Virus record (IMG/VR): IMGVR_UViG_3300032322_002561
Coordinates: 62,001 to 126,000 of that record
Length of the DNA stretch: 64,000 bases
Strand: one strand, 5' to 3'
Position 1 is the stretch's first letter, and the number at the start of each line of letters is the position of its first letter. A model generated the notes under the pieces. The model ran no database searches. It saw only the letters and a program-made list of their open reading frames with translations, and was not told where the DNA came from. Positions 1-64,000 of the stretch are shown here, in pieces. The translations under genes and the position numbers were made by a program.

Positions 1-29
1 CCAATGCTGAATCTAATTATCAGCACCTG

Positions 30-662
30 GTGGAAGTGGCCAGCCTGACTTGGCGCAATCGTATACACCGCAGTACAGGAGTCACAGGCCGTGTGGCCGC
101 ATATCATGCCGCAGCTGAACTAAGTAGCACACCTTGGTTTTTTGCTGTGTTTGCCAAGTTGCGTGTTGATAAAGATTTTGATTGGTTATGGCAACCAGAC
201 CGTATGCAGGAACCCAAGCACTATATCTTCCATGCGTTTAATCCTGTGAATGGCTTGGAGTATGGGCACCAGGCCATGATTGCCTACAACAAACGATTGG
301 TCCTGGCCAACCCAGGCACAGGACTTGACTTTACCTTGGATTCAGCACACGAAGTAGTGCCTATACTATCAGGTACGGCCCACTATACAGATTCGGCTTG
401 GATGGCCTGGCGCACTGCGTTCCGCGAAGTAATCAAACTGCGTCACAGTTTGCCCAATGTAGAAAACGAATACAGATTAAACAAGTGGCTACAAGAAAAC
501 AACGACAATGATCGTGCGATGTACAGTCATTTGGGTGCGCAGGATGCTGTGGAGTATTACGAATCTGTTAAAGGGGATGAAACAGAACTACGCAAGAGCT
601 ATGACTGGGCCTGGTTGGCCAGTTATGCTTTGATCAAACGCAATCTAACAGCGAGTCAATAA
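30..662 (+). CDS. Hypothetical protein, C-terminal part (possible glycosyltransferase-like); probably begins upstream of the window
   Basis: 210 aa ORF at the window edge next to sugar-nucleotide genes; no clear catalytic motif. Confidence 0.5.
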   Translation: MEVASLTWRNRIHRSTGVTGRVAAYHAAAELSSTPWFFAVFAKLRVDKDFDWLWQPDRMQEPKHYIFHAFNPVNGLEYGHQAMIAYNKRLVLANPGTGLDFTLDSAHEVVPILSGTAHYTDSAWMAWRTAFREVIKLRHSLPNVENEYRLNKWLQENNDNDRAMYSHLGAQDAVEYYESVKGDETELRKSYDWAWLASYALIKRNLTASQ

Positions 663-1710
663 CATACTCAACTTCTAGATCTGTCAGTTCAGGATAGATA
701 GGCAAACACAGGGTTCTGCGACTCAAGGCCGACGCAACACTGAGTACATCGGGTCCTGGAAATTCATCGTAAGCTGGTAGCTCATGCAAGGGTTCCCAAG
801 ACAAAATCTTGGTTTCAATTCTGCGTATTTCAAGATTGCGTTGTAGGATATCACGCTTGTCTACATCAATCACAAACTTGTTGACAGCATGAGTTCTATG
901 ATTGGTCTCGTCTATGAGACTGCGTGCTCGAGTACCACGCAAGCGTTCCAGCCAATACCCTGCAATTTTACTACGTCTGCGTTGCCAGTCATCTAAGTAC
1001 CGGGTTTTGACCATGAGTTGGGCACAGTCAACTTCACTCATTCTTGAATTGGTGCCAATCATTTGATGATTTGGTTTACCATTGTTGCGCCAACTTCGTG
1101 CAAAATCCAACATATTAATATCATCAGTAACTATGGCACCACCGTTGCCGTAACTGTTGAAATTTTTCATAGGGTCAAAACTTATGGCTGTTACATTGCC
1201 CACACGTCTACATGCATCACTGAGCCAGTGCTGAGCACCATCTTCAATTATGATAGCATTGTTGTTCAAGTATTCGTGTTTGTTGATGCTTTGCCCATAC
1301 AAGCCCACGGCCACTGTGGCCTGTACACTTTGTTCACGATCAATTTTCTTATGATCCATTTGACCGTAGGCATCGGTATCTACTATGGTCACAGTCCAGC
1401 CAGCACGTTGAAAGGCATTTATAGTGGCCACATAAGTCATGGCCGGTATCAACACACGCGGTGGCCTAGGCATGTAACCTTGAGTGGCATAATATTCGGC
1501 AATGATTTCCAAGGCTTGTGTGCCCGAATGACAGGTTACAGCATATTTGGTACCGTTCTTTTTGGCTAGCCAATTTTCTAATTCGGCTGTGTAGTTGCCG
1601 TCCATGAGTCGACCACTGCGTAAAACTTCATCAGTGGCATCTAGTATTTCTGTTCTGAGATTGTTATACTGTTTTTTGATTCCAGTAAACGGAATTTGCA
1701 AGCCATTCAT
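634..1710 (-). CDS. DegT/DnrJ/EryC1/StrS PLP-dependent sugar aminotransferase
   Basis: Motifs SGTQALE, IEDGAQH, SFDPMKN..YGNGGAI, LPIYPEL; probable start MNGLQIPF. Confidence 0.9.
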   Translation of the reverse strand: MNGLQIPFTGIKKQYNNLRTEILDATDEVLRSGRLMDGNYTAELENWLAKKNGTKYAVTCHSGTQALEIIAEYYATQGYMPRPPRVLIPAMTYVATINAFQRAGWTVTIVDTDAYGQMDHKKIDREQSVQATVAVGLYGQSINKHEYLNNNAIIIEDGAQHWLSDACRRVGNVTAISFDPMKNFNSYGNGGAIVTDDINMLDFARSWRNNGKPNHQMIGTNSRMSEVDCAQLMVKTRYLDDWQRRRSKIAGYWLERLRGTRARSLIDETNHRTHAVNKFVIDVDKRDILQRNLEIRRIETKILSWEPLHELPAYDEFPGPDVLSVASALSRRTLCLPIYPELTDLEVEYVIDSLLDCV

Positions 1711-2632
1711 GATATATTTGAAATCCTTGTTCGACATCTACCTGTGGATCATATCCAAAATCTCGCTGTGCTGCTTCTATATTTAACGCACCGCGGCTGG
1801 GGAAATCCGCATCTTTGTCGTGAATTTCAATGCGCCCGCGACCTATCAACTCAACTATTTTTTGTGCGGCTTGTAAAAGTGTAACACTGTGACTCTTGGT
1901 GATGTTGTATGTTTTGTTTACTGCGTTTAAACTCAGTGCGGCACCCATTATGCCACGAGCGGCATCATCTACATAGGTAAAGTCCAAGGTTTCAGAAGCA
2001 CCACGCACAGTCAAAGTTTCGTCGCGCATGGCTCGCAACATGAATCTACTGATAACACGATCTTCCACATCCAAAGGACCATACACAGCACTGGGACGAA
2101 TTATGGTATGTGCAAGATTTTTTGTTCTTGTATAGTCGCGAGTGAGCCACTCACCTGCCAGTTTCATGATACCATACTGTCCTTGTGGCATGCACACAGC
2201 ATGTTCAGAAACTGCATCTTGAAAATTGCCATACACCATGCTACTAGACACATAAACAAATCTTGAAACATCATGACGTGCGCTGGACTCCAATAAATTT
2301 ATGAGACCCTCCATCATGACTCGGCTGCCCCAGGCCGGATCTGCATTTACAACTTTCTGTCGGGGAAAACTGGCCAAGTGTATGACACAATCTGGTTTGT
2401 GCGTGGACAATAACCAATCAATGCCGGACCGGTCACAGATGTCAATGCGATAAATTCTGTCAGTAGCAATGTGACGGCGTCGTTCGATTAGCAAGTAGTC
2501 AAGTTCAGATTGCGGCACAATGCCGTATGTGGTTTGAATGTCTGTGATGACAATTTCGTGCCCTTGAGTTTCCAGCATGGCTACCAGCCTATGCCCGATC
2601 AAGCCCAGTCCACCAGTGACCAAGATTTTCAT
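1664..2632 (-). CDS. NAD-dependent epimerase/dehydratase (extended SDR)
   Basis: ILVTGGLGLIG, SSSMVYG, YGIMK (YxxxK), DFTYVDD. Confidence 0.9.
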   Translation of the reverse strand: MKILVTGGLGLIGHRLVAMLETQGHEIVITDIQTTYGIVPQSELDYLLIERRRHIATDRIYRIDICDRSGIDWLLSTHKPDCVIHLASFPRQKVVNADPAWGSRVMMEGLINLLESSARHDVSRFVYVSSSMVYGNFQDAVSEHAVCMPQGQYGIMKLAGEWLTRDYTRTKNLAHTIIRPSAVYGPLDVEDRVISRFMLRAMRDETLTVRGASETLDFTYVDDAARGIMGAALSLNAVNKTYNITKSHSVTLLQAAQKIVELIGRGRIEIHDKDADFPSRGALNIEAAQRDFGYDPQVDVEQGFQIYHEWLANSVYWNQKTV

Positions 2633-2880
2633 TTTGTTTTTTGCCCCCATTTTAGTTCATGAAACACAGCATCAGCTGAGGATAGTTGTCCTTTGATGTT
2701 GACTCTATAACCCATGTAAGTAGGATCTGCATGGCACCAAAACACTGCTTCTCCCTGCACATGACTCATGCACCACTGTCCGTGTTCGGTTTGTTGCCAC
2801 TCACCAATGGGCATGGCTGCATATAGATATGGGTCTTCAACATCGCCCATTCTAAAACTGTGAAAAACTATTTCTGGCAT
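2629..2880 (-). CDS. Small hypothetical protein (F-x-L-[RK]-W C-terminal family)
   Basis: Ends DAVFHELKWG; TGnTATAAT lies 5 nt upstream of the ATG. Confidence 0.6.
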   Translation of the reverse strand: MPEIVFHSFRMGDVEDPYLYAAMPIGEWQQTEHGQWCMSHVQGEAVFWCHADPTYMGYRVNIKGQLSSADAVFHELKWGQKTK

Positions 2881-2900
2881 AGTTTATTATAACAGAACTG

Positions 2901-3566
2901 CTATTCTGTTGCAACAAACTCTTGGATCATTGGAAAGATTGGAGCGATGGCATCGGCGCAGGCCTGTGCCATCTGTCTATGTTCTAGTTGTGTGCCGTTG
3001 CCAGACCTTAGTTCGATGTAGTGAACCCAACTTCGCAGGGTGCCTTGCATGTACAGTCGGCTGGCAGTCATGCCTTCGGGCAACACAGCACGAGCTTGTT
3101 CTTTGGCTATGCCACGAGCCAAGGCCCATTGATAAGCACTGCGGGCATAGTCTTGAACTTGTTGTTGTTGCTTTAACCAATGTTTCTTTAGACTTTCATC
3201 TTCGGTAGCCACACTGTTTTGACGATTGGTGGTGTCTTGCAATCTGGCTTCGCGGTTTTCAAACTCCACATCAGCCACAGCATAACGCTGACTGAATTCT
3301 TGAAAACTAAAACTACGATGTCGCAGAATTTGGCGTGCTATATCTCTAGTGGTTTCAATTTCCAAACACACACTGACCATTTCCAAGGGACTCCAGTGAC
3401 CATGCCGGATCAAATAGCGTATGAGTTTTTCGCTGGTTTCAGTGTTGTGTTGATTTGAAGGATTGCTGACCCGGGCACAGTAAGCCACAAGCTCTTGAGC
3501 ATTGTTGATGCCTTGAGCTTGTAGTTCTGCGCTGGGTTGACTGTAACTAATTAATGCGACTTTCAT
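2901..3566 (-). CDS. thyX: Flavin-dependent thymidylate synthase
   Basis: HWSPLEM and the ThyX motif QILRHRSFSFQEFSQRY; EQARAVLP. Confidence 0.95.
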   Translation of the reverse strand: MKVALISYSQPSAELQAQGINNAQELVAYCARVSNPSNQHNTETSEKLIRYLIRHGHWSPLEMVSVCLEIETTRDIARQILRHRSFSFQEFSQRYAVADVEFENREARLQDTTNRQNSVATEDESLKKHWLKQQQQVQDYARSAYQWALARGIAKEQARAVLPEGMTASRLYMQGTLRSWVHYIELRSGNGTQLEHRQMAQACADAIAPIFPMIQEFVATE

Positions 3567-3575
3567 ACATTCTCT

Positions 3576-4226
3576 CTATGTCTTAATCAATGTTGTATCA
3601 TTTGGCCATCTATTACTAAATTTTTTTCCTTTTAGTTTAAACAATGGTTTTAGTGTCTGCAAATTTTTTAATTGATACCCATTTTGACAAAACAAACCAA
3701 TGGTGTTTAAAATATCTTTGCGAGTACTCAAAAAGTTTGTTTCAAAATTTATTTGATCCGGGTAATATTCACTTGGTTTATCTTTGAGATATTCTAGAAA
3801 AAAATTCAAAATCTGACAGTCAGAACCTTCAGTGTCAATTTTTAAATGTTTGATACGACGTATATTTAGATCTGTCAATAGTTTAGCTATTGGTATTTGT
3901 GTGATAGTTTGTTTTTCAACCAAGTGTTTGAGATTTTGATGCCTATGAATTTGATGATATCGACCTATTACAGAACAACCTTTGAGATATTCTTCTAAAC
4001 CTCGATTTTTTATACTACGATTGCTTATATAAAAAATTTCTACAGTTTGTTCAATGTTATTTGCAGCTATGGCTGCATTGATTTTAATAACATTAGTGGG
4101 GGAAGGTAAATTGTCTAAAAACTCTTTGACTGGTTCAACAACAACGCCAACAGTGTTGTCATTGGCTTGTTCCACTAAGGTATCAAAATCACATGACCCA
4201 ATTTCTAAAAAATCTAAGTCAAGCAT
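3576..4226 (-). CDS. FkbM-family methyltransferase
   Basis: FLEIG, VEP, LKIDTEGSD motifs; AT-rich gene. Confidence 0.75.
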   Translation of the reverse strand: MLDLDFLEIGSCDFDTLVEQANDNTVGVVVEPVKEFLDNLPSPTNVIKINAAIAANNIEQTVEIFYISNRSIKNRGLEEYLKGCSVIGRYHQIHRHQNLKHLVEKQTITQIPIAKLLTDLNIRRIKHLKIDTEGSDCQILNFFLEYLKDKPSEYYPDQINFETNFLSTRKDILNTIGLFCQNGYQLKNLQTLKPLFKLKGKKFSNRWPNDTTLIKT

Positions 4227-4235
4227 AACATTGTA

Positions 4236-4538
4236 TTATAGTTTGCCTAATAGTTTGTCGGTTTCTGGTTGTACAATTTTTGCTACGCTGTTTACGTCAA
4301 CCACAAAGTCAACATCACGAATTTGGTGATCATTTTCTTGAAAATATCGAGTCAGTATCTGCTCAACATCCTCTAGATCTAGACCCTGTTTCAACATGGC
4401 ATGCACGTTCAAGGTTTTTTGGCGGCCTTGTGCCAGTTTTATGACTACCTTCTTGATGCACTCAAGTGGAACATCAGTTTTGTTTACGCCTGCAATTATG
4501 TTTTCCCATTGAGTCAAAAAATCATCATTGGACTGCAT
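4236..4538 (-). CDS. Hypothetical protein
   Basis: 100 aa ORF coupled to the upstream gene. Confidence 0.65.
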   Translation of the reverse strand: MQSNDDFLTQWENIIAGVNKTDVPLECIKKVVIKLAQGRQKTLNVHAMLKQGLDLEDVEQILTRYFQENDHQIRDVDFVVDVNSVAKIVQPETDKLLGKL

Positions 4539-5238
4539 CTACCGGCGCTTTCTTGCGAGCACGTGTCTTTGCGGTTTCTGTTTTGGTTGCCTTGGCATCA
4601 GATTTAACCACGCTGGGAAAGATTTTTTCAGCTTCTTTTTTCATTCTTGCAGCTTCAGCAATCATACCTTTGGCTTCAACTTCCATGCGTTGAGCTTGAG
4701 TCAACATGTTGGCGGCTAGAGTGCGATCATCCAAGGCTGCATCCTGTGGTGCCTGCATGACTTGTCCGCGTGCTTCGGCTGCCAAACGTTGACGTTTGAA
4801 TTCCTGTTCGGCCTGACGCTTTGTGGCTGGATCAACAAGACCCTGACTGGCATTAAGATCGGCCAGTTTCTTGGCCGCATCTGCCCCGCTTTCCATTTCT
4901 TTAACGATGCGATTGAGTTCGTCTAGTTTGACTGAGCTTGTGGCAGTGGGTGTAACAATGACTTGATTTGTTGGTACTTTTTTCAACATGCCTTCACGAT
5001 GCAAGGCTTCTAGTATCACACGACCATCTGGTAACAGATTACGGTGCAAGGCATTGGCCAAGGTGTTTTCTTGTTGTCCGCTGGGACTTTCAATCACTTT
5101 CATGATTGTGTCATGAATGTGTGTGGGCAACACTTCAGGATATATTACCAGACACATGTGATCCTCGCCGGGAATCTCTCTAAAAATAATTGCTACCTTG
5201 CGGTCACCATGTCTACCTATGTGTTTAAGCATTTTCAT
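4525..5238 (-). CDS. Hypothetical protein with coiled-coil, Lys/Ala-rich C-terminus
   Basis: Long ORF with GGAG RBS before MKMLKH. Confidence 0.7.
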   Translation of the reverse strand: MKMLKHIGRHGDRKVAIIFREIPGEDHMCLVIYPEVLPTHIHDTIMKVIESPSGQQENTLANALHRNLLPDGRVILEALHREGMLKKVPTNQVIVTPTATSSVKLDELNRIVKEMESGADAAKKLADLNASQGLVDPATKRQAEQEFKRQRLAAEARGQVMQAPQDAALDDRTLAANMLTQAQRMEVEAKGMIAEAARMKKEAEKIFPSVVKSDAKATKTETAKTRARKKAPVDAVQ

Positions 5239-5425
5239 CTCCTTGTGCTTGTTGATTTTGCGCAATCATTTGAGCTTGTGATTGCGCAACAAAAAATTCT
5301 AACTTGTCATAAAGCATACCTACAGTGGTGAGTTCTGAGGCTTTGAAAGCGCCACGAGAATTTGCTGCTTCGATAACTGCTTTGAGACTGGCCATGTCGG
5401 CTACGGTAAGTTGTTTGTTTTCCAT
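5225..5425 (-). CDS. Hypothetical protein
   Basis: 66 aa; TAAATA-N5-ATG start. Confidence 0.65.
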   Translation of the reverse strand: MENKQLTVADMASLKAVIEAANSRGAFKASELTTVGMLYDKLEFFVAQSQAQMIAQNQQAQGDENA

Positions 5426-5461
5426 GCAGATATTTACGACAAAATTAGAGAGTCAACAAAT

Positions 5462-5487
5462 AAAAACACCCCAAATTGGGGTGTTTT
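5462..5487. terminator. Intrinsic terminator, probably bidirectional
   Basis: AAAACACCCCAA-AT-TGGGGTGTTTT inverted repeat. Confidence 0.7.
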
Positions 5488-5503
5488 GGTAAAACTGACC
5501 TGT

Positions 5504-5674
5504 TTATTTGCCGTTGAAATACCAGTTGGCTCCGGCGATAGCGAAACAAATGATAGCATTGAGCCACTGTCCAGATCCAAAATAAATCAAGCCACTCATG
5601 ATCATGGCACCAATGATAAACCATGTGATTTGTACTGCGTTGGCAAGATACCACAGTCTAAAACGTTCAAGCAT
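5504..5674 (-). CDS. Small membrane protein
   Basis: Two hydrophobic segments; AAGGA RBS. Confidence 0.6.
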   Translation of the reverse strand: MLERFRLWYLANAVQITWFIIGAMIMSGLIYFGSGQWLNAIICFAIAGANWYFNGK

Positions 5675-6959
5675 GTGCTGTTTCCTTTTCATAGTAAGCA
5701 TACTGACCCCAGGGTGGAATCACAGTAGTATTACCGTGTATGATCCACACTGTGTCAGCATAGTTTTCGTCACCCCACGAACCAAATGGGTAACCGTCGG
5801 TGAATACCACCAAGCGTTTGGGTTCGATTTGTTCTTCTTTCAAATAGCTGAATATGCAATCAAAGTCAGTGCCTCCTCCGCCCTTGACTTCGTAGTCACA
5901 GATGGTATCCAAATTATCTGAGTTGTAGGTAGCTGGATTGTAGGTTTGTGTATCAAAGGTAAAGATATGTATCTTGTAGCTCTGGAACTGGTCCATGATG
6001 CCCTGGGTTTCGCTCAAGAAATCCTTGAGCATGCGCTCGTCGATACTACCACTTGCGTCAATACCTATGGCTATGTCAATCAACTCATCATTCTTCATAC
6101 CGGGCATGACAGCATCCATGTGCCAACCACGTCGGCTGGCACGCATCCAGGTAAAGTCCGACTTGATGGTACTTTCCAACTGCATACGCAACAACTCACG
6201 CCAGTTCATCTTGGGTGCGGTCATGTCCTGGATAAGACGCTTGACACCTGCAGGCAAGTTACCTGCACCATCACTGGCAGCCGCTGCCGCTAGGACTGCT
6301 TCTTTGATCTCATCGCGGATCTTTTGGCGTTCTTCGGCTGAAATCTTGGGACGACCTTTGCCCTTGCCATCTTTGTCGTCACCATCGCCTTCGCTTTCGC
6401 CGTCACCCTCGCCATCCAAGTGATCGTCCAAGAGCTTGTCGATGAGATCACTCAAGCTGATTTTTTCTGCATTCTTGTACAGATCGTCGTAGATTTCTTC
6501 CGAACTCATGCCTTCATACTTTGAATCATACAGGCAGGGCACTGACGTGATAAACTCGCCTACTCGATGTTTCTTCAAGTCTGCATTGACCGCAAAGTCG
6601 TTGGCTACATTGAACAGTTGATGATCTCTGTCACCTCGGCGTCCAAAGTGATCATACACGCAGTGAAGCACCTCATGTCCAAACAAGAACTCGATCTCTT
6701 TGGGACGGAGCATGTCAATGAATCTGCTGTTGTAGTAGAAGTTACGACCATCCGTGGCTGCGGTTCCGCACCATTCGTCAGCGTTGACTAACTTGAGTCG
6801 AGTGGCCAGGTTGCCAAAAAATGAAGCACGTAGCAACAATCCTACACGGGCTGTGATCAGCTTTTCACGAACTTCACGATCCAATTTGGGATCCATGGGA
6901 CCAACAAGATCTTTGAACTTGTCTGCTTCTTTTTTGTTTTGTGAAGTTGCTGTGCTCAT
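5667..6959 (-). CDS. DUF2201-type metallopeptidase fused to a vWA domain
   Basis: TAATDG, HEVLH (HExxH), acidic linker, DASGS MIDAS, GGGGTDF, VFTDG. Confidence 0.85.
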   Translation of the reverse strand: MSTATSQNKKEADKFKDLVGPMDPKLDREVREKLITARVGLLLRASFFGNLATRLKLVNADEWCGTAATDGRNFYYNSRFIDMLRPKEIEFLFGHEVLHCVYDHFGRRGDRDHQLFNVANDFAVNADLKKHRVGEFITSVPCLYDSKYEGMSSEEIYDDLYKNAEKISLSDLIDKLLDDHLDGEGDGESEGDGDDKDGKGKGRPKISAEERQKIRDEIKEAVLAAAAASDGAGNLPAGVKRLIQDMTAPKMNWRELLRMQLESTIKSDFTWMRASRRGWHMDAVMPGMKNDELIDIAIGIDASGSIDERMLKDFLSETQGIMDQFQSYKIHIFTFDTQTYNPATYNSDNLDTICDYEVKGGGGTDFDCIFSYLKEEQIEPKRLVVFTDGYPFGSWGDENYADTVWIIHGNTTVIPPWGQYAYYEKETAHA

Positions 6960-6988
6960 ACTACTCCTATTGTTTAACTGTATATGTT

Positions 6989-7017
6989 ATTATAGCAAAA
7001 ATTGATTTATTGGTCAA
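6989..7017 (-). promoter_or_regulatory. Sigma70-type promoter
   Basis: TTGACC-N17-TATAAT upstream of the vWA gene. Confidence 0.75.
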
Positions 7018-7072
7018 ATCCTTTAATTTACTGTACAAGAGCTAGGCATTCCATAAATATTTACTATCCCTT

Positions 7073-9073
7073 ATGCAAGATATTGTCCTTTTCTCTGTGC
7101 CGTACATAGAGCCAACCGCGCCGTCGGCTGGTCCTGCTCTCTTGAAGGGATATTTGGTGACTCAAGGATTTGCTGTCACAGCCTACGACTGGAACGTGGA
7201 GTTCAAAAAACACATCAACGATCCAACTCTGTACGGAGAATTTATAGCTTATTGGACCGGTGGCAACAAAACGGCCATGAGCAAACACAGTCTCAAACGC
7301 TATCATGATTTTTTGGAAGACTACGCTAAAAAATTTGCTGAAATCAAAACTAGATGGTTGGGGTTTGGTGTGTTTTCAGACCACAGTAGGCAGTGTTTAT
7401 TTGATCTGTTGACTCATCTCAAGCAACAAGACTTAGGAACAACAAGAATTGTGGTTGGTGGACATGGTTTAGATGTGGTATATTTGGACAGTATTTCACA
7501 CCTGATTGATGCATACATTCTAGGAGAAGGTGAGATAGCTCTCAGAGAATTATTGCGCGAAAATTTTTCGTACCCTGGCATCAATAGTGCTTCGGTTCAA
7601 ATTGATGATTTAGATCAACTTGGTTATGCTGACTACAGTGATTATGATTTAACCAATGGATATGATCTTTGGTATGATTCGCCCATGATCCAAATCACTG
7701 GCAGTAGAGGTTGTGTTCGTAGTTGCAGTTTCTGTGAGGTTCCAAGTATTTGGAAAAAATATAGATACAGGTCTGGAACCAGTTTGGCAAACGAGATCAT
7801 AACCAATCACGAAAAAACCGGCATCAGACATTTTTATTTCACCGACAGTTTGATAAACGGCAATGTCAAACAACTGATGGAAATGATGTCTATACTGACA
7901 AAGTACAAGCAGGACACTGGATCTGATCTTACCTGGGGAGGTCAGTGGATTTCTAGACCACAAAAAGGTCTACCCAAAGACTATTACAAGTTGATCAAAA
8001 GCAGTGGCGGTTTCAATTTGTCTATAGGTGTTGAAACCGGCAGTGATGCAGTGCGAGAGCACATGAAGAAAGGTTTTACCAATCAAGACCTTGATCTAGA
8101 AATGGAACAGTTCAGCCGTCACGGTATAAGATGTGGTTTTTTCATTTTACTAGGCTATCCCACCGAAACCGAAAAAGATTTCAAAGATACTCTGCGTATG
8201 TTCAAACGTTACACAAAATATGTGGCAGATGGAACTCTTATTGGTGTAGCAATTGGTAATGGATATTTTGCAGGTGCAAAAACACCCATAATCTTGGAAG
8301 GTCAGGAAGTCAAATATCTTGACAACAACAATTCAGTCAAATGGGTGTCCACTACAACCAACAGCAATTTCATGGAAAATATTCGACGCAGATTGATCGC
8401 ACAAAAAGTATTAAACAGTCTAAAATGGCCCTCGTCCAATATTGAATATGAACTGAGAGGTGTTATCAGCAACAGCAATCTGTATTTTGACAAACAAGAT
8501 AAACCTTTGGTAGAAGAACTGATTCGCAACAAAAATCTTGAACCTGACCAGGAATTTTTAGCCGAAATTGAGCCACATGCTTATGAAATCAGCGTGACTC
8601 TACTTGGGGTGGCAGGTGAAACTGATCCCGTGGTTGACATACAAATAAACAATGTAAAATATCAAAATCTTCTGGTGCAGGGACTACAAACTTTTACTTT
8701 TAAAGTTGACCAAGCACGCAAAAGAAATCTGGTCAAAATTGCCTTGGTCAACAAAACTAACTTGGACACAGTGCTACAACATGGTCAAATAGTCAAAGAC
8801 AAACATGTAAAAATTGAAAATTTAACCATTCACGGCAGCAGGTTTGCCCAACCTTTTTTACTCATGCAGGGCAAAGTAAAAACCAAGGCCGCGGGCTGGC
8901 AAGCGTATCGAGATGGTCTGTATGTCCAGGATGATTGTTACAGTTTATATTTTGAAAATCCTGTTCATCCTTATTTCATCAAGAAAAACAAATACTACTT
9001 TGAAACTAGGAATCAATTTGCTAAAGACATGTTACAAAAGGTCACAAATCTTTTTCATGATTTTGTAAATTAA
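7073..9073 (+). CDS. B12-binding radical SAM protein
   Basis: VVGG, GEGE, SRGCVRSCSFC (CxxxCxxC), GVETGS, GYPTET. Confidence 0.85.
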   Translation: MQDIVLFSVPYIEPTAPSAGPALLKGYLVTQGFAVTAYDWNVEFKKHINDPTLYGEFIAYWTGGNKTAMSKHSLKRYHDFLEDYAKKFAEIKTRWLGFGVFSDHSRQCLFDLLTHLKQQDLGTTRIVVGGHGLDVVYLDSISHLIDAYILGEGEIALRELLRENFSYPGINSASVQIDDLDQLGYADYSDYDLTNGYDLWYDSPMIQITGSRGCVRSCSFCEVPSIWKKYRYRSGTSLANEIITNHEKTGIRHFYFTDSLINGNVKQLMEMMSILTKYKQDTGSDLTWGGQWISRPQKGLPKDYYKLIKSSGGFNLSIGVETGSDAVREHMKKGFTNQDLDLEMEQFSRHGIRCGFFILLGYPTETEKDFKDTLRMFKRYTKYVADGTLIGVAIGNGYFAGAKTPIILEGQEVKYLDNNNSVKWVSTTTNSNFMENIRRRLIAQKVLNSLKWPSSNIEYELRGVISNSNLYFDKQDKPLVEELIRNKNLEPDQEFLAEIEPHAYEISVTLLGVAGETDPVVDIQINNVKYQNLLVQGLQTFTFKVDQARKRNLVKIALVNKTNLDTVLQHGQIVKDKHVKIENLTIHGSRFAQPFLLMQGKVKTKAAGWQAYRDGLYVQDDCYSLYFENPVHPYFIKKNKYYFETRNQFAKDMLQKVTNLFHDFVN

Positions 9074-9362
9074 GATATCTAAGCACAAACCAAGTCTGTG
9101 CGGCTTCGCTGTAGAAATCCAAGTGAACTTGATCTTCATAGTGATAGCGGTGATTCCAACCTTCGCTTTTCATGATTTCCCACTCGGGTTCTGGATGTGG
9201 TACTAGACCTTTGTGCCTGCGTATGGTAAATCCCAACTCACGCTTGCAAACAAAACTGATGGCAATCTTGGGACCAAAGTCTTCAACTAGCTGAGCCTGC
9301 AGATCACTCCACTCTTCGGGTCTGTGAAATATGATCAAGTTTTTCTTTATCGTTACCTTCAT
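9042..9362 (-). CDS. Small hypothetical protein (paralog array)
   Basis: C-terminal FYSEAAQTWFVLRY. Confidence 0.65.
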   Translation of the reverse strand: MKVTIKKNLIIFHRPEEWSDLQAQLVEDFGPKIAISFVCKRELGFTIRRHKGLVPHPEPEWEIMKSEGWNHRYHYEDQVHLDFYSEAAQTWFVLRYLNLQNHEKDL

Positions 9363-9676
9363 GCGCCAAACTTCAACAAGAACAAAGTGTGCTTTTGCTC
9401 ATCCAAGATTCTATACTTCAAATCCACACCCTCGGGTTGAATGGTCATTTCTATACCATAGTTTTCTCGAAGATACTCTTGGAACTCCTGTCTCACAGGA
9501 TTGTCGCTTTGATCCCATTCCTGTTTAACGGCACGCAGACGGAGATAATATGTGCTATCCTTACCTACTATGGTGTCAATCCTGGCCGCCGGAGTAGCAT
9601 AGTATTCATCTTGGGCCTGATCTGTCAAGCGTTTGGCAAATGCCTTTACACGAGTTGCGATGTCGTTTTTACTCAT
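9359..9676 (-). CDS. Small hypothetical protein (paralog array)
   Basis: C-terminal ILDEQKHTLFLLKFG. Confidence 0.65.
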   Translation of the reverse strand: MSKNDIATRVKAFAKRLTDQAQDEYYATPAARIDTIVGKDSTYYLRLRAVKQEWDQSDNPVRQEFQEYLRENYGIEMTIQPEGVDLKYRILDEQKHTLFLLKFGA

Positions 9677-9950
9677 CCTCCCACCATTTGATAGTTTTAG
9701 CTCGAAGCTTGACCATAGTAAACTCTTTGCGATCTACTTGTCCACGATATATACCCCAGGCCGGTTTGACCAAGTAAACACCATTGGCATTTTCCAACCA
9801 TACTCGGCGACTGTGGGACATGAAATCATCGTGGGTCTTAAAACACATCCTGCCACCTTCAGCCGGTGAGCAGTTGGGCATGCACCACAAGTGCCATCCT
9901 TCGCGGAAGGCCTTGTCTGTGCGCTCGTCTAATTCATAGTAATAATTCAT
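9669..9950 (-). CDS. Small hypothetical protein (possible paralog array member)
   Basis: C-terminal VDRKEFTMVKLRA. Confidence 0.6.
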   Translation of the reverse strand: MNYYYELDERTDKAFREGWHLWCMPNCSPAEGGRMCFKTHDDFMSHSRRVWLENANGVYLVKPAWGIYRGQVDRKEFTMVKLRAKTIKWWEDE

Positions 9951-9959
9951 TTAAACTAA

Positions 9960-10739
9960 TTATAAGGACCATTTATAGATATTATTAATGTCTAATGGAA
10001 CAGATTTAATAGATTCTGAGTTGTAAAGTCGCAAAATCATTCTTCTATGCTTCTGTGGATAGGTTCCGAGCATTTGATCTATTTCATCTGATACAAATTG
10101 CGGTATTGGAGTTGTTTGGGATACTATATCTTGATAATCTGGCCAAGATTCTCCTCGGATGGCCAAATAATCCTCATAGGTCAAATATTTAGGTTCAATT
10201 TTAACTTTTTGTCCATAACAATGAACCCAGTCGCATTCAAAACCAAATATTCTGGCAGAATTTATAATCCATGATAAATTTGGAGTTCCGTTGGGAATTA
10301 TTTTACAATTTCCGTTCCACCCATGTAATACATTGTCTGTGGTTTCAAAAGTCCAAAACATTTCTGGATTGGCGGTCTCTGGTCCAAATACAGTTTCAAA
10401 CAAAACATGTTCAATGTTTGGTTTTAGAATATAAGAAAAAAATCTAAAATGATCAAATAAGTGATACAACACTCCAAAGCAAGTTATAGTTTGACTTTTG
10501 TTAACCAACGGCGTTAATATATCAGGATTGGTTATGTCTCCAACAACAAAATCTACGTTTCCTGTAATTTTTTCTTTGGCTTGACTGATTAATTCGTCTC
10601 TAATCTCTACAGCATATACATGTTTGGCATTATTTTTTAAAATTAAATCGGTCGATTCGCCGGTATGACAGGCCAAATCTAATACAATTTTATTTTGTAA
10701 AATTTTATTATTAATTTTTAGATATTCTATTTTGTGCAT
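9960..10739 (-). CDS. Class I SAM-dependent methyltransferase
   Basis: VLDLACHTG, AVEIR, CFGVLYHL; AT-rich gene. Confidence 0.8.
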   Translation of the reverse strand: MHKIEYLKINNKILQNKIVLDLACHTGESTDLILKNNAKHVYAVEIRDELISQAKEKITGNVDFVVGDITNPDILTPLVNKSQTITCFGVLYHLFDHFRFFSYILKPNIEHVLFETVFGPETANPEMFWTFETTDNVLHGWNGNCKIIPNGTPNLSWIINSARIFGFECDWVHCYGQKVKIEPKYLTYEDYLAIRGESWPDYQDIVSQTTPIPQFVSDEIDQMLGTYPQKHRRMILRLYNSESIKSVPLDINNIYKWSL

Positions 10740-10745
10740 AATAAT

Positions 10746-10973
10746 TCACCTCCACCTCAATCTAAACATTACCGCATCTCGGTTATCCTCAAAACGAAAC
10801 GCAAAACCTTCAGTTGCCTGATATCCATGTAGGTGCCAACGACCGTGTCCAGGTGTGCTAGAACACCACTCAGTGATAGCGTTTGGATTCATATCCGCAT
10901 TGGCCAGCATGGTGTCCCAGGTCACAACCACTTCGGTCCAGTCGGGTGGTGGCCATGTTTCCAACCGATTCAT
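10746..10973 (-). CDS. Small hypothetical protein (paralog array)
   Basis: Ends FRFEDNRDAVMFRLRWR. Confidence 0.65.
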   Translation of the reverse strand: MNRLETWPPPDWTEVVVTWDTMLANADMNPNAITEWCSSTPGHGRWHLHGYQATEGFAFRFEDNRDAVMFRLRWR

Positions 10974-11203
10974 TCAAACTTCATCCTAAAAAAAGTCTCC
11001 TGTGCAGGATCCTTAAAAATAAATCTGGCTTCAGGGTGTGCATGCATGCTGTCATCATATCCATCATAGGGATCTGGTCGGTATTCCCAACTAAAATCTT
11101 CGTGCAACACAAGTCCATGTGCCAGGACCTGCTCTTTGAGATCTATGGCCTGCTGGGCATTTTTGACCAGGACTCGTATCATGCCCACCTCAACATGAAC
11201 CAA
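10970..11203 (-). CDS. Small hypothetical protein (paralog array)
   Basis: Ends FIFKDPAQETFFRMKFE. Confidence 0.6.
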   Translation of the reverse strand: MVHVEVGMIRVLVKNAQQAIDLKEQVLAHGLVLHEDFSWEYRPDPYDGYDDSMHAHPEARFIFKDPAQETFFRMKFE

Positions 11204-11406
11204 GTGTAATCTTCATCATGATCAAATATATAGCAAGTTTCTCCCAACTTGCTTTTGCTGACGTCCACCCTACACCTATAGGCTTTGCGCCAGCGAGCTC
11301 CATATTGTCTAGGACTTTCCATACGTTGTACCGGCAAAGCTCGAAAGGCTTTTAGATATGCTGGACCAAATGTTGGATCTGCTGTACTTACTCTAATCAT
11401 GACCAC
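11179..11406 (-). CDS. Small hypothetical protein (paralog array)
   Basis: Ends YIFDHDEDYTWFMLRWA. Confidence 0.6.
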   Translation of the reverse strand: MVMIRVSTADPTFGPAYLKAFRALPVQRMESPRQYGARWRKAYRCRVDVSKSKLGETCYIFDHDEDYTWFMLRWA

Positions 11407-11615
11407 CTCAATCGGAACAACACCGCATCCTGTTCTCTACGGAACATGTAGGTGCTCTTGTAGTCTGAGTAGATACCTTGTGCCATGATATCCTCGCCCA
11501 GTTTGTACCAATCCTGATCAAACTCGCCTATGTTGGTCTTGCACCAGTCGCACACTTCTACCCAGTCGTGGCTGGTATAGCAGATGTGTGGCCAATCCTC
11601 GTCAGGCAGTTGCAT
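11397..11615 (-). CDS. Small hypothetical protein (paralog array)
   Basis: Ends YMFRREQDAVLFRLRWS. Confidence 0.65.
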   Translation of the reverse strand: MQLPDEDWPHICYTSHDWVEVCDWCKTNIGEFDQDWYKLGEDIMAQGIYSDYKSTYMFRREQDAVLFRLRWS

Positions 11616-11952
11616 CCTGACTCCATTTCAGCTTGAAAAGACTCAAGGCTGTTTCGTTGACATAGATTCTGTATTCGTGATATCTACAGCTATAAGCCCA
11701 GTAGCGATTGATTTCACTAAAATCACCCAGGGAGTGATTCATACGCACCTTGCTCTTGATCATTTCTGCACGAGTTTCTATGTCCTGGCTCCATCCCCAG
11801 CTCTCGTTCATCCACTTACGCACACGATCAAAGTCCAAGACACCTGTGCCCAAGCCCCATTGCACATTCTTGCGAAACTCAATCATGTAGGGAAACTGCG
11901 TGTGGTAGGCGTAGCGTTTGTCTAACTTGGTAATGTGATAGTTCATATGCAC
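11602..11952 (-). CDS. Small hypothetical protein (paralog array)
   Basis: Ends IYVNETALSLFKLKWS. Confidence 0.65.
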   Translation of the reverse strand: MHMNYHITKLDKRYAYHTQFPYMIEFRKNVQWGLGTGVLDFDRVRKWMNESWGWSQDIETRAEMIKSKVRMNHSLGDFSEINRYWAYSCRYHEYRIYVNETALSLFKLKWSQDATA

Positions 11953-12016
11953 TCGTTAAAAGGTGGAAGGCTGTAGCGACACAGCCTGTGAATTCCACAG
12001 CCTTCCGGGCCTATTT

Positions 12017-13102
12017 CTAGGCCGAAGCTTGAAGGATATACTTGCCGTACCGGTTGTGGAACTCATCAAAGTTCTTGAGCTTGGTAGGCATGAACGGAAG
12101 ATTGTATGTGGTCAACGCAATTCTAGCACCCATTACAACCAACTCGGTCTCAAAGTTCTGCATCATGTACTTGAAGAAATGATCAGCCATTTCGTGGAAC
12201 TGTTTGTCTGGTACTTTACGCTCAATAGCACCCTTTAGCTCGTAGCACATGCCAATGACCAACGAATACATGGCTGACACTTCTTTGACATCAAGATCCT
12301 TGACCTTGCCTGCCAAAATATCTTCTGGTTTAGGCATGCGTCCAGCAATCTTGCGGTGTGCCATAAACTTGACAGCAAGACCTTCGCCCACGGTGCCAGC
12401 AATCAAGTTCATAATGGTGTCATCGTCGGCATCTTCATCTTCCAAAAACTGGCTGACAAAGGTCCATGACCTTGGTGTTGCAAAGGCACGGCTTGCGCTC
12501 TTGGGATCAAAGTCATACAAGTCTTGCTTGGCAAAACTCAAGTAACCCACAACATCTGAGTGGATGCCGTTGTTGACAGCCCACTCTTGCCACGACGGAA
12601 AGTCCACACGCATTTCTTGGTGTACAAAACGATTGCTCAACGGAGTTGGCATTCTATAGCTCACGCCCTTGTCTGACTCACGATTACCAGCAGCCACCAT
12701 GACCACATTGTCAGGCAAAAAGTATTTGCCACTACGACGATTCAAGATTAGTTGATAAGCCGCGGCTTGCACACTGGGAGCAGCCGAATTCATCTCATCG
12801 AGGAATAACACAACAATGGGATATTGGCTGGCCAATTCTTCTGTTGGCAAGTCCACGGGTTCGGCCCAGTCCATTTTACCCGAGTCTTTGTTGTAAAACG
12901 GAATACCACGGATATCTGTGGGCTCCATCTGACCAAGTCGGAGGTCGATCATGTGGCCACCCAGTTCCTGGGCAATTTCGGCCACCAATTCCGATTTACC
13001 AATACCAGGAGGCCCCCAGAGGAATACTGGGCGTTTTTTGGCAAATGCTTTGAGCAGACTTTTACGGGCCTGCACCGATGTTACTGTTCTTGTATCTGAC
13101 AT
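12017..13102 (-). CDS. MoxR-like/AAA_5 AAA+ ATPase
   Basis: Walker A GPPGIGKS, Walker B LFLDE, AAGNR, NRF, TPRSW. Confidence 0.9.
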   Translation of the reverse strand: MSDTRTVTSVQARKSLLKAFAKKRPVFLWGPPGIGKSELVAEIAQELGGHMIDLRLGQMEPTDIRGIPFYNKDSGKMDWAEPVDLPTEELASQYPIVVLFLDEMNSAAPSVQAAAYQLILNRRSGKYFLPDNVVMVAAGNRESDKGVSYRMPTPLSNRFVHQEMRVDFPSWQEWAVNNGIHSDVVGYLSFAKQDLYDFDPKSASRAFATPRSWTFVSQFLEDEDADDDTIMNLIAGTVGEGLAVKFMAHRKIAGRMPKPEDILAGKVKDLDVKEVSAMYSLVIGMCYELKGAIERKVPDKQFHEMADHFFKYMMQNFETELVVMGARIALTTYNLPFMPTKLKNFDEFHNRYGKYILQASA

Positions 13103-13144
13103 GGCTGTGTCCTTTATAGAGTTAGAAAATTACTGCAAGTAAGT

Positions 13145-13173
13145 ATTATATAAAATAATGTTTTTTAGGTCAA
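13145..13173 (-). promoter_or_regulatory. Sigma70-type promoter
   Basis: TTGACC-N17-TATAAT upstream of the ATPase and paralog array. Confidence 0.75.
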
Positions 13174-13210
13174 CCAGGTCGCTAAATAATCCTGTTCCCA
13201 TTTGACCCTT

Positions 13211-13849
13211 ATGCACACTGCTTGTTATCCTGATTGGCACTATACTCCTTTACAAATTGACAATCTAGAGCAGATTAGATCTGAACTTGAGCACCTGTTC
13301 AATGACCTGTACACTCCCGGTCAACCGGTAACTTTTATCAATTTTGATCACAATACCAAACACTGGCAACGTCTGCTGGCTCTACAACAGTGGTTGGATA
13401 ATACCAATCGCGCTCGTGATCGCTGGATCAATTGTTATTTCAGTGCCAGTCAAAATGGATTGTGTCCCATACATGTGGACTATACCAGTGAACACAAGTT
13501 TTTGGCCATCAATATTCCGGTGTTAAACTGTGACAACAGTTGGATAGCCTGGTATGACACCAACATTGAAGTCAACAATCCCATCAAGGCTGTGCAACGT
13601 GGAAACAACACCAATGAACTTGTAATTTTTGATGAACACACCTACCAAGATGTGATGGTCACTCCGCAATCATTTTGGTGCGATCAGGAACATGCTCGCG
13701 AAATAGATCGTGCCAGTTGTGATCAGCCCATGATGATCAATAACACAGTGCCACATCGTCCTATAGTGGCGCATGATCGACTTAGAGTCATGTTTTCACT
13801 GCGACTGACGCCGGCCAGTTTTGAACACGATGTCATGCCCTTTTTGTGA
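13211..13849 (+). CDS. Putative 2OG-Fe(II)/cupin-fold oxygenase
   Basis: PIHVD (HxD) ... VPH ... R pattern. Confidence 0.55.
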   Translation: MHTACYPDWHYTPLQIDNLEQIRSELEHLFNDLYTPGQPVTFINFDHNTKHWQRLLALQQWLDNTNRARDRWINCYFSASQNGLCPIHVDYTSEHKFLAINIPVLNCDNSWIAWYDTNIEVNNPIKAVQRGNNTNELVIFDEHTYQDVMVTPQSFWCDQEHAREIDRASCDQPMMINNTVPHRPIVAHDRLRVMFSLRLTPASFEHDVMPFL

Positions 13850-14543
13850 TTCTCCGGCAAACTCGGTCATGCATGGTGTAGACCGAATTGTCCGGCACAT
13901 TAGTGGTAACAGTGCTACCAATATAAACAATTGAATTGGCTCCAATTTCTAATTGCTTTTTTTTGCGTGCCATGAGTATGCAACCCACACCTATTCTGCA
14001 GTTATCTTTGATGGTTACATGTGCCAAAGTACTGGCTGCACCCACAATCACATTGTTTCCGATCACAGTATCGGTTCCAATATTGCTTCTCCAATCTATA
14101 GCACTGTAGTTGCCAATGGTGATACGACTGATAAAAATTGTACCGCCCAAGATCAAAACACCGTGGCCTATGCTCACAGAGTCACGCCCGTGGAAAAACT
14201 GAGCACTGGGATGAATCAAATTTACTACATTGACCTGGCTGGATTCCAAGAGTTGTATTCGTGTTTGTCTTAGTTCTTCGCCAGTATTTCCGGTACCTGC
14301 TATGTCCTGACTGCCGTCCCACCAATCTGCAAGAAAAAAATCATATTGTCTCCACACACAATCTGGATTCATGAGATCACGTTCGTCACCAATCACTGGA
14401 ATGCCATCTATGTAGTCAGTGTTTCCCCAGTAGTGATGATCTAAAATTCCTAGAATTTCATAGCCAAGATCACGTGCAGTAAAAACTATATCACTGAGAT
14501 TCCACCTACTACCAACTAGTACGAGTTTTTTAGAGGTTTGCAT
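13833..14543 (-). CDS. PglD/NeuD-type sugar acyltransferase (left-handed beta-helix)
   Basis: GIPVIG, NLIHPSA, hexapeptide repeats. Confidence 0.8.
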   Translation of the reverse strand: MQTSKKLVLVGSRWNLSDIVFTARDLGYEILGILDHHYWGNTDYIDGIPVIGDERDLMNPDCVWRQYDFFLADWWDGSQDIAGTGNTGEELRQTRIQLLESSQVNVVNLIHPSAQFFHGRDSVSIGHGVLILGGTIFISRITIGNYSAIDWRSNIGTDTVIGNNVIVGAASTLAHVTIKDNCRIGVGCILMARKKKQLEIGANSIVYIGSTVTTNVPDNSVYTMHDRVCRRITKRA

Positions 14544-14634
14544 GCGTGCTTTATATATCAACACACAACAAGGCACCATTAGAATCCGGTTACGAATCCG
14601 GAACCACTCTATGATTGTGGTCGATTTTAAAATT

Positions 14635-15642
14635 TTACTTCTTGATCAAGGCCCACTGCTCTCGGCGGATACGATCTGTCACAGCCTTAGGTAGTGGCAC
14701 ATAATCTAGCTCTAGAGCACTCTTGGCACCGTTGTCCCACGACCAGGCAAAGAACTTGAGCACTTCTTGTGTGGCTTTGACATCCTTGGGTTCACGATAC
14801 ACCAGGATGAATGTGGCACCTGTGATGGGCCAAGCATCAGCACCTTTTTGATTTACCAAGCTGATGCCCATGCCGGGTGTCTTGAACCAGTCAGCGTCAC
14901 GGGCAGCCGCGGCAAATGTCTTGTCATCGGGATCCACATACCGGCCATCACGATTCTGCATCTTCATATGGGTAAGATTATTTTTCTTGGCATAGGCATA
15001 TTCCACATAACCAATTGAACCTTTGACACGAGCCACGTTGGCCGCAACACCTTCGTTGCCTTTGCCACCCACGGCTGTTGCTGGAATCCATTTGACTGCC
15101 GCGCCTTTGCCCATGCGTTCAGCCCAGGGCTTTGACACTTCGTTCAAGTAGTCGGTAAAGATGAATGTTGTACCTGATCCATCCGCACGATGTATCACAG
15201 TGATGGCCTGGTCAGGTAAGGTCCGACCTGGGTTTAATGCGGCAATTTTTGGGTCGTTCCATTTGGATACGGTTCCAAGGTAAATGTCTGCTAACACTGG
15301 GCCTGTGAGCTGTAGTTCGCCTGGTTTGAATCCGTCTAGGTTAATGATAGGAACTACACCACCCAGCACTGTGGGAAACTGGATCAGGCCAGCCTGTGCC
15401 AGATCTGCCACATTCATAGGAGCATCTGTGGCTCCAAAATGTACTGTACCGGCACGGATCTGTTTGATACCGCCCGAGCTACCAATACTCTGATAATTGA
15501 GCTTGACTCCGCTGACTTTTTCATAGTCTTTGGACCATTTGGCATAAACGGGATATGGGAATGTGGCACCAGCGCCGGTGATTTCTACAGCAGACACTGA
15601 AGTCGCTAATACTGTTAATACAGCGGCTAAAAACTTTTTCAT
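14635..15642 (-). CDS. pstS: Phosphate ABC transporter substrate-binding protein
   Basis: Signal peptide; GAGATFPYP, YQSIGSSGG, HRADGSGTT, GKGNEGV, IGYVE. Confidence 0.97.
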   Translation of the reverse strand: MKKFLAAVLTVLATSVSAVEITGAGATFPYPVYAKWSKDYEKVSGVKLNYQSIGSSGGIKQIRAGTVHFGATDAPMNVADLAQAGLIQFPTVLGGVVPIINLDGFKPGELQLTGPVLADIYLGTVSKWNDPKIAALNPGRTLPDQAITVIHRADGSGTTFIFTDYLNEVSKPWAERMGKGAAVKWIPATAVGGKGNEGVAANVARVKGSIGYVEYAYAKKNNLTHMKMQNRDGRYVDPDDKTFAAAARDADWFKTPGMGISLVNQKGADAWPITGATFILVYREPKDVKATQEVLKFFAWSWDNGAKSALELDYVPLPKAVTDRIRREQWALIKK

Positions 15643-15685
15643 TGAATCTCCTTTGAATTAATGTGCGATTGCACAACATTACTTA

Positions 15686-15713
15686 ATTACAATTTTGTTA
15701 CAGTTTTATGACA
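15686..15713 (-). promoter_or_regulatory. Pho box upstream of pstS
   Basis: TGTCATAAAAC-TGTAACAAAAT-TGTAAT: three 11-bp-spaced repeats matching the PhoB consensus. Confidence 0.85.
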
Positions 15714-15744
15714 CAGTCCGGTTACGGGCTCCGGTGGCACCCAA

Positions 15745-16755
15745 TCATTGTGCCCGATTTGTTTCGACTAAATTATCTCTAAATATCTGCCAGCAAGCCG
15801 CCCAGGTCCAACGACTGCTAGCCTGTTCCACTTGCCTTCTGTCCAGGGTCATACAGCGTTCCACAGCATGAGCCAGGTTCCAATCCAGGTATCCAGTGAC
15901 TCCTGATTCCACTATGTCTATAGGTCCTGGCACAGGATAGGCAGCCACTGGAGTGCCACAGGCCAAGGCTTCAATGTTGACCACACCAAAGGTGTCCACC
16001 CGGCTGGCAAACACAAACACATCGGCCTGAGCATAGTAACTGGCCAGTTCAAGTCCGGTTTTGGTACCCACAAACTCTACTTCAGGATATCGCCGTTCCA
16101 GTTCCCGGCGATAAGGGCCATCACCCACAACAATCTTGTGGCACCAGGGCATGTCTAGCTCACAGAAATCATCCAGGCCTTTTTCCTTGCTCACACGTCC
16201 CACACTCAGCAACACTGGCTTGACATTTGAGCCTGTTCTTAGACTGGGACTAAAATAAGTTCTATCTACTCCACGAGTCCAGGCCACAAGATCGCCATCA
16301 AAGCCATGTGCCTGAAGTTCTTGCCGCATGGTTTCTGTTGTGGTCAGCACTCGTCCTGAATGCTTGTGAAACCATCGCAAGTAAGCATAGGTCCAGGATT
16401 CGGGTATGTAATACAGCTTGTTTAGGAATTCTGGAAACTTGGTATGATAACTAGTGTTGTAGGCCCAGTCGTGCCAGTCCATCCACAGTCGTGCCGCTAG
16501 TCCGATAGGGCCTTCTGTAGCGATATGTACATAGTCCGGATCAATCTCGTTGATCTTACGGCCAATCCTCCAGGACCATGAGATTTTAACTTCAGGATAA
16601 CCCAAAGCATTACAATGAGGGAACTGCCGGGGATCAAGATAAACAACATCATAGCCATCGCCACGAGCCAACGCCTGGATGTTCGTGAAAGTTGTGACCA
16701 CACCATTGATTTGCTCCGGTAAATTGTCTGTGACAATCAGGATTTTTTTTGACAT
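15745..16755 (-). CDS. GT4 glycosyltransferase, Agt-like glycolipid synthase
   Basis: QINGVVTT, HIATEGPIG, YHTKFPE, VGRVSKEK, DTFGVVNIEALACGTPV; adjacent to a plcP-like gene. Confidence 0.85.
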   Translation of the reverse strand: MSKKILIVTDNLPEQINGVVTTFTNIQALARGDGYDVVYLDPRQFPHCNALGYPEVKISWSWRIGRKINEIDPDYVHIATEGPIGLAARLWMDWHDWAYNTSYHTKFPEFLNKLYYIPESWTYAYLRWFHKHSGRVLTTTETMRQELQAHGFDGDLVAWTRGVDRTYFSPSLRTGSNVKPVLLSVGRVSKEKGLDDFCELDMPWCHKIVVGDGPYRRELERRYPEVEFVGTKTGLELASYYAQADVFVFASRVDTFGVVNIEALACGTPVAAYPVPGPIDIVESGVTGYLDWNLAHAVERCMTLDRRQVEQASSRWTWAACWQIFRDNLVETNRAQ

Positions 16756-16910
16756 TGTGTGACTACCTTGAAACTATCAAATTTGAGCCAGTAGGTGACT
16801 GTGGCCTGTGCCCGTAAACATTCTTCTTGGGTGGCAAACTCAATGCTTGCTCTTCCGGGAATGTCTTGTGGATTGTTGGTGTGTACTGCTATCAGTATCA
16901 GCAACCACAT
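16737..16910 (-). CDS. Small exported/membrane protein (57 aa, not in ORF track)
   Basis: MWLLILIAVH...ECLRAQ...TQCQKKS; purine-rich GGAGAAGGAC upstream; overlaps both neighbours. Confidence 0.55.
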   Translation of the reverse strand: MWLLILIAVHTNNPQDIPGRASIEFATQEECLRAQATVTYWLKFDSFKVVTQCQKKS

Positions 16911-17664
16911 CGTCCTTCTCCTTGAGCCAGGTCACTATCTCCCAGGCTCCGTTGTGATGTTCAACTAGAGCGGTCAATGACTCTACCCAGTCGCCATCGT
17001 TCATGTACACCACACCATTTATGGTTTTGATTTCTGCGTGATGTATGTGTCCACAGATCACGCCATCATAGCCCTTTTTACGACAGTAGGTGGCCAGGTT
17101 TACTTCAAACTGGAACACAAAGTCCACGGCCTTTTTGACTCGGTATTTTAGGAACTTGCTTAACGACCAGTAGCCAAAGCCTAGCCTGTGCCGCAACCAG
17201 TTGAATCTGCTGTTGAGATTTAACACGAAATCATACAGTCTGTCGCCTAAAAAGCTGAGCCAGGGTGTGATTCGTGTAATGCCATCAAATAAATCGCCGT
17301 GTGTGACCAGGTAGTGACGTCCGTCCAGGCCAATGTGTTCGGCTTGATTGACCACTTCTATCATGCCAAATCCTATGCCATAAGGTATGAGAGGTCGCAA
17401 AAACTCATCGTGGTTGCCGGCCACGTAGACCACTCGGGTGCCACGTTTGGCATGTCCTAGCACACGTCTTACCACATTGGTATGGCTCTGTTTCCAACGC
17501 CAGCGATTCTGTTGTATCTTCCAGGCATCAATGATGTCACCCACAAGATACAAGGTATCACAGGTGTTGTGTTTGAGAAAGTTGTTGAGCTGTTCAGCCT
17601 TGCAGTCCTTGGTACCAAGGTGTACGTCGCTGATAAAAATAGAACGATAGGTACGGTCTGCCAT
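16840..17664 (-). CDS. plcP: PlcP-like metallophosphoesterase (UDP-2,3-diacylglucosamine hydrolase family; phospholipase C)
   Basis: SDVHLG, LVGDIID, GNHD, HGDLFD, ICGHIH, NDGDWVES. Confidence 0.8.
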   Translation of the reverse strand: MADRTYRSIFISDVHLGTKDCKAEQLNNFLKHNTCDTLYLVGDIIDAWKIQQNRWRWKQSHTNVVRRVLGHAKRGTRVVYVAGNHDEFLRPLIPYGIGFGMIEVVNQAEHIGLDGRHYLVTHGDLFDGITRITPWLSFLGDRLYDFVLNLNSRFNWLRHRLGFGYWSLSKFLKYRVKKAVDFVFQFEVNLATYCRKKGYDGVICGHIHHAEIKTINGVVYMNDGDWVESLTALVEHHNGAWEIVTWLKEKDDVVADTDSSTHQQSTRHSRKSKH

Positions 17665-17686
17665 ACATGTATTTACAGATCAGTGT

Positions 17687-17703
17687 GTTACAGTGTTATG
17701 ACA
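17687..17703 (-). promoter_or_regulatory. Pho box upstream of the plcP-like gene
   Basis: TGTCATAACAC-TGTAAC direct repeat with 11-bp period. Confidence 0.75.
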
Positions 17704-18001
17704 ATTTTATCACAGCCAAGAGTGCTTCGTTGGCATCCCAAAACGCCCAATACCAGCGTTGATGTGTGTCGTTGTCCAGGAATATGGGTTCGGCTTGGTA
17801 GCCTAGATCTCGAATATCGTTGTCCATGGCTTCCCAGGTTGACCACGCAAAGCCACGCTGACCCACTCTGCGATTGCGGTCCACGGGATCAACTACCAGC
17901 ACCGACGCAGGTGGATTGTCATAGTAACGCTGTTCTTGTTTGTTGCGTTCGTAGTAGGGAATGTGGCGATCAAGCCAGGTGGGCCATGATACAGCTTGCA
18001 T
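17696..18001 (-). CDS. Hypothetical protein
   Basis: 101 aa; C-terminus FWDANEALLAVIKL weakly resembles the paralog family. Confidence 0.6.
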   Translation of the reverse strand: MQAVSWPTWLDRHIPYYERNKQEQRYYDNPPASVLVVDPVDRNRRVGQRGFAWSTWEAMDNDIRDLGYQAEPIFLDNDTHQRWYWAFWDANEALLAVIKLS

Positions 18002-18202
18002 TCACTGTCGGCCCCACGAGATATGTGCCCAGAGTCGATCATACAGGTAGTATGACGTCATCCAGACACAGTTTATCGCTATGGTAGGAACCAGAGCCTC
18101 GGCGAAACTTTGACCTGTGATCAACAACATCACGTAGGTGCTGAGCAAGACCCAGCACCGGTAGATCAAGGTTTTTACCAAGGTCCGTGTTCGTGTTTCC
18201 AA
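18002..18202 (-). CDS. DUF2061-like small membrane protein
   Basis: ETRTRTLVKTLIYR ... YYLYDRLWAHISWG. Confidence 0.7.
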   Translation of the reverse strand: METRTRTLVKTLIYRCWVLLSTYVMLLITGQSFAEALVPTIAINCVWMTSYYLYDRLWAHISWGRQ

Positions 18203-18204
18203 GA

Positions 18205-18642
18205 TTACGAGTTGGCCTTGTGAGCTTCGAGTGTCTTGGTAAACTTGTTGGCGTGGCTACGTTCTGCCTTGGCCAAGGTCTCAAACCAGTCAGCGATCTC
18301 GTCAAAGCCTTCATCGCGTGCTTCTTTGGCCATGCCAGGATACATGTCTGAATACTCATGTGTTTCACCATGGATGGCAGCTTCAAGAGCTTCGGCCACA
18401 GTGCTGGCAGGCATGCTGGTACCAGGTTCACCAGCACCACCCGTGATCAAGTACTCCATGTGACCATGGGCGTGACCTGTTTCACCTTCTGCGGTGGAGC
18501 GGAATACAGCTGCCACATCTGGTGCACCAGCGATGTCAGCCATGTTTGCGAAATACAAATAACGACGGTTTGCTTGGCTCTCACCAGCAAATGCTTCTTT
18601 GAGATTGGTCTCAGTACGGGTTCCTTTTACGGATTTTGGCAT
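18205..18642 (-). CDS. rbr: Rubrerythrin (short form)
   Basis: [35 protein letters not shown]. Confidence 0.92.
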
Positions 18643-18688
18643 GTTTACTTCTCCTTTTTAAATGAAAGTAGTGATACTACTGAATAAT

Positions 18689-18741
18689 AGTATAACTTTA
18701 TTTAAACCTATTGTCAAGTAGATTTAATAGATTGTGTCTAT
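18689..18741 (-). promoter_or_regulatory. Sigma70 promoter with an upstream OxyR/LysR-like palindrome
   Basis: TTGACA-N17-TATACT (18689-18717) and ATAG-N7-CTAT (18727-18741). Confidence 0.6.
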
Positions 18742-18759
18742 AGTTTGTTGAATATATTT

Positions 18760-19815
18760 TTATGACTTTTTTGGTCCAACGTATTCATGACTATAGCATA
18801 TTCGGCCAGCATCACGCACTGTAGTGGTGCCACCGTAGCCGGGCATTTTTCTAGCACTTCCGTCTTTGAGCAGGTAGCTTCCTAATCGGCTCTTTTTGTT
18901 GGTCGATGTCGGACGCCACAAAGGACTTTTTTCCCGGTGCTCGCCAAAACTGGGATGGGCTGTTTTTGAAAAATATCTTAGTCCGCGATCCACATAAATT
19001 TGGGCTATGGCATCACTAAAGGCAGTACCTATGCCCAGGCCTTGAAACTCTGGTAACACCACGGTTCTATGGCCACGCCAATAACTGTGTATGTCACGGT
19101 TAGTTGAATGTATGGCAGCGTGAAATGCCACAGGCTTGTCACCTATGAGTCCCAGGTAGCAGTGAACGCTACGACTCATTCTGGTGTCTAGATAGTGATA
19201 CTTACTGAAACGTCGCCAATCGTCCGGAGTTGTGCCTCGGATATGGAGTGTAATTTCTGGTCTCCCCAATCGAAGATGAAGTGACCTCCGTTGAGTTAAT
19301 TCCTGCTGGTCAGTGTCATAGATGTAATCTGGATCCAACCAGTCCGTGATGTCTCGGTGACAGCTGGCAATATACAAGGTACCTGGATTCTGGTCGTAGT
19401 ATCGTCTCACACTGTAGGCCAAGGCCTTGGCTGTGTCTCGATCTACTACACTTGTAAACTCATCTATGCACTGAATGCCTTGGTCCAAGGCCATGGCCAT
19501 TTCAAATCTGTGATACTCACCATTGCTGAGTGTGCCTGGCGGTCTGAACCACGCTGGTATGCTACGAAGCCCGCAAGCTAACAGTAGTTCTTCGCCACGT
19601 TCTGCGGTTGAAAAGTTTTCTATTACCGAGCTACACGGGCTCACAGTCACAGCCTGACGGGCTCCAAGACTGCGCAGGATTGTGCTTTTGCCCGAACCCG
19701 AAGTGCCCACAATCAACACGATGCCGTCGGTGGGTAATTTGGGTATGTTTATTGGAATTTCTTTGTAATCTTTGATGTCGTATCTAGTACGAATCTCATC
19801 AAGATAGTTGTTCAT
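18760..19815 (-). CDS. ABC-type ATPase fused to a GNAT acetyltransferase
   Basis: GTSGSGKS, LSNGE, IDEFTS, SCH; C-terminal VVLPEFQGLGIG. Confidence 0.8.
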   Translation of the reverse strand: MNNYLDEIRTRYDIKDYKEIPINIPKLPTDGIVLIVGTSGSGKSTILRSLGARQAVTVSPCSSVIENFSTAERGEELLLACGLRSIPAWFRPPGTLSNGEYHRFEMAMALDQGIQCIDEFTSVVDRDTAKALAYSVRRYYDQNPGTLYIASCHRDITDWLDPDYIYDTDQQELTQRRSLHLRLGRPEITLHIRGTTPDDWRRFSKYHYLDTRMSRSVHCYLGLIGDKPVAFHAAIHSTNRDIHSYWRGHRTVVLPEFQGLGIGTAFSDAIAQIYVDRGLRYFSKTAHPSFGEHREKSPLWRPTSTNKKSRLGSYLLKDGSARKMPGYGGTTTVRDAGRICYSHEYVGPKKS

Positions 19816-19980
19816 TCATCGACCTCGTCCGGCTGATCGTGTAGGTGGTTTTTTGCCAATCACTGGAGCACGTTGTTTTCCAGCTTTCTTTTCTGCCACT
19901 GGAGCTTCATCGTTTTCCATGTGGTGCGTGCCTTGTTTCTTGGCCAAGGCCTTTTTGAGAGTGTCGCTCATTTTGCTCAT
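19816..19980 (-). CDS. Small basic hypothetical protein
   Basis: MSKMSDTLKK... with AAAGGA RBS. Confidence 0.5.
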   Translation of the reverse strand: MSKMSDTLKKALAKKQGTHHMENDEAPVAEKKAGKQRAPVIGKKPPTRSAGRGR

Positions 19981-20082
19981 TTCACGTTCCTTTCGCTTTT
20001 GATCCAATCTATTCAACAAGGCCAACAGTTGCTCACGAGTCAGCATCTTGCCCCAAGTAGTGTTTTTTGTTGACATGTTAGT

Positions 20083-20158
20083 TGGTGCTGGAGAAAGGAA
20101 TCGAACCCTCGACATCCTGATTACAAATCAGGCGCTCTACCGTCTGAGCTACTCCAGC
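20083..20158 (-). tRNA. tRNA-Thr(UGU)
   Basis: Cloverleaf; CCTGA-TT-TGT-AA-TCAGG; encoded CCA. Confidence 0.95.
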
Positions 20159-20168
20159 ATAAAATTTA

Positions 20169-20381
20169 TTACACAGATGCTTCTTCTTTCACTTCTACTG
20201 CATGTTCTACATAGCCAGGTCTGCATTTTAATAAATCAATGCGACGTTGTATTTTGGCTTTTCGTTTGTTTTGTTGTGTTTTTTCTTTTAGATCAGTCAA
20301 CTGCTTGACGCTGAGACTGATGATTTTGACTTGACCCGACTTGGTATATCCTGGTTTACGACGATTGAGTTTTTTTGCCAT
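20169..20381 (-). CDS. Small basic hypothetical protein
   Basis: 70 aa, Lys/Arg-rich. Confidence 0.6.
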   Translation of the reverse strand: MAKKLNRRKPGYTKSGQVKIISLSVKQLTDLKEKTQQNKRKAKIQRRIDLLKCRPGYVEHAVEVKEEASV

Positions 20382-20398
20382 GATTGTGATCCTGTTTG

Positions 20399-21382
20399 TT
20401 AGATATGCTTACTTATAATTCTGTTCTCAAGGCCAACAAAGTTTAGTAACTGTTCAGCCCAGAGTTGATGTGATTTTTCAGTGGGATGACACGTGGCTTG
20501 ATTGTGATTGAGTGGGTTAGATTTCAACCAAGCCCAGCAAGCATCTGCACGTGTTACCTGATCAATCATGTATTCTCGATAATTGGAAAAGTAACCTTCG
20601 GGATCGTTGAGTCGATTAAAAGCTATACCACTAGCTGCGCCACTGATCAAAATTTGATCCAGTGTAATTGTCTTGTGGTCTTGATTGTTTTTTTCATTGT
20701 GATGGTAATTTATTTCAATCCAGGATTGTAAACTATCAAGCTCACTGTTGGTGGTGCTTGGTAAATCCACGGTAAAATTTCTTCCTACAATCAAGTCACA
20801 AGAAATATTCTCCCTCAGTTTGGCCAGCAGATCATACACAAACTGTTCTTCCTGTTCAAGATATTGCGTGACATCAGTTGGCACAGTTTTGCCCAATGCT
20901 TTATAGAAAGCACTGTTTCTACCGGTTTCTGTCAAGGTGGTGAACACAAATATGCGGTTATATCTAGAAAGATCAATGGGAGGTTTTATTGTGCAATGAC
21001 GAACAAGTTGTGACTCTATGTCTGTATCGGCATGTGCATCTGTGACCAGTTCGGGCCATCCAGGATCACGAATCAAATTGTAGTTTTCCTGAGTCAAAAA
21101 AGGAGTATGGTGTCCCAGTACATAGTTGTACAAGGCACACACAATGTCCAAATTGCCGCCACCGCATTTGCCCCAGTTAAACCAATCAGCATCAAGGTGA
21201 TCTGCAAGTCGCCTGCCATAACATTGTGCCAGCCTTGCATCATAGTCATCTATGTCTTTGTCATGGGCAATGGTACCAAGACTGTCACCAAATGTCCAGG
21301 AATCGCCCACTGATATTACAAGATTAGGACGATCCCGCACCAGTTGCAAGGTCAAATTCTGATGTCTAAACGACGGCATCAT
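20399..21382 (-). CDS. SGNH/GDSL hydrolase-like protein
   Basis: GDSWTFG, GGGN, CHPTEKSHQLWA. Confidence 0.7.
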   Translation of the reverse strand: MMPSFRHQNLTLQLVRDRPNLVISVGDSWTFGDSLGTIAHDKDIDDYDARLAQCYGRRLADHLDADWFNWGKCGGGNLDIVCALYNYVLGHHTPFLTQENYNLIRDPGWPELVTDAHADTDIESQLVRHCTIKPPIDLSRYNRIFVFTTLTETGRNSAFYKALGKTVPTDVTQYLEQEEQFVYDLLAKLRENISCDLIVGRNFTVDLPSTTNSELDSLQSWIEINYHHNEKNNQDHKTITLDQILISGAASGIAFNRLNDPEGYFSNYREYMIDQVTRADACWAWLKSNPLNHNQATCHPTEKSHQLWAEQLLNFVGLENRIISKHI

Positions 21383-21544
21383 TTAGTATTTGAGTCTGGC
21401 CTGTGTGTTAAAAGCTTTAGTAATGCGATGGGCAACACGTCTATGTTCCATGATCTGCCGTGTAGCATGCTCACGTTTTTCGCTTTTTGACCATTGACCG
21501 GCAATGGTACGACTTAATTCACCTGCTGATTGACGTTTTCCCAT
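21383..21544 (-). CDS. Small basic hypothetical protein (53 aa, not in ORF track)
   Basis: MGKRQSAGEL...ARLKY fills the gap between neighbours exactly. Confidence 0.55.
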   Translation of the reverse strand: MGKRQSAGELSRTIAGQWSKSEKREHATRQIMEHRRVAHRITKAFNTQARLKY

Positions 21545-21545
21545 G

Positions 21546-21770
21546 TTAGCGCACCTTGCTCAAGTAATCAACCATGCTGAACTGCCCGCTCTGTACTTCT
21601 TTGAGTGCGTCAATAGGAGTGACCCATGAGTTGGTTTCTCGGGCACGACGTTTCATTTCTCGCAAGCGTTGGCTGGCGGCTATGACCAAGTCATACCGTC
21701 CCGCACCACTCTTTTCAATACAGCGTTCAATATCAATTTCGCCACTGCGGCTTTCAATACGTGTGCTCAT
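21546..21770 (-). CDS. rpoZ: RNA polymerase omega subunit homolog
   Basis: IERCIEK..GRYDLVIAASQRLRE...ALKEV.SG pattern; GGAG RBS. Confidence 0.8.
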   Translation of the reverse strand: MSTRIESRSGEIDIERCIEKSGAGRYDLVIAASQRLREMKRRARETNSWVTPIDALKEVQSGQFSMVDYLSKVR

Positions 21771-21791
21771 GATTTCTCCAATTAAAAGTTT

Positions 21792-21820
21792 ATTATATAA
21801 CAATTTTTTTTGTTTGTCAA
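21792..21820 (-). promoter_or_regulatory. Consensus sigma70 promoter for rpoZ
   Basis: TTGACA-N17-TATAAT. Confidence 0.85.
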
Positions 21821-21898
21821 TGGTGCCCCGGGAAGGATTTGAACCTTCAACAGCTCCCTTCTGAGGAGAGTGCGTCTACCAGATTGCGCCACCGGGGT
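21821..21898 (-). tRNA. tRNA-Leu(CAG), short variable loop
   Basis: CTCTC-CT-CAG-AA-GGGAG; A73-CCA; A1:C72 mismatch. Confidence 0.88.
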
Positions 21899-21904
21899 CG
21901 TCCT

Positions 21905-22498
21905 TTACGTGGCTGTTTGTGTGGTACCATTTCCATTTTTAAAACCGATCACACCACCCTCGTCACGGATGCGTTTGAGCACATCTTCAAACAAGATAGG
22001 TGCGAAATCGGTTTGTTCCACACACACGCAATGATACCTGGTATCAATCACGTCGGTTTGTTTGCCATTGAAACCTGTGTGCATGACACGATTGGCATGC
22101 AGGTGTCCGTGGATGTTGACACCAAAACGTCCCAGACTTTCTGTGTGGATGGGAATATGGCTCAGGATCATTCCGTTCATGACATGATATGCACGCAGTT
22201 CACGGAAGTGCTCGCGATATTCTTCATCACGGAAGATGTCGTGGTTACCACGGATCAAGACCTTGTCACCGTTGAGCCTGCGCATGATGCCCAGAGCTTT
22301 CCTGTTGATCACAACATCGCCCAAGTGATAGACCTTGTCTGTGGGTCCGACACGCTCGTTCCAGGCTTTGACCATGAACTCATCCATTTCGTCGGGATCG
22401 TCCCAAGGTCTCAGCTTGGTCACACCATCGTTACGGGTAAAGCGACATACACCTGCGTGACCAAAGTGCGTGTCGCTGATTAAAAATACTGCTGGCAT
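21905..22498 (-). CDS. Calcineurin-like metallophosphoesterase
   Basis: SDTHFGH, HLGD, GNHD, LSHIP, HGHLH. Confidence 0.88.
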   Translation of the reverse strand: MPAVFLISDTHFGHAGVCRFTRNDGVTKLRPWDDPDEMDEFMVKAWNERVGPTDKVYHLGDVVINRKALGIMRRLNGDKVLIRGNHDIFRDEEYREHFRELRAYHVMNGMILSHIPIHTESLGRFGVNIHGHLHANRVMHTGFNGKQTDVIDTRYHCVCVEQTDFAPILFEDVLKRIRDEGGVIGFKNGNGTTQTAT

Positions 22499-22521
22499 AT
22501 TCGCCTCCTTTCTTATTTAAG

Positions 22522-22598
22522 TGGTACGGATGGAGGGACTCGAACCCTCAAAACTCGGATTTTAAGTCCGATACGTATACCTATTCCGTCACATCCGT
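22522..22598 (-). tRNA. tRNA-Leu(UAA), short variable loop
   Basis: TCGGA-CT-TAA-AA-TCCGA; encoded CCA. Confidence 0.92.
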
Positions 22599-22654
22599 AT
22601 CTAATTCTCGGATTCAACGCAGGCGGATTAGGCCAGACTTTATAGTGTGAATTG

Positions 22655-22728
22655 TGGAGCGGGATAAGGGAATCGAACCCTTGACCGAAGATTGGAAATC
22701 TGCTGTTTTGCCCCTAAACTAATCCCGC
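22655..22728 (-). tRNA. tRNA-Gly(UCC)
   Basis: GCG start, TT-TCC-AA loop, U73-CCA. Confidence 0.93.
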
Positions 22729-22732
22729 AAAA

Positions 22733-23827
22733 TTAGAATGTTTTTGGCAGTTTGATGATAGATCTTTTTTCACCCTGGCGTTTGACATCTAGAGTGGCAC
22801 AGTGTATACCACTGTCCCAGTACAAAAAGTGTCTTTGCTCACACACATGGCAGTCAATACCATGTGTTTTTAAGAATGCGAACAGATCCGGCATGTGTTG
22901 TGCAAATATTACATTGTGTCGATCAATTACCAAGACATTCAAATCAAAACACACCTGTTGGATGTACCCTCTCCAATTTTCTAAATAAGCATCTACCCAA
23001 TCTAGATCATGTCTGTTTTGTGCCTTGGAAAAATCTTTGATGTATTGCTGTCGTGATCGACCTTGACGCACAAACTTTGAAACATCGATCAAGCGTTTGC
23101 CTCGCAATACCAACGGAACCCACTCCACACCTGAATGAATTACAGTTTCGTCATCGATCATGAAAAATCCATGATCGATGTGACCAAAGTTGTTGCCACG
23201 TGCATGAGTATTGGGTACAATGTTGAAGTCAGGTAGATTTCTGCGTATCCAGTCAAGCCCTCTCTGTGTTCCTGGGCCGTTTATGTTTACGATCACACTG
23301 TCTCCAACACTGAACATGGTGGCTGTGTGCCACAACAATCTATCTACTAATTTTTGGCGATACGTGCTGCCGGCCATGTCCACATAGTATAGATCCTGCA
23401 TGGTCAAGTCTGACAGCATAGGTGCAGGTTGACTGACCCAGTTGTAGCCTTGATCAAACAAATTCTGAAAAATTTGATAGTAGCCGAGTCCATCAAAATA
23501 TCTGTCGGTCAAACTGGTGTAAGTCTGCAGTATGGTCGATCCCTGTACCTTGTACTGATCACGGGGGACCACAGGACTCATTGGAAAACTTATCTTGAAT
23601 TCCGGTAGAACTACACCGTTGTCATAGGCATATACCTTGGGTCTATGCACCTTGATATTGCCTTGATGTAAAAATTTTGCCAGATTGTCCAGATCTTGTT
23701 TGGTTTCTTCTAGTATTTGATAAAATCCTTGTGGATTCTTGTCGACAAAAAAAGCAGACACATCACTGGGTTGATAGATATCACCAACTATGACTTCTTG
23801 CAGTGGATCATATTCTGTAAAAATCAT
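22733..23827 (-). CDS. Amidinotransferase (glycine/inosamine amidinotransferase-like)
   Basis: EYDPLQEVIVG, PRD, GHID, NVLVID, GIHCATLD. Confidence 0.85.
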   Translation of the reverse strand: MIFTEYDPLQEVIVGDIYQPSDVSAFFVDKNPQGFYQILEETKQDLDNLAKFLHQGNIKVHRPKVYAYDNGVVLPEFKISFPMSPVVPRDQYKVQGSTILQTYTSLTDRYFDGLGYYQIFQNLFDQGYNWVSQPAPMLSDLTMQDLYYVDMAGSTYRQKLVDRLLWHTATMFSVGDSVIVNINGPGTQRGLDWIRRNLPDFNIVPNTHARGNNFGHIDHGFFMIDDETVIHSGVEWVPLVLRGKRLIDVSKFVRQGRSRQQYIKDFSKAQNRHDLDWVDAYLENWRGYIQQVCFDLNVLVIDRHNVIFAQHMPDLFAFLKTHGIDCHVCEQRHFLYWDSGIHCATLDVKRQGEKRSIIKLPKTF

Positions 23828-24944
23828 GATTTTTTAAATTTTTGTCAAGTGTATCAAAGTAGTCTTGATCCGCATTAAGCGGGATCACAAACTGCGAAGG
23901 TCCCATGGGTGTTCTAACAGCAAGCATAAGGCCAAACTGGTTTTGTACTTGATAGCGATTGTTTTCAAATATGGATCTGGCCTGACACGCTATCTGTTCG
24001 TGTCTTGACAACAACGATTGTTGTTCCAACAATGATAGAAATTCTAAAACACTGACCACTCCTGGTAGACTGAAACTGTAGGTAAATCCGTGTTCCCACC
24101 GAAAGGTCTTGGGCAAACTGTCATGTATGCGTTGATTGTACAGTGTCATGCTCAGTGGATAGTGACCAGCTGTGATTCCCTTGCCCATGGTAAAAATGTC
24201 TGGTTCCACTGGCAAACATTTCCAACCAAAAAAGTTACCAGTTTTGCCACCCCCGGTAAAAATATCATCTATGATAACAATCACATCATGTTGCTTTTGA
24301 ACATAAGCCACACGTTGCCAAAATTCTTCATTGTAAGGCTCAAGACCCCGAGCCCACGAACAGGTTTCTATAACCATACAACACACTGTGTTCCAATCAA
24401 TTGATTCAACATCAAAATCTGTGTTTATTTTTACAAAATTACTGTCAAGATCCAAAGTGTACAGTTTTTGTGTTGGCTTGCTCAAATTCTTGGTCAGCCA
24501 GGTGCTACCATGGTAACTGTTGGCAATGCTCACCACTCGATTACGTTGTAGTTGACCCCGACAGTGATGATATGCACTGGCCAATTTTACAGCACCTTCG
24601 TTGGCATCACTGCCGCTGAGTGCAAAAAAACTTCGGTAACCGCCACTGAGATTGAACAGTTTGTCGGCCAATTCATAGCTGGCGTGATTTATCCTAAGTG
24701 GTTGTGCTGGTCCAAAAAAATTATCGGCTATTTCAGGTTTTGTGCTTTTCAGTCTTTCATGCACCCGATCTAAAAATTCATCATTACCGGTATATCCCAG
24801 TACAAAACAACCATAGTGTAAGTGTGCATCCACAATTTTTTTATCATTATGCACAATGCCATACTTCCAATATTGAGATTCTGTGTGCAAGGTGGTTTGT
24901 TGAGTGCTGTAAATTAAACCCTTGTAATCAGTCGCAGTATTCAT
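23808..24944 (-). CDS. Class III PLP-dependent aminotransferase
   Basis: SGSDANEGAVK, SYHGST, DDIFTGGGKTG, GKGITAG, HGFTY. Confidence 0.88.
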   Translation of the reverse strand: MNTATDYKGLIYSTQQTTLHTESQYWKYGIVHNDKKIVDAHLHYGCFVLGYTGNDEFLDRVHERLKSTKPEIADNFFGPAQPLRINHASYELADKLFNLSGGYRSFFALSGSDANEGAVKLASAYHHCRGQLQRNRVVSIANSYHGSTWLTKNLSKPTQKLYTLDLDSNFVKINTDFDVESIDWNTVCCMVIETCSWARGLEPYNEEFWQRVAYVQKQHDVIVIIDDIFTGGGKTGNFFGWKCLPVEPDIFTMGKGITAGHYPLSMTLYNQRIHDSLPKTFRWEHGFTYSFSLPGVVSVLEFLSLLEQQSLLSRHEQIACQARSIFENNRYQVQNQFGLMLAVRTPMGPSQFVIPLNADQDYFDTLDKNLKNHDFYRI

Positions 24945-25020
24945 GCTGTGTTTCCTTTAGATACTTATAGACTAGATGTGGTTAGATCAAGGTTTTTTAT
25001 GATCTTGATACCAGACCAAC

Positions 25021-25099
25021 TGGTCGGAGTGGAAGGATTCGAACCTTCGGTCTCCTGCTCCCAAAGCAGGCGGATTAGACCAGACTTTCCTACACTCCG
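25021..25099 (-). tRNA. tRNA-Pro(UGG)
   Basis: CCTGC-TT-TGG-GA-GCAGG; encoded CCA. Confidence 0.93.
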
Positions 25100-25109
25100 A
25101 AAAATAAAA

Positions 25110-25505
25110 TTATTTGATGTTTTGCACAGTCTTGACCATGGTCTCCTCAGAGAGATGATCGTGCTTGAACTCTCTCACCGGGTGACCCAACAAGCCGGCA
25201 ATTGAGTTTTTAAAACTAATGCGTTTGTTGTTGTAGTCCCGTATGCGTATGGCTCTTCGACCAATCTCGTCCAAGGGCAACTGTTCTTCAACACCTGATT
25301 TCAATTGCCATTCTAACTCCCAAATGGCATTGTGTATGGCAGTCATGGCATCCACATTGTAGTTGAGTTCAGCACTTTGCGGAAGTTTTGCAAATTGCGC
25401 CTCATACCAGTCTAGTTCTATTTGGTTGGCACCATTGGTGCGTTGGTGTTTGACTCGTGCTATACAAAGCCGGTCGACTAATTCAAGAACCGGTAAAAAT
25501 TCCAT
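25110..25505 (-). CDS. Hypothetical helical protein
   Basis: 131 aa; AAAGGA RBS. Confidence 0.65.
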   Translation of the reverse strand: MEFLPVLELVDRLCIARVKHQRTNGANQIELDWYEAQFAKLPQSAELNYNVDAMTAIHNAIWELEWQLKSGVEEQLPLDEIGRRAIRIRDYNNKRISFKNSIAGLLGHPVREFKHDHLSEETMVKTVQNIK

Positions 25506-25548
25506 GTAGTTCCTTTCTGAAAATGATGAAATTACCTATCACTATCTA

Positions 25549-25622
25549 TGGCGCCGGTCTAAGGAATCGAACCTCAATCCTCGGTTTTGGAGACCGTTGT
25601 AATGCCATTATACTAGACCGAC
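25549..25622 (-). tRNA. tRNA-Trp(CCA)
   Basis: CT-CCA-AA loop; G73-CCA. Confidence 0.93.
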
Positions 25623-25626
25623 TATA

Positions 25627-25704
25627 TGGAGGTGAAGGTTGGATTCGAACCAACGGGGGTAGAGATTTGCAGTCACTTGCCTTGGACCACTCGGCCACTT
25701 CACC
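25627..25704 (-). tRNA. tRNA-Cys(GCA)
   Basis: CT-GCA-AA loop; U73-CCA. Confidence 0.92.
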
Positions 25705-25715
25705 ACAATTAAAAA

Positions 25716-25961
25716 CTATTCTTTGTCGATGTCTTGTTCAGCTCGACGTTCTTGTATGGTTTTTTCACGCCAGGTTTTGCGAGGATTAGCGCACAACAAG
25801 CAATGTGGTCTTCCACAATTCATGACATGGTGTTTGGCATATCTGTGGTATTCTTTTACTGTGATACCGTGCGCCTTGGCAATACGTACTTGTCTGATTT
25901 CAGCATCTCTAGTTTTGCTGATGCGTCGACTGTGTTTGATACGTGTCTGTTCATTGCTCAT
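25716..25961 (-). CDS. Small basic protein with a CGRPHCLLC motif
   Basis: 81 aa; AGGAGG RBS; possible zinc ligands. Confidence 0.7.
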   Translation of the reverse strand: MSNEQTRIKHSRRISKTRDAEIRQVRIAKAHGITVKEYHRYAKHHVMNCGRPHCLLCANPRKTWREKTIQERRAEQDIDKE

Positions 25962-26015
25962 GATTGCCTCCTGACTACGATACTTATGAATACATTAATC
26001 ACTGACATACATTAT

Positions 26016-26089
26016 TGGTTGCGGGACCAGGAATCGAACCTGGGACTCGAGCTTATGAGACTCGCGTTTTACCGCTTCACTATCCCGCG
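26016..26089 (-). tRNA. tRNA-Met(CAU), initiator-like
   Basis: CGCGGGA/TCCCGCA with C1:A72 mismatch; CT-CAT-AA loop. Confidence 0.9.
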
Positions 26090-26107
26090 ATAGCATGGTG
26101 AAGATGT

Positions 26108-26266
26108 TTAACTTGGGATCAATCTTGGCAAATAAGGCACTGATCTAGGCCCGTGAAGTTGTTGTAAAAGTTTTCTAGCTTCTTCGGCAGTTTCAGCCCC
26201 CACTCGGGCCTTGAATTCTTGTCCACCCGGACCTGGCTCTCTGATTGTTGCTTCCCATAATTTCAT
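26108..26266 (-). CDS. Small hypothetical protein (52 aa, not in ORF track)
   Basis: GGGAG RBS; MKLWEATIRE...PRLIPS. Confidence 0.6.
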   Translation of the reverse strand: MKLWEATIREPGPGGQEFKARVGAETAEEARKLLQQLHGPRSVPYLPRLIPS

Positions 26267-26283
26267 ATGAACTCCCATAAAAA

Positions 26284-26358
26284 TGGTACACCGTAGGAGA
26301 ATCGAACTCCTCTTACCTGCGTGAAAGGCGGGTGTCCTAACCGATAGACGAACGGTGC
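26284..26358 (-). tRNA. tRNA-Glu(UUC)
   Basis: CT-TTC-AC loop; encoded CCA. Confidence 0.93.
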
Positions 26359-26366
26359 ATACAACT

Positions 26367-26458
26367 TGGCGGAGACTATTGGATTCGAACCAATGATACA
26401 GATTACTCCATATGACGGTTTAGCAAACCGTTGCCTTCAGCCACTCGGCCAAGTCTCC
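26367..26458 (-). tRNA. tRNA-Ser(GCU)
   Basis: TT-GCT-AA loop, long variable arm, G73-CCA. Confidence 0.94.
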
Positions 26459-26461
26459 ATT

Positions 26462-26666
26462 TATTGTTGAGACCACTGTTGTATGTTTAAGAGACTTCAA
26501 ACGAACCCGTAAAGGTTTGCGCCGTTTTTATACGTCTCTCCCAACCTCATCGTTCACGCAGTATCAGCAGACTGCTATTTCCCAGATCTTGGGCTGACTT
26601 GGCCGGGATGGTTATCTTCCCCAACAGTTGGGATTGCTTACTCTTTCGCTCACAATCTCAACAATA
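26462..26666 (-). ncRNA. Unassigned structured RNA, about 205 nt
   Basis: Perfect 11-bp terminal stem, several internal helices and a possible pseudoknot; abuts tRNA-Ser. Confidence 0.6.
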
Positions 26667-26685
26667 CGCACTCTGTGGAGTGCGT

Positions 26686-26785
26686 TTGCTATCGCTCGAA
26701 TTTTTCGCTCCACAAAAGGAGTTCCATCCTCGAGGCCGCCCGTTTGTGTTAGTTATAGTGTAACACAGGCCCTCGTTGCCTGCAA
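26686..26785 (-). ncRNA. Second unassigned structured RNA candidate
   Basis: GC-rich intergenic stretch with nested stems TGTGTTA/TAACACA, CGAGG/CCTCG, CTCC/GGAG. Confidence 0.4.
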
Positions 26786-26797
26786 CCACTGTGTCAG

Positions 26798-26974
26798 TTA
26801 TTTGTCTTCTTCTGCTAACCGACGAAATTGTTCCTGCGCCCGAATCATTGCGGCCGCACGATCGATCTTGTTCTGAAACAGACGTTGTTTCTGCTCTTCG
26901 GTCAAAAAGGCCGAAATATGGTCATAAGCCTGTTTCACAATTTGATCGTTTAATTTTGTGTAATCAATTGACAT
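26798..26974 (-). CDS. Small hypothetical protein (58 aa, not in ORF track)
   Basis: GAGG RBS; MSIDYTKLND...AEEDK. Confidence 0.55.
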   Translation of the reverse strand: MSIDYTKLNDQIVKQAYDHISAFLTEEQKQRLFQNKIDRAAAMIRAQEQFRRLAEEDK

Positions 26975-26992
26975 CTTTTTCCTCTATAAAAT

Positions 26993-27026
26993 AAAAAACC
27001 CCGGAGTGTTTAATTCCAGGGTCTTT
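26993..27026 (-). terminator. Terminator/attenuator hairpin ahead of the tRNA operon
   Basis: AAAGACCCTGGA...TCCGGGGTTTTTT. Confidence 0.7.
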
Positions 27027-27048
27027 GAATATTGTATGATATTTTATA

Positions 27049-27150
27049 CTATTCACTGCCCTGAATCGGATCTTCACAAATTGCCCATAGCGCCACACTC
27101 CCGCTGAAATTGGGTTGTGGTGCAAGATGTGTTAATTTGTGATTCAACAT
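27049..27150 (-). CDS. Putative leader peptide (33 aa)
   Basis: ATG 6 nt after TATAAT; followed by a terminator. Confidence 0.45.
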   Translation of the reverse strand: MLNHKLTHLAPQPNFSGSVALWAICEDPIQGSE

Positions 27151-27156
27151 AATAGT

Positions 27157-27185
27157 ATTATACGAGAATATTTATACCAGGTCAA
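27157..27185 (-). promoter_or_regulatory. Sigma70 promoter with an embedded TATAAATA late-type motif
   Basis: TTGACC-TGGTATAAATATTCTCG-TATAAT. Confidence 0.8.
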
Positions 27186-27199
27186 CCAATTTGGTCAAC

Positions 27200-27223
27200 A
27201 AAAAAGGCTCCTAAGAGCCTTTT
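27200..27223. terminator. Intrinsic terminator
   Basis: AAAAGGCTC-CTAA-GAGCCTTTT. Confidence 0.8.
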
Positions 27224-27229
27224 ATACTA

Positions 27230-27457
27230 CTAGGCTTGATCCACGAACCGTTTGAGTTCTTCAGCCTTGGCTATGATATCCGTGCTGGACGGAAAATCTG
27301 GCAAGGTAGGGAACTGCAAAGTTTCTCGATTGGCTTCGGTAATCTTGCTGTGATATTCCTGCATTCGTGCTTCGCGATTTTGGAATACGGGTGTGGTCAA
27401 TATTTCATTGGCCATTTTGAGTAGATCCAGACGGATCTCGTAGGGTGTTTTGCTCAT
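27230..27457 (-). CDS. Phage hypothetical protein
   Basis: MSKTPYEIRLDLLKMA...IIAKAEELKRFV; AGGAG RBS. Confidence 0.75.
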   Translation of the reverse strand: MSKTPYEIRLDLLKMANEILTTPVFQNREARMQEYHSKITEANRETLQFPTLPDFPSSTDIIAKAEELKRFVDQA

Positions 27458-27544
27458 GATTACTCCTTTCTGTGTGTGATGTGTGTTAAACACGAGCTTG
27501 TAGTTTTCACTACACATTTACTTATCAAGCCAAATCAAGGTCAT

Positions 27545-27571
27545 AAAAAAAGCTCCCGGAGGAGCTTTTTT
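27545..27571. terminator. Intrinsic terminator
   Basis: AAAAAAAGCTCC-CGGA-GGAGCTTTTTT. Confidence 0.8.
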
Positions 27572-27586
27572 GTTCACTTTTAAAAA

Positions 27587-28327
27587 TTAATTAAAAGTCT
27601 TTGTCAAGCCTACTACCACTGCATTTTTGTAGAGCTTTTGACCGCCTACAGTGTTTGCAGTTTCAAAGGTTGATGTGGTGCCAGTATTGGTAAAATACTT
27701 GACGCTCAAGTCATATGCCTTGGGTAGAGAATAAACAAATCCAGCATTGATGTCGTTGTAATCATATGCCGAGCTGTTGGCCACATTGGTACGACCATAG
27801 TGAGCAACCACAGCTAGATTTTTAACAACAGGAACTGGTAGTTTGCCATCCACTTGTGTATAGTTTGTGCCACGAGCATTGGCTGTACCGAAGTAACCGT
27901 TGCCCAAGGTTTGGCTATACTTGGCAGAAATAATGTCTTTGTAACCTACGCCGACAAAACCTTCATAGGTGTCAAAGTTGCTGCCAGTGGCTGCAGAAGT
28001 GGTTGCACGTGGATAGAAATAGTTGTAGCTACCGATGTCAATCGAGATGCCCTTGAAAATTTCTTTCTTGTAACCAGCATAGAGGTCGCTTTCTACACCT
28101 GCACCGTTGGTATAAACATTGCTGGAAACACTGCTGTTCCAGTTACCAACATAGAAGCCACTCTTGTGTGCATAGTCGATGCCGCCCTGAACTGCAGGAG
28201 CATTTTGGGTTTGGCTAACACCGCGGAAACGGTAGTCGCTGGTCAAACCTAAATTGCCGGTGAGTTGAGCTTGAGCCGAGGCAACAAAGCCAGCGGACAA
28301 GGCTAATGCGATTAATAGTTTTTTCAT
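27587..28327 (-). CDS. TorF/Gcw_chp-family putative outer-membrane porin
   Basis: Signal peptide; SDYRFRGVSQT..PAVQGGID..GFYVGNWNS, ESDLYAGY; near-terminal Phe. Confidence 0.85.
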   Translation of the reverse strand: MKKLLIALALSAGFVASAQAQLTGNLGLTSDYRFRGVSQTQNAPAVQGGIDYAHKSGFYVGNWNSSVSSNVYTNGAGVESDLYAGYKKEIFKGISIDIGSYNYFYPRATTSAATGSNFDTYEGFVGVGYKDIISAKYSQTLGNGYFGTANARGTNYTQVDGKLPVPVVKNLAVVAHYGRTNVANSSAYDYNDINAGFVYSLPKAYDLSVKYFTNTGTTSTFETANTVGGQKLYKNAVVVGLTKTFN

Positions 28328-28402
28328 GCTTGAGATTTCCTTTTAAAAGAATGCTGGGTGATCACCCAACAAGTTATTTAGTGGTTTTCACTGATGGCCA
28401 AC

Positions 28403-28430
28403 AAAAAAGCGACATTTCTGCCGCTTTTTT
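28403..28430. terminator. Intrinsic terminator after the tmRNA
   Basis: AAAAAAGCGACA-TTTC-TGCCGCTTTTTT. Confidence 0.75.
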
Positions 28431-28790
28431 GACTATTTTGGGTAACAAGGCATAGTTGCCCCGGAGATCATGCCGCTAAGGCAAAGACCTCGTCGTTGGC
28501 TGCGTTTGCAGTTATCGTTGTGCTTCTACAACCGGGTGTCCCCAGTCCTAACGGGTTTCGCATTCCCGTGTAGATCCTGTCCATACTTGTTGCCACGTCG
28601 AAACTGTGTCATCCCCACCAAAAAGACCTAGCAATTCTGGATCAATGTGCCAGCTCCAGCTCATGCTGTAATTCCACAAATTCAAGGGTGGAAAACTATC
28701 GGTCCATTGCTCCATAAAAGTCCTTTTGGTGGAGATGCCGGGTTCTGCCCCCGGGTCCGCAACACCTTTCTGTCAAGGCATTAAACTACA
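28431..28790 (-). ncRNA. ssrA: Circularly permuted (two-piece) tmRNA
   Basis: Acceptor piece ending CATCTCC-A-CCA (3' end at 28727) precedes the GGGGATG 5' end (28616); G3:U70 pair; tag ANAANDEVFALAA-stop at 28509..28468; outer ends approximate. Confidence 0.92.
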
Positions 28791-28798
28791 ATTCTTTT

Positions 28799-28828
28799 AT
28801 TGTACTACAAAAAATATTTATTGGTCAA
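28799..28828 (-). promoter_or_regulatory. Promoter for the tmRNA
   Basis: TTGACC-N18-TACAAT with TAAATA in the spacer. Confidence 0.65.
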
Positions 28829-28935
28829 TTAAACAAACCGTATGTCCAACACCATAATTCCAGGCTGAGTTTGTACAGCAACCACATGGCCACCAAGCCT
28901 GTGCTAAAGATTAAAGTTAATTGAGTTTTATTCAT
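28825..28935 (-). CDS. Hydrophobic micropeptide (36 aa)
   Basis: MNKTQLTLIFSTGLVAMWLLYKLSLELWCWTYGLFN. Confidence 0.5.
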   Translation of the reverse strand: MNKTQLTLIFSTGLVAMWLLYKLSLELWCWTYGLFN

Positions 28936-28972
28936 AGATCCGACCCACCACCACGTTTAACGAACGTGGAAA

Positions 28973-29044
28973 CTAGTAAAACACCAACAAGAAAACTGCC
29001 ACCACAACCACAATGCCAATGGCAAAACTGTAGTCTGGTTCCAC
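28973..29044 (-). CDS. Hydrophobic micropeptide (23 aa)
   Basis: GTG start; MEPDYSFAIGIVVVVAVFLLVFY. Confidence 0.45.
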   Translation of the reverse strand: MEPDYSFAIGIVVVVAVFLLVFY

Positions 29045-29045
29045 G

Positions 29046-29138
29046 CTATTTCCCAAACAAGTGTGCTACAATGCCCATGGCCACAAACACTGCGATGGCT
29101 GCAATGGCTGCCCAAGGAAGGTTTTGAAATATTTTCAT
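29046..29138 (-). CDS. Hydrophobic micropeptide (30 aa)
   Basis: MKIFQNLPWAAIAAIAVFVAMGIVAHLFGK; AAGGA RBS, ATGA overlap. Confidence 0.5.
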   Translation of the reverse strand: MKIFQNLPWAAIAAIAVFVAMGIVAHLFGK

Positions 29139-29218
29139 TGTTCGTCCTTGTGTTCGTTAAGCCACATGATGCCATAACACACAACTATGGCCAACAAGGC
29201 AAAAAATATCAGCCACAT
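29135..29218 (-). CDS. Hydrophobic micropeptide (27 aa)
   Basis: MWLIFFALLAIVVCYGIMWLNEHKDEQ. Confidence 0.5.
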   Translation of the reverse strand: MWLIFFALLAIVVCYGIMWLNEHKDEQ

Positions 29219-29219
29219 G

Positions 29220-29390
29220 TTAATTATAACCTTTTATGTTTTTGCCGTCAATCTTGGGATTACCTTTTGCTGCTACATTTTCTAATTGACGTGCTCGATC
29301 TCGTTCGGGCGGTAGCGGGCCGCAACCCAACCTGTCCCACTCTGAATCAGAGTAGTAGTATTTTTCTACGGGTTTTTTGACCTGTTCCAT
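29220..29390 (-). CDS. Small hypothetical protein (56 aa)
   Basis: MEQVKKPVEKYYYSDSEWDRLGCGPLP...; TAAATA upstream. Confidence 0.55.
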   Translation of the reverse strand: MEQVKKPVEKYYYSDSEWDRLGCGPLPPERDRARQLENVAAKGNPKIDGKNIKGYN

Positions 29391-29406
29391 AGCATAGATA
29401 TTTAGT

Positions 29407-29481
29407 TGGTGGGCCTTGAAAGAATTGAACTTTCACTCCATCGATTATGAGTCGATTGCTTTACCATTAAGCTAAAGGCCC
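29407..29481 (-). tRNA. tRNA-Ile2(CAU) (lysidine type); elongator Met not excluded
   Basis: GGGCCTT acceptor stem; ATCGA-CT-CAT-AA-TCGAT; encoded CCA. Confidence 0.88.
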
Positions 29482-29492
29482 GGTTGTTTGTT

Positions 29493-29759
29493 TCAGTCCC
29501 AAAGCTTCTTGTCACCGTGGCGCTCGTTCCACTCGTAGCCGGCCAAGTATTCTGCTATTTCGGCTTGATTGAGATTGGTGATTTTGGTACCATGTCCGGT
29601 GCCTTCGGGCCACCAGTGTGGTTCTTTCCAACGCCCGTAGTAGGAATCGGCCGAGCCTCGATCATACAGACTGCCATGACGCTCACGATCAAATTGTGGC
29701 CCACGCAGGGCTCTCACTATGGCTTCTTGTTCGCTTTTTTCTAAGATTGGTAGATACAT
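29493..29759 (-). CDS. Phage hypothetical protein
   Basis: HGSLYDRGSADSYYGR...EYLAGY; AGGAG RBS and TTGACC-N18-TATAAT promoter upstream. Confidence 0.7.
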   Translation of the reverse strand: MYLPILEKSEQEAIVRALRGPQFDRERHGSLYDRGSADSYYGRWKEPHWWPEGTGHGTKITNLNQAEIAEYLAGYEWNERHGDKKLWD

Positions 29760-29877
29760 TGTTTGCTCCTGCTATTGTTTATAATGTATTATAGCAAAAA
29801 GTGTATTTTTAGGTCAACTAGGTTGAAAAAAAGACTGTTGTTTTTAGGCAACAGTCTTTAGCATCTAATTGGGCGGT

Positions 29878-30372
29878 TTATACCGTGACAAACCAACACA
29901 GATTGGGATTGGTGCTTGGATACCAGGCCAGCCCATGTTTTAGCAGCACTTGCTGATAGGCTCTATGATGAGCTTGGTTTAGATAGTCCTGCTCATACAA
30001 CACATCTATGGCTTCTTGATCGGCGCCCACCAAAGATTTGGAATTGTATAACATGATGCATTCTATGAAATCATCTTCGGTACCGTAGTGTTTTTTCAAT
30101 ACTTCCCAATTTTCAGCACTGTAGATTGTGGTCAGTTGTCTTGGAGCACGATCACTAAAGGCACTGATCATCACAGTCTGGCCGCTTTCAATTGTGATAT
30201 TGATGTCAAAATTGTCAGGGATTTCGCCGTCAATGGTGTGAGTAAACAGTTCGGTTCCCATTGGATCCACAGGTACTTCACCAAGATAGAGTAGAGCATC
30301 GTCCTTGGTTACTCGAATTCTAGCAGTTTCATTCACTGCTACGCCGTAAAATGTTAAAATTTGTTGAGCCAT
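29878..30372 (-). CDS. Hypothetical protein
   Basis: AAGGA RBS before MAQQILT. Confidence 0.6.
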   Translation of the reverse strand: MAQQILTFYGVAVNETARIRVTKDDALLYLGEVPVDPMGTELFTHTIDGEIPDNFDINITIESGQTVMISAFSDRAPRQLTTIYSAENWEVLKKHYGTEDDFIECIMLYNSKSLVGADQEAIDVLYEQDYLNQAHHRAYQQVLLKHGLAWYPSTNPNLCWFVTV

Positions 30373-30429
30373 GATTGTTTGTCCTTGTGCAATATTTACC
30401 AAGCTGGACCCCAACAAATAAGTATCAGC

Positions 30430-31491
30430 ATGCATGATCCTTACCATGAAATTTATCAGGGTGAAATATTTCACACAAGCAAGTGCATTTGGCACGAAAA
30501 CACCTTGCTTGATTTTTTACGCAGTAGCTTGATTAGTCTGGGCTACACTTCAATCGGTGCTAGCAACAAGGTTTGGCGTCGTGATCAGCGTACAGTGGTA
30601 GTTTGCTTGGTGGATGATTTTACCACCTGCAGTGAAGATTTTTCTCTTGCAGTTCCTTACTTGTTTGACAAAAATACTGTGATCATAACTGATAATCGAG
30701 TCACAGTGCCCACACAATATACTGTGTGCCAGCTACCCACGAGTTTTTATGGTATCTACTCGCACTCACCCAAAAACACACAGTGGCAACCTGATCGCAG
30801 ATTTTGCTTTGCTGTGAATCGCATGGATTCCAAACGATTGCTGATGTTTTTGGAAATGCAACTACGCAGCGAATATCAGCCAAATTCAGCCCATCTAGAC
30901 TATGTGAATTTCAACTGCTGGAGTTGGCAAGGTGACAATACCACTGCACAAGGCTTGAGAGAAAATTTTCAACGTGAATATCACAGTCTTGAAGCACAGT
31001 ACAACGAAGTCTATGCGTCCACTTTTCAACGTGTCAGTGAAAACATGCCATTTCGCAATCATGACCTAACGCAGGAACAGGCGCATGTCAGTGCCTGGCT
31101 AAACATTGTCATGGAAACCTACAGCAGTGACAGTACCATAGCTGTCAGTGAAAAAATCTTTAGAGCCTTGTGTTTGCCTGTGCCCTGGATGGTGTATGCC
31201 GGCAAACACACTGTGGCCTATTTAAACAGTTTGGGATTTGATGTCATGCTGGATGTAATTGGTCATCGCTACGATGGCATGATCGAAAACCGCACAGCCG
31301 CTTATGGCGACAAAATGGTGGACTTTTTGTTTGAAGCCACAGAAGCTGTAGAATCCATGCAACAACAAAATCTAAAACAGCGAGCACTGCAAGCGTCTCA
31401 ACACAATCAACTTCTGCTAAAACAACTACAACAACAGTGGCCCCAGGATTTTGCCGCCTGGTGGCCGAGTGTGGTAGATCTAATTCAATAA
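30430..31491 (+). CDS. Putative glycosyltransferase (GT10-like motif)
   Basis: NIVMET..AVSEKIFRAL..P...G...LGFD; paralog of 32123..33088. Confidence 0.55.
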   Translation: MHDPYHEIYQGEIFHTSKCIWHENTLLDFLRSSLISLGYTSIGASNKVWRRDQRTVVVCLVDDFTTCSEDFSLAVPYLFDKNTVIITDNRVTVPTQYTVCQLPTSFYGIYSHSPKNTQWQPDRRFCFAVNRMDSKRLLMFLEMQLRSEYQPNSAHLDYVNFNCWSWQGDNTTAQGLRENFQREYHSLEAQYNEVYASTFQRVSENMPFRNHDLTQEQAHVSAWLNIVMETYSSDSTIAVSEKIFRALCLPVPWMVYAGKHTVAYLNSLGFDVMLDVIGHRYDGMIENRTAAYGDKMVDFLFEATEAVESMQQQNLKQRALQASQHNQLLLKQLQQQWPQDFAAWWPSVVDLIQ

Positions 31492-32126
31492 TGGATCAGG
31501 TACAACAAATGCTGGGGCAGGAATTTGCCATGTTCTATTGTGGCAAGTTGCCATTCACCAAACTTGTTCCACAGCAAACTCTTGATGATTCAATCCGGGT
31601 AGTCAATCACTATCTCAAAACACACGGCAACAATTTGAGTGAGTGGGAGTCAGGCATGCAGGACGAAATAGCTCGTTTGCTGAATGTGAATTGGATATGG
31701 CAGAGATTGAAACAGGAGCCTATAAGAAAACCTTTTTTGGTTCACGAGCACCAACAAGATTTTAAAATTGACTGCGGTGACACCAGACACATGGCATTGA
31801 ATTTGTTGCCGGACCCACCCACAGTCACAGCAGTGATCACAGTGCCTAAATCTCAATCTGCTCACTACAGTGCTTGGCAACCGATTCACTCAGATCAAGA
31901 CTTAATAGCCATGATTGGTCTGGATGCTGGCTCTGCGCAGATCTATTACACCAAAACGCATGGCATGGATTGGGCCGTGAGTTGGTTGGAAATTGGAGAC
32001 AACTCCACCAGTCATCACTTGCACAACATTACAGTCAAACTCAACATGATGCAACAGTATCTTAATGACCAACAAAATTTTGAATTCTCTCGAGCCTGGT
32101 TTACCCAATATCATGACTGGAGTTGA
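31491..32126 (+). CDS. Hypothetical protein
   Basis: Coupled ORF; DCGDTR weakly resembles the ParB/Srx DG-x-R motif. Confidence 0.55.
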   Translation: MDQVQQMLGQEFAMFYCGKLPFTKLVPQQTLDDSIRVVNHYLKTHGNNLSEWESGMQDEIARLLNVNWIWQRLKQEPIRKPFLVHEHQQDFKIDCGDTRHMALNLLPDPPTVTAVITVPKSQSAHYSAWQPIHSDQDLIAMIGLDAGSAQIYYTKTHGMDWAVSWLEIGDNSTSHHLHNITVKLNMMQQYLNDQQNFEFSRAWFTQYHDWS

Positions 32127-33088
32127 TGTTGGACTATTGTGATCTTTACATTCAAACTCTAAAGGAACAAGGGTTTGAGCCAGTTTTGATTCCCAATGCG
32201 TTTGACACTCCCTATGATTCTGTACTGGGGTGGCCAGTAAAACTTCCCCAAGTCAAATTTAACAAACGCACAATCTTGGTCATGCATTTTCAAGATTTTG
32301 TGACCATACGTCAAGGACAAATTCTAGAACTTGCAAAATTAGAAAAACACTATGGCGCCAACGCTGACAAGATTTTGGTCACACACTGGAATCGTGATCT
32401 TGCCAAACTCTATCATGGACCCATAAACTTAATTGAATTCAGCAATCACAACTATGCCTTGATGAATCGTCTGGCACAACAGACAAAAACTTGGCTACCA
32501 CAAGTTTCATCCACAGCTAGATCTGGATGGATGTGTCTGAACGGACGTATTTGTCATCATCGCATGCGAGTGCGTGACGTGTTACAGTCATGGCCCAATG
32601 GGTGTTTGAGTTTTGGTACAGAAATATCTTTGCCTGAATGGAATTATGCCACTTATCGTGGCACGGATAATGATGAGAATTTTCAACGTCTGGCCGCCCT
32701 ATACGGTCGACACGCAGTAAACATTGTGACCGAAACCGAATATGACACCACTCCAGGAATCATAACTGAAAAAACCTTGTTGGCCATGCTGGCAGGACAA
32801 ATACCTGTGGTAATAGGATACGCTGGCATTGTAGAACATCTGCGTGATCTTGGACTAGATGTGTTTGATGACTTGGTAGATGTCACCTATGACAGCTTGC
32901 CCAACAGTGTTCGAGCCGAACAGGCCCTGGAAAAAAACAAACACGTCATCCTGGGCCCAATTAATTTTGCACAATATTGGCCACGATTACAAAAACAACA
33001 GCAACGTGTGTTGATAGAATTACCGGCCTGGTATCAACAAAATTTTTGTCGACAAGTCACTGAGTTGGCACAACGTTTACTGTCTTGA
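32123..33088 (+). CDS. Putative glycosyltransferase (GT10-like motif)
   Basis: NIVTET..IITEKTLLAMLAGQIPVVIG resembles the fucosyltransferase donor-binding motif. Confidence 0.55.
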   Translation: MMLDYCDLYIQTLKEQGFEPVLIPNAFDTPYDSVLGWPVKLPQVKFNKRTILVMHFQDFVTIRQGQILELAKLEKHYGANADKILVTHWNRDLAKLYHGPINLIEFSNHNYALMNRLAQQTKTWLPQVSSTARSGWMCLNGRICHHRMRVRDVLQSWPNGCLSFGTEISLPEWNYATYRGTDNDENFQRLAALYGRHAVNIVTETEYDTTPGIITEKTLLAMLAGQIPVVIGYAGIVEHLRDLGLDVFDDLVDVTYDSLPNSVRAEQALEKNKHVILGPINFAQYWPRLQKQQQRVLIELPAWYQQNFCRQVTELAQRLLS

Positions 33089-33442
33089 CAGCATTTCTAT
33101 GTAGTGATCTAGATCGCCCAATAACGACAGCATCATGGCTTCACGACTGCCAAACACAATTAGCTTGGCATTTTTTCCTGGACGTATGTAATAAGGACAT
33201 GACAGTTTTTGATCTAGAGCCAAATAGGCACTGGGCTTTAGAGGATAGCGTCCAGATAAATCATACTGCCATCTTTCAATCTCCAGCATGTTAAAGATGA
33301 TGTATCCAGCTTCGGACAATCGCATGCCACCTTGATCTCTTAGATTTACCCACCACTCTTTCAAGGCCACGTCGCATTTAGGACGCACCTCGGCACTGAG
33401 TTTTTCAAGAAGTTGTTGAGTGATCAGAGTCTTATTGAGCAT
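33077..33442 (-). CDS. Hypothetical protein
   Basis: WW.N.R..GGMRLS..G; part of a coupled operon. Confidence 0.65.
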   Translation of the reverse strand: MLNKTLITQQLLEKLSAEVRPKCDVALKEWWVNLRDQGGMRLSEAGYIIFNMLEIERWQYDLSGRYPLKPSAYLALDQKLSCPYYIRPGKNAKLIVFGSREAMMLSLLGDLDHYIEMLSRQ

Positions 33443-33731
33443 GCGGGTACACTTGGTCCCCTTGCCGCAATAGTACCACTGTGAATTTGTCAGTCTTGAA
33501 TTGACTGTTGAGTTTTTTGGCCAAGTTGATAGCATGGCCAGGATTGGAGAACGAAACTTTTTTGTATTTGGGCCCTGGATACTGAGTCAGCATGTTGCTG
33601 GTTTTAAGATTGATAGGTGCATGATCAAAAAACACAGCCCATACTCCATCGGATGCCAAGACCTGTTCGGTTTTGTAAGTGTGCTTGTCGGTATGTTCGA
33701 CCAACACCTGCGGCTTGGGTCTACTCATCAT
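33432..33731 (-). CDS. Hypothetical protein
   Basis: MSRPKP...GPKYKKVSFSNPGHA; AGGAG RBS. Confidence 0.7.
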   Translation of the reverse strand: MMSRPKPQVLVEHTDKHTYKTEQVLASDGVWAVFFDHAPINLKTSNMLTQYPGPKYKKVSFSNPGHAINLAKKLNSQFKTDKFTVVLLRQGDQVYPHAQ

Positions 33732-33760
33732 TATCTCCTAGCTTTATTTATCAAAATAAA

Positions 33761-33970
33761 CTAGGGATTTTTAAATGCACCGCCCACTAATTCTACTTGT
33801 ATTACTTCTTCTTTTGTGGATTTATCACGCATTTGTTCAAGAGTCAACAACAATTTGGTTATATCTGCGTGCAAATCCTTGGCATCACGCAAGGTCATTT
33901 GTAGATCTTTTTGACCACGTGCTTCGGAGACCTTGATTAGATCTATAAAACGATGTATATGCAAACTCAT
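33761..33970 (-). CDS. Hypothetical protein
   Basis: 69 aa ORF in operon. Confidence 0.65.
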   Translation of the reverse strand: MSLHIHRFIDLIKVSEARGQKDLQMTLRDAKDLHADITKLLLTLEQMRDKSTKEEVIQVELVGGAFKNP

Positions 33971-34423
33971 TTATGCGGCTTCAAAAGTTTCGGCCTGTTC
34001 CTTGGTGTGGAACGGACCTTGATACTGATAGCGTTCTAACAAGATCAGTTTGGGATTGTGTACCAACTTCCAGGTACGATGTTGTTTGACTTGATACCAT
34101 CCGGCTGCATACCATGATTTACTTTTGCGTTCCTTGGTAAACAAAGGCAATCTATACTTGACGTTCCACATGGCATTGAATGTTCGACAGTCGGTATCAA
34201 ATCCGTGTACCTGACGTGCCTTGGCTGGTGTGGCCTTTTCCGCGGGCGAAAATTCAATGTCCAGACTTTTTCTCACCATGGGAATGGTCTTGAATCGTTG
34301 CACACGATTATCAATGCGTATCACATATTCGCCCTTGTCGGCTTCCAGGGCACCAACTTTTTGATCATTTTGTTTAAGGATCCAGTATTGCTTGTCAATC
34401 ACAGGTTTAGCTACTATTTTCAT
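33971..34423 (-). CDS. Hypothetical protein
   Basis: AGGAG RBS before MKIVAKPV. Confidence 0.7.
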   Translation of the reverse strand: MKIVAKPVIDKQYWILKQNDQKVGALEADKGEYVIRIDNRVQRFKTIPMVRKSLDIEFSPAEKATPAKARQVHGFDTDCRTFNAMWNVKYRLPLFTKERKSKSWYAAGWYQVKQHRTWKLVHNPKLILLERYQYQGPFHTKEQAETFEAA

Positions 34424-35417
34424 TGAGTACTCCTTTGTATGTTTCATTCATCCATCGGCCAAAACTTTCAGCCGACTCACTGCACTTGTTTAATTCATAT
34501 TTGCCACAAAACTGCATGAATCGCACACCCACCTGTCCTACATCCTTGTGACTGATCTGTTCACGTATGGCCGCATCCACTGTGGTCTTGACTTCTGCAG
34601 GCTGAGCTGTCAAATCAATCAAGGTCCTGTTGCGTTCATAATCGTCTAGTACTCTATGTTCTACACCGTCGGGATCAGTCCAGCGTTGCAACATCAAGTT
34701 GTTCCAATTGTATCCTTTTTTGTCTCGATCAGCATACGCCTCTTGTAGGCCAACTTTGTTCTTGGTCCCTTTTGTACGCACTCCAGGAAACGCTGAAAAA
34801 ACATTGTCACTCGAGTCGCCTCGCATGCACTTCTCAAAAAGTAGCCACTGTGGGTCCGGAATCGTTTTAGGTTCCTTTGTTTTCTTGTCAATGACTGGTT
34901 TACCCTTGGCATCAAAGATTCCTTCTATGGTGATTAATTCATCGGTGATTCCATTGTACTGCTTGACATTGGGTGCTACTAGTTGAACAAAGTCAGTGTC
35001 ACTTGAAATTACTACATGTTCATCTTGGGGGTGTAGTGCGATCCAGCGAGCAATAATATCGTCGCCTTCTGCGGTAGGGCATCTGATAACGCTACAGTTG
35101 GTCCTATCGCTCAAGTATTTAGTCAGCGCATCATAGGTTTCCCAGAACATCTTGTCTTCTTCTAGTTCGTTTTCTGTGAGTGCTTGCCGGGCCACAGCAC
35201 GGTTGTTTTTGTAAGGCTTGTACATGTCCTTGCGCCACGATCTGCCCTCAAGTGCAAAAACCACGTGATCGGCTTCAAATCTGCGTGCCACTTTGTTGGC
35301 AGCCATTAGCGTAACATGCAAGGCAAAGCCCAGTTTTTCCCAGGTATCAGCCGCACGAAACGCACCGTGTCTGGCACGAAAAAACATGTTGGCTGTGTCT
35401 ATGAGCACATACTTCAT
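34407..35417 (-). CDS. rnh: T4 RNase H-like 5'-3' exonuclease/flap endonuclease
   Basis: LIDTAN, YKNNR, EGDDII, SSDTDFVQL, GDSSDNV..PGV. Confidence 0.88.
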   Translation of the reverse strand: MKYVLIDTANMFFRARHGAFRAADTWEKLGFALHVTLMAANKVARRFEADHVVFALEGRSWRKDMYKPYKNNRAVARQALTENELEEDKMFWETYDALTKYLSDRTNCSVIRCPTAEGDDIIARWIALHPQDEHVVISSDTDFVQLVAPNVKQYNGITDELITIEGIFDAKGKPVIDKKTKEPKTIPDPQWLLFEKCMRGDSSDNVFSAFPGVRTKGTKNKVGLQEAYADRDKKGYNWNNLMLQRWTDPDGVEHRVLDDYERNRTLIDLTAQPAEVKTTVDAAIREQISHKDVGQVGVRFMQFCGKYELNKCSESAESFGRWMNETYKGVLNENSS

Positions 35418-36130
35418 TTTGAGCTTTCTAAAATTTTATTATCAGTAATATATTGTAACAGATATTCTGCCCAAAAGCAATGGGCCGCTGGACCAAAATG
35501 CCAGCTTTTTTCATTTACAGTTTCAAAACAGTTGTCTTTTAACACACGATCATAGGTTGATTCGGCATCATAGGGTCGGATATAATGTCCATCCCAATCC
35601 ATGCGATTTTGAGTTTGACTAAAATCTGTGTTACCGTTGAACATGACATGCCGAACTCCTTGCTCCTGAAGCTCTTGATGGAAGCGCCAAATTTGATCAT
35701 GAGCCTGGCGAGTTTTTTCCTGCCAGTCTAGGCCTATAATGTAATGTCGATATTTCTCTTGCATTTCCGCTGGTACGCTGTCAGTGCCTGATGCCCCTAC
35801 TTGATAATATTCACCGTTGTGTAACCACTCTTCTCGTTCCCAGGTGCTCCATTGTATTACCATGAACGTGTCTGCTAGTGCTGTGGGATTTTGTTCAATC
35901 CAAGATCTGGTAGTGCGTATGATACGATCATTGCTACAACCGGCTTGGGCCTCGCAGACCAGAATAGCTCCTAGTTGGTTGGCCAATTCGCAACCAAAAC
36001 TGGCACGTAGGTTATCGGGGTGTGGGCGTTGACCCATGCTCCAATACAGGCCGTCGTCACAGGCCCAGGCATGCGGGTTTACACATTCGGCAGCGGCCGC
36101 ATGGCTATCACCGTTAACATACAGTATCAT
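35414..36130 (-). CDS. SGNH/GDSL hydrolase-like protein
   Basis: NGDSH, GCSNDRI, HFGPAAH..WA. Confidence 0.7.
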   Translation of the reverse strand: MILYVNGDSHAAAAECVNPHAWACDDGLYWSMGQRPHPDNLRASFGCELANQLGAILVCEAQAGCSNDRIIRTTRSWIEQNPTALADTFMVIQWSTWEREEWLHNGEYYQVGASGTDSVPAEMQEKYRHYIIGLDWQEKTRQAHDQIWRFHQELQEQGVRHVMFNGNTDFSQTQNRMDWDGHYIRPYDAESTYDRVLKDNCFETVNEKSWHFGPAAHCFWAEYLLQYITDNKILESSK

Positions 36131-36660
36131 CGTGTTTGAACAGCGTAATCTTCTGGATGCGGTAGTTTGAGATCTGATTCAGCTGGTCCATTTTTTAACA
36201 ACCTTTCGCTTTCGGCCTGCGCCACACGTTTGCGTAGACTGCTGGAACTGAAGCTATGGTCTCGGCCGTTGAACACAATTTCAATGCCACGCTGATAGCA
36301 TTCTTGTTCGCCAGTAAAGTTTTTGTTTTCGTATTCCACACCCAGGATACGCACATCCACAGGCAAGATCAACAACAGGTCCACAAGATCCTGTTCGGTT
36401 TGATACACCACCACTTCATCTACATAACGACAAGCAGCCAATTGTATTTGCCGTTCTACTATGCTTTGCACAGGCTTGTTCTTGGTATCGGGTCTATCTA
36501 TAGTAGGATCAGTTTGCAGGCCGCAGATCAAGTAATCACAAACATTTTTTGCCTCACTGAGCATGGCGATATGTCCGGCATGTAGCATGTCAAAGGTGCT
36601 GAATGTGATGCCAATCTTTTTTCCTTCGGCATGCAGTTGTTTGATGTGATTGAATATCAT
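36127..36660 (-). CDS. TagD-like cytidylyltransferase
   Basis: TFDMLHAGH (HxGH), RYVDEV, SSSSLR. Confidence 0.88.
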   Translation of the reverse strand: MIFNHIKQLHAEGKKIGITFSTFDMLHAGHIAMLSEAKNVCDYLICGLQTDPTIDRPDTKNKPVQSIVERQIQLAACRYVDEVVVYQTEQDLVDLLLILPVDVRILGVEYENKNFTGEQECYQRGIEIVFNGRDHSFSSSSLRKRVAQAESERLLKNGPAESDLKLPHPEDYAVQTR

Positions 36661-37331
36661 AAGGCTTTGAGTAGTTGATTTTTGTTTAAATTGCTAAATT
36701 CAAAATTTTCAAATTTGGTTTGAAAGATTCCTGGTACTAAATTGTCACTAATAAGTTTGGCTAAAATTTCGTTATTTTTCACAGTGAGATGACATTGGCG
36801 TAGATCTTTGTGTGATTTAAATATGTCTTCTAATCTTTGTTTAGGAAAGAACAATTTAATTTCATGATAACAAAGATCATACAGATTAAAAAATGATTCA
36901 AGTGGTGCTGGAAAACACGGGATAATCATGAGATTTGGCACGGTTCTTAAATAATGTTCCACAATTATTTTCCCCAAAAAATTTTCATAGTCCCAAGAAA
37001 AAATATATTTGAAATATTTTTTACAGGCATCTACTACTTCTTGATTATCAAATGCCAAATCTAATTCTGCTGATTGCAATGAGTTATAGGAGGAGTGAAA
37101 AAAATCATTGCCGTTGGCCACACTGATTCTTGCAGGAGTGGTCACACACCAAATATTAAAATCAAATTTTGAGTGATGTTTTTCTAAAAGATCCATGCTG
37201 TATTTGATACTGGATCCTCCTGTGCCATAACAAGTAACTACATGGCCATGATCAAGACACAACCTTTGCCACCATGCATGTTGAGATGAGTTTTTTTCAG
37301 CGTAGCTATCACCAAAAACGGCAATTTTCAA
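36657..37331 (-). CDS. SGNH-like protein
   Basis: VFGDSY, GGSS, CHLT..NN; AT-rich gene. Confidence 0.6.
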   Translation of the reverse strand: MKIAVFGDSYAEKNSSQHAWWQRLCLDHGHVVTCYGTGGSSIKYSMDLLEKHHSKFDFNIWCVTTPARISVANGNDFFHSSYNSLQSAELDLAFDNQEVVDACKKYFKYIFSWDYENFLGKIIVEHYLRTVPNLMIIPCFPAPLESFFNLYDLCYHEIKLFFPKQRLEDIFKSHKDLRQCHLTVKNNEILAKLISDNLVPGIFQTKFENFEFSNLNKNQLLKAL

Positions 37332-37714
37332 CTGACTTCGCTCCTACCATCTCCAAGATTGCGACTCTGCACATAGATACCACTGGTGCGTATGGCCTGT
37401 TCTTGTTCCCAGGTTTCCATGACCACGTGCCTACAAACATTTTGAAACCAACGATCCACAATTTCAGCATCGGTATCTGTGGGCTTCAACATGTACCCGG
37501 CCTTGACAAGTCTGGCTACAAAAATGTCATTCCAATCCAGTTCAAATGCACCCTGATGCAAATTGTTGGGGTCAACATCAATTCTCAATACTTGTACCCA
37601 AGGCTCACCTTGCTCAGTGGCCAACTCTTTTTCAGATTTCTTTGGCGGCCGAGATTCTTTAGGAGTATCTACCTTGGCAGGTTTTTTCTTTTTAAATATG
37701 TCAAACAGGCTCAT
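37328..37714 (-). CDS. Hypothetical protein
   Basis: GEPWV...GAFELDWN; AGGAG RBS. Confidence 0.7.
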   Translation of the reverse strand: MSLFDIFKKKKPAKVDTPKESRPPKKSEKELATEQGEPWVQVLRIDVDPNNLHQGAFELDWNDIFVARLVKAGYMLKPTDTDAEIVDRWFQNVCRHVVMETWEQEQAIRTSGIYVQSRNLGDGRSEVS

Positions 37715-37723
37715 TACAACTCC

Positions 37724-38818
37724 TTAAAATAAATCAATCTGCTCCCATGGCAATGTGTCTTTGCCAAAATGACCATAATTGGTTGTAGAACTGTAAATGG
37801 GGCGGAATAGGTCAAATCGCTTGATAATGCCTGCTGGAGTAAGATCTACATTGTCTTGCACCCACTGTGTCAGCGCACGACTGTCGCCGTTGCTGTCAAT
37901 GTAGAAACTCATGGGCTGAGCTAGACCAATAGCGTAACTGATCTGACATGTGGCCCAGTCTGCACGACCCGATGCCACAATATTCTTGGCAAGATATCGC
38001 ATCATGTATGCGGCACTTCGGTCCACCTTGGTGGGATCTTTACCACTGAATGCACCACCACCATGTGGTGCGTACCCACCATAGGTGTCCACAATGATCT
38101 TGCGTCCGGTCAAGCCCGTGTCACCATCGGGCCCGCCAATGACAAATCTACCAGTTGGATTGATATGAAACTCGGTTTGATCATCTACCAATTGACTTGG
38201 TAACGTATTGCGAATAATATGTTCTACAGTTTTTCTTACTGTTTCAATATCAACTTCGTTTTCATGCTGAGTTGAACAAACTACCTTGGCTATGCGCACA
38301 GGCTTGTTGGTGTCGTCGTATTCAAATGTAACTTGTGCCTTGGCATCCGGACCCAACCAACTTATAACACCGTGTTTTCGTACATCAGTTAAGGCATGTA
38401 AAATTTCATGGCTCCAGTAAATTGCGCTGGGCATAAATGCTTTGGTTTCTTTGCAGGCATAGCCAAACATCAAGCCTTGATCACCGGCACCAAATGTATC
38501 GGTTCCTAGTGCAATGTCGGCACTTTGACCATGCATGAGGTTTGTGATTTCTAGTGTGCGCCAGTCAAATCCGGCCTGTTCGTAACCAACGTCCTTGACA
38601 ACCTTGCGAACTGCTGAATCAACTTCTTGAGCATGCAACACCCCTTTGTATTCGCCAGCTACTACCACTCGATTTGTGGTCACCAAGGTCTCGCATGCAC
38701 ATCTAAGCGCCGGATCTTGCTTGGTCATGACAAGATCAAGTACTGCATCACTGATGGCATCGGCCACTTTGTCTGGATGACCTTCGCTAACGCTTTCACT
38801 TGTAAACAAATAACTCAT
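37724..38818 (-). CDS. metK: S-adenosylmethionine synthetase
   Basis: FTSESVSEGHPDK, GAGDQG, GGGAFSGKD. Confidence 0.97.
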   Translation of the reverse strand: MSYLFTSESVSEGHPDKVADAISDAVLDLVMTKQDPALRCACETLVTTNRVVVAGEYKGVLHAQEVDSAVRKVVKDVGYEQAGFDWRTLEITNLMHGQSADIALGTDTFGAGDQGLMFGYACKETKAFMPSAIYWSHEILHALTDVRKHGVISWLGPDAKAQVTFEYDDTNKPVRIAKVVCSTQHENEVDIETVRKTVEHIIRNTLPSQLVDDQTEFHINPTGRFVIGGPDGDTGLTGRKIIVDTYGGYAPHGGGAFSGKDPTKVDRSAAYMMRYLAKNIVASGRADWATCQISYAIGLAQPMSFYIDSNGDSRALTQWVQDNVDLTPAGIIKRFDLFRPIYSSTTNYGHFGKDTLPWEQIDLF

Positions 38819-38832
38819 GCTATCTCCATTTA

Positions 38833-39063
38833 TTAATCTTTTAACTGCCAAATCAAATGCTCGTATCGATCATGCCAGTGAGTTTCTACCGCATCCGATC
38901 CGGGTCCAGTCCATACAGCACGGCCACGATAGGCCAAGGTTCCTGGCCATAACATTTTGTTGCTTATTATGCATCTTCGCGGCCAGGTTATTCTGCGCAA
39001 CTCCCATTGTGCTCTAATGTAAAAATATCCATCACGCCTGTCTATTTTTTCTGGTATAGGCAT
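38833..39063 (-). CDS. Hypothetical protein
   Basis: 76 aa ORF in operon. Confidence 0.6.
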   Translation of the reverse strand: MPIPEKIDRRDGYFYIRAQWELRRITWPRRCIISNKMLWPGTLAYRGRAVWTGPGSDAVETHWHDRYEHLIWQLKD

Positions 39064-39069
39064 GTGTTT

Positions 39070-39333
39070 TTAAATCCAACCGCCGGCTCTGGCGATGCCC
39101 ACGATGCCCACCAAGATCCAGAAGGCGTTGAGCAAGGTATAGGCCCGGTCTTTTTTGAGCATGGCACAATAGGTCAGCAAAATGGCATCAGCGGTGTTGA
39201 CCAGCCATACCAACATGAACGGACTGGCCGGTCCCAACCAAGATACCAGAGTGAAACAGAAGATACGCATGACGACGCCTGCCATCTCCAACTGTGAAAT
39301 ATTATTTTTTATAAAATCGTGTATGATTTTCAC
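39070..39333 (-). CDS. Small membrane protein
   Basis: Three hydrophobic segments. Confidence 0.65.
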   Translation of the reverse strand: MKIIHDFIKNNISQLEMAGVVMRIFCFTLVSWLGPASPFMLVWLVNTADAILLTYCAMLKKDRAYTLLNAFWILVGIVGIARAGGWI

Positions 39334-40182
39334 TTACTTGCCCCAGCCATTGCCCCACAAGTCCACATGCAACCTTGGACTGTACCAATAGCCGCGCTTG
39401 AGTGCTTCGTCGGCCACGTGAATTCTGTTGCCATCATACACGCTGACAACTCCGCCCACAGGCATCACAAAAACTGGACCTGCAAAGCCGCGCTCGCGAT
39501 ATGTTGCCACGGCACGATCCAATTCTTCAAAATCTTCCAGGCGTTCCACTACAAATTTCAAGTAGGTGACTCCGTGTAATTCATATTCCCACACGACATC
39601 GGGCTTGATAGCACTGTCCCATGTTTCACCTGACACACTCAACTTGGGGCTAACACTAAAAGTGATTTCACCAAACCAGTCGTCCAAGTAGTTGGCAAAT
39701 TCCCGGTGTAGTTCTTGAGTGCCATTGGTTTCAAATGTGATGTGTCTAAGTCCACGCTCGTGCAAGATGTCTAACAGCTCGGGATAGATTCGTTGCCAGC
39801 CCAACAGTGGTTCGCCGCCAGTGATCACAAGATGAACGGGATTTCCGTTCTTGAACTGCATCCACTGATTGTTGGGCAACAAACTGTGAATACGATCTGC
39901 CAATTCTGCAGCAGTGTATGTTGGACTTAGATGTTTAAAAGCCGGGTGCCATGACGCATAACTGTCGCAACCAGTGTCCACTAGTGGTAATTCTTCAAAC
40001 GTTTTGTAAAGATGCACTGACTTGGCAATTTCATCTGGCTCAGTAGTTTTCTCTCCAGGCTTACAACCAAATCCGGCACACTGAAAGTTGCAACCAAACA
40101 TGCGTAAGAAAATACTGGGCACGCCTACATAGCGACCTTCGCCTTGTGCTGAATAAAATATTTCACTGACTTTGAAATCCAT
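39334..40182 (-). CDS. queE: 7-carboxy-7-deazaguanine synthase (radical SAM)
   Basis: SEIFYSAQGEG..G.P..FLR.FGC, CDS, ITGGEP, ETNGT, SPKL, PRLH. Confidence 0.92.
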   Translation of the reverse strand: MDFKVSEIFYSAQGEGRYVGVPSIFLRMFGCNFQCAGFGCKPGEKTTEPDEIAKSVHLYKTFEELPLVDTGCDSYASWHPAFKHLSPTYTAAELADRIHSLLPNNQWMQFKNGNPVHLVITGGEPLLGWQRIYPELLDILHERGLRHITFETNGTQELHREFANYLDDWFGEITFSVSPKLSVSGETWDSAIKPDVVWEYELHGVTYLKFVVERLEDFEELDRAVATYRERGFAGPVFVMPVGGVVSVYDGNRIHVADEALKRGYWYSPRLHVDLWGNGWGK

Positions 40183-40190
40183 ACTTGTTC

Positions 40191-40919
40191 CTATAATCTT
40201 GTAACTGTACTTAGACCGCTTTGAGTCATTGTCAAATTCTTTGCCTCATTAGCAATTTTAACACGAAGTTTGCAATTTGTCATCCAACCTGGCAATACTG
40301 CATCCAAATACTGTAAATGTTCCAGCGGTGTTGGATGCGGATCTCCTTGATTGCGCCAACCTTGTGCAAATACCGTGCTTCTAAAACTGGGTAGCATGAT
40401 GTCTAAAGCATCTCGATAAACATTCAAGACATCTTGATCTGGTGTCTCTGTGTCATCAAATTGATGTACATTGCCAAGATCACACACGCTTAAAAACCGC
40501 CAAGTTGCACCAGTTTGTTCTAGCACTGTTTTGGCGGCTTGAATCATGGCCAAGTCTCTTATGAGCGAACCACGTTCGGTCACAGCCGCCCGCACATAGT
40601 CCTTGTTGTATATGGGACAGGATGTGATATTGCCCAAAGTCTGCCAACGATCGGTGTAGCGATCCTCACGCATGACATTGGTCCAACATACCAACACAGT
40701 ATCTGACTCGCCCAAACTATGACGTTGGTTGGCTTCAATCAGGCTGTTAAAGATAAAGTGATTGCCAGCACCACTTTGAGCCCAATTTTGGTAATGTGCA
40801 AATTGTGTGCCCAAAAGGTCAGCCCAAGTGGGCCAACGATAATTTGTAAAACTACATCCAAAAGTAAAAAGTCTTGAGCCTTTTACCTCCACCACTCCTC
40901 CCAGGGAAACACAATCCAC
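40191..40919 (-). CDS. SGNH-like protein
   Basis: FGCSFT..WPTW, GAGN, DPHPT; start uncertain. Confidence 0.6.
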   Translation of the reverse strand: MDCVSLGGVVEVKGSRLFTFGCSFTNYRWPTWADLLGTQFAHYQNWAQSGAGNHFIFNSLIEANQRHSLGESDTVLVCWTNVMREDRYTDRWQTLGNITSCPIYNKDYVRAAVTERGSLIRDLAMIQAAKTVLEQTGATWRFLSVCDLGNVHQFDDTETPDQDVLNVYRDALDIMLPSFRSTVFAQGWRNQGDPHPTPLEHLQYLDAVLPGWMTNCKLRVKIANEAKNLTMTQSGLSTVTRL

Positions 40920-41419
40920 ACATCCTTGTCTGCTTTGTTTATGGCCACAGCTGAATATGTGACATCCAGTTTGCTCTTGCTTGACTCATTGTCATACAAG
41001 CATGCCACACGCACATTGTTGCCCCAGACTTCTTTCCAACGTTTGTCTTTGGGGAAACAACCGCTTTGCCAATCTTCTTTGATCCAGTTTAGTGTGGCGC
41101 CCGAATCGTTGATGTCATCTACAATCAAGATATTTTTACGTCCGTCTCCGCTGGCTTGCGGATCAAACTCTCTGTGACCATAGGCATCTTCAGCCATCCA
41201 TAAGTTGCTTTCTTGTTCAGCGCCATCTCGCAAGCTGACCTTGAGTGTTTCCATTCTGCAACCCAAGTACTGACTGATCAAGTTGGCCGGCACTAGACCG
41301 CCACGTGTTATACCAACCACATAGTCAGGCTGCCACTGGTCCCGGTGCAATTGTCTTAGAAGCTCTTGCACTTGCTTCTCCACGTCTTGCCACGTCAATG
41401 TTATTCGTTGTGTTGCCAT
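40883..41419 (-). CDS. Type I phosphoribosyltransferase (Gpt-like)
   Basis: VGITRGG, ILIVDDINDSGAT, WIVFPWE. Confidence 0.9.
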   Translation of the reverse strand: MATQRITLTWQDVEKQVQELLRQLHRDQWQPDYVVGITRGGLVPANLISQYLGCRMETLKVSLRDGAEQESNLWMAEDAYGHREFDPQASGDGRKNILIVDDINDSGATLNWIKEDWQSGCFPKDKRWKEVWGNNVRVACLYDNESSKSKLDVTYSAVAINKADKDVWIVFPWEEWWR

Positions 41420-43334
41420 GTGTTTCTACCGTTGCCTTTCCAAAATTTCTACGCCGTGCAAAATAAAACATTTCTAAAAAAGTAGGAAAACTCATGTTTT
41501 TGTCTTCGGGAAAATCTAGATTATACACTGTAGGCGATTCTTCCAAAGGCTGACCAAAAGTCAAGTAATCCCAGATATTGTAATCCAATTCCAAGGATTG
41601 TGGATATTGATCAATGTCTGGATATGCAATAAAATACTTGCGCTGAAACTTCATGACACTGTCCAACAGTTCCTTGGGCAAGTTATATTGTAACATAAAT
41701 CTGTATAAAAGGTCAAACACCTGATCGTATCTTGATTCTTCGTGCAGTTTTAATATGGTTCGGTGCATGAGGTTCCAACCATAAATTTCAATGCCCCCAA
41801 TGTCAGGATGGTCAATTTTGTCACTGCTCATCCAGTTTTGATTGTATTGTCTAGTATCCAGCATTTCTTTATGGAACCAGGAATCCTGCTGTATGAATTC
41901 AAATAAATCTTCATAGAATTGTGAGTAGTCAATATCCAGATATTGATAAACAAATCTGCTCAACAAAGTGCTCAGCCCATTGATATGAAAAGTGTTTATG
42001 AACCAAGAATACACTTGAGCATCCAGCATGGATTCATGTGGCATGTCCTTGGTGCCAGTGATGATTTCGATGCTTTCAATAATTTGTTCGTTTTTGTATG
42101 ATCCACTGAAGTAGTCAGTGACTCTGTTGCCAGTAATCTTAAAAAGTTTTCTTTGCAATAGATTCATTTCGGCATTTTCCAACAGTTGGGCCTGAAACAC
42201 CGTGAGTCCTGTGTGATTACCCATGCGGAACAATTTCCAAAAATTATCTTTCCAGGTCTGTAAACTTTCACCAGGCAAGCCAAGTATGAGTTCGGTATAG
42301 GTGGGAATGTTGCGCTGTTCACACAGTTCAAACACTTCTTCCAACTTGTTCATTTCCATGTTTTTACGACGAATGTTTTCCAGAACATCCACGTCCAAAC
42401 TCTGTACACTGAGTGTGAGACCCTGATTGAAGCCTGGTGCATTCAGTAGCTTGGTTATGATATCAACCACTTCACGTTTTTGATTCTTGGCCCAGGCCAC
42501 CGAGAAGGTCTTGGGAAATCCATAGCGTTCTTGTATTTCTATGATTTTATCTGCAATGAGATTGTCTCTGTCGGGGAACATGCCAAAGTTAGCATCGGTG
42601 ATTGAAATAAAACCCACACGGTGCTGTGCCATCCACTCAAGTTCCTCAAATACTCGATCCAAGCGATAGTGTTTGACCTTGTTGTAGGTCAAGCTGCCCC
42701 AGTCACAGAATGTGCAAGCAAATGGACATCCACGATTGGTTTCCAAGGTACCGTTCCACTCCACGTCGGGATTTTCTGCAATGATTTTGTCAAACACTCC
42801 GGTAAGATAGGGACTGGGTATGTCTTCAAGATTTTCTATGCGTTTGGCATCGCCTGTATTGATGGGTTCACCGTTGCGATTGATCAAGAGTCCTGGAATA
42901 TCGTCCCAGCAACGCTTTTCAAAGGCCTGTATTACTCGTTGAAAAGTTATTTCGCCCTCAAAACAAATAATCATGTCCATGTAGGGCTCTTTGCGAAAGA
43001 TATCAGGATCTGTGATGGCCGGCTCTGGCCCACCAAAAATTATCACACAGTCGGGATTGGCTGCTTTGACTGCACGAGCCACGGTGTAGTTGTACTGGTG
43101 ATTCCACACATAGGTACTAAAAGCCACCACATCGTTTTGAGCCAAGCGAGCCACCACATCATCTATGGCTTCACGCCGCCAAATCATGTCGGTGCACTCA
43201 AAATTTTCTCGAATCCATGGATCAGTGAGGGCATAGCTCCAAATCACTCCTGCGCTATAGGGCAAGTAGTGTGCATTCAGCTCTTTGGGTCCTTGTTGAA
43301 AATTGGGTTGTACCCAGGCAATCTTATAGGTCAT
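41325..43334 (-). CDS. B12-binding radical SAM protein
   Basis: LPYS, FGGP, ETNRGCPFACTFCDWG, ILGLPGE. Confidence 0.88.
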   Translation of the reverse strand: MTYKIAWVQPNFQQGPKELNAHYLPYSAGVIWSYALTDPWIRENFECTDMIWRREAIDDVVARLAQNDVVAFSTYVWNHQYNYTVARAVKAANPDCVIIFGGPEPAITDPDIFRKEPYMDMIICFEGEITFQRVIQAFEKRCWDDIPGLLINRNGEPINTGDAKRIENLEDIPSPYLTGVFDKIIAENPDVEWNGTLETNRGCPFACTFCDWGSLTYNKVKHYRLDRVFEELEWMAQHRVGFISITDANFGMFPDRDNLIADKIIEIQERYGFPKTFSVAWAKNQKREVVDIITKLLNAPGFNQGLTLSVQSLDVDVLENIRRKNMEMNKLEEVFELCEQRNIPTYTELILGLPGESLQTWKDNFWKLFRMGNHTGLTVFQAQLLENAEMNLLQRKLFKITGNRVTDYFSGSYKNEQIIESIEIITGTKDMPHESMLDAQVYSWFINTFHINGLSTLLSRFVYQYLDIDYSQFYEDLFEFIQQDSWFHKEMLDTRQYNQNWMSSDKIDHPDIGGIEIYGWNLMHRTILKLHEESRYDQVFDLLYRFMLQYNLPKELLDSVMKFQRKYFIAYPDIDQYPQSLELDYNIWDYLTFGQPLEESPTVYNLDFPEDKNMSFPTFLEMFYFARRRNFGKATVETHGNTTNNIDVARRGEASARASKTIAPGPVAA

Positions 43335-44197
43335 GCCTTATTTACTTGACTTAATTTTTGTTGTTTTTCAAAGTGAGTGTGTGGATTAGCAAACTGCACC
43401 ATTTGTTTGTTGACATCGTTTTGTGCAAGTTTTTCCCAGGGATCTTGTTTGTGCAAGAACACATTTTCAAAAAAAGTCATGTCCTGATTTCGCGTATTTT
43501 TCAAATAGGTAGCTATTTTGGCAGCATCCCTATGACGCAGTTCGATCATGGGTGCGCTGTGAAAGTCGTCTGGATCACTGGGTTTGCCCTCTAGCATGGC
43601 ACGACGTTTGAATGTTTCGTCACCGTTGTTGCCGGTCAAATCAAAGCGATCATGTTCAACCCACACCGGTATTCTCTGCCAGATATCCAACAAATAGGCC
43701 TGTTGACTCAACCAACCATCCTGCGTGGGGTGCGGGCTGATATACCCCAAGAGATCATACCATTCGCGTGGAACTATGGGGAATATACTGTAGGGATGAT
43801 CATTGTGAGTGTGGAAAGCCAAGAGCTTGAACTGACCGGTATAGCGAATGATTTCTGTGTCCCAGCCCTGAGTCTGCATGATGGCATCATCATTCCAGAT
43901 CACAATCCAATCACTGTCGGTCTTGGCTGCTAGTTTGTTGTTGTACACATTGAGTCTAATATAGCCCAAGGGATCAAACAACATGGCGGTGTAAACGGCC
44001 TTGACTGAATCAAGATAGGGTTTAATTGTGTCCGTGAAATATTTTTGTCCAATGGCATCATCACGGTCCAAGGCTATCATGATCTGCACACGATTGTAGT
44101 CGTCGGCGAGATCTATTAAACTTTGCAGACTGCGCATCAAGGCATCAGTTCGACCACGTGTGGGTAACAATATGGAAAGAGCATATTTGTGATTCAT
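43331..44197 (-). CDS. GT2/GT-A glycosyltransferase
   Basis: SILLPTRGR, WNDD. Confidence 0.75.
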   Translation of the reverse strand: MNHKYALSILLPTRGRTDALMRSLQSLIDLADDYNRVQIMIALDRDDAIGQKYFTDTIKPYLDSVKAVYTAMLFDPLGYIRLNVYNNKLAAKTDSDWIVIWNDDAIMQTQGWDTEIIRYTGQFKLLAFHTHNDHPYSIFPIVPREWYDLLGYISPHPTQDGWLSQQAYLLDIWQRIPVWVEHDRFDLTGNNGDETFKRRAMLEGKPSDPDDFHSAPMIELRHRDAAKIATYLKNTRNQDMTFFENVFLHKQDPWEKLAQNDVNKQMVQFANPHTHFEKQQKLSQVNKA

Positions 44198-44200
44198 TGA

Positions 44201-44791
44201 CTATCCTTCGTATATGGCACTGTTACCGGCATGCTCAAATACTTCTGCTGAACGTAATTTAACGCCTGATCCTACTGGATAGCGAGCCTTGTGTATGTTG
44301 CCGTTGGGGCAATGATAGTTGTTGCCTGTTTTAAAAATATGCAGTATGGTGGCCATTTCCTTATAGGCAAGTTCAGCAAACTTTTCGCAACCCACACCTT
44401 CCACGATCCTTAAATCACACACACCGCCTTGATCTTGCAATCCCAACTGGGCCATTTGTTTAAACATACCTTTGTGAGGATCATCATGTGCTACCACGAG
44501 AGTATGATCAAACATGTATTCGCTCCACTCTTTAAAGGCCTTGAGTCCACCAAAGTCCATGACCCAGTTGCGGTCATCCAGGGTTTCGCTTTCAAATACG
44601 AGTTTGATACCAATTGAGTATCCGTGTAGTAATGAGCAGTGACTATGTGTGCTACGCCATTGACGGAAGCAACAACTCAATCCGCGATCGTTGCCATATG
44701 TTTTTGTTGAAACGTATTTGGCTTTGGTCGTGCTTTCATTGAGCTGTCTTGTTGTTTCTTTTCCAATCTGTTCTTCTGTGTAATGAATCAT
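44201..44791 (-). CDS. queD: 6-carboxytetrahydropterin synthase
   Basis: HCSLLHGYS, WVMDFG, FDH, EKFA, VFE. Confidence 0.9.
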   Translation of the reverse strand: MIHYTEEQIGKETTRQLNESTTKAKYVSTKTYGNDRGLSCCFRQWRSTHSHCSLLHGYSIGIKLVFESETLDDRNWVMDFGGLKAFKEWSEYMFDHTLVVAHDDPHKGMFKQMAQLGLQDQGGVCDLRIVEGVGCEKFAELAYKEMATILHIFKTGNNYHCPNGNIHKARYPVGSGVKLRSAEVFEHAGNSAIYEG

Positions 44792-44797
44792 GCTGGT

Positions 44798-44864
44798 TCT
44801 CCTATGTTAATTTTAGCATAGGCTTGCAGAATTTGTAAAGCGGGATGAATGCCGGAAGACCGCT
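44798..44864 (-). promoter_or_regulatory. Structured 5' leader of queD (riboswitch-like candidate)
   Basis: AGCGG/CCGCT stem, then CCTATG/CATAGG hairpin overlapping the AGGAG RBS. Confidence 0.5.
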
Positions 44865-44871
44865 AAGATTA

Positions 44872-45240
44872 TTATTTAACTCGATAATTGCCACGCTCGG
44901 GAATAACATGGCGAACACCACCACGTGGATCTTCCATGTCACCTTTTCTGCGAGGAATGAGATGCACGTGCGGATACATAACTGTTTGCCCGGCAGCCTC
45001 TCCCCAGTTGATACCAATATTGAAACCATTCCACTCGCCAGAGTTGACTTGTGCCTGGCCCCATTTTAGTGCGTCAGCAAAACAATCTTCAATCACACCG
45101 TTGGCTGTGTACTTGGGCACAAACAACAAATGGCCTTCAGTAACTGGGTAACGATCACGATATACCACGACGTGGAAATCTTCACGTACTACATCATTCC
45201 AAGGTGCTATACCTAATCGTTGTGCTTCCTCAAGATCCAT
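44872..45240 (-). CDS. HIT-family nucleotide hydrolase
   Basis: GHLLFVPK, GFNIG..AAGQTV..PHVHLIPR. Confidence 0.9.
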   Translation of the reverse strand: MDLEEAQRLGIAPWNDVVREDFHVVVYRDRYPVTEGHLLFVPKYTANGVIEDCFADALKWGQAQVNSGEWNGFNIGINWGEAAGQTVMYPHVHLIPRRKGDMEDPRGGVRHVIPERGNYRVK

Positions 45241-45242
45241 GT

Positions 45243-45428
45243 TTATTTTGTTTTTTTTGTTACTACTTCAAGATCTAATCCCACAGCCAAGAGCCAGGAA
45301 TTAATGCGTTCGGCCACAACATCTTCGTGTATGGGATTATCCCACTGCATGTCTATGCGCACAGCAAGATCACCGGTTTCGACATGCAGATTTTGATATT
45401 GCAAATAGTAACTGACCTTGTTGCTCAT
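45243..45428 (-). CDS. Hypothetical protein
   Basis: 61 aa coupled ORF. Confidence 0.55.
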   Translation of the reverse strand: MSNKVSYYLQYQNLHVETGDLAVRIDMQWDNPIHEDVVAERINSWLLAVGLDLEVVTKKTK

Positions 45429-46264
45429 CTTGGTGCAAACTCCTGTTGCAGTTTGATATTGTCCATGAACTCTTTTTTAACACTTGAATCTGTGCTGAAC
45501 ACACCTCGTAACACTGTGGTTTGTGTCAGACTTGAGTGTGCCATGATACCACGATTTTCGCAACAACCGTGAGTGGCCTGGATATACACACCTACGTTGA
45601 CACTGTCTGTGGCTTTCATGATTTCTCGTGCGATGTCATTACATAGTTCTTCCTGAAGTGTACCACGACGAGCACACCATTGAGCAATACGAGTATACTT
45701 AGAAAGACCAATAAGTTTATTGGCAGCAATGATTCCGATATAAGCGACGCCGTTAACAGGCTGGTGATGGTGACTACACATACTACGCAACTCACTGCGT
45801 ACAACCAACATTCCTTCATATCTATCCTCCGAATCGTTAGGGAAAGCAGTAGCATCTGGTGCCGGCTCATAGCGTCCTGCCATGATTTCATTGAAATACA
45901 TCTTGGCCAAGCGACGTGCTGTACCTTGGCTGTTGGGATCTGTTTCGCGATCGATCAACAAAGTGTCTAGCACCTTTTCAAATGCTTCTGTGGCTTCATC
46001 GATTAATTTTTGTTTTTTGTTTTCATCTTCGATAAATTCACTGATGTTGTCTCCAGCCCAAAAGCGTTTGCCCGTGGCTCGCATGTTTTCACGAATCACT
46101 TGGCTCAGTGGGCGTCCTTCATCTAGATCAATCACGGCATCTTCATAACCAGGATGATATGGTGCCTCTGCCACAATACGGCTTTGTTGTAAGACATCGA
46201 ATGTTTTTTGGCTGGCATTATTTTTCACTGCGTTCTCTCTATCGTCACTGGTAAATGTTGTCAT
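45425..46264 (-). CDS. folE: GTP cyclohydrolase I
   Basis: SMCSHH, GLSKYTR, LQE, HGC..RG. Confidence 0.95.
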   Translation of the reverse strand: MTTFTSDDRENAVKNNASQKTFDVLQQSRIVAEAPYHPGYEDAVIDLDEGRPLSQVIRENMRATGKRFWAGDNISEFIEDENKKQKLIDEATEAFEKVLDTLLIDRETDPNSQGTARRLAKMYFNEIMAGRYEPAPDATAFPNDSEDRYEGMLVVRSELRSMCSHHHQPVNGVAYIGIIAANKLIGLSKYTRIAQWCARRGTLQEELCNDIAREIMKATDSVNVGVYIQATHGCCENRGIMAHSSLTQTTVLRGVFSTDSSVKKEFMDNIKLQQEFAPR

Positions 46265-46289
46265 AAGTTCCCTTTATTATACAAGATAT

Positions 46290-46877
46290 TTAGATTTTTG
46301 CAAGATCAAATGGAATTTTCCTCAAGTCTGGATAAATTCCTGGTTGCGCTTTGGGCTCAATGCTTGGTAACAGTTCCAATCCCTTGGCACACAATTCCAA
46401 AGTAGGGCAATAATGCCATCCTAAAATTAATTCTGTTTCTTTCTCCCAGGGAATGTGCAGGTCTCGACCATCTGCACGTTGTCGACTGAACAATTGGTAG
46501 GCGTCTGGATCATCTAATAGTATAGCACCCACTTTGCCTAATTGTAAAGGTTTGGTCCAACCAAAACTCAAGCATTGAAACTGTCCAGGTCTGTACATGC
46601 CCGGTTCTAATCTTCTAGCACTATCCCAGATCCTTGTGTTTGCAAATTGATATTCACCTGTCCAGGGTTGGTCAGATAGAGTAAACTTTATACCCAAGTG
46701 GTACATGAGCATGGGCACACTGAGATAGGTATAGGCCGTGAACCTGGTTTGTTGCACAGCATCGTATCTCATGCAAAGTTCCAAAGCATGAGTACAGCCA
46801 TCTGTGACCACCACATAGGGTGCGCCGGTGTATTTGGCCAAGGCACTTTCAAAATCAAACAAGGCCTGAAAACTCAT
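46290..46877 (-). CDS. Short DegT-like PLP-dependent enzyme
   Basis: DGCTHALEL, WDSA, LSFGWTKPL..GKVGAIL. Confidence 0.75.
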   Translation of the reverse strand: MSFQALFDFESALAKYTGAPYVVVTDGCTHALELCMRYDAVQQTRFTAYTYLSVPMLMYHLGIKFTLSDQPWTGEYQFANTRIWDSARRLEPGMYRPGQFQCLSFGWTKPLQLGKVGAILLDDPDAYQLFSRQRADGRDLHIPWEKETELILGWHYCPTLELCAKGLELLPSIEPKAQPGIYPDLRKIPFDLAKI

Positions 46878-47920
46878 GACATTCTACCTAGATCAACTGT
46901 GCCAAAAAATACATTGCTTAGGGCACGATTTGTATAACTGGCCATGTGTGCAGTTACACCGTGACGATGCAAGGCCGTAAGCACAGTGTCGTTTTCAACA
47001 TCCACAATGATATTTTTACTGTCAATAGACAACAGTCCAACTGGCATGCTGGGCCACAAATTAGACCAAGCTGGGTCTAAGAAATCAATTGCACGTTTGT
47101 ATTCGCTGTTGATGTCAGCAAAGGCATCTGGTACATCAGTGACCGTGACTATTTCCCAGTCTGGAAAAAATTTACCAAGATTTAGGTCTGGTTCGAAACA
47201 TAAAACCAGGCCTGGACAGGGTATCGCAAAAGATTTTTTCCAACGGCCTGAAGTTGTTATCACATGATTCTCACTGTCTGTAAAAATACTATCTATTTGC
47301 TGTTGTGCCCAGACCGCGTTTGATTCCTGTGCTTCAAAGTATCTGTGCGCACCTGCACATGTCACGCTAGACAACAACGTCATGGTGGCTTGATCAACTT
47401 CATGTACAGTGACATAATTTTCAAGTTCTGGCAGAACTTCGTTAAAGCACCCCCACTGACTGGTAAAGTCTTCCATGTGCTTTTGCAGACCATGTATTTT
47501 TTTACATTCTTCCTTGATGGCATCAGGTAAACCTTCAAAGTTTTTGTAATCATTGCAAGCGGGCCATGAAACGTCGGCAACATTTTTGTAAAATTCAGCA
47601 AAGTCAAATTCAATCAAGGGACAATAAAAGGCTTTGTCCGCTATAACAATCAAATTGTTTCTGGGACTATAACTGGCGGCCACATATTTTTTTTGCCACT
47701 GCGGTAGTACCGGATATCTTGTGCGAAATATCTCAACCTCGTGCAACCAAAGTTTGCCCAAGAGCCAGTTGGCATTTTGTTCAATTTCATTGGTGATCAA
47801 TTCAACACTGTTGCGTAATTCTATATCTGTAATATCAACAAAAAGTTCTGGCAGATATGATGTCCCTATCAGACAGGCCTTGAGTGGATCCCAGTCTTGA
47901 TATTTGGAAAATTTTATCAT
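46874..47920 (-). CDS. Divergent amidinotransferase-fold protein
   Basis: WDPLKACLIG, SPRN, terminal TVDL.R; catalytic Cys/His not evident. Confidence 0.55.
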   Translation of the reverse strand: MIKFSKYQDWDPLKACLIGTSYLPELFVDITDIELRNSVELITNEIEQNANWLLGKLWLHEVEIFRTRYPVLPQWQKKYVAASYSPRNNLIVIADKAFYCPLIEFDFAEFYKNVADVSWPACNDYKNFEGLPDAIKEECKKIHGLQKHMEDFTSQWGCFNEVLPELENYVTVHEVDQATMTLLSSVTCAGAHRYFEAQESNAVWAQQQIDSIFTDSENHVITTSGRWKKSFAIPCPGLVLCFEPDLNLGKFFPDWEIVTVTDVPDAFADINSEYKRAIDFLDPAWSNLWPSMPVGLLSIDSKNIIVDVENDTVLTALHRHGVTAHMASYTNRALSNVFFGTVDLGRMS

Positions 47921-49752
47921 GAGTCTATTCTTTCAATTCGATTTCTCAAGCAATCGCTTTTTCTCAAAACATGAAACCCCATGTCGTTGAATTTAGATAG
48001 ATCAATATTGGATTTTATCAAGTATTCTCTGTCTATTTTGTTCCATGTTTCAATGTCGTATTCTGATTTTACCTGGCGATTGATTTCTTGATTACTGTCA
48101 AACAAAAACATTTGCTGTAATAGTTTTATACTGTCAGGTATTTGTCCAAAATATTCTGCACAGTCTAAGGCCAACTCCACGCACTGATCTTTTACTCCAT
48201 GCAAGATTTCAAAACTCTTGGTATACCAAAATTCAAGACCCATGTTGTTGTTAAGGTGTCCTTGAGTAAGCAGTTGAACGATTTCCTTTTCCACTGCTTG
48301 ATATTCCTGTGCAGGCGCTGTGTTTGATGTCTGTAACAGATATTTAAGGCGACTGTAAAATTCAAAATAAGATATATTCAATACATTTCTACAAAAGCGT
48401 GAAATAAGTTGACTGTAACCTTGACAGTGAAAATTTTGTATCAGCCAGCAAAACAAATAACTTTGCACCATATCCTCAGTGGTCATGGTGCTGGTACTAA
48501 CAACTATGTCACCAAATTCTACAATACCGCTGTTGTCAGCGCCGGTATAACTTTGATGATTGTACATGCGCCTGGTTTTAATTTTGTATAAAAACATCTG
48601 AGTGCGATTTATTTCAGTGTTTTCTAAAATTTGCAATAAGGAAATGTTTATAAAATCGTGTTGTCCTGATTCCAATAATTGGCATAAGCCTTGTTCCCAA
48701 CTCTGTCTAGTTTCCAAAGGCAGTCCCAGAATCAAATCTGTATAAGTGGGCAATTTGTATTTGTTTGACAAGCTCAACATGCGTTCAAGATCATTTATCT
48801 CCATGTTGTCGCGTTTGATTACCTTGAGAGTGTCAGGGTTGAGTGTTTGTGTGGCAAGAGTAAGCCCACGAGCCAATTTACCAAATGCCTTGAGTATTTT
48901 AAACACATGCTCGCCACTGTTCTTGGGAAAATTTATGGCCACGTACTCTACAGCACTGTTGGCAAACTTTCGATTCATCATCTCAGCAATTTGTAAATCT
49001 CTTTCTTTCAATATGCCAAAATTTCCATCAGCTATGAAAACTGTGGTCACACAGTTATTTTGGACCAACCAGTCTAGTTCTTGTTCTATGCGTGACAAAT
49101 CAAAATTATATAACTTGCTGGCAGTCAGTGTGCCCCAATCACAGTAGGTGCATGCATAAGGACAACCTCGATTGGTTTCCAATGTTGCATCAAAGTACTC
49201 ATGTGAGTCTCTGTTTTTGACAATGTCATCAAACAGTCCCAACACATAAGGACTTGGATAGTCTAGGTCTTTTATTCTTGGCCCTTTTACCAATTTTTCC
49301 AGAGGTTGACCACTGGCAATTTTGCGCAGTATGTCAACAAAGGCTTGCTCACCTTCGTTGTTGACAATGACATCAATGTAGTCATATTCAGTATGACGGA
49401 TTCCGGTCTGAGGTCCACCAAATACTATGACACAATTGGGCCAGGCTTGTTTGATACACTTGGCCAACTCCAGGCAGTATTGTTCGTTCCAAACATAGAT
49501 ACTGAACGCACAAAGGTTTGGTGCCTTTAGTTCTTGCAACACTTCAGCAAGAGGCTGACGTTTATAGTGTAGTTTGACCAGGCGCCAATTTTGCACCACA
49601 TCGTCAAATTGTTGAGCATAGGCCCACAGACAACTCACAGAATATGGCAACCAAAATTGATACTTGTTTCCAAATTTGACACTGTATTGTGGTTGGAAAA
49701 GATGAATGGCACGTTGAGACATAGTCTCTGTAATTATCGTCGACGTCGTCAA
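47917..49752 (-). CDS. B12-binding radical SAM protein
   Basis: LPYS, FGGP, ETNRGCPYACTYCDWG; paralog of 41325..43334. Confidence 0.88.
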   Translation of the reverse strand: MTTSTIITETMSQRAIHLFQPQYSVKFGNKYQFWLPYSVSCLWAYAQQFDDVVQNWRLVKLHYKRQPLAEVLQELKAPNLCAFSIYVWNEQYCLELAKCIKQAWPNCVIVFGGPQTGIRHTEYDYIDVIVNNEGEQAFVDILRKIASGQPLEKLVKGPRIKDLDYPSPYVLGLFDDIVKNRDSHEYFDATLETNRGCPYACTYCDWGTLTASKLYNFDLSRIEQELDWLVQNNCVTTVFIADGNFGILKERDLQIAEMMNRKFANSAVEYVAINFPKNSGEHVFKILKAFGKLARGLTLATQTLNPDTLKVIKRDNMEINDLERMLSLSNKYKLPTYTDLILGLPLETRQSWEQGLCQLLESGQHDFINISLLQILENTEINRTQMFLYKIKTRRMYNHQSYTGADNSGIVEFGDIVVSTSTMTTEDMVQSYLFCWLIQNFHCQGYSQLISRFCRNVLNISYFEFYSRLKYLLQTSNTAPAQEYQAVEKEIVQLLTQGHLNNNMGLEFWYTKSFEILHGVKDQCVELALDCAEYFGQIPDSIKLLQQMFLFDSNQEINRQVKSEYDIETWNKIDREYLIKSNIDLSKFNDMGFHVLRKSDCLRNRIERIDS

Positions 49753-50702
49753 CGTTTAAGATACCATGCCCATGCATGTTTGATGATATCTTCAAGTTTC
49801 CACTGCGGTTTCCAGCCACTTGCCGCCGTGAACTTGGCACAATCAGCGGTAAGCACAGCTGGATCTCCAACTCGTCGTGTGCCTACATTGTATTCTAGAT
49901 CCTTTTGTGAAATTTTGATGGCACCATGTATGATTTCTAGATTGCTGTAACCGGTACTTGTGCCAAGATTATATACTCCGCTGGCGATGTTGCTATCAAT
50001 GGCCATGACATGTGCATCAGCCAAGTCCTCTACATGCACATAATCTCGAACACAGGTGCCATCCTCAGTTTCAAAATCTGTACCATTTAACACAAAATCT
50101 CCTGTGTTGTCACGCAGGGCTTCCAACACTCTGGCAATGATATGTGTTGCACCAGGTTCTTGACCATGACGACCCTGACTGTCGGCACCACAGGCATTGA
50201 AATATCTAAAACTCACATAGTCAAGACCATATGCTTGACGATAGCTGTTCATGATCATTTCTACCATGAGCTTGCTTTCGCCATAAGGACTGATAGGTTC
50301 CTTGGGATCTACTTCATGACAAGGAGTCATGACCGGTGTGCCGTACACAGCCGCTGAACTTGAAAAAACAAATCTACATGTGGGCATGGTCTTGCACACC
50401 AGATTCAACAATATGATTGTTTTGACCACGTTGTTGTCGTAATATTCGGCTGGATTTTTTATGCTGGGTCCTACGAGGCTGGTACCGGCACAATGTATGA
50501 TTGCATCGGGACGTTCTTGTACAATGCGACTGAGGCTTTCTTTGCTGACAATATCTGCAACAACAAACTGCTTGATGTGATCTGCTAGATGTCGCGGGCA
50601 GGGTCTACGGTCAATGCCAATCACTTCATGACCAGCATCCAACAGTTTCAAGGCAGTCTGTCCACCAATGTACCCAGCAGCTCCGGTTACAACTACTTTC
50701 AT
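49749..50702 (-). CDS. galE: UDP-glucose 4-epimerase
   Basis: TGAAGYIG, SSSAAVYG, YGESK, RYFNACGA, DGTCVRDYVHV. Confidence 0.92.
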   Translation of the reverse strand: MKVVVTGAAGYIGGQTALKLLDAGHEVIGIDRRPCPRHLADHIKQFVVADIVSKESLSRIVQERPDAIIHCAGTSLVGPSIKNPAEYYDNNVVKTIILLNLVCKTMPTCRFVFSSSAAVYGTPVMTPCHEVDPKEPISPYGESKLMVEMIMNSYRQAYGLDYVSFRYFNACGADSQGRHGQEPGATHIIARVLEALRDNTGDFVLNGTDFETEDGTCVRDYVHVEDLADAHVMAIDSNIASGVYNLGTSTGYSNLEIIHGAIKISQKDLEYNVGTRRVGDPAVLTADCAKFTAASGWKPQWKLEDIIKHAWAWYLKR

Positions 50703-51907
50703 GATTCAATTTTCCTTACATGATACTTGGCCCGACTCACATGATCACGATAGCGATTGCCGGCACGGTTCCACTGCTCACCTTGACCTAGAATGATATC
50801 TACAATACGATCTACAGTGCCATCGGTCCAGTCCGAAATGAGTCCCATGTTGTGATGTGGTTGTTCCAACAAGTTTTCCAGCTTGTGAAACGCATCATCT
50901 ATACTCCAAGGAACATAGAGCCGGTTTGGGTCATCGGCAAAAGTTTCAGGGAAACTGCGATAAGCAGGATATAGAACATTGGATCCGAGAGTATCAGCTT
51001 CTGAAACTGTGTTAGACACCCAATCTTGAAGAGCACAATTAAACAATACCCTAGTGTCATTGAGAAGATTGTAGTAATCATTTTTCTTTAAGTTTTCATA
51101 AATTGTTAATTTGCCCTGATGCTCTAGTTCTCTTGCACGATTGATGTACCTAATGTTGTTGCTGCGCAATGGACCGCCTTGAAACACAGAAAACTCAACA
51201 TTTTTATGTCGTCCTTGACTGTGATACATTTCGATCAAGTCCATGTAAAAGTCTGGTTGTTTCTCTTGGTCAAATCTTGCAGCGAAGCCCACACGCATTT
51301 TACGATCAGCAAATGGTCGCACATTCTGTGCACCACCGATGCGTTCTAACACTTCCGCTTTGCCAAATGCCAGTCCACTGATGTTGTAGATTGGTGCAGT
51401 CCAGCCTGCGATCCTCATGTGGGCTACCATCTCTTCGTTGGTGGCCAGCACATGTACATTGGGAATCTGATTTACCATTTTTTCATACGTTGACATCCAG
51501 CCTGCCATGCCCCATACATGAACAAAATCATCCGGGTCAATGGCTTGAGCAAGACAGCGTACAAAAATACGAGGACGCTGAGACTCAGGCACTTGATCCA
51601 GAATATAAGGTAAGCTCTCGATACCGGGCTGAAACATGTCTTCAAAGTAGATAACATCTTCATTGGTAACTTCTCCATTCCTCATCATCTGCACCAGATT
51701 CATCATCTGGCTCATGCTAAAATAACTGCGACCGTGTGCGTCCAACACCTGACCAACACTGATGCTCTGTGTGTTGTCTATGGTGTCGCCCGGCACATAG
51801 ACCACGTCCAGCCCTCTACGATCAAACACACGACGATTCCACTCTGTGAGTTGCAGGGTATAGCGAGCTTCATAGCTCTCCAAGCCCATGTAGAATATCT
51901 TTCTCAT
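50699..51907 (-). CDS. GT-B fold glycosyltransferase
   Basis: ARFDQEKQP, ALQDWVSNTVSEA (E-x7-E-like), YPAYRSFPE. Confidence 0.7.
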   Translation of the reverse strand: MRKIFYMGLESYEARYTLQLTEWNRRVFDRRGLDVVYVPGDTIDNTQSISVGQVLDAHGRSYFSMSQMMNLVQMMRNGEVTNEDVIYFEDMFQPGIESLPYILDQVPESQRPRIFVRCLAQAIDPDDFVHVWGMAGWMSTYEKMVNQIPNVHVLATNEEMVAHMRIAGWTAPIYNISGLAFGKAEVLERIGGAQNVRPFADRKMRVGFAARFDQEKQPDFYMDLIEMYHSQGRHKNVEFSVFQGGPLRSNNIRYINRARELEHQGKLTIYENLKKNDYYNLLNDTRVLFNCALQDWVSNTVSEADTLGSNVLYPAYRSFPETFADDPNRLYVPWSIDDAFHKLENLLEQPHHNMGLISDWTDGTVDRIVDIILGQGEQWNRAGNRYRDHVSRAKYHVRKIES

Positions 51908-52125
51908 ATGTTGCGTCCCAGTCTGCGAGCATCTTCCAGCCACATGTTCTTGGCGTTCTTGCCTTGAGTGAACTTGTTGTACTGTTGCCAGGCATAGGCT
52001 CGGAAGTTATAGAGATCCTCCTCACGGAATCTGTAGCCGTATTCACGGCAAAATTCCAAGAAATCGCCAAGATCTTCTTGACATTGTACAGCACGAGGGT
52101 TGAGCCGATATTCACGCTTGCCCAT
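51904..52125 (-). CDS. Hypothetical protein
   Basis: 73 aa; AAGGA RBS. Confidence 0.65.
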   Translation of the reverse strand: MGKREYRLNPRAVQCQEDLGDFLEFCREYGYRFREEDLYNFRAYAWQQYNKFTQGKNAKNMWLEDARRLGRNI

Positions 52126-52136
52126 GGTATTTCCTT

Positions 52137-52586
52137 TTAATATTTGATTGATAAGTTAGGGCGAGAAAGTTCATACTTGATAAGGCAACCGTTCTCGCCA
52201 TCCTCGGCCACCTCAATCCATACAGCACGCTCAGGATAGCGATCAGCTATCTGTGTATATAGGTCATCTGCGATCATCTCACAACTTTTAAAATCCAGTT
52301 CTAAAACGGAATCCTGACCGTTATACAGCGACTCGAGCCATCGTTTGAACTGGATGAATTCGATGTCCCGGTCATTGTGGAACACATCGATCCACACCCG
52401 GAAATGAAAAATGTGCCTATGAGCATTAGCAAGAAACGATACATCATACTCTCCTGGAGTATTTAACCGGGGATCAGTGGCCGCCGCTGGATAGCGATGT
52501 ATGCCTTCTCTGCGGAATGTGACCCAGATCTTGCGCTCTGCGTGTTCGCGGATGCGTTCTACAGTTTCTCTTTGTTCTTGTATCAT
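52137..52586 (-). CDS. dpdL: QueD-paralog T-fold protein, DpdL-like (putative CDG decarboxylase)
   Basis: LANAHRHIF (LxxxHRHxF), RDIEF, SCEMIA, EDGENG. Confidence 0.7.
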   Translation of the reverse strand: MIQEQRETVERIREHAERKIWVTFRREGIHRYPAAATDPRLNTPGEYDVSFLANAHRHIFHFRVWIDVFHNDRDIEFIQFKRWLESLYNGQDSVLELDFKSCEMIADDLYTQIADRYPERAVWIEVAEDGENGCLIKYELSRPNLSIKY

Positions 52587-52909
52587 CGTTTCAATAACTC
52601 CATGGTTACAATTCGGCCAATAGCTTCACTCAAGTTTTCGTTTTCGGTCACAATGTGCAACTTGCGAACATAGTTGTCGGTCTTGGGATCAGTCCAACGT
52701 GTCTCGATCAAGGTGCCACCCGATACAGTCTGCACACTGAAACGAATAGGATCAGTGAGATCAATCTCATTGTCTGAGACTACAATCATTTCATCTTGTC
52801 CGCGTCTCCTACCTCTAATGGTCAACGGTACAAGAGCGTCATCCTCTCGTAGGTCGCGACTGAAATCCCAACCCCATTTCATCATTCTTGACCATAACCA
52901 TCTAATCAT
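52583..52909 (-). CDS. Hypothetical protein
   Basis: Coupled ORF starting MIRWLW. Confidence 0.6.
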   Translation of the reverse strand: MIRWLWSRMMKWGWDFSRDLREDDALVPLTIRGRRRGQDEMIVVSDNEIDLTDPIRFSVQTVSGGTLIETRWTDPKTDNYVRKLHIVTENENLSEAIGRIVTMELLKR

Positions 52910-53460
52910 TTGTTTACCTTTTGTGTTGTTGCGTTGTGTGAGAAATACAATTCTTGTATGCAAATACCCTTGTCAAGATATTTTAACACATCTACTATGA
53001 GTTCAGCAACACTGTGTGTGGTCATTTTGGCGGCTTTGATATCATGTGATAGTTTGGTGTCTATCCAGTGCGGCATGATGTTGATCAAATTTGGCAGTGC
53101 AAATTTACGCATGGATCTTGCGAATTCTAGTTGTTGAGTTTTTTGTAGTTGATATTCAATACCCAGCAAACTTCCAGATTCCAGGACCACAGCACTGCCA
53201 ATATTCACAATGGTACGTGGTTGACCGTACCAGACCTTGTACAACCGTTTGAGCAGTTCGGTTTGCCCATATTCGTGATAGGCATTGTTTATAAAACAGT
53301 CATAATTCTGTGCTTCTAACACTATGCGATCCAGATCTTGAGACTTGGCAATATCATAACCATTTTCTAGCGCAAAGCCCACGATCTCATGATGGCTTGA
53401 CAATGATGTGTATAGTTCAAGGCCCAGGCCACCGGTATGGCCGGTCATGGCAATTTTCAT
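52906..53460 (-). CDS. Short-chain dehydrogenase/reductase
   Basis: TGHTGGLG, FINNA, NIGS, YQLQK. Confidence 0.8.
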   Translation of the reverse strand: MKIAMTGHTGGLGLELYTSLSSHHEIVGFALENGYDIAKSQDLDRIVLEAQNYDCFINNAYHEYGQTELLKRLYKVWYGQPRTIVNIGSAVVLESGSLLGIEYQLQKTQQLEFARSMRKFALPNLINIMPHWIDTKLSHDIKAAKMTTHSVAELIVDVLKYLDKGICIQELYFSHNATTQKVNK

Positions 53461-53990
53461 TTGACAGGTTTATCTTGGCTGTATTGGTCCCAACTAGTAA
53501 ACTTGTTGCGATCCAGTAGGTCATGTAGACTGTGACACCATACTCCAGCATTGGTAGCAGCAAAATCACGATCATCCAACTTGATTGTGGCATTGTAGCC
53601 CAGTTGATTTAGATAGGGCAACTTGACCGAGATCATGGGAATAAATTTGTGATGTTCAACTAGGCCTGATTCCAAGAGCCCCTCTACTGATTTTACATCT
53701 AGGTCCAAGGTACACCAATAGTTTCTGTCCAACAAGGCCTGCACCATGTGTTCCCAGTCCCGCCAAGTTTCTGCATCGTTGGAGTCCGGATTGGGGAAAC
53801 TGTGGTTGGCTCCAAAATACACATGTGTAATTGGCAGTTTGCTACGCCGGTCTGCTTCGCCTATTTGCCATAAAATCTGATCTACTGATTCAACACCCAC
53901 CACGAACATGGTTCTGTGTTGATAGCATGGTGTGTGTTCAATTTCGGTACCTACAAAAAATCTTGTTTCCTCGTGTCCTTGACGATTCAT
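53457..53990 (-). CDS. Hypothetical protein coupled to dpdA
   Basis: FFVGTEIEHTP, HVYFGANHSF, TNAGVWCH. Confidence 0.7.
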   Translation of the reverse strand: MNRQGHEETRFFVGTEIEHTPCYQHRTMFVVGVESVDQILWQIGEADRRSKLPITHVYFGANHSFPNPDSNDAETWRDWEHMVQALLDRNYWCTLDLDVKSVEGLLESGLVEHHKFIPMISVKLPYLNQLGYNATIKLDDRDFAATNAGVWCHSLHDLLDRNKFTSWDQYSQDKPVK

Positions 53991-55531
53991 AACAACTCCT
54001 CTAGTTGATCCAATTTGTCCTGATCAAGCTCATCTGGATCGGTTGCGGCAACTTCCTCAACATCAAACAGAGCGTCAAACATGGGTCTGGCACTGACCAA
54101 TCGTTTGCCAGTAAATCCACGTGTACCAATGATCAGATCCAAGACCTTGCCATAGTGTTCAATTCTTTCAAGACTACGTTGGCGATCCTGTTGACTAAAG
54201 ATATCTTCTACAATGTTACGGAAATCGTTATCGGGTGTGGTGCGTCCGGCCAGCATGTTGGGTTTTTGTCCACGATCGTACAGTTCATTGGCCGTTTGCA
54301 CAGCATTGATATGACTCCAACAGTTGTGTCCCATGAGCAAGGCATAGCTGAATGAATCCCAAGATGTCTTGCCTTCTTTGCCAATCTTGTTGAGATCGCC
54401 TGGACGATACACACAAACATCGCTGATGTTGAGTCGTTTGCTTATGGGCGATTCCTCAAAAACAGGATGAATGTTATCCTGCGTCACAGCGTCACGGAAA
54501 CTGCGTGGGTCAGTGGCATACTTCTTGTCATCGGCGGTGGGAGCCATGCTGTAGGTCCACTTGTCGAGTGATTCATAACTGCTGTTGTAGTAGAGCTGAC
54601 CATTGGCAATGGCCAAGAATGGTGATGCACAATCAAAGCTGATGGTAAAGTTTGGATTGTGATAGTGTCTGATCGCACGCTGAATATCTGTTAGCAGGCA
54701 AGCCCACTCTAGTTTGCTAGTGCCCAAAAAGTGCATCCAGTCGTGTATGCCTGTTTCTAACAGTCCGTCGTGAATGAGATTCACAATGCGTCGTAGCACC
54801 AAGTGTACGTCACACATGTTTTGTCCTCCCATGCCCCAACCATTGAAGTGACGTCCTGGATACTGAGCCGGGTCCGAATACTTTTTCATGGTCTCATACC
54901 ATGCGTCAGCCTCTACATGGTTGGCACCTTGTAGCACATTCAAGAACCGAGCACCACCATTTTCAATACCTTTGCGATTGGCAATAAAATAATCATTGTT
55001 GTAGATAGTGGCTTCTACTGCATCCTGATAGTTGCGGATGCCAGTTTTCTTTGTAGAACCTGGCCACTTGGAAGTCCAAGTGGGAATGTCCAAGGTCAGG
55101 CCGTATGTGGCAATGCCATCCTGCCACTTCAACACAGCCTCACGTTTTTTTTGTGCCTTGGGGCATCCGCTATTGGCTTTCCAATCACCTTCCCATACAC
55201 CTTTGGCAATTTGGAATCCACCTGAATCGCACAACAAGGTTGATCCAGGGTCACGATTGCGCAACATGTCCTCTTTGGGATTGAACTTGCTAAGATCTAA
55301 GTCGGCGTGTCCAGCCGAATACAGAGCCCACTGATACGGAAACAGACCTTGTTGTGGATTCAAAAAATTCATCATTTCCATGTCCGGCATGTTCTTGGGC
55401 ATGCGAGTCTGATCCACATAATTTTCATGACGTTGGCGACCAATATAGGTTGAATAAAAACTACTAATGGCCGGCAAAAAGATTGCGTAGTCTTTCTGCC
55501 TTGCAGTCAGGTCATGTTGGCTGAATTCCAT
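53987..55531 (-). CDS. dpdA: TGT-family transglycosylase, DpdA-like (deazaguanine DNA insertion)
   Basis: DSGGFQ, LDIP, VLQG, GMGG, HFLG, SFD; near folE/queD/queE. Confidence 0.8.
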   Translation of the reverse strand: MEFSQHDLTARQKDYAIFLPAISSFYSTYIGRQRHENYVDQTRMPKNMPDMEMMNFLNPQQGLFPYQWALYSAGHADLDLSKFNPKEDMLRNRDPGSTLLCDSGGFQIAKGVWEGDWKANSGCPKAQKKREAVLKWQDGIATYGLTLDIPTWTSKWPGSTKKTGIRNYQDAVEATIYNNDYFIANRKGIENGGARFLNVLQGANHVEADAWYETMKKYSDPAQYPGRHFNGWGMGGQNMCDVHLVLRRIVNLIHDGLLETGIHDWMHFLGTSKLEWACLLTDIQRAIRHYHNPNFTISFDCASPFLAIANGQLYYNSSYESLDKWTYSMAPTADDKKYATDPRSFRDAVTQDNIHPVFEESPISKRLNISDVCVYRPGDLNKIGKEGKTSWDSFSYALLMGHNCWSHINAVQTANELYDRGQKPNMLAGRTTPDNDFRNIVEDIFSQQDRQRSLERIEHYGKVLDLIIGTRGFTGKRLVSARPMFDALFDVEEVAATDPDELDQDKLDQLEELL

Positions 55532-55534
55532 GAG

Positions 55535-56257
55535 TTACTTGCTCTGTGCAGGCAGTATGTATTCGTATACAGCAATACCAGAATCCACAGTGATCATGGC
55601 TGCACCATCATCACTAATTTGAATTTTTTTGTCGCCGGTAAGACCCATGATTGAAATAAACTGTGCGGCTGGCCAGCTCCATGCACGTTTGAGTGTGCCG
55701 CCAACGTCGTGATGAAACACAAAATTGCCTGCGTGTGTTGAATGATCACCAAAGAAAAACTTCAAGTGTCCGTCCTCGGTCTTGGCCTGAAAATGTGGCT
55801 CTTCGGCATTGGCACTGGCCTGCATCTTCAGTCGTTGTATTGCAGCCACAGTGGGCTCAAACGTGATGTGCCAGTTTACACCCTTGAACTTGGGAGTTTT
55901 TAATTTTTCATTCACAATTTCTGCTGCCATGAAACGATATGCATTCTTGAAATCTCCATGAGCATTTTCAAATGCAATGCCGTCGGGTGCACCTGTGGAC
56001 TTCTTGGTAATGCTTAATTTGGCATTCTCACGATACTCTTGCAAGTTTAACAAAATTTTTAATTTGCTGAGATTTGGCATGCCAAACGTGCCCACAAAGT
56101 CTGGCACAGGATTTTTGAATTTGGCCTGTACCACAACGCTGAGGTCCTCGCTCAGACCAGCGATTGTGGTGTTATTTTCGTCGCCACTGATCTTGACAAG
56201 ATCAATACAGCCCAAATCATAAGTGTGTTCTACTAAATCTAACAGATAGTCTTTCAT
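55535..56257 (-). CDS. Probable DNA polymerase sliding clamp (gp45-like)
   Basis: 240 aa; FGMPNLSKL and terminal YEYILPA; near the polymerase gene. Confidence 0.55.
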   Translation of the reverse strand: MKDYLLDLVEHTYDLGCIDLVKISGDENNTTIAGLSEDLSVVVQAKFKNPVPDFVGTFGMPNLSKLKILLNLQEYRENAKLSITKKSTGAPDGIAFENAHGDFKNAYRFMAAEIVNEKLKTPKFKGVNWHITFEPTVAAIQRLKMQASANAEEPHFQAKTEDGHLKFFFGDHSTHAGNFVFHHDVGGTLKRAWSWPAAQFISIMGLTGDKKIQISDDGAAMITVDSGIAVYEYILPAQSK

Positions 56258-56307
56258 GCAATATTCTCCTTGTGTGTATTTTAACAGAATTATTTAGATC
56301 GTGCAAG

Positions 56308-57246
56308 TTATTTGGCCATAATTTTGGCCAAAGTTTGCCCGCCTCGCAGACTGTGGATTTCCCCAGGACGTTGCAGTTCAATCCAGGCCACGTTGCCAGC
56401 ACCTCTATAACGATCGTTGATTTCAAACCCCAGTTGCTCGGCATGTGCCACAATTTGTCGGCCTGGTGTATAGGTCATGAAACTGCTTTCGGCCAAGGCC
56501 ACACCATGTTCATAGTCACAATCGTTTATGGTCATAAACACTACACCTCCCGGTCTAAGTTTGTACCAAAACTCCACAAGATATTGTTTGATTACTTCCA
56601 TGGGTTTGAAATTAAAATAGTTGTAGGCAAACACATAGCCAAATTGTGCGTCTGGCAATGCCGATAAAAAAGGTTGTGGCATCTGCTCGTTCACAGTATA
56701 CAGACGCAATCTGCGCTGATATTCAGGAGTAAATTTTGACACTGCTGGTTGCAACAGGTCTAAGTTTTGATCAACCACGTACAAAGGATCCAAGGGCACC
56801 AACTGTTCAATAAAGTTTTCCTGTGCAGGTCTAAATATCAAACCTGGCAATCTCCAGTCGGTGTAACGCACAATACGTCCCTGCAACCGCTCGGCACTTT
56901 CATTGTCCAAGTGCAGTTTGCGATTCAAAATATATTCATTGGTTTCGTAACACATTTCTTCCTGATACAACCTAAGACTTTCTTGCAGATAGATTGGCTC
57001 CAATGCAGATATTTTGTGTTCTAGTTCCTGTTTGATTTGATCCAAGGTTTGCTGAAAAGAATCAAATGCTCGATCAATGTTGTGTCCATCTTTGATGAGT
57101 TGATCACTTTGTGTTTGCAATTGCGATCTGTGATTTATCACTTGGTGTATCATGCCGTCAAGACGATGTCGAGCTGTGTAATGAATGTCACGCAGACTAA
57201 AACTGTCTAAGAGATTTTTATATTCAATAAGATCGCTTAGTGTCAT
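56308..57246 (-). CDS. Coiled-coil plus methyltransferase-like protein
   Basis: C-terminal QFGYVFAYNYF ... KLRPGGV. Confidence 0.6.
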   Translation of the reverse strand: MTLSDLIEYKNLLDSFSLRDIHYTARHRLDGMIHQVINHRSQLQTQSDQLIKDGHNIDRAFDSFQQTLDQIKQELEHKISALEPIYLQESLRLYQEEMCYETNEYILNRKLHLDNESAERLQGRIVRYTDWRLPGLIFRPAQENFIEQLVPLDPLYVVDQNLDLLQPAVSKFTPEYQRRLRLYTVNEQMPQPFLSALPDAQFGYVFAYNYFNFKPMEVIKQYLVEFWYKLRPGGVVFMTINDCDYEHGVALAESSFMTYTPGRQIVAHAEQLGFEINDRYRGAGNVAWIELQRPGEIHSLRGGQTLAKIMAK

Positions 57247-59903
57247 GAAAAATCAAACAGGCTTTGAAAAGTTGTTTCTGTGTTGGTGGCAGCGCTCAGG
57301 TCCCAACCCAGCACGCCCAGCAAGTTGTCAATCTTTTGATCTACCACGGTCTGTTCCATTTCTGCATCGTCAAACGGCAGTTCTTTGAACCAGGCCGGCA
57401 GGTTAATTTCATCTGTGGGATAACCAATCGAAGTCCAACCCAAGGGATTGCTCTTTAACTTGCATACGATAGTTTTCATGCCATCTACAATCTGCATGCT
57501 ATACTTGTCTGAGTTCATCCTGCGCAGGTTGTTCCAGTTCATGGCCGCACGCACATGTCCAGGCATGTTGGCTTTGCCCAGGCGTTCTTCTTCGCGTGCA
57601 TACTTGGTCAAGTTGTTTACACGCTTGGGTGACCCTTTTTCCCAGCCCGGTCTGTCCTTGAACTGATACTTGAATTCACGAATTTTTTCTACTACCTGTT
57701 CACGTGTTTTTCCTGTGAGTACGTCGTTGAGGATTTCGCTCAAGAAGTCTTGGATGACCTTGGGTGTGTCACTACGCTTCAAATCCAGGCCCATGGCCTT
57801 GACCCGACCTGGCTCGCCATGTGTGTCCACACGCTTGTTCTCTTTGTCATAGTACATGACAGCATAACGCTTCTTGGTGATAAACAAGCCTTTTGATGCT
57901 ACAATTTCGCGACCGCCCTTGATGACTGACCCCATGTCTCTGGGGCAGTGAAATGCCTGTTCCATGAATCCTGGAAAACTTTCATTGACCTGATCAGCAA
58001 TACTGTTGTACAGTTGCACAGCCATGTCACGATTCCAGGTCATGTTGCCAGCCTCAATCTCTGATTTCAATGCTGGATAGGCCGAAAAATAACACGAGTC
58101 TGTGTCACCATAGATAATGGCTTCACCCACATGATCATATGATCCTGTAATACATTCGTTGACGTAAGCATCCATGTGGCGTGCAATGGCACGACCTGTC
58201 AAGGTAGTTGATTGACCAATGCGTTTGTCAAAGAATCTGCAACCTGGATTCAGGATAGCACCATACAGGCTGTTCAAGTTAATCTTCTTGACCAACTGAC
58301 GCTTGTCCCAGTATTCTTCATCCTCGGGCGTGGTCGATTCTTTGAGCCGGGCCTGCATTTCTTTGCGTTCAGCATACCAACGTTTCAACAATCCTGGGAT
58401 AACCGCTTCGCGTTCATATGTAAAGATAGTGCCATTGGCCGTGATCATCCAGGGTTGATTGCTATCAAAAATCATCTTCCATACTTCGGCAGCACTGTGT
58501 ACACTTTCTTCTCCGTCCTGCCAGTCAATGGTGATCTCTGTGCCTCGCTGTTGTTCCATCACAGCAGTATACTCTAAACTGCCAAACAGTCCTTCCCAGG
58601 CAGCCGCAAAACTGCTACCACTGCGAATCTTTTCGCTAATGTAGCGTTCGGTCATCACAGGGCGCAGTTGTCCCACAATGGTCTCGGGTCCCATGTTAAG
58701 TGCTCGAATGGCACTGGGATATAGACTGTTGATGTCTATTGATCCCACGTATTCATGTATGCCCTTGCGTGGATAGGCCACATAAGCACCAGCGGCCTGT
58801 GTGTCCTCATCCGAATAACGTTCTTTGCGATTGGGCACTACCAGCCCACGTTCGTGTGCTTCGTTGATGATGGCCTGTTCGGTCACAGCCACAGCACCCA
58901 TGGTGGTCTGTAGCAACACTGTGTTCTCATGTGCCAGGGTATTGGCCAAGTCCAAGAATTTCAGCTTCTTGTCCAACTGTGCAAGTCCGTTGACGTCTTG
59001 TCGGTTATACTCGATAAAGCGTTTGAAGTTCTGATTGTATAACTGATCTAGTGTGCCTTCGAACTTGGTCTTGCCTTCAAGTCCTTCGTATTCAAGAATA
59101 GCATCCAAGCTGTAACTATGCCGCTCTTCGTATGTGTACTTGCGATACAGTTGCATATAGTCCATGTGTACACGACCAATCAAGTCATAGGTTTGACTCT
59201 CATGGCCAAAACGTTCAAAGGTCCTGCCCTTGGGATATTGATTCCACAGGCAGAATCTGCGTGTGTCATCTTTGCTGAGTACTCGGGTCACACGATTTAC
59301 TGTGTAAGGGATATCATAGCCCTCCGAATTCCAACCTGACACGGCATCGGCATCTTCTATGAGATCCAGAAATGTGTTCAGCATGTCTTCCTCACGCTCA
59401 AACAACAAGGTGTCCTCAAACTCGGCACAAATTTCTTGCGCAGTTTCCCAGCTCATGTGCTTGGGTGGTACCACAAGCGTGATCAATCTATCCACCCAAC
59501 CTAGATAAACACTTATGGCTGTGATGGGATTGAATGGATCTTCGGGTGGACTGAATCCACGGTCACTGTCAAAGTCTACTTCGATGTCAAAGAACGCAAC
59601 ATTTAGTCTAGGAGCATCTTGTCCTTTGTAGTTTTCTTCCAAGCAACGGAATATGGGATTGATATCTGACTCATACAGTTGCTTGCCGCTCTGTATGCGA
59701 ATCTCTTTGCGGAACTCTTTGTTGTTGCGTGTGCTGAACCTTGACACCGGAGTGCCATAGATTGATGTAAATTTACCGCGGGGATCATCATAATAGAACA
59801 CATAGTTAGCAGCATATTCTTGATAGCGTCGTTCGCCATCCTTGCGTTCAACTACATGTATGCGATCGTGTTCACGATCAAAAAGTGCGTCTACATAACT
59901 CAA
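57243..59903 (-). CDS. Family B DNA polymerase (T4 gp43-like)
   Basis: Exo DIEVD, GWNSEGYDIPY; Pol DINSLYPS, KINLNSLYG, YGDTDS, KKRY; TTG start. Confidence 0.97.
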   Translation of the reverse strand: MSYVDALFDREHDRIHVVERKDGERRYQEYAANYVFYYDDPRGKFTSIYGTPVSRFSTRNNKEFRKEIRIQSGKQLYESDINPIFRCLEENYKGQDAPRLNVAFFDIEVDFDSDRGFSPPEDPFNPITAISVYLGWVDRLITLVVPPKHMSWETAQEICAEFEDTLLFEREEDMLNTFLDLIEDADAVSGWNSEGYDIPYTVNRVTRVLSKDDTRRFCLWNQYPKGRTFERFGHESQTYDLIGRVHMDYMQLYRKYTYEERHSYSLDAILEYEGLEGKTKFEGTLDQLYNQNFKRFIEYNRQDVNGLAQLDKKLKFLDLANTLAHENTVLLQTTMGAVAVTEQAIINEAHERGLVVPNRKERYSDEDTQAAGAYVAYPRKGIHEYVGSIDINSLYPSAIRALNMGPETIVGQLRPVMTERYISEKIRSGSSFAAAWEGLFGSLEYTAVMEQQRGTEITIDWQDGEESVHSAAEVWKMIFDSNQPWMITANGTIFTYEREAVIPGLLKRWYAERKEMQARLKESTTPEDEEYWDKRQLVKKINLNSLYGAILNPGCRFFDKRIGQSTTLTGRAIARHMDAYVNECITGSYDHVGEAIIYGDTDSCYFSAYPALKSEIEAGNMTWNRDMAVQLYNSIADQVNESFPGFMEQAFHCPRDMGSVIKGGREIVASKGLFITKKRYAVMYYDKENKRVDTHGEPGRVKAMGLDLKRSDTPKVIQDFLSEILNDVLTGKTREQVVEKIREFKYQFKDRPGWEKGSPKRVNNLTKYAREEERLGKANMPGHVRAAMNWNNLRRMNSDKYSMQIVDGMKTIVCKLKSNPLGWTSIGYPTDEINLPAWFKELPFDDAEMEQTVVDQKIDNLLGVLGWDLSAATNTETTFQSLFDFS

Positions 59904-59909
59904 ATTTTT

Positions 59910-59975
59910 CTCCAGTTATGGCTGGTCTGCCATGATTCATGTTGCTTACGGCAACGACTCGCTGTTGTAAAACAG
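59910..59975 (-). promoter_or_regulatory. Structured leader of the polymerase gene (putative translational operator)
   Basis: Two hairpins plus an H-type pseudoknot that includes the RBS. Confidence 0.5.
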
Positions 59976-59978
59976 TAC

Positions 59979-60239
59979 TTATAAGGTTTTGCCTACCGTG
60001 GTAAGAATTGTTTCTAAAAGTTCGTGATCTTGTTGTTCTTGACCAAAGCTGGCTTTATGTGCTAGACGAATGGCTTTTTTTAAAATACTGGGTTTGATTT
60101 CTAATTCTTCGGCCACGGCTTTGATAGTGTCACTCAAGCCCTCGTTTAAGGTTTCAACCTCGTGCATGACCTGCATGCCTTCGTTGATGATCTGTGTGAG
60201 TTTGAGTTTTTGTTCAGCTGAAAAAGTTTTGGTGTCCAT
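59979..60239 (-). CDS. Small DNA-binding protein, T4 DsbA/GapR-like
   Basis: 86 aa helical; IKAVAEELEIKPSILKKAIRLAHK. Confidence 0.55.
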   Translation of the reverse strand: MDTKTFSAEQKLKLTQIINEGMQVMHEVETLNEGLSDTIKAVAEELEIKPSILKKAIRLAHKASFGQEQQDHELLETILTTVGKTL

Positions 60240-60295
60240 GTTTTCTCCTGGTAATGTCTTATTATAAACAAAATTATTTAGAAGTCAATGATATT

Positions 60296-60385
60296 GCTCA
60301 CTTTTGGCAAACTGGGTAGCGAATCCGTTTGTCAGGCCAGCAGCCGGCCACACACTGCGGTAACAAGTACCGGTCCTAAGGTGTG
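60296..60385 (-). ncRNA. Unassigned structured RNA candidate
   Basis: Three stems plus a 3' pseudoknot. Confidence 0.5.
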
Positions 60386-60660
60386 TTCTTTTTCTTTGGA
60401 GCGGCGCCCAGCGCCTGTTGTATTCTTTTTTCTAGAGCAGCACGCTCACCGGCAGTTGGAGCCCCTGCTGGAGCAGCCGGCGCCACTTGTGAAACATCAA
60501 CTGTGGGTGTATCTGTTTTGGTCACCGCCGGGGTTGTCACAGTCTGCGGATATTTGGCTCGAAGTTCGGCCTTGGTGTACAACTTGCCTGTTTCAGGATT
60601 GGTCACCGAAGAATAGGTTGAAGTTGCTCCTGTTGTTTCAAACAATTCAGACAGCAACAT
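60376..60660 (-). CDS. Hypothetical low-complexity protein (possible virion internal protein)
   Basis: MLLSELFE N-terminus; Thr/Ala/Pro-rich. Confidence 0.6.
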   Translation of the reverse strand: MLLSELFETTGATSTYSSVTNPETGKLYTKAELRAKYPQTVTTPAVTKTDTPTVDVSQVAPAAPAGAPTAGERAALEKRIQQALGAAPKKKNTP

Positions 60661-60661
60661 A

Positions 60662-61357
60662 TCAACGTTCTTCTATGTAGTCTTGACTTTGATCTTGTCG
60701 TTTTTGACGTGCTTGATATAATTTTACAGCCATGTCAGCTTGGTCAAGATCTTGGAAACGTGTTGGTAAGCGTTTGTCACCACGACGCAGTTCAAATCCA
60801 TCACGTTCGTTACCCCAACATTCCACACACGAACCATCCTCCATGGTATATGATTTAATGCATGCACCTTCGGGCAAAGTGGGATTGATCACAGGTGCAG
60901 GGACAGGTTCGGCTATGTCACCTACTTCTGTGGTGGTGGGATCTTCACTAACATCCTCTTCCTCGTGATGTTTTTGTTGGCCAGCCTTGGCAGGATTTTC
61001 GTCTTCAATTTCATCCTTGGCTTTGTCTTTGAGATCTTTGTCAACTCGGATCTTTTGTTCTAGTTTGTCTAGATAAGTGGTCAGGTCTTTTTTGACCTTG
61101 CTGAGCATGTCTTCTTCTACTTCTTGCATGGCTTCAGCCAATGCACTTTCGCTAGTGCCCACAGCCATGCCCTTCATGGGGTGTTGGGGATCAGTTTTGG
61201 CGCCTAGAGCATGTATGGTTTTGGGGCGAAACAAAGCTGGCAATTGTTTGGCATCTTTTTGCTGTGGGTCAAGACCCTTGCCCTTGGGAGAGACTGGCAC
61301 TAGCTTGCGTTCAATGGCGTCTAATCGTTCTAAGATATCGTGTATGTTGTTGCTCAT
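60662..61357 (-). CDS. Hypothetical acidic protein
   Basis: 231 aa. Confidence 0.7.
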   Translation of the reverse strand: MSNNIHDILERLDAIERKLVPVSPKGKGLDPQQKDAKQLPALFRPKTIHALGAKTDPQHPMKGMAVGTSESALAEAMQEVEEDMLSKVKKDLTTYLDKLEQKIRVDKDLKDKAKDEIEDENPAKAGQQKHHEEEDVSEDPTTTEVGDIAEPVPAPVINPTLPEGACIKSYTMEDGSCVECWGNERDGFELRRGDKRLPTRFQDLDQADMAVKLYQARQKRQDQSQDYIEER

Positions 61358-61797
61358 GCTCTAGCGTCTTTCAAAAATGATCTCAACATCCAACGATGTT
61401 TGCCCATGGCGTCAATACGCCCGGCTAAGAAGTCCATGAGACCTTGTTGGTTTTCTTGTTCTGCTGATTCAAATGTCTGATTCAACAGTACAATCATTTT
61501 TTCGCTATCTGAGTATAGCTCCTCGATCATCAATCGAGCACGTGGGACCTTGGTCTGTCCCTGAATCTGGCTGAGTTCGCCGAATCGTTCAAAACTGCCT
61601 GGTGTGTAATCGTCTAGAATACGAATAAATTCTGCTGTTTGATCTATGCTGTTTTCATAAACTTCTTCATAGATTTTACCAAAAAATTTGTGCAACTGCG
61701 CAAAGTCTGGACCTTCAACATTCCAATGAAAGAACTGTGCTTTCACTACAAAAGCATACTGTGTTGCCAGCAATGTTTTCAAGTCATCGACTACCAC
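61354..61797 (-). CDS. dps: Dps/ferritin-like DNA protection protein
   Basis: FHWNVEGPDFAQLH, D..AE.IR, K..WML. Confidence 0.92.
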   Translation of the reverse strand: MVVDDLKTLLATQYAFVVKAQFFHWNVEGPDFAQLHKFFGKIYEEVYENSIDQTAEFIRILDDYTPGSFERFGELSQIQGQTKVPRARLMIEELYSDSEKMIVLLNQTFESAEQENQQGLMDFLAGRIDAMGKHRWMLRSFLKDARA

Positions 61798-61972
61798 GGC
61801 GTTTTCCTTTAAGCTTTTTCATCCACTCCGGTGTGTTAGGAGAAAGATCGTTAGTGTATTTACCACCCAGCAAAGAACCGCCACGTGTTTGGACAGAGCC
61901 CAGGGGCATGCTAACTGTGGCAATGCTACCACTGGTGGTGCCGGTGCTTTCCATGATTTCACGTATTTTCAT
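61784..61972 (-). CDS. Hypothetical protein
   Basis: MKIREIME N-terminus. Confidence 0.6.
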   Translation of the reverse strand: MKIREIMESTGTTSGSIATVSMPLGSVQTRGGSLLGGKYTNDLSPNTPEWMKKLKGKRRGSR

Positions 61973-62253
61973 TATAGTACTACCAATTCGCCCAGATGAT
62001 TCACTGTGGCATCTCCGTATTCTACACGATAATTTTCAACCTGTAGACTGGCCTGGCGATCCAACAGTTCATATCGTATTGTGTACTTACCGGGCCAGGC
62101 TTCAATTTGAAAGCTCTCTTGCAGATAGACATTTTGCCAGGTCCAGGTGCGCTCGGTAAACAATTCGTCATCAACGAATGCACGGTACTGTGGCGGTGTC
62201 ACAGTCCAGGCACAGTGTACATCGCAAACTATCTTGACGAACTTTTTTGTCAT
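61972..62253 (-). CDS. Hypothetical protein
   Basis: TAAATA-N5-ATG start. Confidence 0.65.
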   Translation of the reverse strand: MTKKFVKIVCDVHCAWTVTPPQYRAFVDDELFTERTWTWQNVYLQESFQIEAWPGKYTIRYELLDRQASLQVENYRVEYGDATVNHLGELVVL

Positions 62254-62291
62254 AAACCTATTTATCATAATCTTAGCCTATAAATATGGCT

Positions 62292-63344
62292 ATGTTAAAG
62301 CTGGCTGATATACGTCGAGTACACGTAGAACTTACAACTCGTTGCAATGCTCGCTGTCCCATGTGTCCTAGAAACTATCGAGGATTTGATTATAATTCTG
62401 GATATCCTATAACCGAATTGAGTCTTGCACAATTCAGACACATTTTCCCCGCTAGTTTTCTTGAACAGTTGAGACCGCCACCGTTTCCCAACGATGGGTT
62501 CGCGCACAAACACATGAAATTTTACGGTGTATTGTTCAACGGGAATCTAGGCGATTTTGCATTGGCCAAAGATGGTGTAGAAATCGTGGAATATCTAGTC
62601 AGTCACGGAGTTCCGGTCAAAATCAGCACCAATGGCAGCATGCGATCTAGATCCTGGTGGAGTCGCCTGGCTCTACCAGATGTCACAATTGGATTTGCCT
62701 TGGATGGCTTGGCAGACACGCACAATTTGTATAGACAGGACACTAACTGGCACACAGTCATTGACAATGCCATGGGTTTTATTGGCGCCGGTGGCCAAGC
62801 CATATGGCGCTTTATTCCTTTTGAACACAACCAACATCAAGAACAACAATGTAAAGAACTAGCCAAAGAACTAGGCTTTGCAAAATTTGACAACATAGGT
62901 GACGGTCGCAACAATTCTCCGGTGTTTACTAGAACTGGAGAATACAGTCATCAAATTGGACATGATCCTAGACCTGCAAATCATGTGCCCAATGTTCACG
63001 TCTTGCTGGACAATCATAAGTCTTGGTTCAATCATCGCACTATTCGAATTGAAAAAGACGAACCCAATCTGCGACTCATATGCGAGCACAAGCGACAAGA
63101 AGAAATATACGTGGCCGCAGACGGCAGTGTGTATCCTTGTTGTTTTTTAGGATACTATCCAGCCACTATGAATCACCCCGGTAACGAGCAGTTGAAAGAA
63201 ATGGTACATGAAAATAATGCCTTGCAATATGATTTGGCACACTGCATGAACTGGTTTGAAAAAATTGAACAATCATGGAAACAGGCCAGCATAGCTGAGG
63301 GAAGATTATATCAGTGTGTGAACACTTGTGGAGGACGATCTTGA
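62292..63344 (+). CDS. Radical SAM/SPASM-twitch domain protein
   Basis: [17 protein letters not shown]...[11 protein letters not shown]. Confidence 0.88.
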
Positions 63345-63952
63345 ATTTGCAGTTGCAGAGATTGTTCAGTTTGGCCTATACTCCTGAACAACAGGCTAGA
63401 GAGGACCGTGCCGCCAGTAGCATAGCACACACTCAAAAGTTGCGTGATGAATTACCCATGCTGTTTGCTCGGCACGGCATTGTGTCCATGTTTGATGCAG
63501 GCTGTAATGATTGTTCTTGGAGCAGTAGACTTGCCAACACAATTGAATATCATGGTGGTGATATCAGCCTGGCCATGGTGGCACGAGTTTGGCGCGAGCA
63601 TCCTGAACTTGATGTGGTCTTACATGACGTGACCACAGATGCCTTGCCCATGGTACATGTGTTGTTTGTGCGAGATGTAGCCATACATCTAAACAACCAA
63701 GACAAACTGCGCCTGTTACGTAACTGGTTGCTGAGTCAGATACCCTGGTTGATGATCACGCAGGACTATCATGAAACTTGCAATCGTGATTTTGACTATG
63801 ATAAAGTAGATTTTCCCTTGGGCTGGGTAAACTGGAGCCTGGATCCTTGGAATTTTCCTGAGCCCATGGATAGTATCTATGAATTCAATAACAATCAATC
63901 TGGTAGATGCATGGCTCTATGGCATCGTGATCAAATCCGGGGCATGCTATGA
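63314..63952 (+). CDS. Class I methyltransferase-like protein
   Basis: FDAGCND, GGDIS, RDVAIHL; start may be TTG at 63341. Confidence 0.7.
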
Positions 63953-64000
63953 GTGTGGCTCGTGTGTTGTTTTTGGCTAGATATCGTGTGCCACATGCGT

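Follow-up and report, generated by a model that had tools for sequence, protein, structure and literature searches.

A conserved, pseudoknotted RNA leader upstream of queD in aquatic phages is built like a small riboswitch with predicted translational ON logic

Introduction

The preQ1-I riboswitch (Rfam RF00522; types I-III) is an H-type pseudoknot of about 34 nt with a 5-bp, G/C-rich stem P1. The 3' strand of P1 is preceded by UC or AC, where the C is the specificity base and UC is the type I form (PMC11625349). A short A-rich L3 runs straight into the 3' strand of P2, which overlaps the Shine-Dalgarno (SD) sequence, and all known preQ1 riboswitches are OFF switches (PMC11625349). The opposite logic is found in translational ON riboswitches such as the Vibrio vulnificus add adenine riboswitch, where an aptamer helix and an RBS-sequestering helix compete for one strand and the folded aptamer, a three-way junction, frees the start site. 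Ribosome sites of phage DNA-modification genes can also be opened by proteins: in phage Mu, the ribosome site of mom is buried in a hairpin and is opened by the zinc-finger protein Com acting just upstream, without a pseudoknot. The Pistol self-cleaving ribozyme, which occurs frequently on phage DNA, is a hairpin whose loop pairs with a downstream strand after an AAA-containing linker.

Here, we analyzed the leader of a queD gene in a jumbo phage. The window is a stretch of 64,000 nt (positions 62,001 to 126,000 of the 236-kb virus record IMGVR_UViG_3300032322_002561), and all coordinates refer to it unless stated otherwise. A sequence-only reading had proposed a riboswitch-like leader, in which a TAAATA motif is followed by an AGCGG/CCGCT stem, a TTACAAA linker and a CCTATG/CATAGG hairpin that sequesters AGG of the RBS, and in which loop GGC could pair with GCC at the hairpin base and free the RBS. 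It judged that the leader does not match preQ1-I and inferred a cis-regulator that senses a pterin, deazapurine or GTP, or binds QueD.

Results

Organization of the queD leader

The genes at this locus run on the minus strand in the order folE, a 61-aa ORF, a HIT-family gene and, after an 80-nt gap, a T-fold gene that matches phage QueD. The features are as follows, all on the minus strand.

45425-46264: folE
45243-45428: 61-aa ORF between folE and the HIT gene, overlapping folE by 4 nt and matching no family
44872-45240: HIT-family gene; its TAA TAA stop ends 8 nt before P1
44860-44864: 5' strand of P1 (AGCGG)
44854-44859: L1 (TCTTCC)
44849-44853: 5' strand of P2 (GGCAT) in the P1 loop
44844-44848: L2 (TCATC); CA (44847-44846) can pair with TG (44828-44827)
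44839-44843: 3' strand of P1 (CCGCT)
44826-44838: L3, 13 nt, opening with TTACAAA
44821-44825: 3' strand of P2 (AAGCC); its last two C are shared with the sequestor stem
44801-44822: sequestor hairpin, CCTATG (44822-44817), a 10-nt loop and CATAGG (44806-44801)
44810-44839: promoter-like site, TTTACA, an 18-nt spacer and TG-n-TAAAAT
44799-44803: SD sequence AGGAG, 7 nt before the ATG at 44791
44201-44791: phage-type QueD (T-fold, 196 aa), the predicted regulated gene

Every element of the sequence-only reading is present in the DNA, and the observation is thereby confirmed. The P1 strands pair across a 16-nt loop, the sequestor hairpin covers AGG of the SD sequence, and loop GGC (44853-44851) is complementary to GCC (44823-44821). 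However, the TAAATA motif is only the end of the HIT-family ORF, i.e., a Lys codon followed by TAA TAA.

The QueD protein matched phrog_2389 with an E value of 3.5e-32, while its match to TIGR03367 was below the cut-off of that model. Its nearest solved structure is E. coli QueD. Compared with most homologues, which start at the equivalent of residue 23, the protein carries a 22-aa N-terminal extension (44723-44791) shared only with two close relatives (loci L002 and L020; L numbers denote collected loci).

The single sequence is not distinguishable from chance

The folding energy of the whole leader was no better than that of shuffled sequences (z 0.0 and -0.12 in two analyses). P1 alone gave z -0.43, and only the SD hairpin stood out mildly (-6.2 kcal/mol, z -2.09). 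This sequence by itself would therefore not be convincing.

Scans against Rfam 15 were run broadly and narrowly on the window (including a 121-nt scan of the leader at E up to 10), narrowly on loci L067 and L006, and at gathering level on 20 diverse loci. They returned only tRNAs and chance-level hits. Pistol, SAM-II/V, guanidine-III, preQ1-II and preQ1-III did not appear as real matches, and no sequence similarity to the add riboswitch, whose aptamer fold is unrelated, was found. The Pistol comparison is limited to gross topology, as the downstream P2/P3 helices of Pistol are missing and the leader is fixed at the RBS of one gene family.

The motif is conserved upstream of phage-type QueD

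In contrast to the single sequence, comparison with relatives was decisive, as the same motif of about 45 nt recurs in them. A search of viral contigs with the QueD protein returned 80 loci, of which 75 carry the motif upstream of the gene, whatever lies further upstream. A degenerate DNA pattern found more copies in viral contigs. In 185,579 prokaryote genomes the pattern gave 8 hits, of which two are chance and six are real; all six lie upstream of the phage-type QueD gene on MAG contigs, and the one whose neighboring genes were examined (L085) is phage-like.

In total, about 200 loci (183 distinct) hold the motif. A QueD-family gene is called downstream in 173 of the 183, usually first and sometimes second behind an inserted ORF or a bacterial-type QueD; in L178, a bacterial-type and a phage-type QueD lie in tandem behind one leader. 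The other 10 had no QueD-family ORF called in the fetched DNA, at least some because the locus ends just after the motif. The proteins are 30-100% identical to that of the window, with a median of 46%. The 236-kb record contains exactly one copy of the motif. Sequencing runs holding this DNA are freshwater or lake metagenomes, and none of them is RNA. In another viral contig (L098), a cluster of seven tRNA genes (9035-10525) lies about 1 kb from the leader.

BLAST of two leaders against 50,697 phage records gave only chance hits, and a covariance model of the leader, run with filters off, found nothing next to QueD in four cultured phages. No isolate carrying the leader is in hand. Literature searches found no description of this motif.

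Covariation supports a stem and a pseudoknot

Pairs were counted on an unguided MAFFT alignment of 91 distinct sequences. P1 was 98.9% paired, and its middle pair occurs as CG (47), AU (25) and UA (19). A pseudoknot P2 joins five loop bases to the five bases after an invariant UCUGC; it was 93% paired, and all five pairs show changes on both sides. Taken together, 87% of cells were paired compared to 77% in shuffles, 0 of 500 shuffles were as high, and sliding the partners lowered the pairing to 32-53%. A covariance model built from these sequences found all 55 held-out leaders and one previously missed (56 hits, 33-58 bits). In these, P1 was 100% and P2 92% paired, and P2 was extended by CA/UG, in which C:G becomes A:U in two sequences (L067 and L068). 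The GGC/GCC pairing of the sequence-only reading is the core of P2, although P2 of the window itself has one internal A-A mismatch.

The unpaired parts are also fixed, with about 15 positions strictly conserved. L1 varies in length but starts N-C-U, with C and U invariant in the protein-anchored set; L2 is U-C-A-Y-C; and L3 is N-U-A-N-A-A-A-Y-U-C-U-G-C, with a length of 13 nt in 144 of 144 sequences. Part of the apparent invariance in the pattern-collected loci was imposed by the search pattern, whereas the protein-anchored alignment gives the unbiased list. The last C of L2 (44844 in the window) was found in 144 of 144 sequences, preceded by U in 106, C in 22 and A in 16.

A leader peptide or overlapping ORF (44802-45029) was rejected because the variation is compensatory, not codon-like. 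Another register of P2, in which loop GGCAT of A-type leaders (the subtype of the window) pairs with ATGCT inside the sequestor arm, is not excluded. However, the proximal register covaries within A-type leaders (GGCG/CGCC, GGTG/CACC, GGCA/TGCC), and either register gives the same logic.

The 3' strand of P2 has a second partner at the ribosome-binding region

In every subtype, the 3' strand of P2, together with the next few bases, is also complementary to the ribosome-binding region. In most leaders, a 7-10 bp helix buries the start codon, for example TGTCATC with GATGGCA, TGCCATTG with CAATGGCA, AAGTCATC with GATGACTT, and TACCATATT with AATATGGTA. In a few leaders, the helix buries the SD sequence instead (TGTCTT with GAGACA). 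In the subtype of the window, the corresponding element is the CCTATG/CATAGG hairpin, which shares two C with P2 and is kept in all 48 A-type leaders. This stem never varies among A-type leaders, so it has no covariation of its own.

In the other subtypes, the second helix covaries. In anchored pair tables, the base before the ATG pairs as C:G (22 cases) or U:A (11 cases), with 0 of 2000 shuffles as high. RNAalifold independently predicted the same helix, with CG to UA and UA to AU swaps, and MFE folds of relatives show P1 together with the sequestor. The two pairings of the P2 strand exclude each other. Forming P2 should therefore free the ribosome site, which makes the leader a predicted translational ON switch; this logic is inferred from the mutually exclusive pairings.

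Promoters and the terminator reading

The promoter-like site inside the leader of the window matches the sigma-70 consensus at 10 of 12 positions and has an extended -10. Of the 48 A-type leaders, 47 score at least 9 of 12 at this same position, with the -35 in L3 and TG-n-TATAAT in the sequestor loop, and 45 lack an upstream promoter. In contrast, 54 of 96 leaders of the other subtypes have a sigma-70 match of at least 9 of 12, usually ending 6-8 nt before P1, so that the RNA starts with the aptamer. The two architectures (loci L004-L209) sort cleanly with the type of sequestor helix. The transcription start site itself was not mapped.

These promoters raise the possibility that the region is only DNA-level punctuation in this window, with a terminator hairpin after the HIT gene followed by the queD promoter and no RNA function. 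This reading is very unlikely. No T-run follows P1 (TTTACAAA follows the stem), and the terminator scan reported nothing at 44839-44864. Pseudoknot covariation, including that within A-type leaders, cannot be explained by a promoter, and B-type leaders carry the same core with the promoter upstream of it.

Gene context

The window encodes a 7-deazapurine gene set (37724-46264, minus strand) that comprises FolE, phage QueD, a QueE-like radical SAM enzyme (39334-40182), a xanthine/guanine-PRTase-like protein (40883-41419) and MetK (37724-38851). No QueC and no TGT/DpdA were detected in the 236-kb record or in five near-complete leader-bearing jumbo genomes (records of 300-382 kb), although a divergent DpdA could have been missed. 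Synechococcus phage BUCT-ZZ01 has the same QueE-PRTase-QueD-FolE block. This hints at a nucleotide-level route rather than DNA base exchange. Two large radical-SAM-like ORFs with a CxxxCxxC motif (669 and 611 aa; 41325-43334 and 47917-49752, minus strand) flank the queD block, and neither has a PHROG match.

The phage-type QueD family (window 44201-44791; L215, 2498-2950) has C-x3-H-G-Y and F-R-Q-W where bacterial QueD has C-x3-H-G-H and H-R-L, so that two of the three zinc-binding His residues are replaced. This apparent loss turned out to be a trait of the whole phage-type family, including cultured phages with complete preQ0 clusters, and those phages lack the leader.

Discussion

Comparison with preQ1-I is the closest that can be drawn. 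The leader shares its H-type topology with a 5-bp G/C-rich P1, an invariant C directly before the P1 3' strand, mostly preceded by U as in type I, a tail that starts U-A-N-A-A-A, and a position before a queuosine or 7-deazaguanine pathway gene. On L006, the RF00522 model aligns partially over P1, L1, the end of L2 and UAUAAA, but scores only 11.2 bits against a gathering score of 39. It gave no hit on the leader of the window at E up to 10, none at the leader in the whole 236-kb record, and none at gathering level in the 20 diverse loci. The core is about 45 nt, L1 is 5-10 nt, P2 is 5-7 bp plus the CA/UG extension, and L3 carries six extra invariant bases (YUCUGC). The 3' strand of P2 is complementary to the SD or start region and not part of it, which gives the opposite logic, and the motif has been seen only on phage DNA. 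The review of preQ1 riboswitches lists no ON-type or phage-specific form (PMC11625349). It is thus very unlikely that the leader is an ordinary preQ1-I riboswitch that shuts queD off in the presence of preQ1, a ligand whose binding was not assayed.

In the explanation we favor, with moderate confidence, the leader is an RNA switch carried on the mRNA, with an aptamer-like core that folds as an H-type pseudoknot; stabilizing the pseudoknot would expose the ribosome site and turn queD translation on. In this view, the P1 loop carries a decoy of the start region, and in this phage the switch would act only on transcripts that read through from folE and HIT. A promoter inside the leader would give a second, unregulated transcript and would bypass the switch. 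Our analysis demonstrates the conservation, both helices, their mutual exclusion and the exclusive link to the phage QueD gene, whereas the nature of the trigger is inferred. That it is a small molecule bound in the pseudoknot is somewhat more likely than not. A guanine-like heterocycle is the best guess, such as a 7-deazaguanine intermediate, a pterin such as the QueD substrate, or a guanine nucleotide, based on the invariant C next to P1 and the preQ1-I-like layout; any single compound is unlikely. The motif would regulate only one gene family, so gene context cannot narrow the ligand. No binding or expression data exist, and no RNA-seq run holds this phage. ON control of a first committed biosynthetic step is also unusual.

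The same two-state RNA could instead be switched by a protein, where a phage or host factor, or QueD itself, would bind the conserved single-stranded bases and hold the pseudoknot, as Com does when it opens the mom leader. Strictly conserved unpaired bases fit a protein site as well as a ligand pocket, there is one copy per genome, always with one gene family, and ON logic is typical of phage translational activators. On the other hand, the motif stays nearly unchanged while QueD diverges to 30% identity, and it persists where another gene comes first after the leader, which argues against tight co-evolution with QueD. Nothing in the data identifies a protein partner, no candidate partner gene is conserved next to the motif, and the compact H-type fold, with a C beside P1 and an A-rich tail, is the layout of a known small-molecule aptamer. 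A protein activator is less likely but remains a serious rival. A leader without any effector, which would set translation through co-transcriptional folding order, temperature or mRNA stability, is unlikely. P2 is transcribed before its competitor, the nested state is the computed MFE, and no ligand is known, but such a role would not need about 15 invariant unpaired positions and a fixed 13-nt L3 across very diverse phages.

The interpretation of the sequence-only reading is thus partly supported. The leader is a conserved, structured cis-acting element, its GGC/GCC pairing is a real, covarying pseudoknot that competes with the helix hiding the ribosome site, and the statement that it is not preQ1-I holds at the level of the Rfam model. 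The proposed effectors (pterin, deazapurine, GTP or a protein) were not tested. The resemblance to preQ1-I in topology and key positions, the ON logic, the embedded promoter and the origin of TAAATA in the upstream stop had been missed.

A further, tentative possibility is a new riboswitch class, seen so far only on phage DNA, that reuses the preQ1-I pseudoknot fold with an enlarged pocket and inverted (ON) logic. It would sense a 7-deazapurine or pterin intermediate and gate a widespread 7-deazapurine pathway of aquatic jumbo phages, in which we found no QueC or DpdA-type transglycosylase but did find a purine phosphoribosyltransferase.

The leader would add a compact translational ON switch to the pseudoknot riboswitches, and would show how the preQ1-I scaffold can be rewired in logic and perhaps in ligand. 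In this view, the two promoter arrangements show how a phage can make regulated and unregulated transcripts of one gene from the same 70 nt. Because the motif is single-copy and tied to phage QueD, its ligand would report which intermediate these phages monitor, which gives a direct handle on a 7-deazapurine pathway whose end product in these jumbo phages is unknown.

What the first reader, a model, noticed from the sequence alone, without database searches (positions are those of the whole stretch)
60296..60385. Compact multi-stem pseudoknotted RNA overlapping a stop codon
Seen (minus strand): CACAC/GTGTG encloses CTTAGGAC and CGGTA/TACCG; then a GGCC-GGCTGCT-GGCC hairpin; then TGACAAAC/GTTTGCCA, whose loop TTCGCT can pair with downstream AGTGAG. 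The TAG of ORF 60376-60660 lies in the first internal loop, and the frame stays open for 25 more codons. Inference: an unknown ncRNA, ribozyme, 3' element or readthrough signal at the boundary with the replication genes.
Basis: partly seen in the sequence, partly recalled or inferred. Interest (0 to 1): 0.6.

Follow-up and report, generated by a model that had tools for sequence, protein, structure and literature searches.

The report
Conserved phage RNA antisense to rRNA
A folded RNA of about 95 bases, lying just upstream of the DNA-replication genes of an uncultured freshwater giant phage, belongs to a large phage RNA family absent from Rfam, and its unchanging loops are exact complements of a universally conserved stretch of bacterial 23S ribosomal RNA, so it may act by pairing with host ribosomal RNA.

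Summary
On its own the fold is no better than shuffled sequence (z +0.47). Comparison with relatives settles it. The element (window 60296-60385, minus strand) is one copy of a family found in at least 160 related viral contigs. It occurs once per locus, always on the gene strand, and nearly always upstream of an 86-aa gene and the family-B DNA polymerase. P1, P1a, P2 and P3 all covary. Rfam 15 has no match, and three cultured relatives lack the element.

The TAG lies inside an invariant loop. It is the upstream ORF's stop in only 40 of 158 copies, and the in-frame extension after it is usually 2-3 codons. Readthrough is therefore rejected.

The key finding concerns the two invariant loops. 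CCUUAGGACCG and UUCGCUACC are exact reverse complements of adjacent 23S rRNA segments 1920-1930 and 1929-1937 (base of helix 69, I-CeuI site). The best reading is a new phage antisense RNA aimed at host 23S rRNA. The family and fold are solid; the mechanism is inferred and no expression data exist.

The parts
60381..60385 (-). P1, 5' strand (CACAC)
   Evidence: Pairs with 60351-60355. P1 of at least 4 bp is present in 111 of 124 main-class copies, against a mean of 40 after shuffling. There are 32 distinct helix sequences, e.g. ACTC/GAGT, ACCCTT/GAGGGT, ATTTGG/CCGAAT. See also helix 1.
60371..60381 (-). L1: invariant block CCUUAGGACCG, containing the TAG (60376-60378) that ends ORF 60376-60660. 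Exact reverse complement of E. coli 23S rRNA 1920-1930.
   Evidence: 49-52 of 54 distinct copies are identical at each position, in loci found through the neighbouring protein rather than through this sequence. The 11-nt antisense match to 23S position 1920 is.
60358..60372 (-). P1a: optional hairpin CGGUA-CUUGU-UACCG inside P1
   Evidence: There are 20 distinct hairpins of at least 4 bp (CGCA/TGCG, CGTAAC/GTTACG, GTGGTAG/CTACCAC and others), and it is absent in the short class. GUU is conserved in 51 of 55 distinct versions, against 13.9 expected. UUGUUAC at 60360-60366 matches 6 of 7 antisense to 23S 1910-1916 (my pairing); as a group, the P1a regions rank the window 23S 1906-1919 in the top 0.5% of rRNA windows.
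60351..60355 (-). P1, 3' strand (GUGUG)
60335..60349 (-). P2 hairpin GGCC-GGCUGCU-GGCC. The loop 60339-60345 forms the pseudoknot.
   Evidence: 98.6-100% of cells are paired, and GC/CG swaps are seen at 3-4 of the 4 pairs.
60305..60334 (-). P3 hairpin carrying loop L3 (AUUCGCUAC, 60316-60324). UUCGCUACC (60315-60323) is the exact reverse complement of 23S rRNA 1929-1937.
   Evidence: All 10 P3 pairs change on both sides. CGCUAC is identical in 52-54 of 54 copies.
60296..60302 (-). 3' tail AGUGAGC, the pseudoknot partner of the P2 loop
   Evidence: Helix 3 is 93% paired, with 4 of 6 pairs changed on both sides. The pseudoknot was not part of the model used for the alignment, so it was not fitted to it. 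Matched loop/tail pairs in relatives are listed.
60261..60288 (-). Sigma-70-type promoter TTGACT-16-TATAAT for the downstream p86 / polymerase unit, starting 7 nt after the element
   Evidence: 11 of 12 consensus matches. A similar promoter starts 24-40 nt after L3 in 47 of 158 copies, against 3.4% of control windows.
59979..60239 (-). 86-aa gene (p86; phrog_12534 / phrog_639, small DNA-binding or regulator-like protein), the conserved downstream neighbour
   Evidence: Found downstream on the same strand in 156 of 157 loci where it is present.
57243..59903 (-). Family-B (T4 gp43-like) DNA polymerase
60376..60660 (-). 94-aa ORF that runs into L1 and ends at its TAG. Not conserved.
   Evidence: No Pfam or PHROG hit. 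No tblastn match at E below 1e-5 in any of 189 related loci.

Best explanation
The element is one copy of a previously undescribed family of phage non-coding RNAs. It is about 90-100 nt long and is transcribed on the gene strand, in the gap between an upstream transcription unit and the promoter of the p86 / DNA polymerase unit.

The fold is three adjacent helices: P1 (with an optional inner hairpin P1a), P2 and P3. An H-type pseudoknot between the P2 loop and the 3' tail locks them together. This scaffold holds out two invariant single-stranded loops, each with a U-turn-type YUNR start (CUUA and UUCG).

- Shown: the family, the fold, the strand, the synteny, and the exact complementarity of the loops to adjacent 23S rRNA segments 1920-1930 and 1929-1937. 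This is the 3' strand of helix 69 and the junction towards helix 70. In long-form members the P1a hairpin adds a weaker match to the helix 69 loop.
- Inferred: the RNA acts in trans as a two-loop (kissing-type) antisense RNA against host 23S rRNA. It would pair with the domain IV segment while that segment is unfolded or flexible, in nascent rRNA, late 50S assembly intermediates or free 50S subunits. This would either tie large subunits to the phage transcript or disable them.

Which of those two outcomes applies is open.
For: Family and fold:
- The R1 model scores the window copy at 64.4 bits, E 3e-17, and it is the only copy in the 236-kb record.
- 63 of 80 protein-anchored loci and 97 of 100 pattern loci have exactly one hit each. 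All 63 hits in the loci oriented by the p86 gene lie on the gene strand.
- Covariation is documented.
- G.U pairs outnumber A.C by 106 to 46 overall, and by 29 to 1 in the seven pairs RNAalifold predicted (P2 and the inner part of P3). This fixes the strand.
- Minimal variants end in a U-run on the same strand.

Loops:
- L1 and the CGCUAC core of L3 are close to invariant, while every stem around them has been rewritten. This holds across at least five scaffold classes: long, short, cis-masked, terminator-type, and one with no pseudoknot.

Target:
- E. coli rrlH carries CGGTCCTAAGGTAGCGAA at 1920-1937.
- L1 has an 11-nt and L3 a 9-nt exact antisense match there. These are the best duplex sites for each loop in all of 16S plus 23S: -20.3 kcal/mol (about 6.7 sd below the mean over all sites, my calculation) and -14.4 kcal/mol (about 4.7 sd).
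- Shuffled loops give an adjacent 9+7-nt match in only 254 of 1,000,000 trials.
- This 23S stretch is nearly universal in bacteria (PMC2790883).
- The positions that vary in L3 (AUU, AAU, AAC, ACU) lie 5' of the U-turn. The rare C-to-U change at its last base keeps a G.U pair with G1930.
- In one subclass L1 is paired in cis with CCUAAGG, the same heptamer as 23S 1924-1930.
- There is no alternative target in the phage's own genome.
- A synthetic antisense PNA against helix 69 inhibits E. coli growth (PMC7038079).
Against: - No RNA-seq run holds this phage, so transcription, RNA ends and abundance are unknown.
- In mature 50S subunits, 1920-1924 is paired within helix 69 and the rest is structured. 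Pairing would need an unfolded or immature target (from my own knowledge).
- The two blocks are in permuted order: the 5' loop pairs with the 5' part of the target. They therefore cannot form one continuous duplex.
- Part of L1 (its first C and the final CCG) is used in P1 and P1a. In the cis-masked subclass L1 is fully paired.
- Only 6-7 nt of L3 are truly invariant.
- A whole-element cofold scan was not specific: the 23S 1896-1935 window ranked second of 874.
- The complementarity was noticed after the fact.
- The benefit to a lytic phage is not obvious.
Confidence: 0.4

Rival explanations
1. A cis-acting end-of-operon element. The compact knot marks and protects the 3' end of the upstream transcripts, by termination, insulation of the next promoter, or blocking 3'-to-5' exonucleases. 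On this view the invariant loops are a protein-binding site and their match to 23S rRNA is incidental.
For: - The element sits 0-25 nt after the upstream stop codon in about 80% of copies.
- A promoter follows almost at once in 47 of 158 copies, against 3.4% of controls.
- In minimal variants (L099, L161, L146, L090) P3 is followed by a U-run, which makes it a classical intrinsic terminator.
- The immediate upstream neighbour varies.
Against: - The window copy and the main class have no U-run; the tail is AAAGUGAGCA. No terminator is called there.
- A stability or terminator role does not explain 16-20 invariant loop bases.
- It also does not explain why those bases are complementary to adjacent 23S segments: about 2.5e-4 on the lenient shuffle test, and much lower for the full 11+9 nt by my estimate.
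Confidence: 0.25
2. A self-cleaving ribozyme or RNase processing signal that cuts polycistronic transcripts between the upstream genes and the replication genes.
For: The size, the pseudoknot, the roughly 20 invariant bases in loops and junctions, and the intergenic same-strand position in a phage all resemble small ribozyme classes (from my own knowledge). The flanks are A/U-rich.
Against: No known ribozyme family reaches even E = 10. The conserved bases are in hairpin loops rather than in a helical junction core. Scaffold classes that lack P2 and the pseudoknot still keep the loops. No cleavage data exist.
Confidence: 0.08
3. A ligand- or factor-sensing leader that controls read-through transcription or translation of the downstream p86 / DNA polymerase genes.
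For: Linkage to p86 and polB downstream is strong, while the upstream gene varies. The pseudoknotted fold has conserved unpaired bases.
Against: A strong promoter lies between the element and p86, so the main p86 transcript would lack it. In many relatives 1-5 kb of other genes are inserted between the element and p86. There is no expression platform overlapping an RBS or a terminator in the main class.
Confidence: 0.07
4. A stop-codon readthrough or recoding signal for ORF 60376-60660.
For: The TAG lies inside the structure and the frame is open for 25 more codons.
Against: - The TAG is the ORF's stop in only 40 of 158 copies.
- The extension is 2-3 codons in 20 of those 40.
- An open run of 25 codons has about 0.30 probability by chance.
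- The 94-aa ORF itself is not conserved.
- TAG is an ordinary stop in this genome, and no suppressor tRNA is encoded.
Confidence: 0.01

Closest known systems
Kissing-loop antisense RNAs of plasmids and bacteria (CopA/CopT, RNA I/RNA II, and OxyS-fhlA with its two loop contacts)
   Same: Short structured RNA. The recognition bases are displayed in hairpin loops that begin with a YUNR U-turn motif. Two separate loops contact one target. The stems are free to vary while the loops are fixed.
   Different: The target here would be ribosomal RNA rather than an mRNA or a replication primer. The RNA is phage-encoded, embedded between genes, and knotted by a pseudoknot. No pairing has been demonstrated. 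The comparison rests on my own knowledge of these systems.
Exon-binding sites EBS2/EBS1 of group II introns
   Same: Two separate loops pair with two adjacent target segments in the same 'permuted' order: the 5' loop pairs with the 5' segment.
   Different: The element has no intron domains and no catalytic core, and is only about 95 nt. The blocks are 7-11 nt rather than about 6 nt. This is an analogy of topology, not of family.
Ribosome-binding 3' elements of plant RNA viruses (T-shaped structure of turnip crinkle virus; BTE with 18S rRNA complementarity)
   Same: A viral structured RNA placed 3' of coding sequence, proposed to contact ribosomal subunits or rRNA.
   Different: Those act in eukaryotic hosts and RNA viruses, and have unrelated sequence and fold. 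Nothing comparable is described for phages in the papers I searched.
Synthetic antisense PNA against helix 69 of E. coli 23S rRNA (Kulik et al. 2017, cited in PMC7038079)
   Same: Targets the same ribosomal neighbourhood by base pairing, and shows that such pairing can inhibit growth.
   Different: An artificial oligomer that is contiguous and not structured. Its exact target bases were not compared.
Retroviral (MuLV-type) stop-codon readthrough pseudoknot
   Same: An H-type pseudoknot lying close to a UAG.
   Different: The spacing to the stop is not fixed, the stop is usually a different upstream codon, and there is no conserved extended reading frame.

Membership tests
Any Rfam 15 family (4227 models) | Covariance-model score at or above the family's gathering threshold | tested here: not met
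   Nothing is found at 60290-60390 at gathering thresholds. With E up to 10 on 59900-60800, only chance-level hits appear on other bases, the best being PyrD_leader at 21.9 bits against a 47-bit cut-off, over the promoter/RBS.
H-type pseudoknot | Hairpin-loop bases pair with a single strand downstream, supported by compensatory changes | tested here: met
   P2 loop with the 3' tail: 93% paired, 4 of 6 pairs changed on both sides, and the helix was not fitted by the model. Matched loop/tail pairs include UCUCCCUG/CAGGGAGA, GCCCCGG/CUGGGGC and GGCUACU/AGUAGCC.
Programmed stop-codon readthrough signal | The stop codon is at a fixed short distance 5' of the structure in all members | tested here: not met
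   The upstream ORF stops at the L1 TAG in 40 of 158 copies. Elsewhere it stops 9-87 nt upstream, or no upstream ORF is found.
Programmed stop-codon readthrough signal | A conserved extended reading frame beyond the stop | tested here: not met
   The extension is 2-3 codons in 20 of 40 cases and otherwise varies from 6 to 36 codons, apart from two duplicate copies that stay open for 339 codons.
Intrinsic (Rho-independent) terminator | A G+C-rich hairpin followed directly by a U-run | tested here: not met
   None is called on the minus strand at the element. P3 is followed by AAAGUGAGCA. The feature is met only in minimal variants of the family, e.g. L099, L161 and L090.
Trans-acting antisense RNA with U-turn recognition loops | Conserved unpaired loops carrying YUNR, held by covarying stems | tested here: met
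   L1 contains CUUA and L3 contains UUCG. The invariant bases lie 3' of the U. The stems covary.
Trans-acting antisense RNA with U-turn recognition loops | Loop complementarity to a defined target, beyond chance | tested here: met
   11 nt and 9 nt of exact antisense to 23S 1920-1930 and 1929-1937. Shuffled loops pass a lenient adjacent 9+7-nt test in 254 of 1,000,000 trials.
Trans-acting antisense RNA with U-turn recognition loops | Expression as an RNA, and pairing with the target in cells | not testable with these tools
   No RNA run holds the sequence.
Known self-cleaving ribozyme classes (hammerhead, twister, twister-sister, pistol, hatchet, HDV-like, hairpin) | A match to the class model, and site-specific self-cleavage | tested here: not met
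   No model match at E up to 10. Cleavage itself cannot be tested here.
T4 gene 43 translational operator (polymerase autoregulation) | A hairpin operator overlapping the ribosome-binding site of the polymerase gene | tested here: not met
   The element ends at 60296. The polymerase gene starts at 59903, with a promoter and the whole p86 gene in between.

The most novel reading that the evidence does not exclude
This is a phage-encoded 'anti-helix-69' RNA. A knotted scaffold presents two or three loops that base-pair with the universally conserved 23S rRNA stretch 1910-1937. The P2 loop, CGGCUGCUG, is also a 9-nt exact complement of 16S rRNA 519-527 in the 530 loop, so it may contact the small subunit as well. 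On this reading the phage uses the RNA to capture, mark or inactivate host ribosomal subunits or their assembly intermediates. That would be the first natural phage RNA known to target ribosomal RNA by antisense pairing.
Probability: 0.35. Interest if true: 0.9.

Novelty: categorically new. Interest (0 to 1): 0.78.

Why it matters
Even without a mechanism, this is a well-supported new class of structured RNA. It has more than 150 distinct copies and compensatory changes in every helix. It is specific to a clade of uncultured freshwater giant phages and fixed next to their replication genes.

If the loops do pair with 23S rRNA, it would be a new way for a virus to act on the bacterial ribosome, using RNA against rRNA rather than a protein factor. 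The site it points to is helix 69 and its 3' flank. That region matters for subunit joining, termination and recycling, and synthetic antisense oligomers already exploit it.

The hypothesis can be tested directly with a 95-nt transcript and E. coli ribosomes, because the proposed target sequence is identical in E. coli.

Tried and rejected
- Single-sequence thermodynamics: not significant.
- Rfam at gathering and at E up to 10: nothing.
- BLAST of the region and of the element against 50,697 phage records: nothing useful.
- The model against the nearest cultured relatives (Sinorhizobium phage Phosso, Agrobacterium phage Atu_ph07, Escherichia phage 121Q; polymerase 42-50% identical): no credible hit, best 15 bits.
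- Pattern scan of 185,579 bacterial and archaeal genomes: 7 matches. From the printed sequence none has the family's stems and several look like coding sequence; one lies within sequence identical to the antisense strand of the 23S stretch seen. By my estimate about 30 matches are expected by chance in a collection of that size.
- A target inside the phage's own genome: none.
- TAG recoding or a suppressor tRNA: none.
- Whole-element cofold scan along 16S and 23S: not specific, because the program refolds the element and cannot model loop-to-strand kissing.
- P1a complementarity to the helix 69 loop: suggestive only. It is in the top 0.5% of windows, but three other rRNA sites score as well.
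- tRNA-like, T-loop and anticodon-loop readings of L1 and L3: considered by eye and dropped, because the loop sizes and key positions do not fit.
- L1 self-dimerisation: CCUUAGG is a near-palindrome and the rare CCUAGG variant a perfect one. I kept this only as a minor possibility, since L3 has no such symmetry.
- Public RNA sequencing: no run holds the phage.
- Four full-text paper searches found no description of such an RNA.

Full report
**Context.** The window is part of a 236-kb IMG/VR virus record estimated at 68% complete. It carries a T4 gp43-like family-B DNA polymerase at 57243-59903 (minus strand). Just upstream of that is an 86-aa gene, p86, at 59979-60239. The window also holds ten tRNA genes and a permuted tmRNA. 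The nearest cultured polymerases are those of Sinorhizobium phage Phosso (50% identity), Agrobacterium phage Atu_ph07 (46%) and the 121Q/CBB group of giant phages (about 42%). DNA sequencing runs sharing part of the sequence come from lake, freshwater, aquaculture, wastewater and estuary samples.

**The observation.** On the minus strand the sequence reads CACAC-C-UUAGGAC-[CGGUA CUUGU UACCG]-CA-GUGUG-U-[GGCC GGCUGCU GGCC]-[UGACAAACGG AUUCGCUAC CC A GUUUGCCA]-AAA-AGUGAGC. It is followed after 7 nt by a near-consensus promoter, TTGACT-16-TATAAT, then an AGGAG ribosome-binding site and the p86 start. The TAG of ORF 60376-60660 lies in the UUAGGAC stretch, and 25 sense codons follow it in frame. 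So the description is accurate. As a single sequence, however, the fold is no more stable than shuffled versions (z +0.47). No Rfam family matches.

**Relatives.** I fetched 80 loci from viral contigs through the p86 protein and looked upstream of the gene. This showed a recurring motif. A covariance model (R1) built from 27 short-form copies finds:
- one copy in the window (64.4 bits), and no other in the 236-kb record;
- one copy in 63 of the 80 protein-anchored loci, all on the gene strand;
- one copy in 97 of the first 100 pattern loci searched.

Of 189 loci with the motif, 157 have p86 nearby (156 of them downstream on the same strand) and 150 have the polymerase downstream. The median distance to p86 is 776 nt, and 68 copies lie within 250 nt of it. 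The gene immediately upstream varies. The window's 94-aa ORF has no homologue in any related locus. The three cultured relatives lack the element. The seven pattern matches in 185,579 prokaryote genomes are chance hits. This is therefore a single-copy, syntenic element of one clade of uncultured giant phages.

**Structure.**
- In the short-form alignment, P2 is 100% paired with GC/CG swaps, and all ten P3 pairs change on both sides.
- In the 54 distinct copies from protein-anchored loci, 86.2% of cells are paired against 65.7% in shuffles. 22 of 24 pairs show double changes, no shuffle reaches the observed value, and sliding the partners drops pairing to 27-46%.
- P1 of at least 4 bp is present in 111 of 124 main-class copies, against about 40 after shuffling, with 32 different helix sequences. 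P1a is an optional hairpin with 20 different versions.
- The pseudoknot joins the P2 loop to the 3' tail. In the window, GCUGCU pairs with AGU(G)AGC. That helix was not part of the model, yet it is 93% paired with compensatory changes. In divergent subclasses both partners are replaced together: UCUCCCUG/CAGGGAGA, GCCCCGG/CUGGGGC, GGCUACU/AGUAGCC, GGGUGCU/GUGACC.
- G.U pairs far outnumber A.C, which places the RNA on the gene strand. Minimal variants end in a U-run on that strand.

**Readthrough.** Among 158 distinct copies, the upstream ORF ends at the motif's TAG in 40. In about half (80 copies) it ends 9-25 nt upstream, and in the rest it ends further away or no ORF is found. In 20 of those 40 the in-frame extension is only 2-3 codons. 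TAG closes 20 of 159 long open frames in this genome, and no suppressor tRNA is encoded. The TAG is conserved because it belongs to an invariant loop, not because it is a recoded stop.

**The loops.** In copies found through the neighbouring protein, so with no bias from the loop sequences themselves, two blocks are close to invariant. CCUUAGGAC is identical in 49-52 of 54 at each position, and (U)CGCUAC in 52-54 of 54. Every helix around them has been rewritten. The blocks also persist across scaffold classes that lack P1a, lack the pseudoknot, or turn P3 into a terminator.

A text search for the blocks returned papers on 23S rRNA and the I-CeuI homing site. I checked this on E. coli rrlH, which carries CGGTCCTAAGGTAGCGAA at 23S positions 1920-1937. 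L1 (CCUUAGGACCG) is the exact reverse complement of 1920-1930. L3 with its closing C (UUCGCUACC) is the exact reverse complement of 1929-1937. These are the best duplex sites for each loop anywhere in 16S and 23S. Shuffled loops give an adjacent 9+7-nt antisense match somewhere in the rRNAs in 254 of 1,000,000 trials. The observed 11+9 nt is far rarer. The stretch is nearly universal in bacterial 23S genes (PMC2790883).

Several details fit pairing:
- Both loops start with a YUNR U-turn signature (CUUA, UUCG), and the invariant bases are those 3' of the U.
- The variable L3 positions lie 5' of the U-turn.
- The rare C-to-U change at the last L3 base keeps a wobble pair with G1930.
- One subclass pairs L1 in cis with CCUAAGG, the same heptamer as 23S 1924-1930.
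- Long-form P1a hairpins keep GUU(A/G)C in 39 of 55 versions and GUU in 51 of 55. This is complementary to the helix 69 loop just 5' of the L1 site, and that window ranks in the top 0.5% of rRNA windows, though not uniquely.
- The phage genome holds no alternative target.

**Interpretation.** The family, fold, strand and synteny are shown. That the loops are complementary to 23S 1920-1937 is shown. That they act by pairing with host 23S rRNA is inferred. I consider it the most likely mechanism, at about 0.4, because no rival explains why two invariant loops should mirror adjacent parts of one of the most conserved rRNA stretches.

The geometry is that of two hairpin loops contacting neighbouring target segments, as in two-loop antisense RNAs, in the same permuted order as the group II intron EBS2/EBS1 sites.

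The main difficulties are these. The target is structured in mature 50S, so pairing would need nascent rRNA, late assembly intermediates or a flexible helix 69 in free subunits. Part of L1 is used in P1 and P1a. There are no expression data. The advantage to the phage is unknown, whether it is tethering of 50S near the replication genes, interference with ribosome assembly or subunit joining, or marking rRNA for breakdown.

The chief rival is a cis-acting end-of-operon element for termination, insulation or stability. It fits the position right after stop codons and right before a promoter, and it fits the terminator-type variants. It leaves the loop sequences unexplained.

**Novelty.** There is no Rfam family, no hit in cultured phage genomes, and no description in the papers searched. 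I rate it as a new RNA class. The rRNA-antisense reading, if confirmed, has no described precedent in phages that I could find.

Noticed in passing
window 60335-60349 (-), P2 hairpin: The nearly invariant C-GGCUGCU-G of P2 is a 9-nt exact reverse complement of E. coli 16S rRNA 519-527 (CAGCAGCCG, the 530-loop region). It is the best 16S/23S duplex site for that loop. A single 9-mer match has roughly 2% chance probability. Divergent subclasses replace this loop and its tail partner together, so this may be coincidence.
   Followed up: partly
window 28377-28819 (-), and tRNA genes between 20083 and 29481 (-): The phage carries a permuted (two-piece) tmRNA: Rfam tmRNA_permuted at 107.7 bits, ARAGORN tag peptide ANAANDEVFALAA. 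It also has tRNA genes (12 Rfam hits, 11 called by ARAGORN): Thr, Leu x2, Gly, Pro, Trp, Cys, Met x2, Glu, Ser. A phage-borne two-piece tmRNA, with a partial match to the alphaproteobacterial tmRNA model, hints at the host lineage.
   Followed up: no
L040, L046, L049, L086, L087, L147, L170, L177, L151, L023, L016 (motif region of each): In this subclass L1 (CCUUAGG) is paired in cis with a downstream CCUAAGG, replacing the usual P1. The masking heptamer is identical to 23S rRNA 1924-1930. The P2 loop and tail are also different here (GCCCCCA with CUGGGGGA).
   Followed up: partly
L099, L161, L146, L158, L090 (motif region of each): Minimal variants keep L1 and L3 but lack the pseudoknot. In most of them (L099, L161, L146, L090) P3 is followed directly by a run of U, making an ordinary intrinsic terminator whose loop is the conserved GAUUCGCUAC.
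   Followed up: partly
L002, L004, L013, L033, L039, L052: about 1.2-1.5 kb between the motif and p86: In these relatives a gene is inserted between the RNA and p86. Its product ends ...GPYK(S/P)D.YRY, which from memory resembles the C-terminus of S-adenosylhomocysteine hydrolase. I did not check this against a family library.
   Followed up: no
window 60376-60660 (-): The 94-aa ORF that runs into the element has no Pfam or PHROG hit and no tblastn match in 189 related loci. It may be a young or spurious ORF, and the plus-strand ORFs over the same bases (60288-60680, 60383-60616) are probably spurious too.
   Followed up: partly
window 61354-61797 (-) and 62286-63344 (+): A ferritin/Dps-like protein (PF00210, 70 bits) and a radical-SAM/SPASM-like protein lie just upstream of the element. 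The radical-SAM hits are below Pfam's cut-offs, with a phrog_21308 match at E 3.6e-18. The Dps-like gene is a frequent upstream neighbour in relatives: 43 loci, median 2.3 kb away.
   Followed up: no
L031:2093-2177: One relative carries a decayed copy (27.7 bits). L1 is degraded to ACUUUGG and a C is lost from L3. This suggests the element can be lost in some lineages.
   Followed up: no
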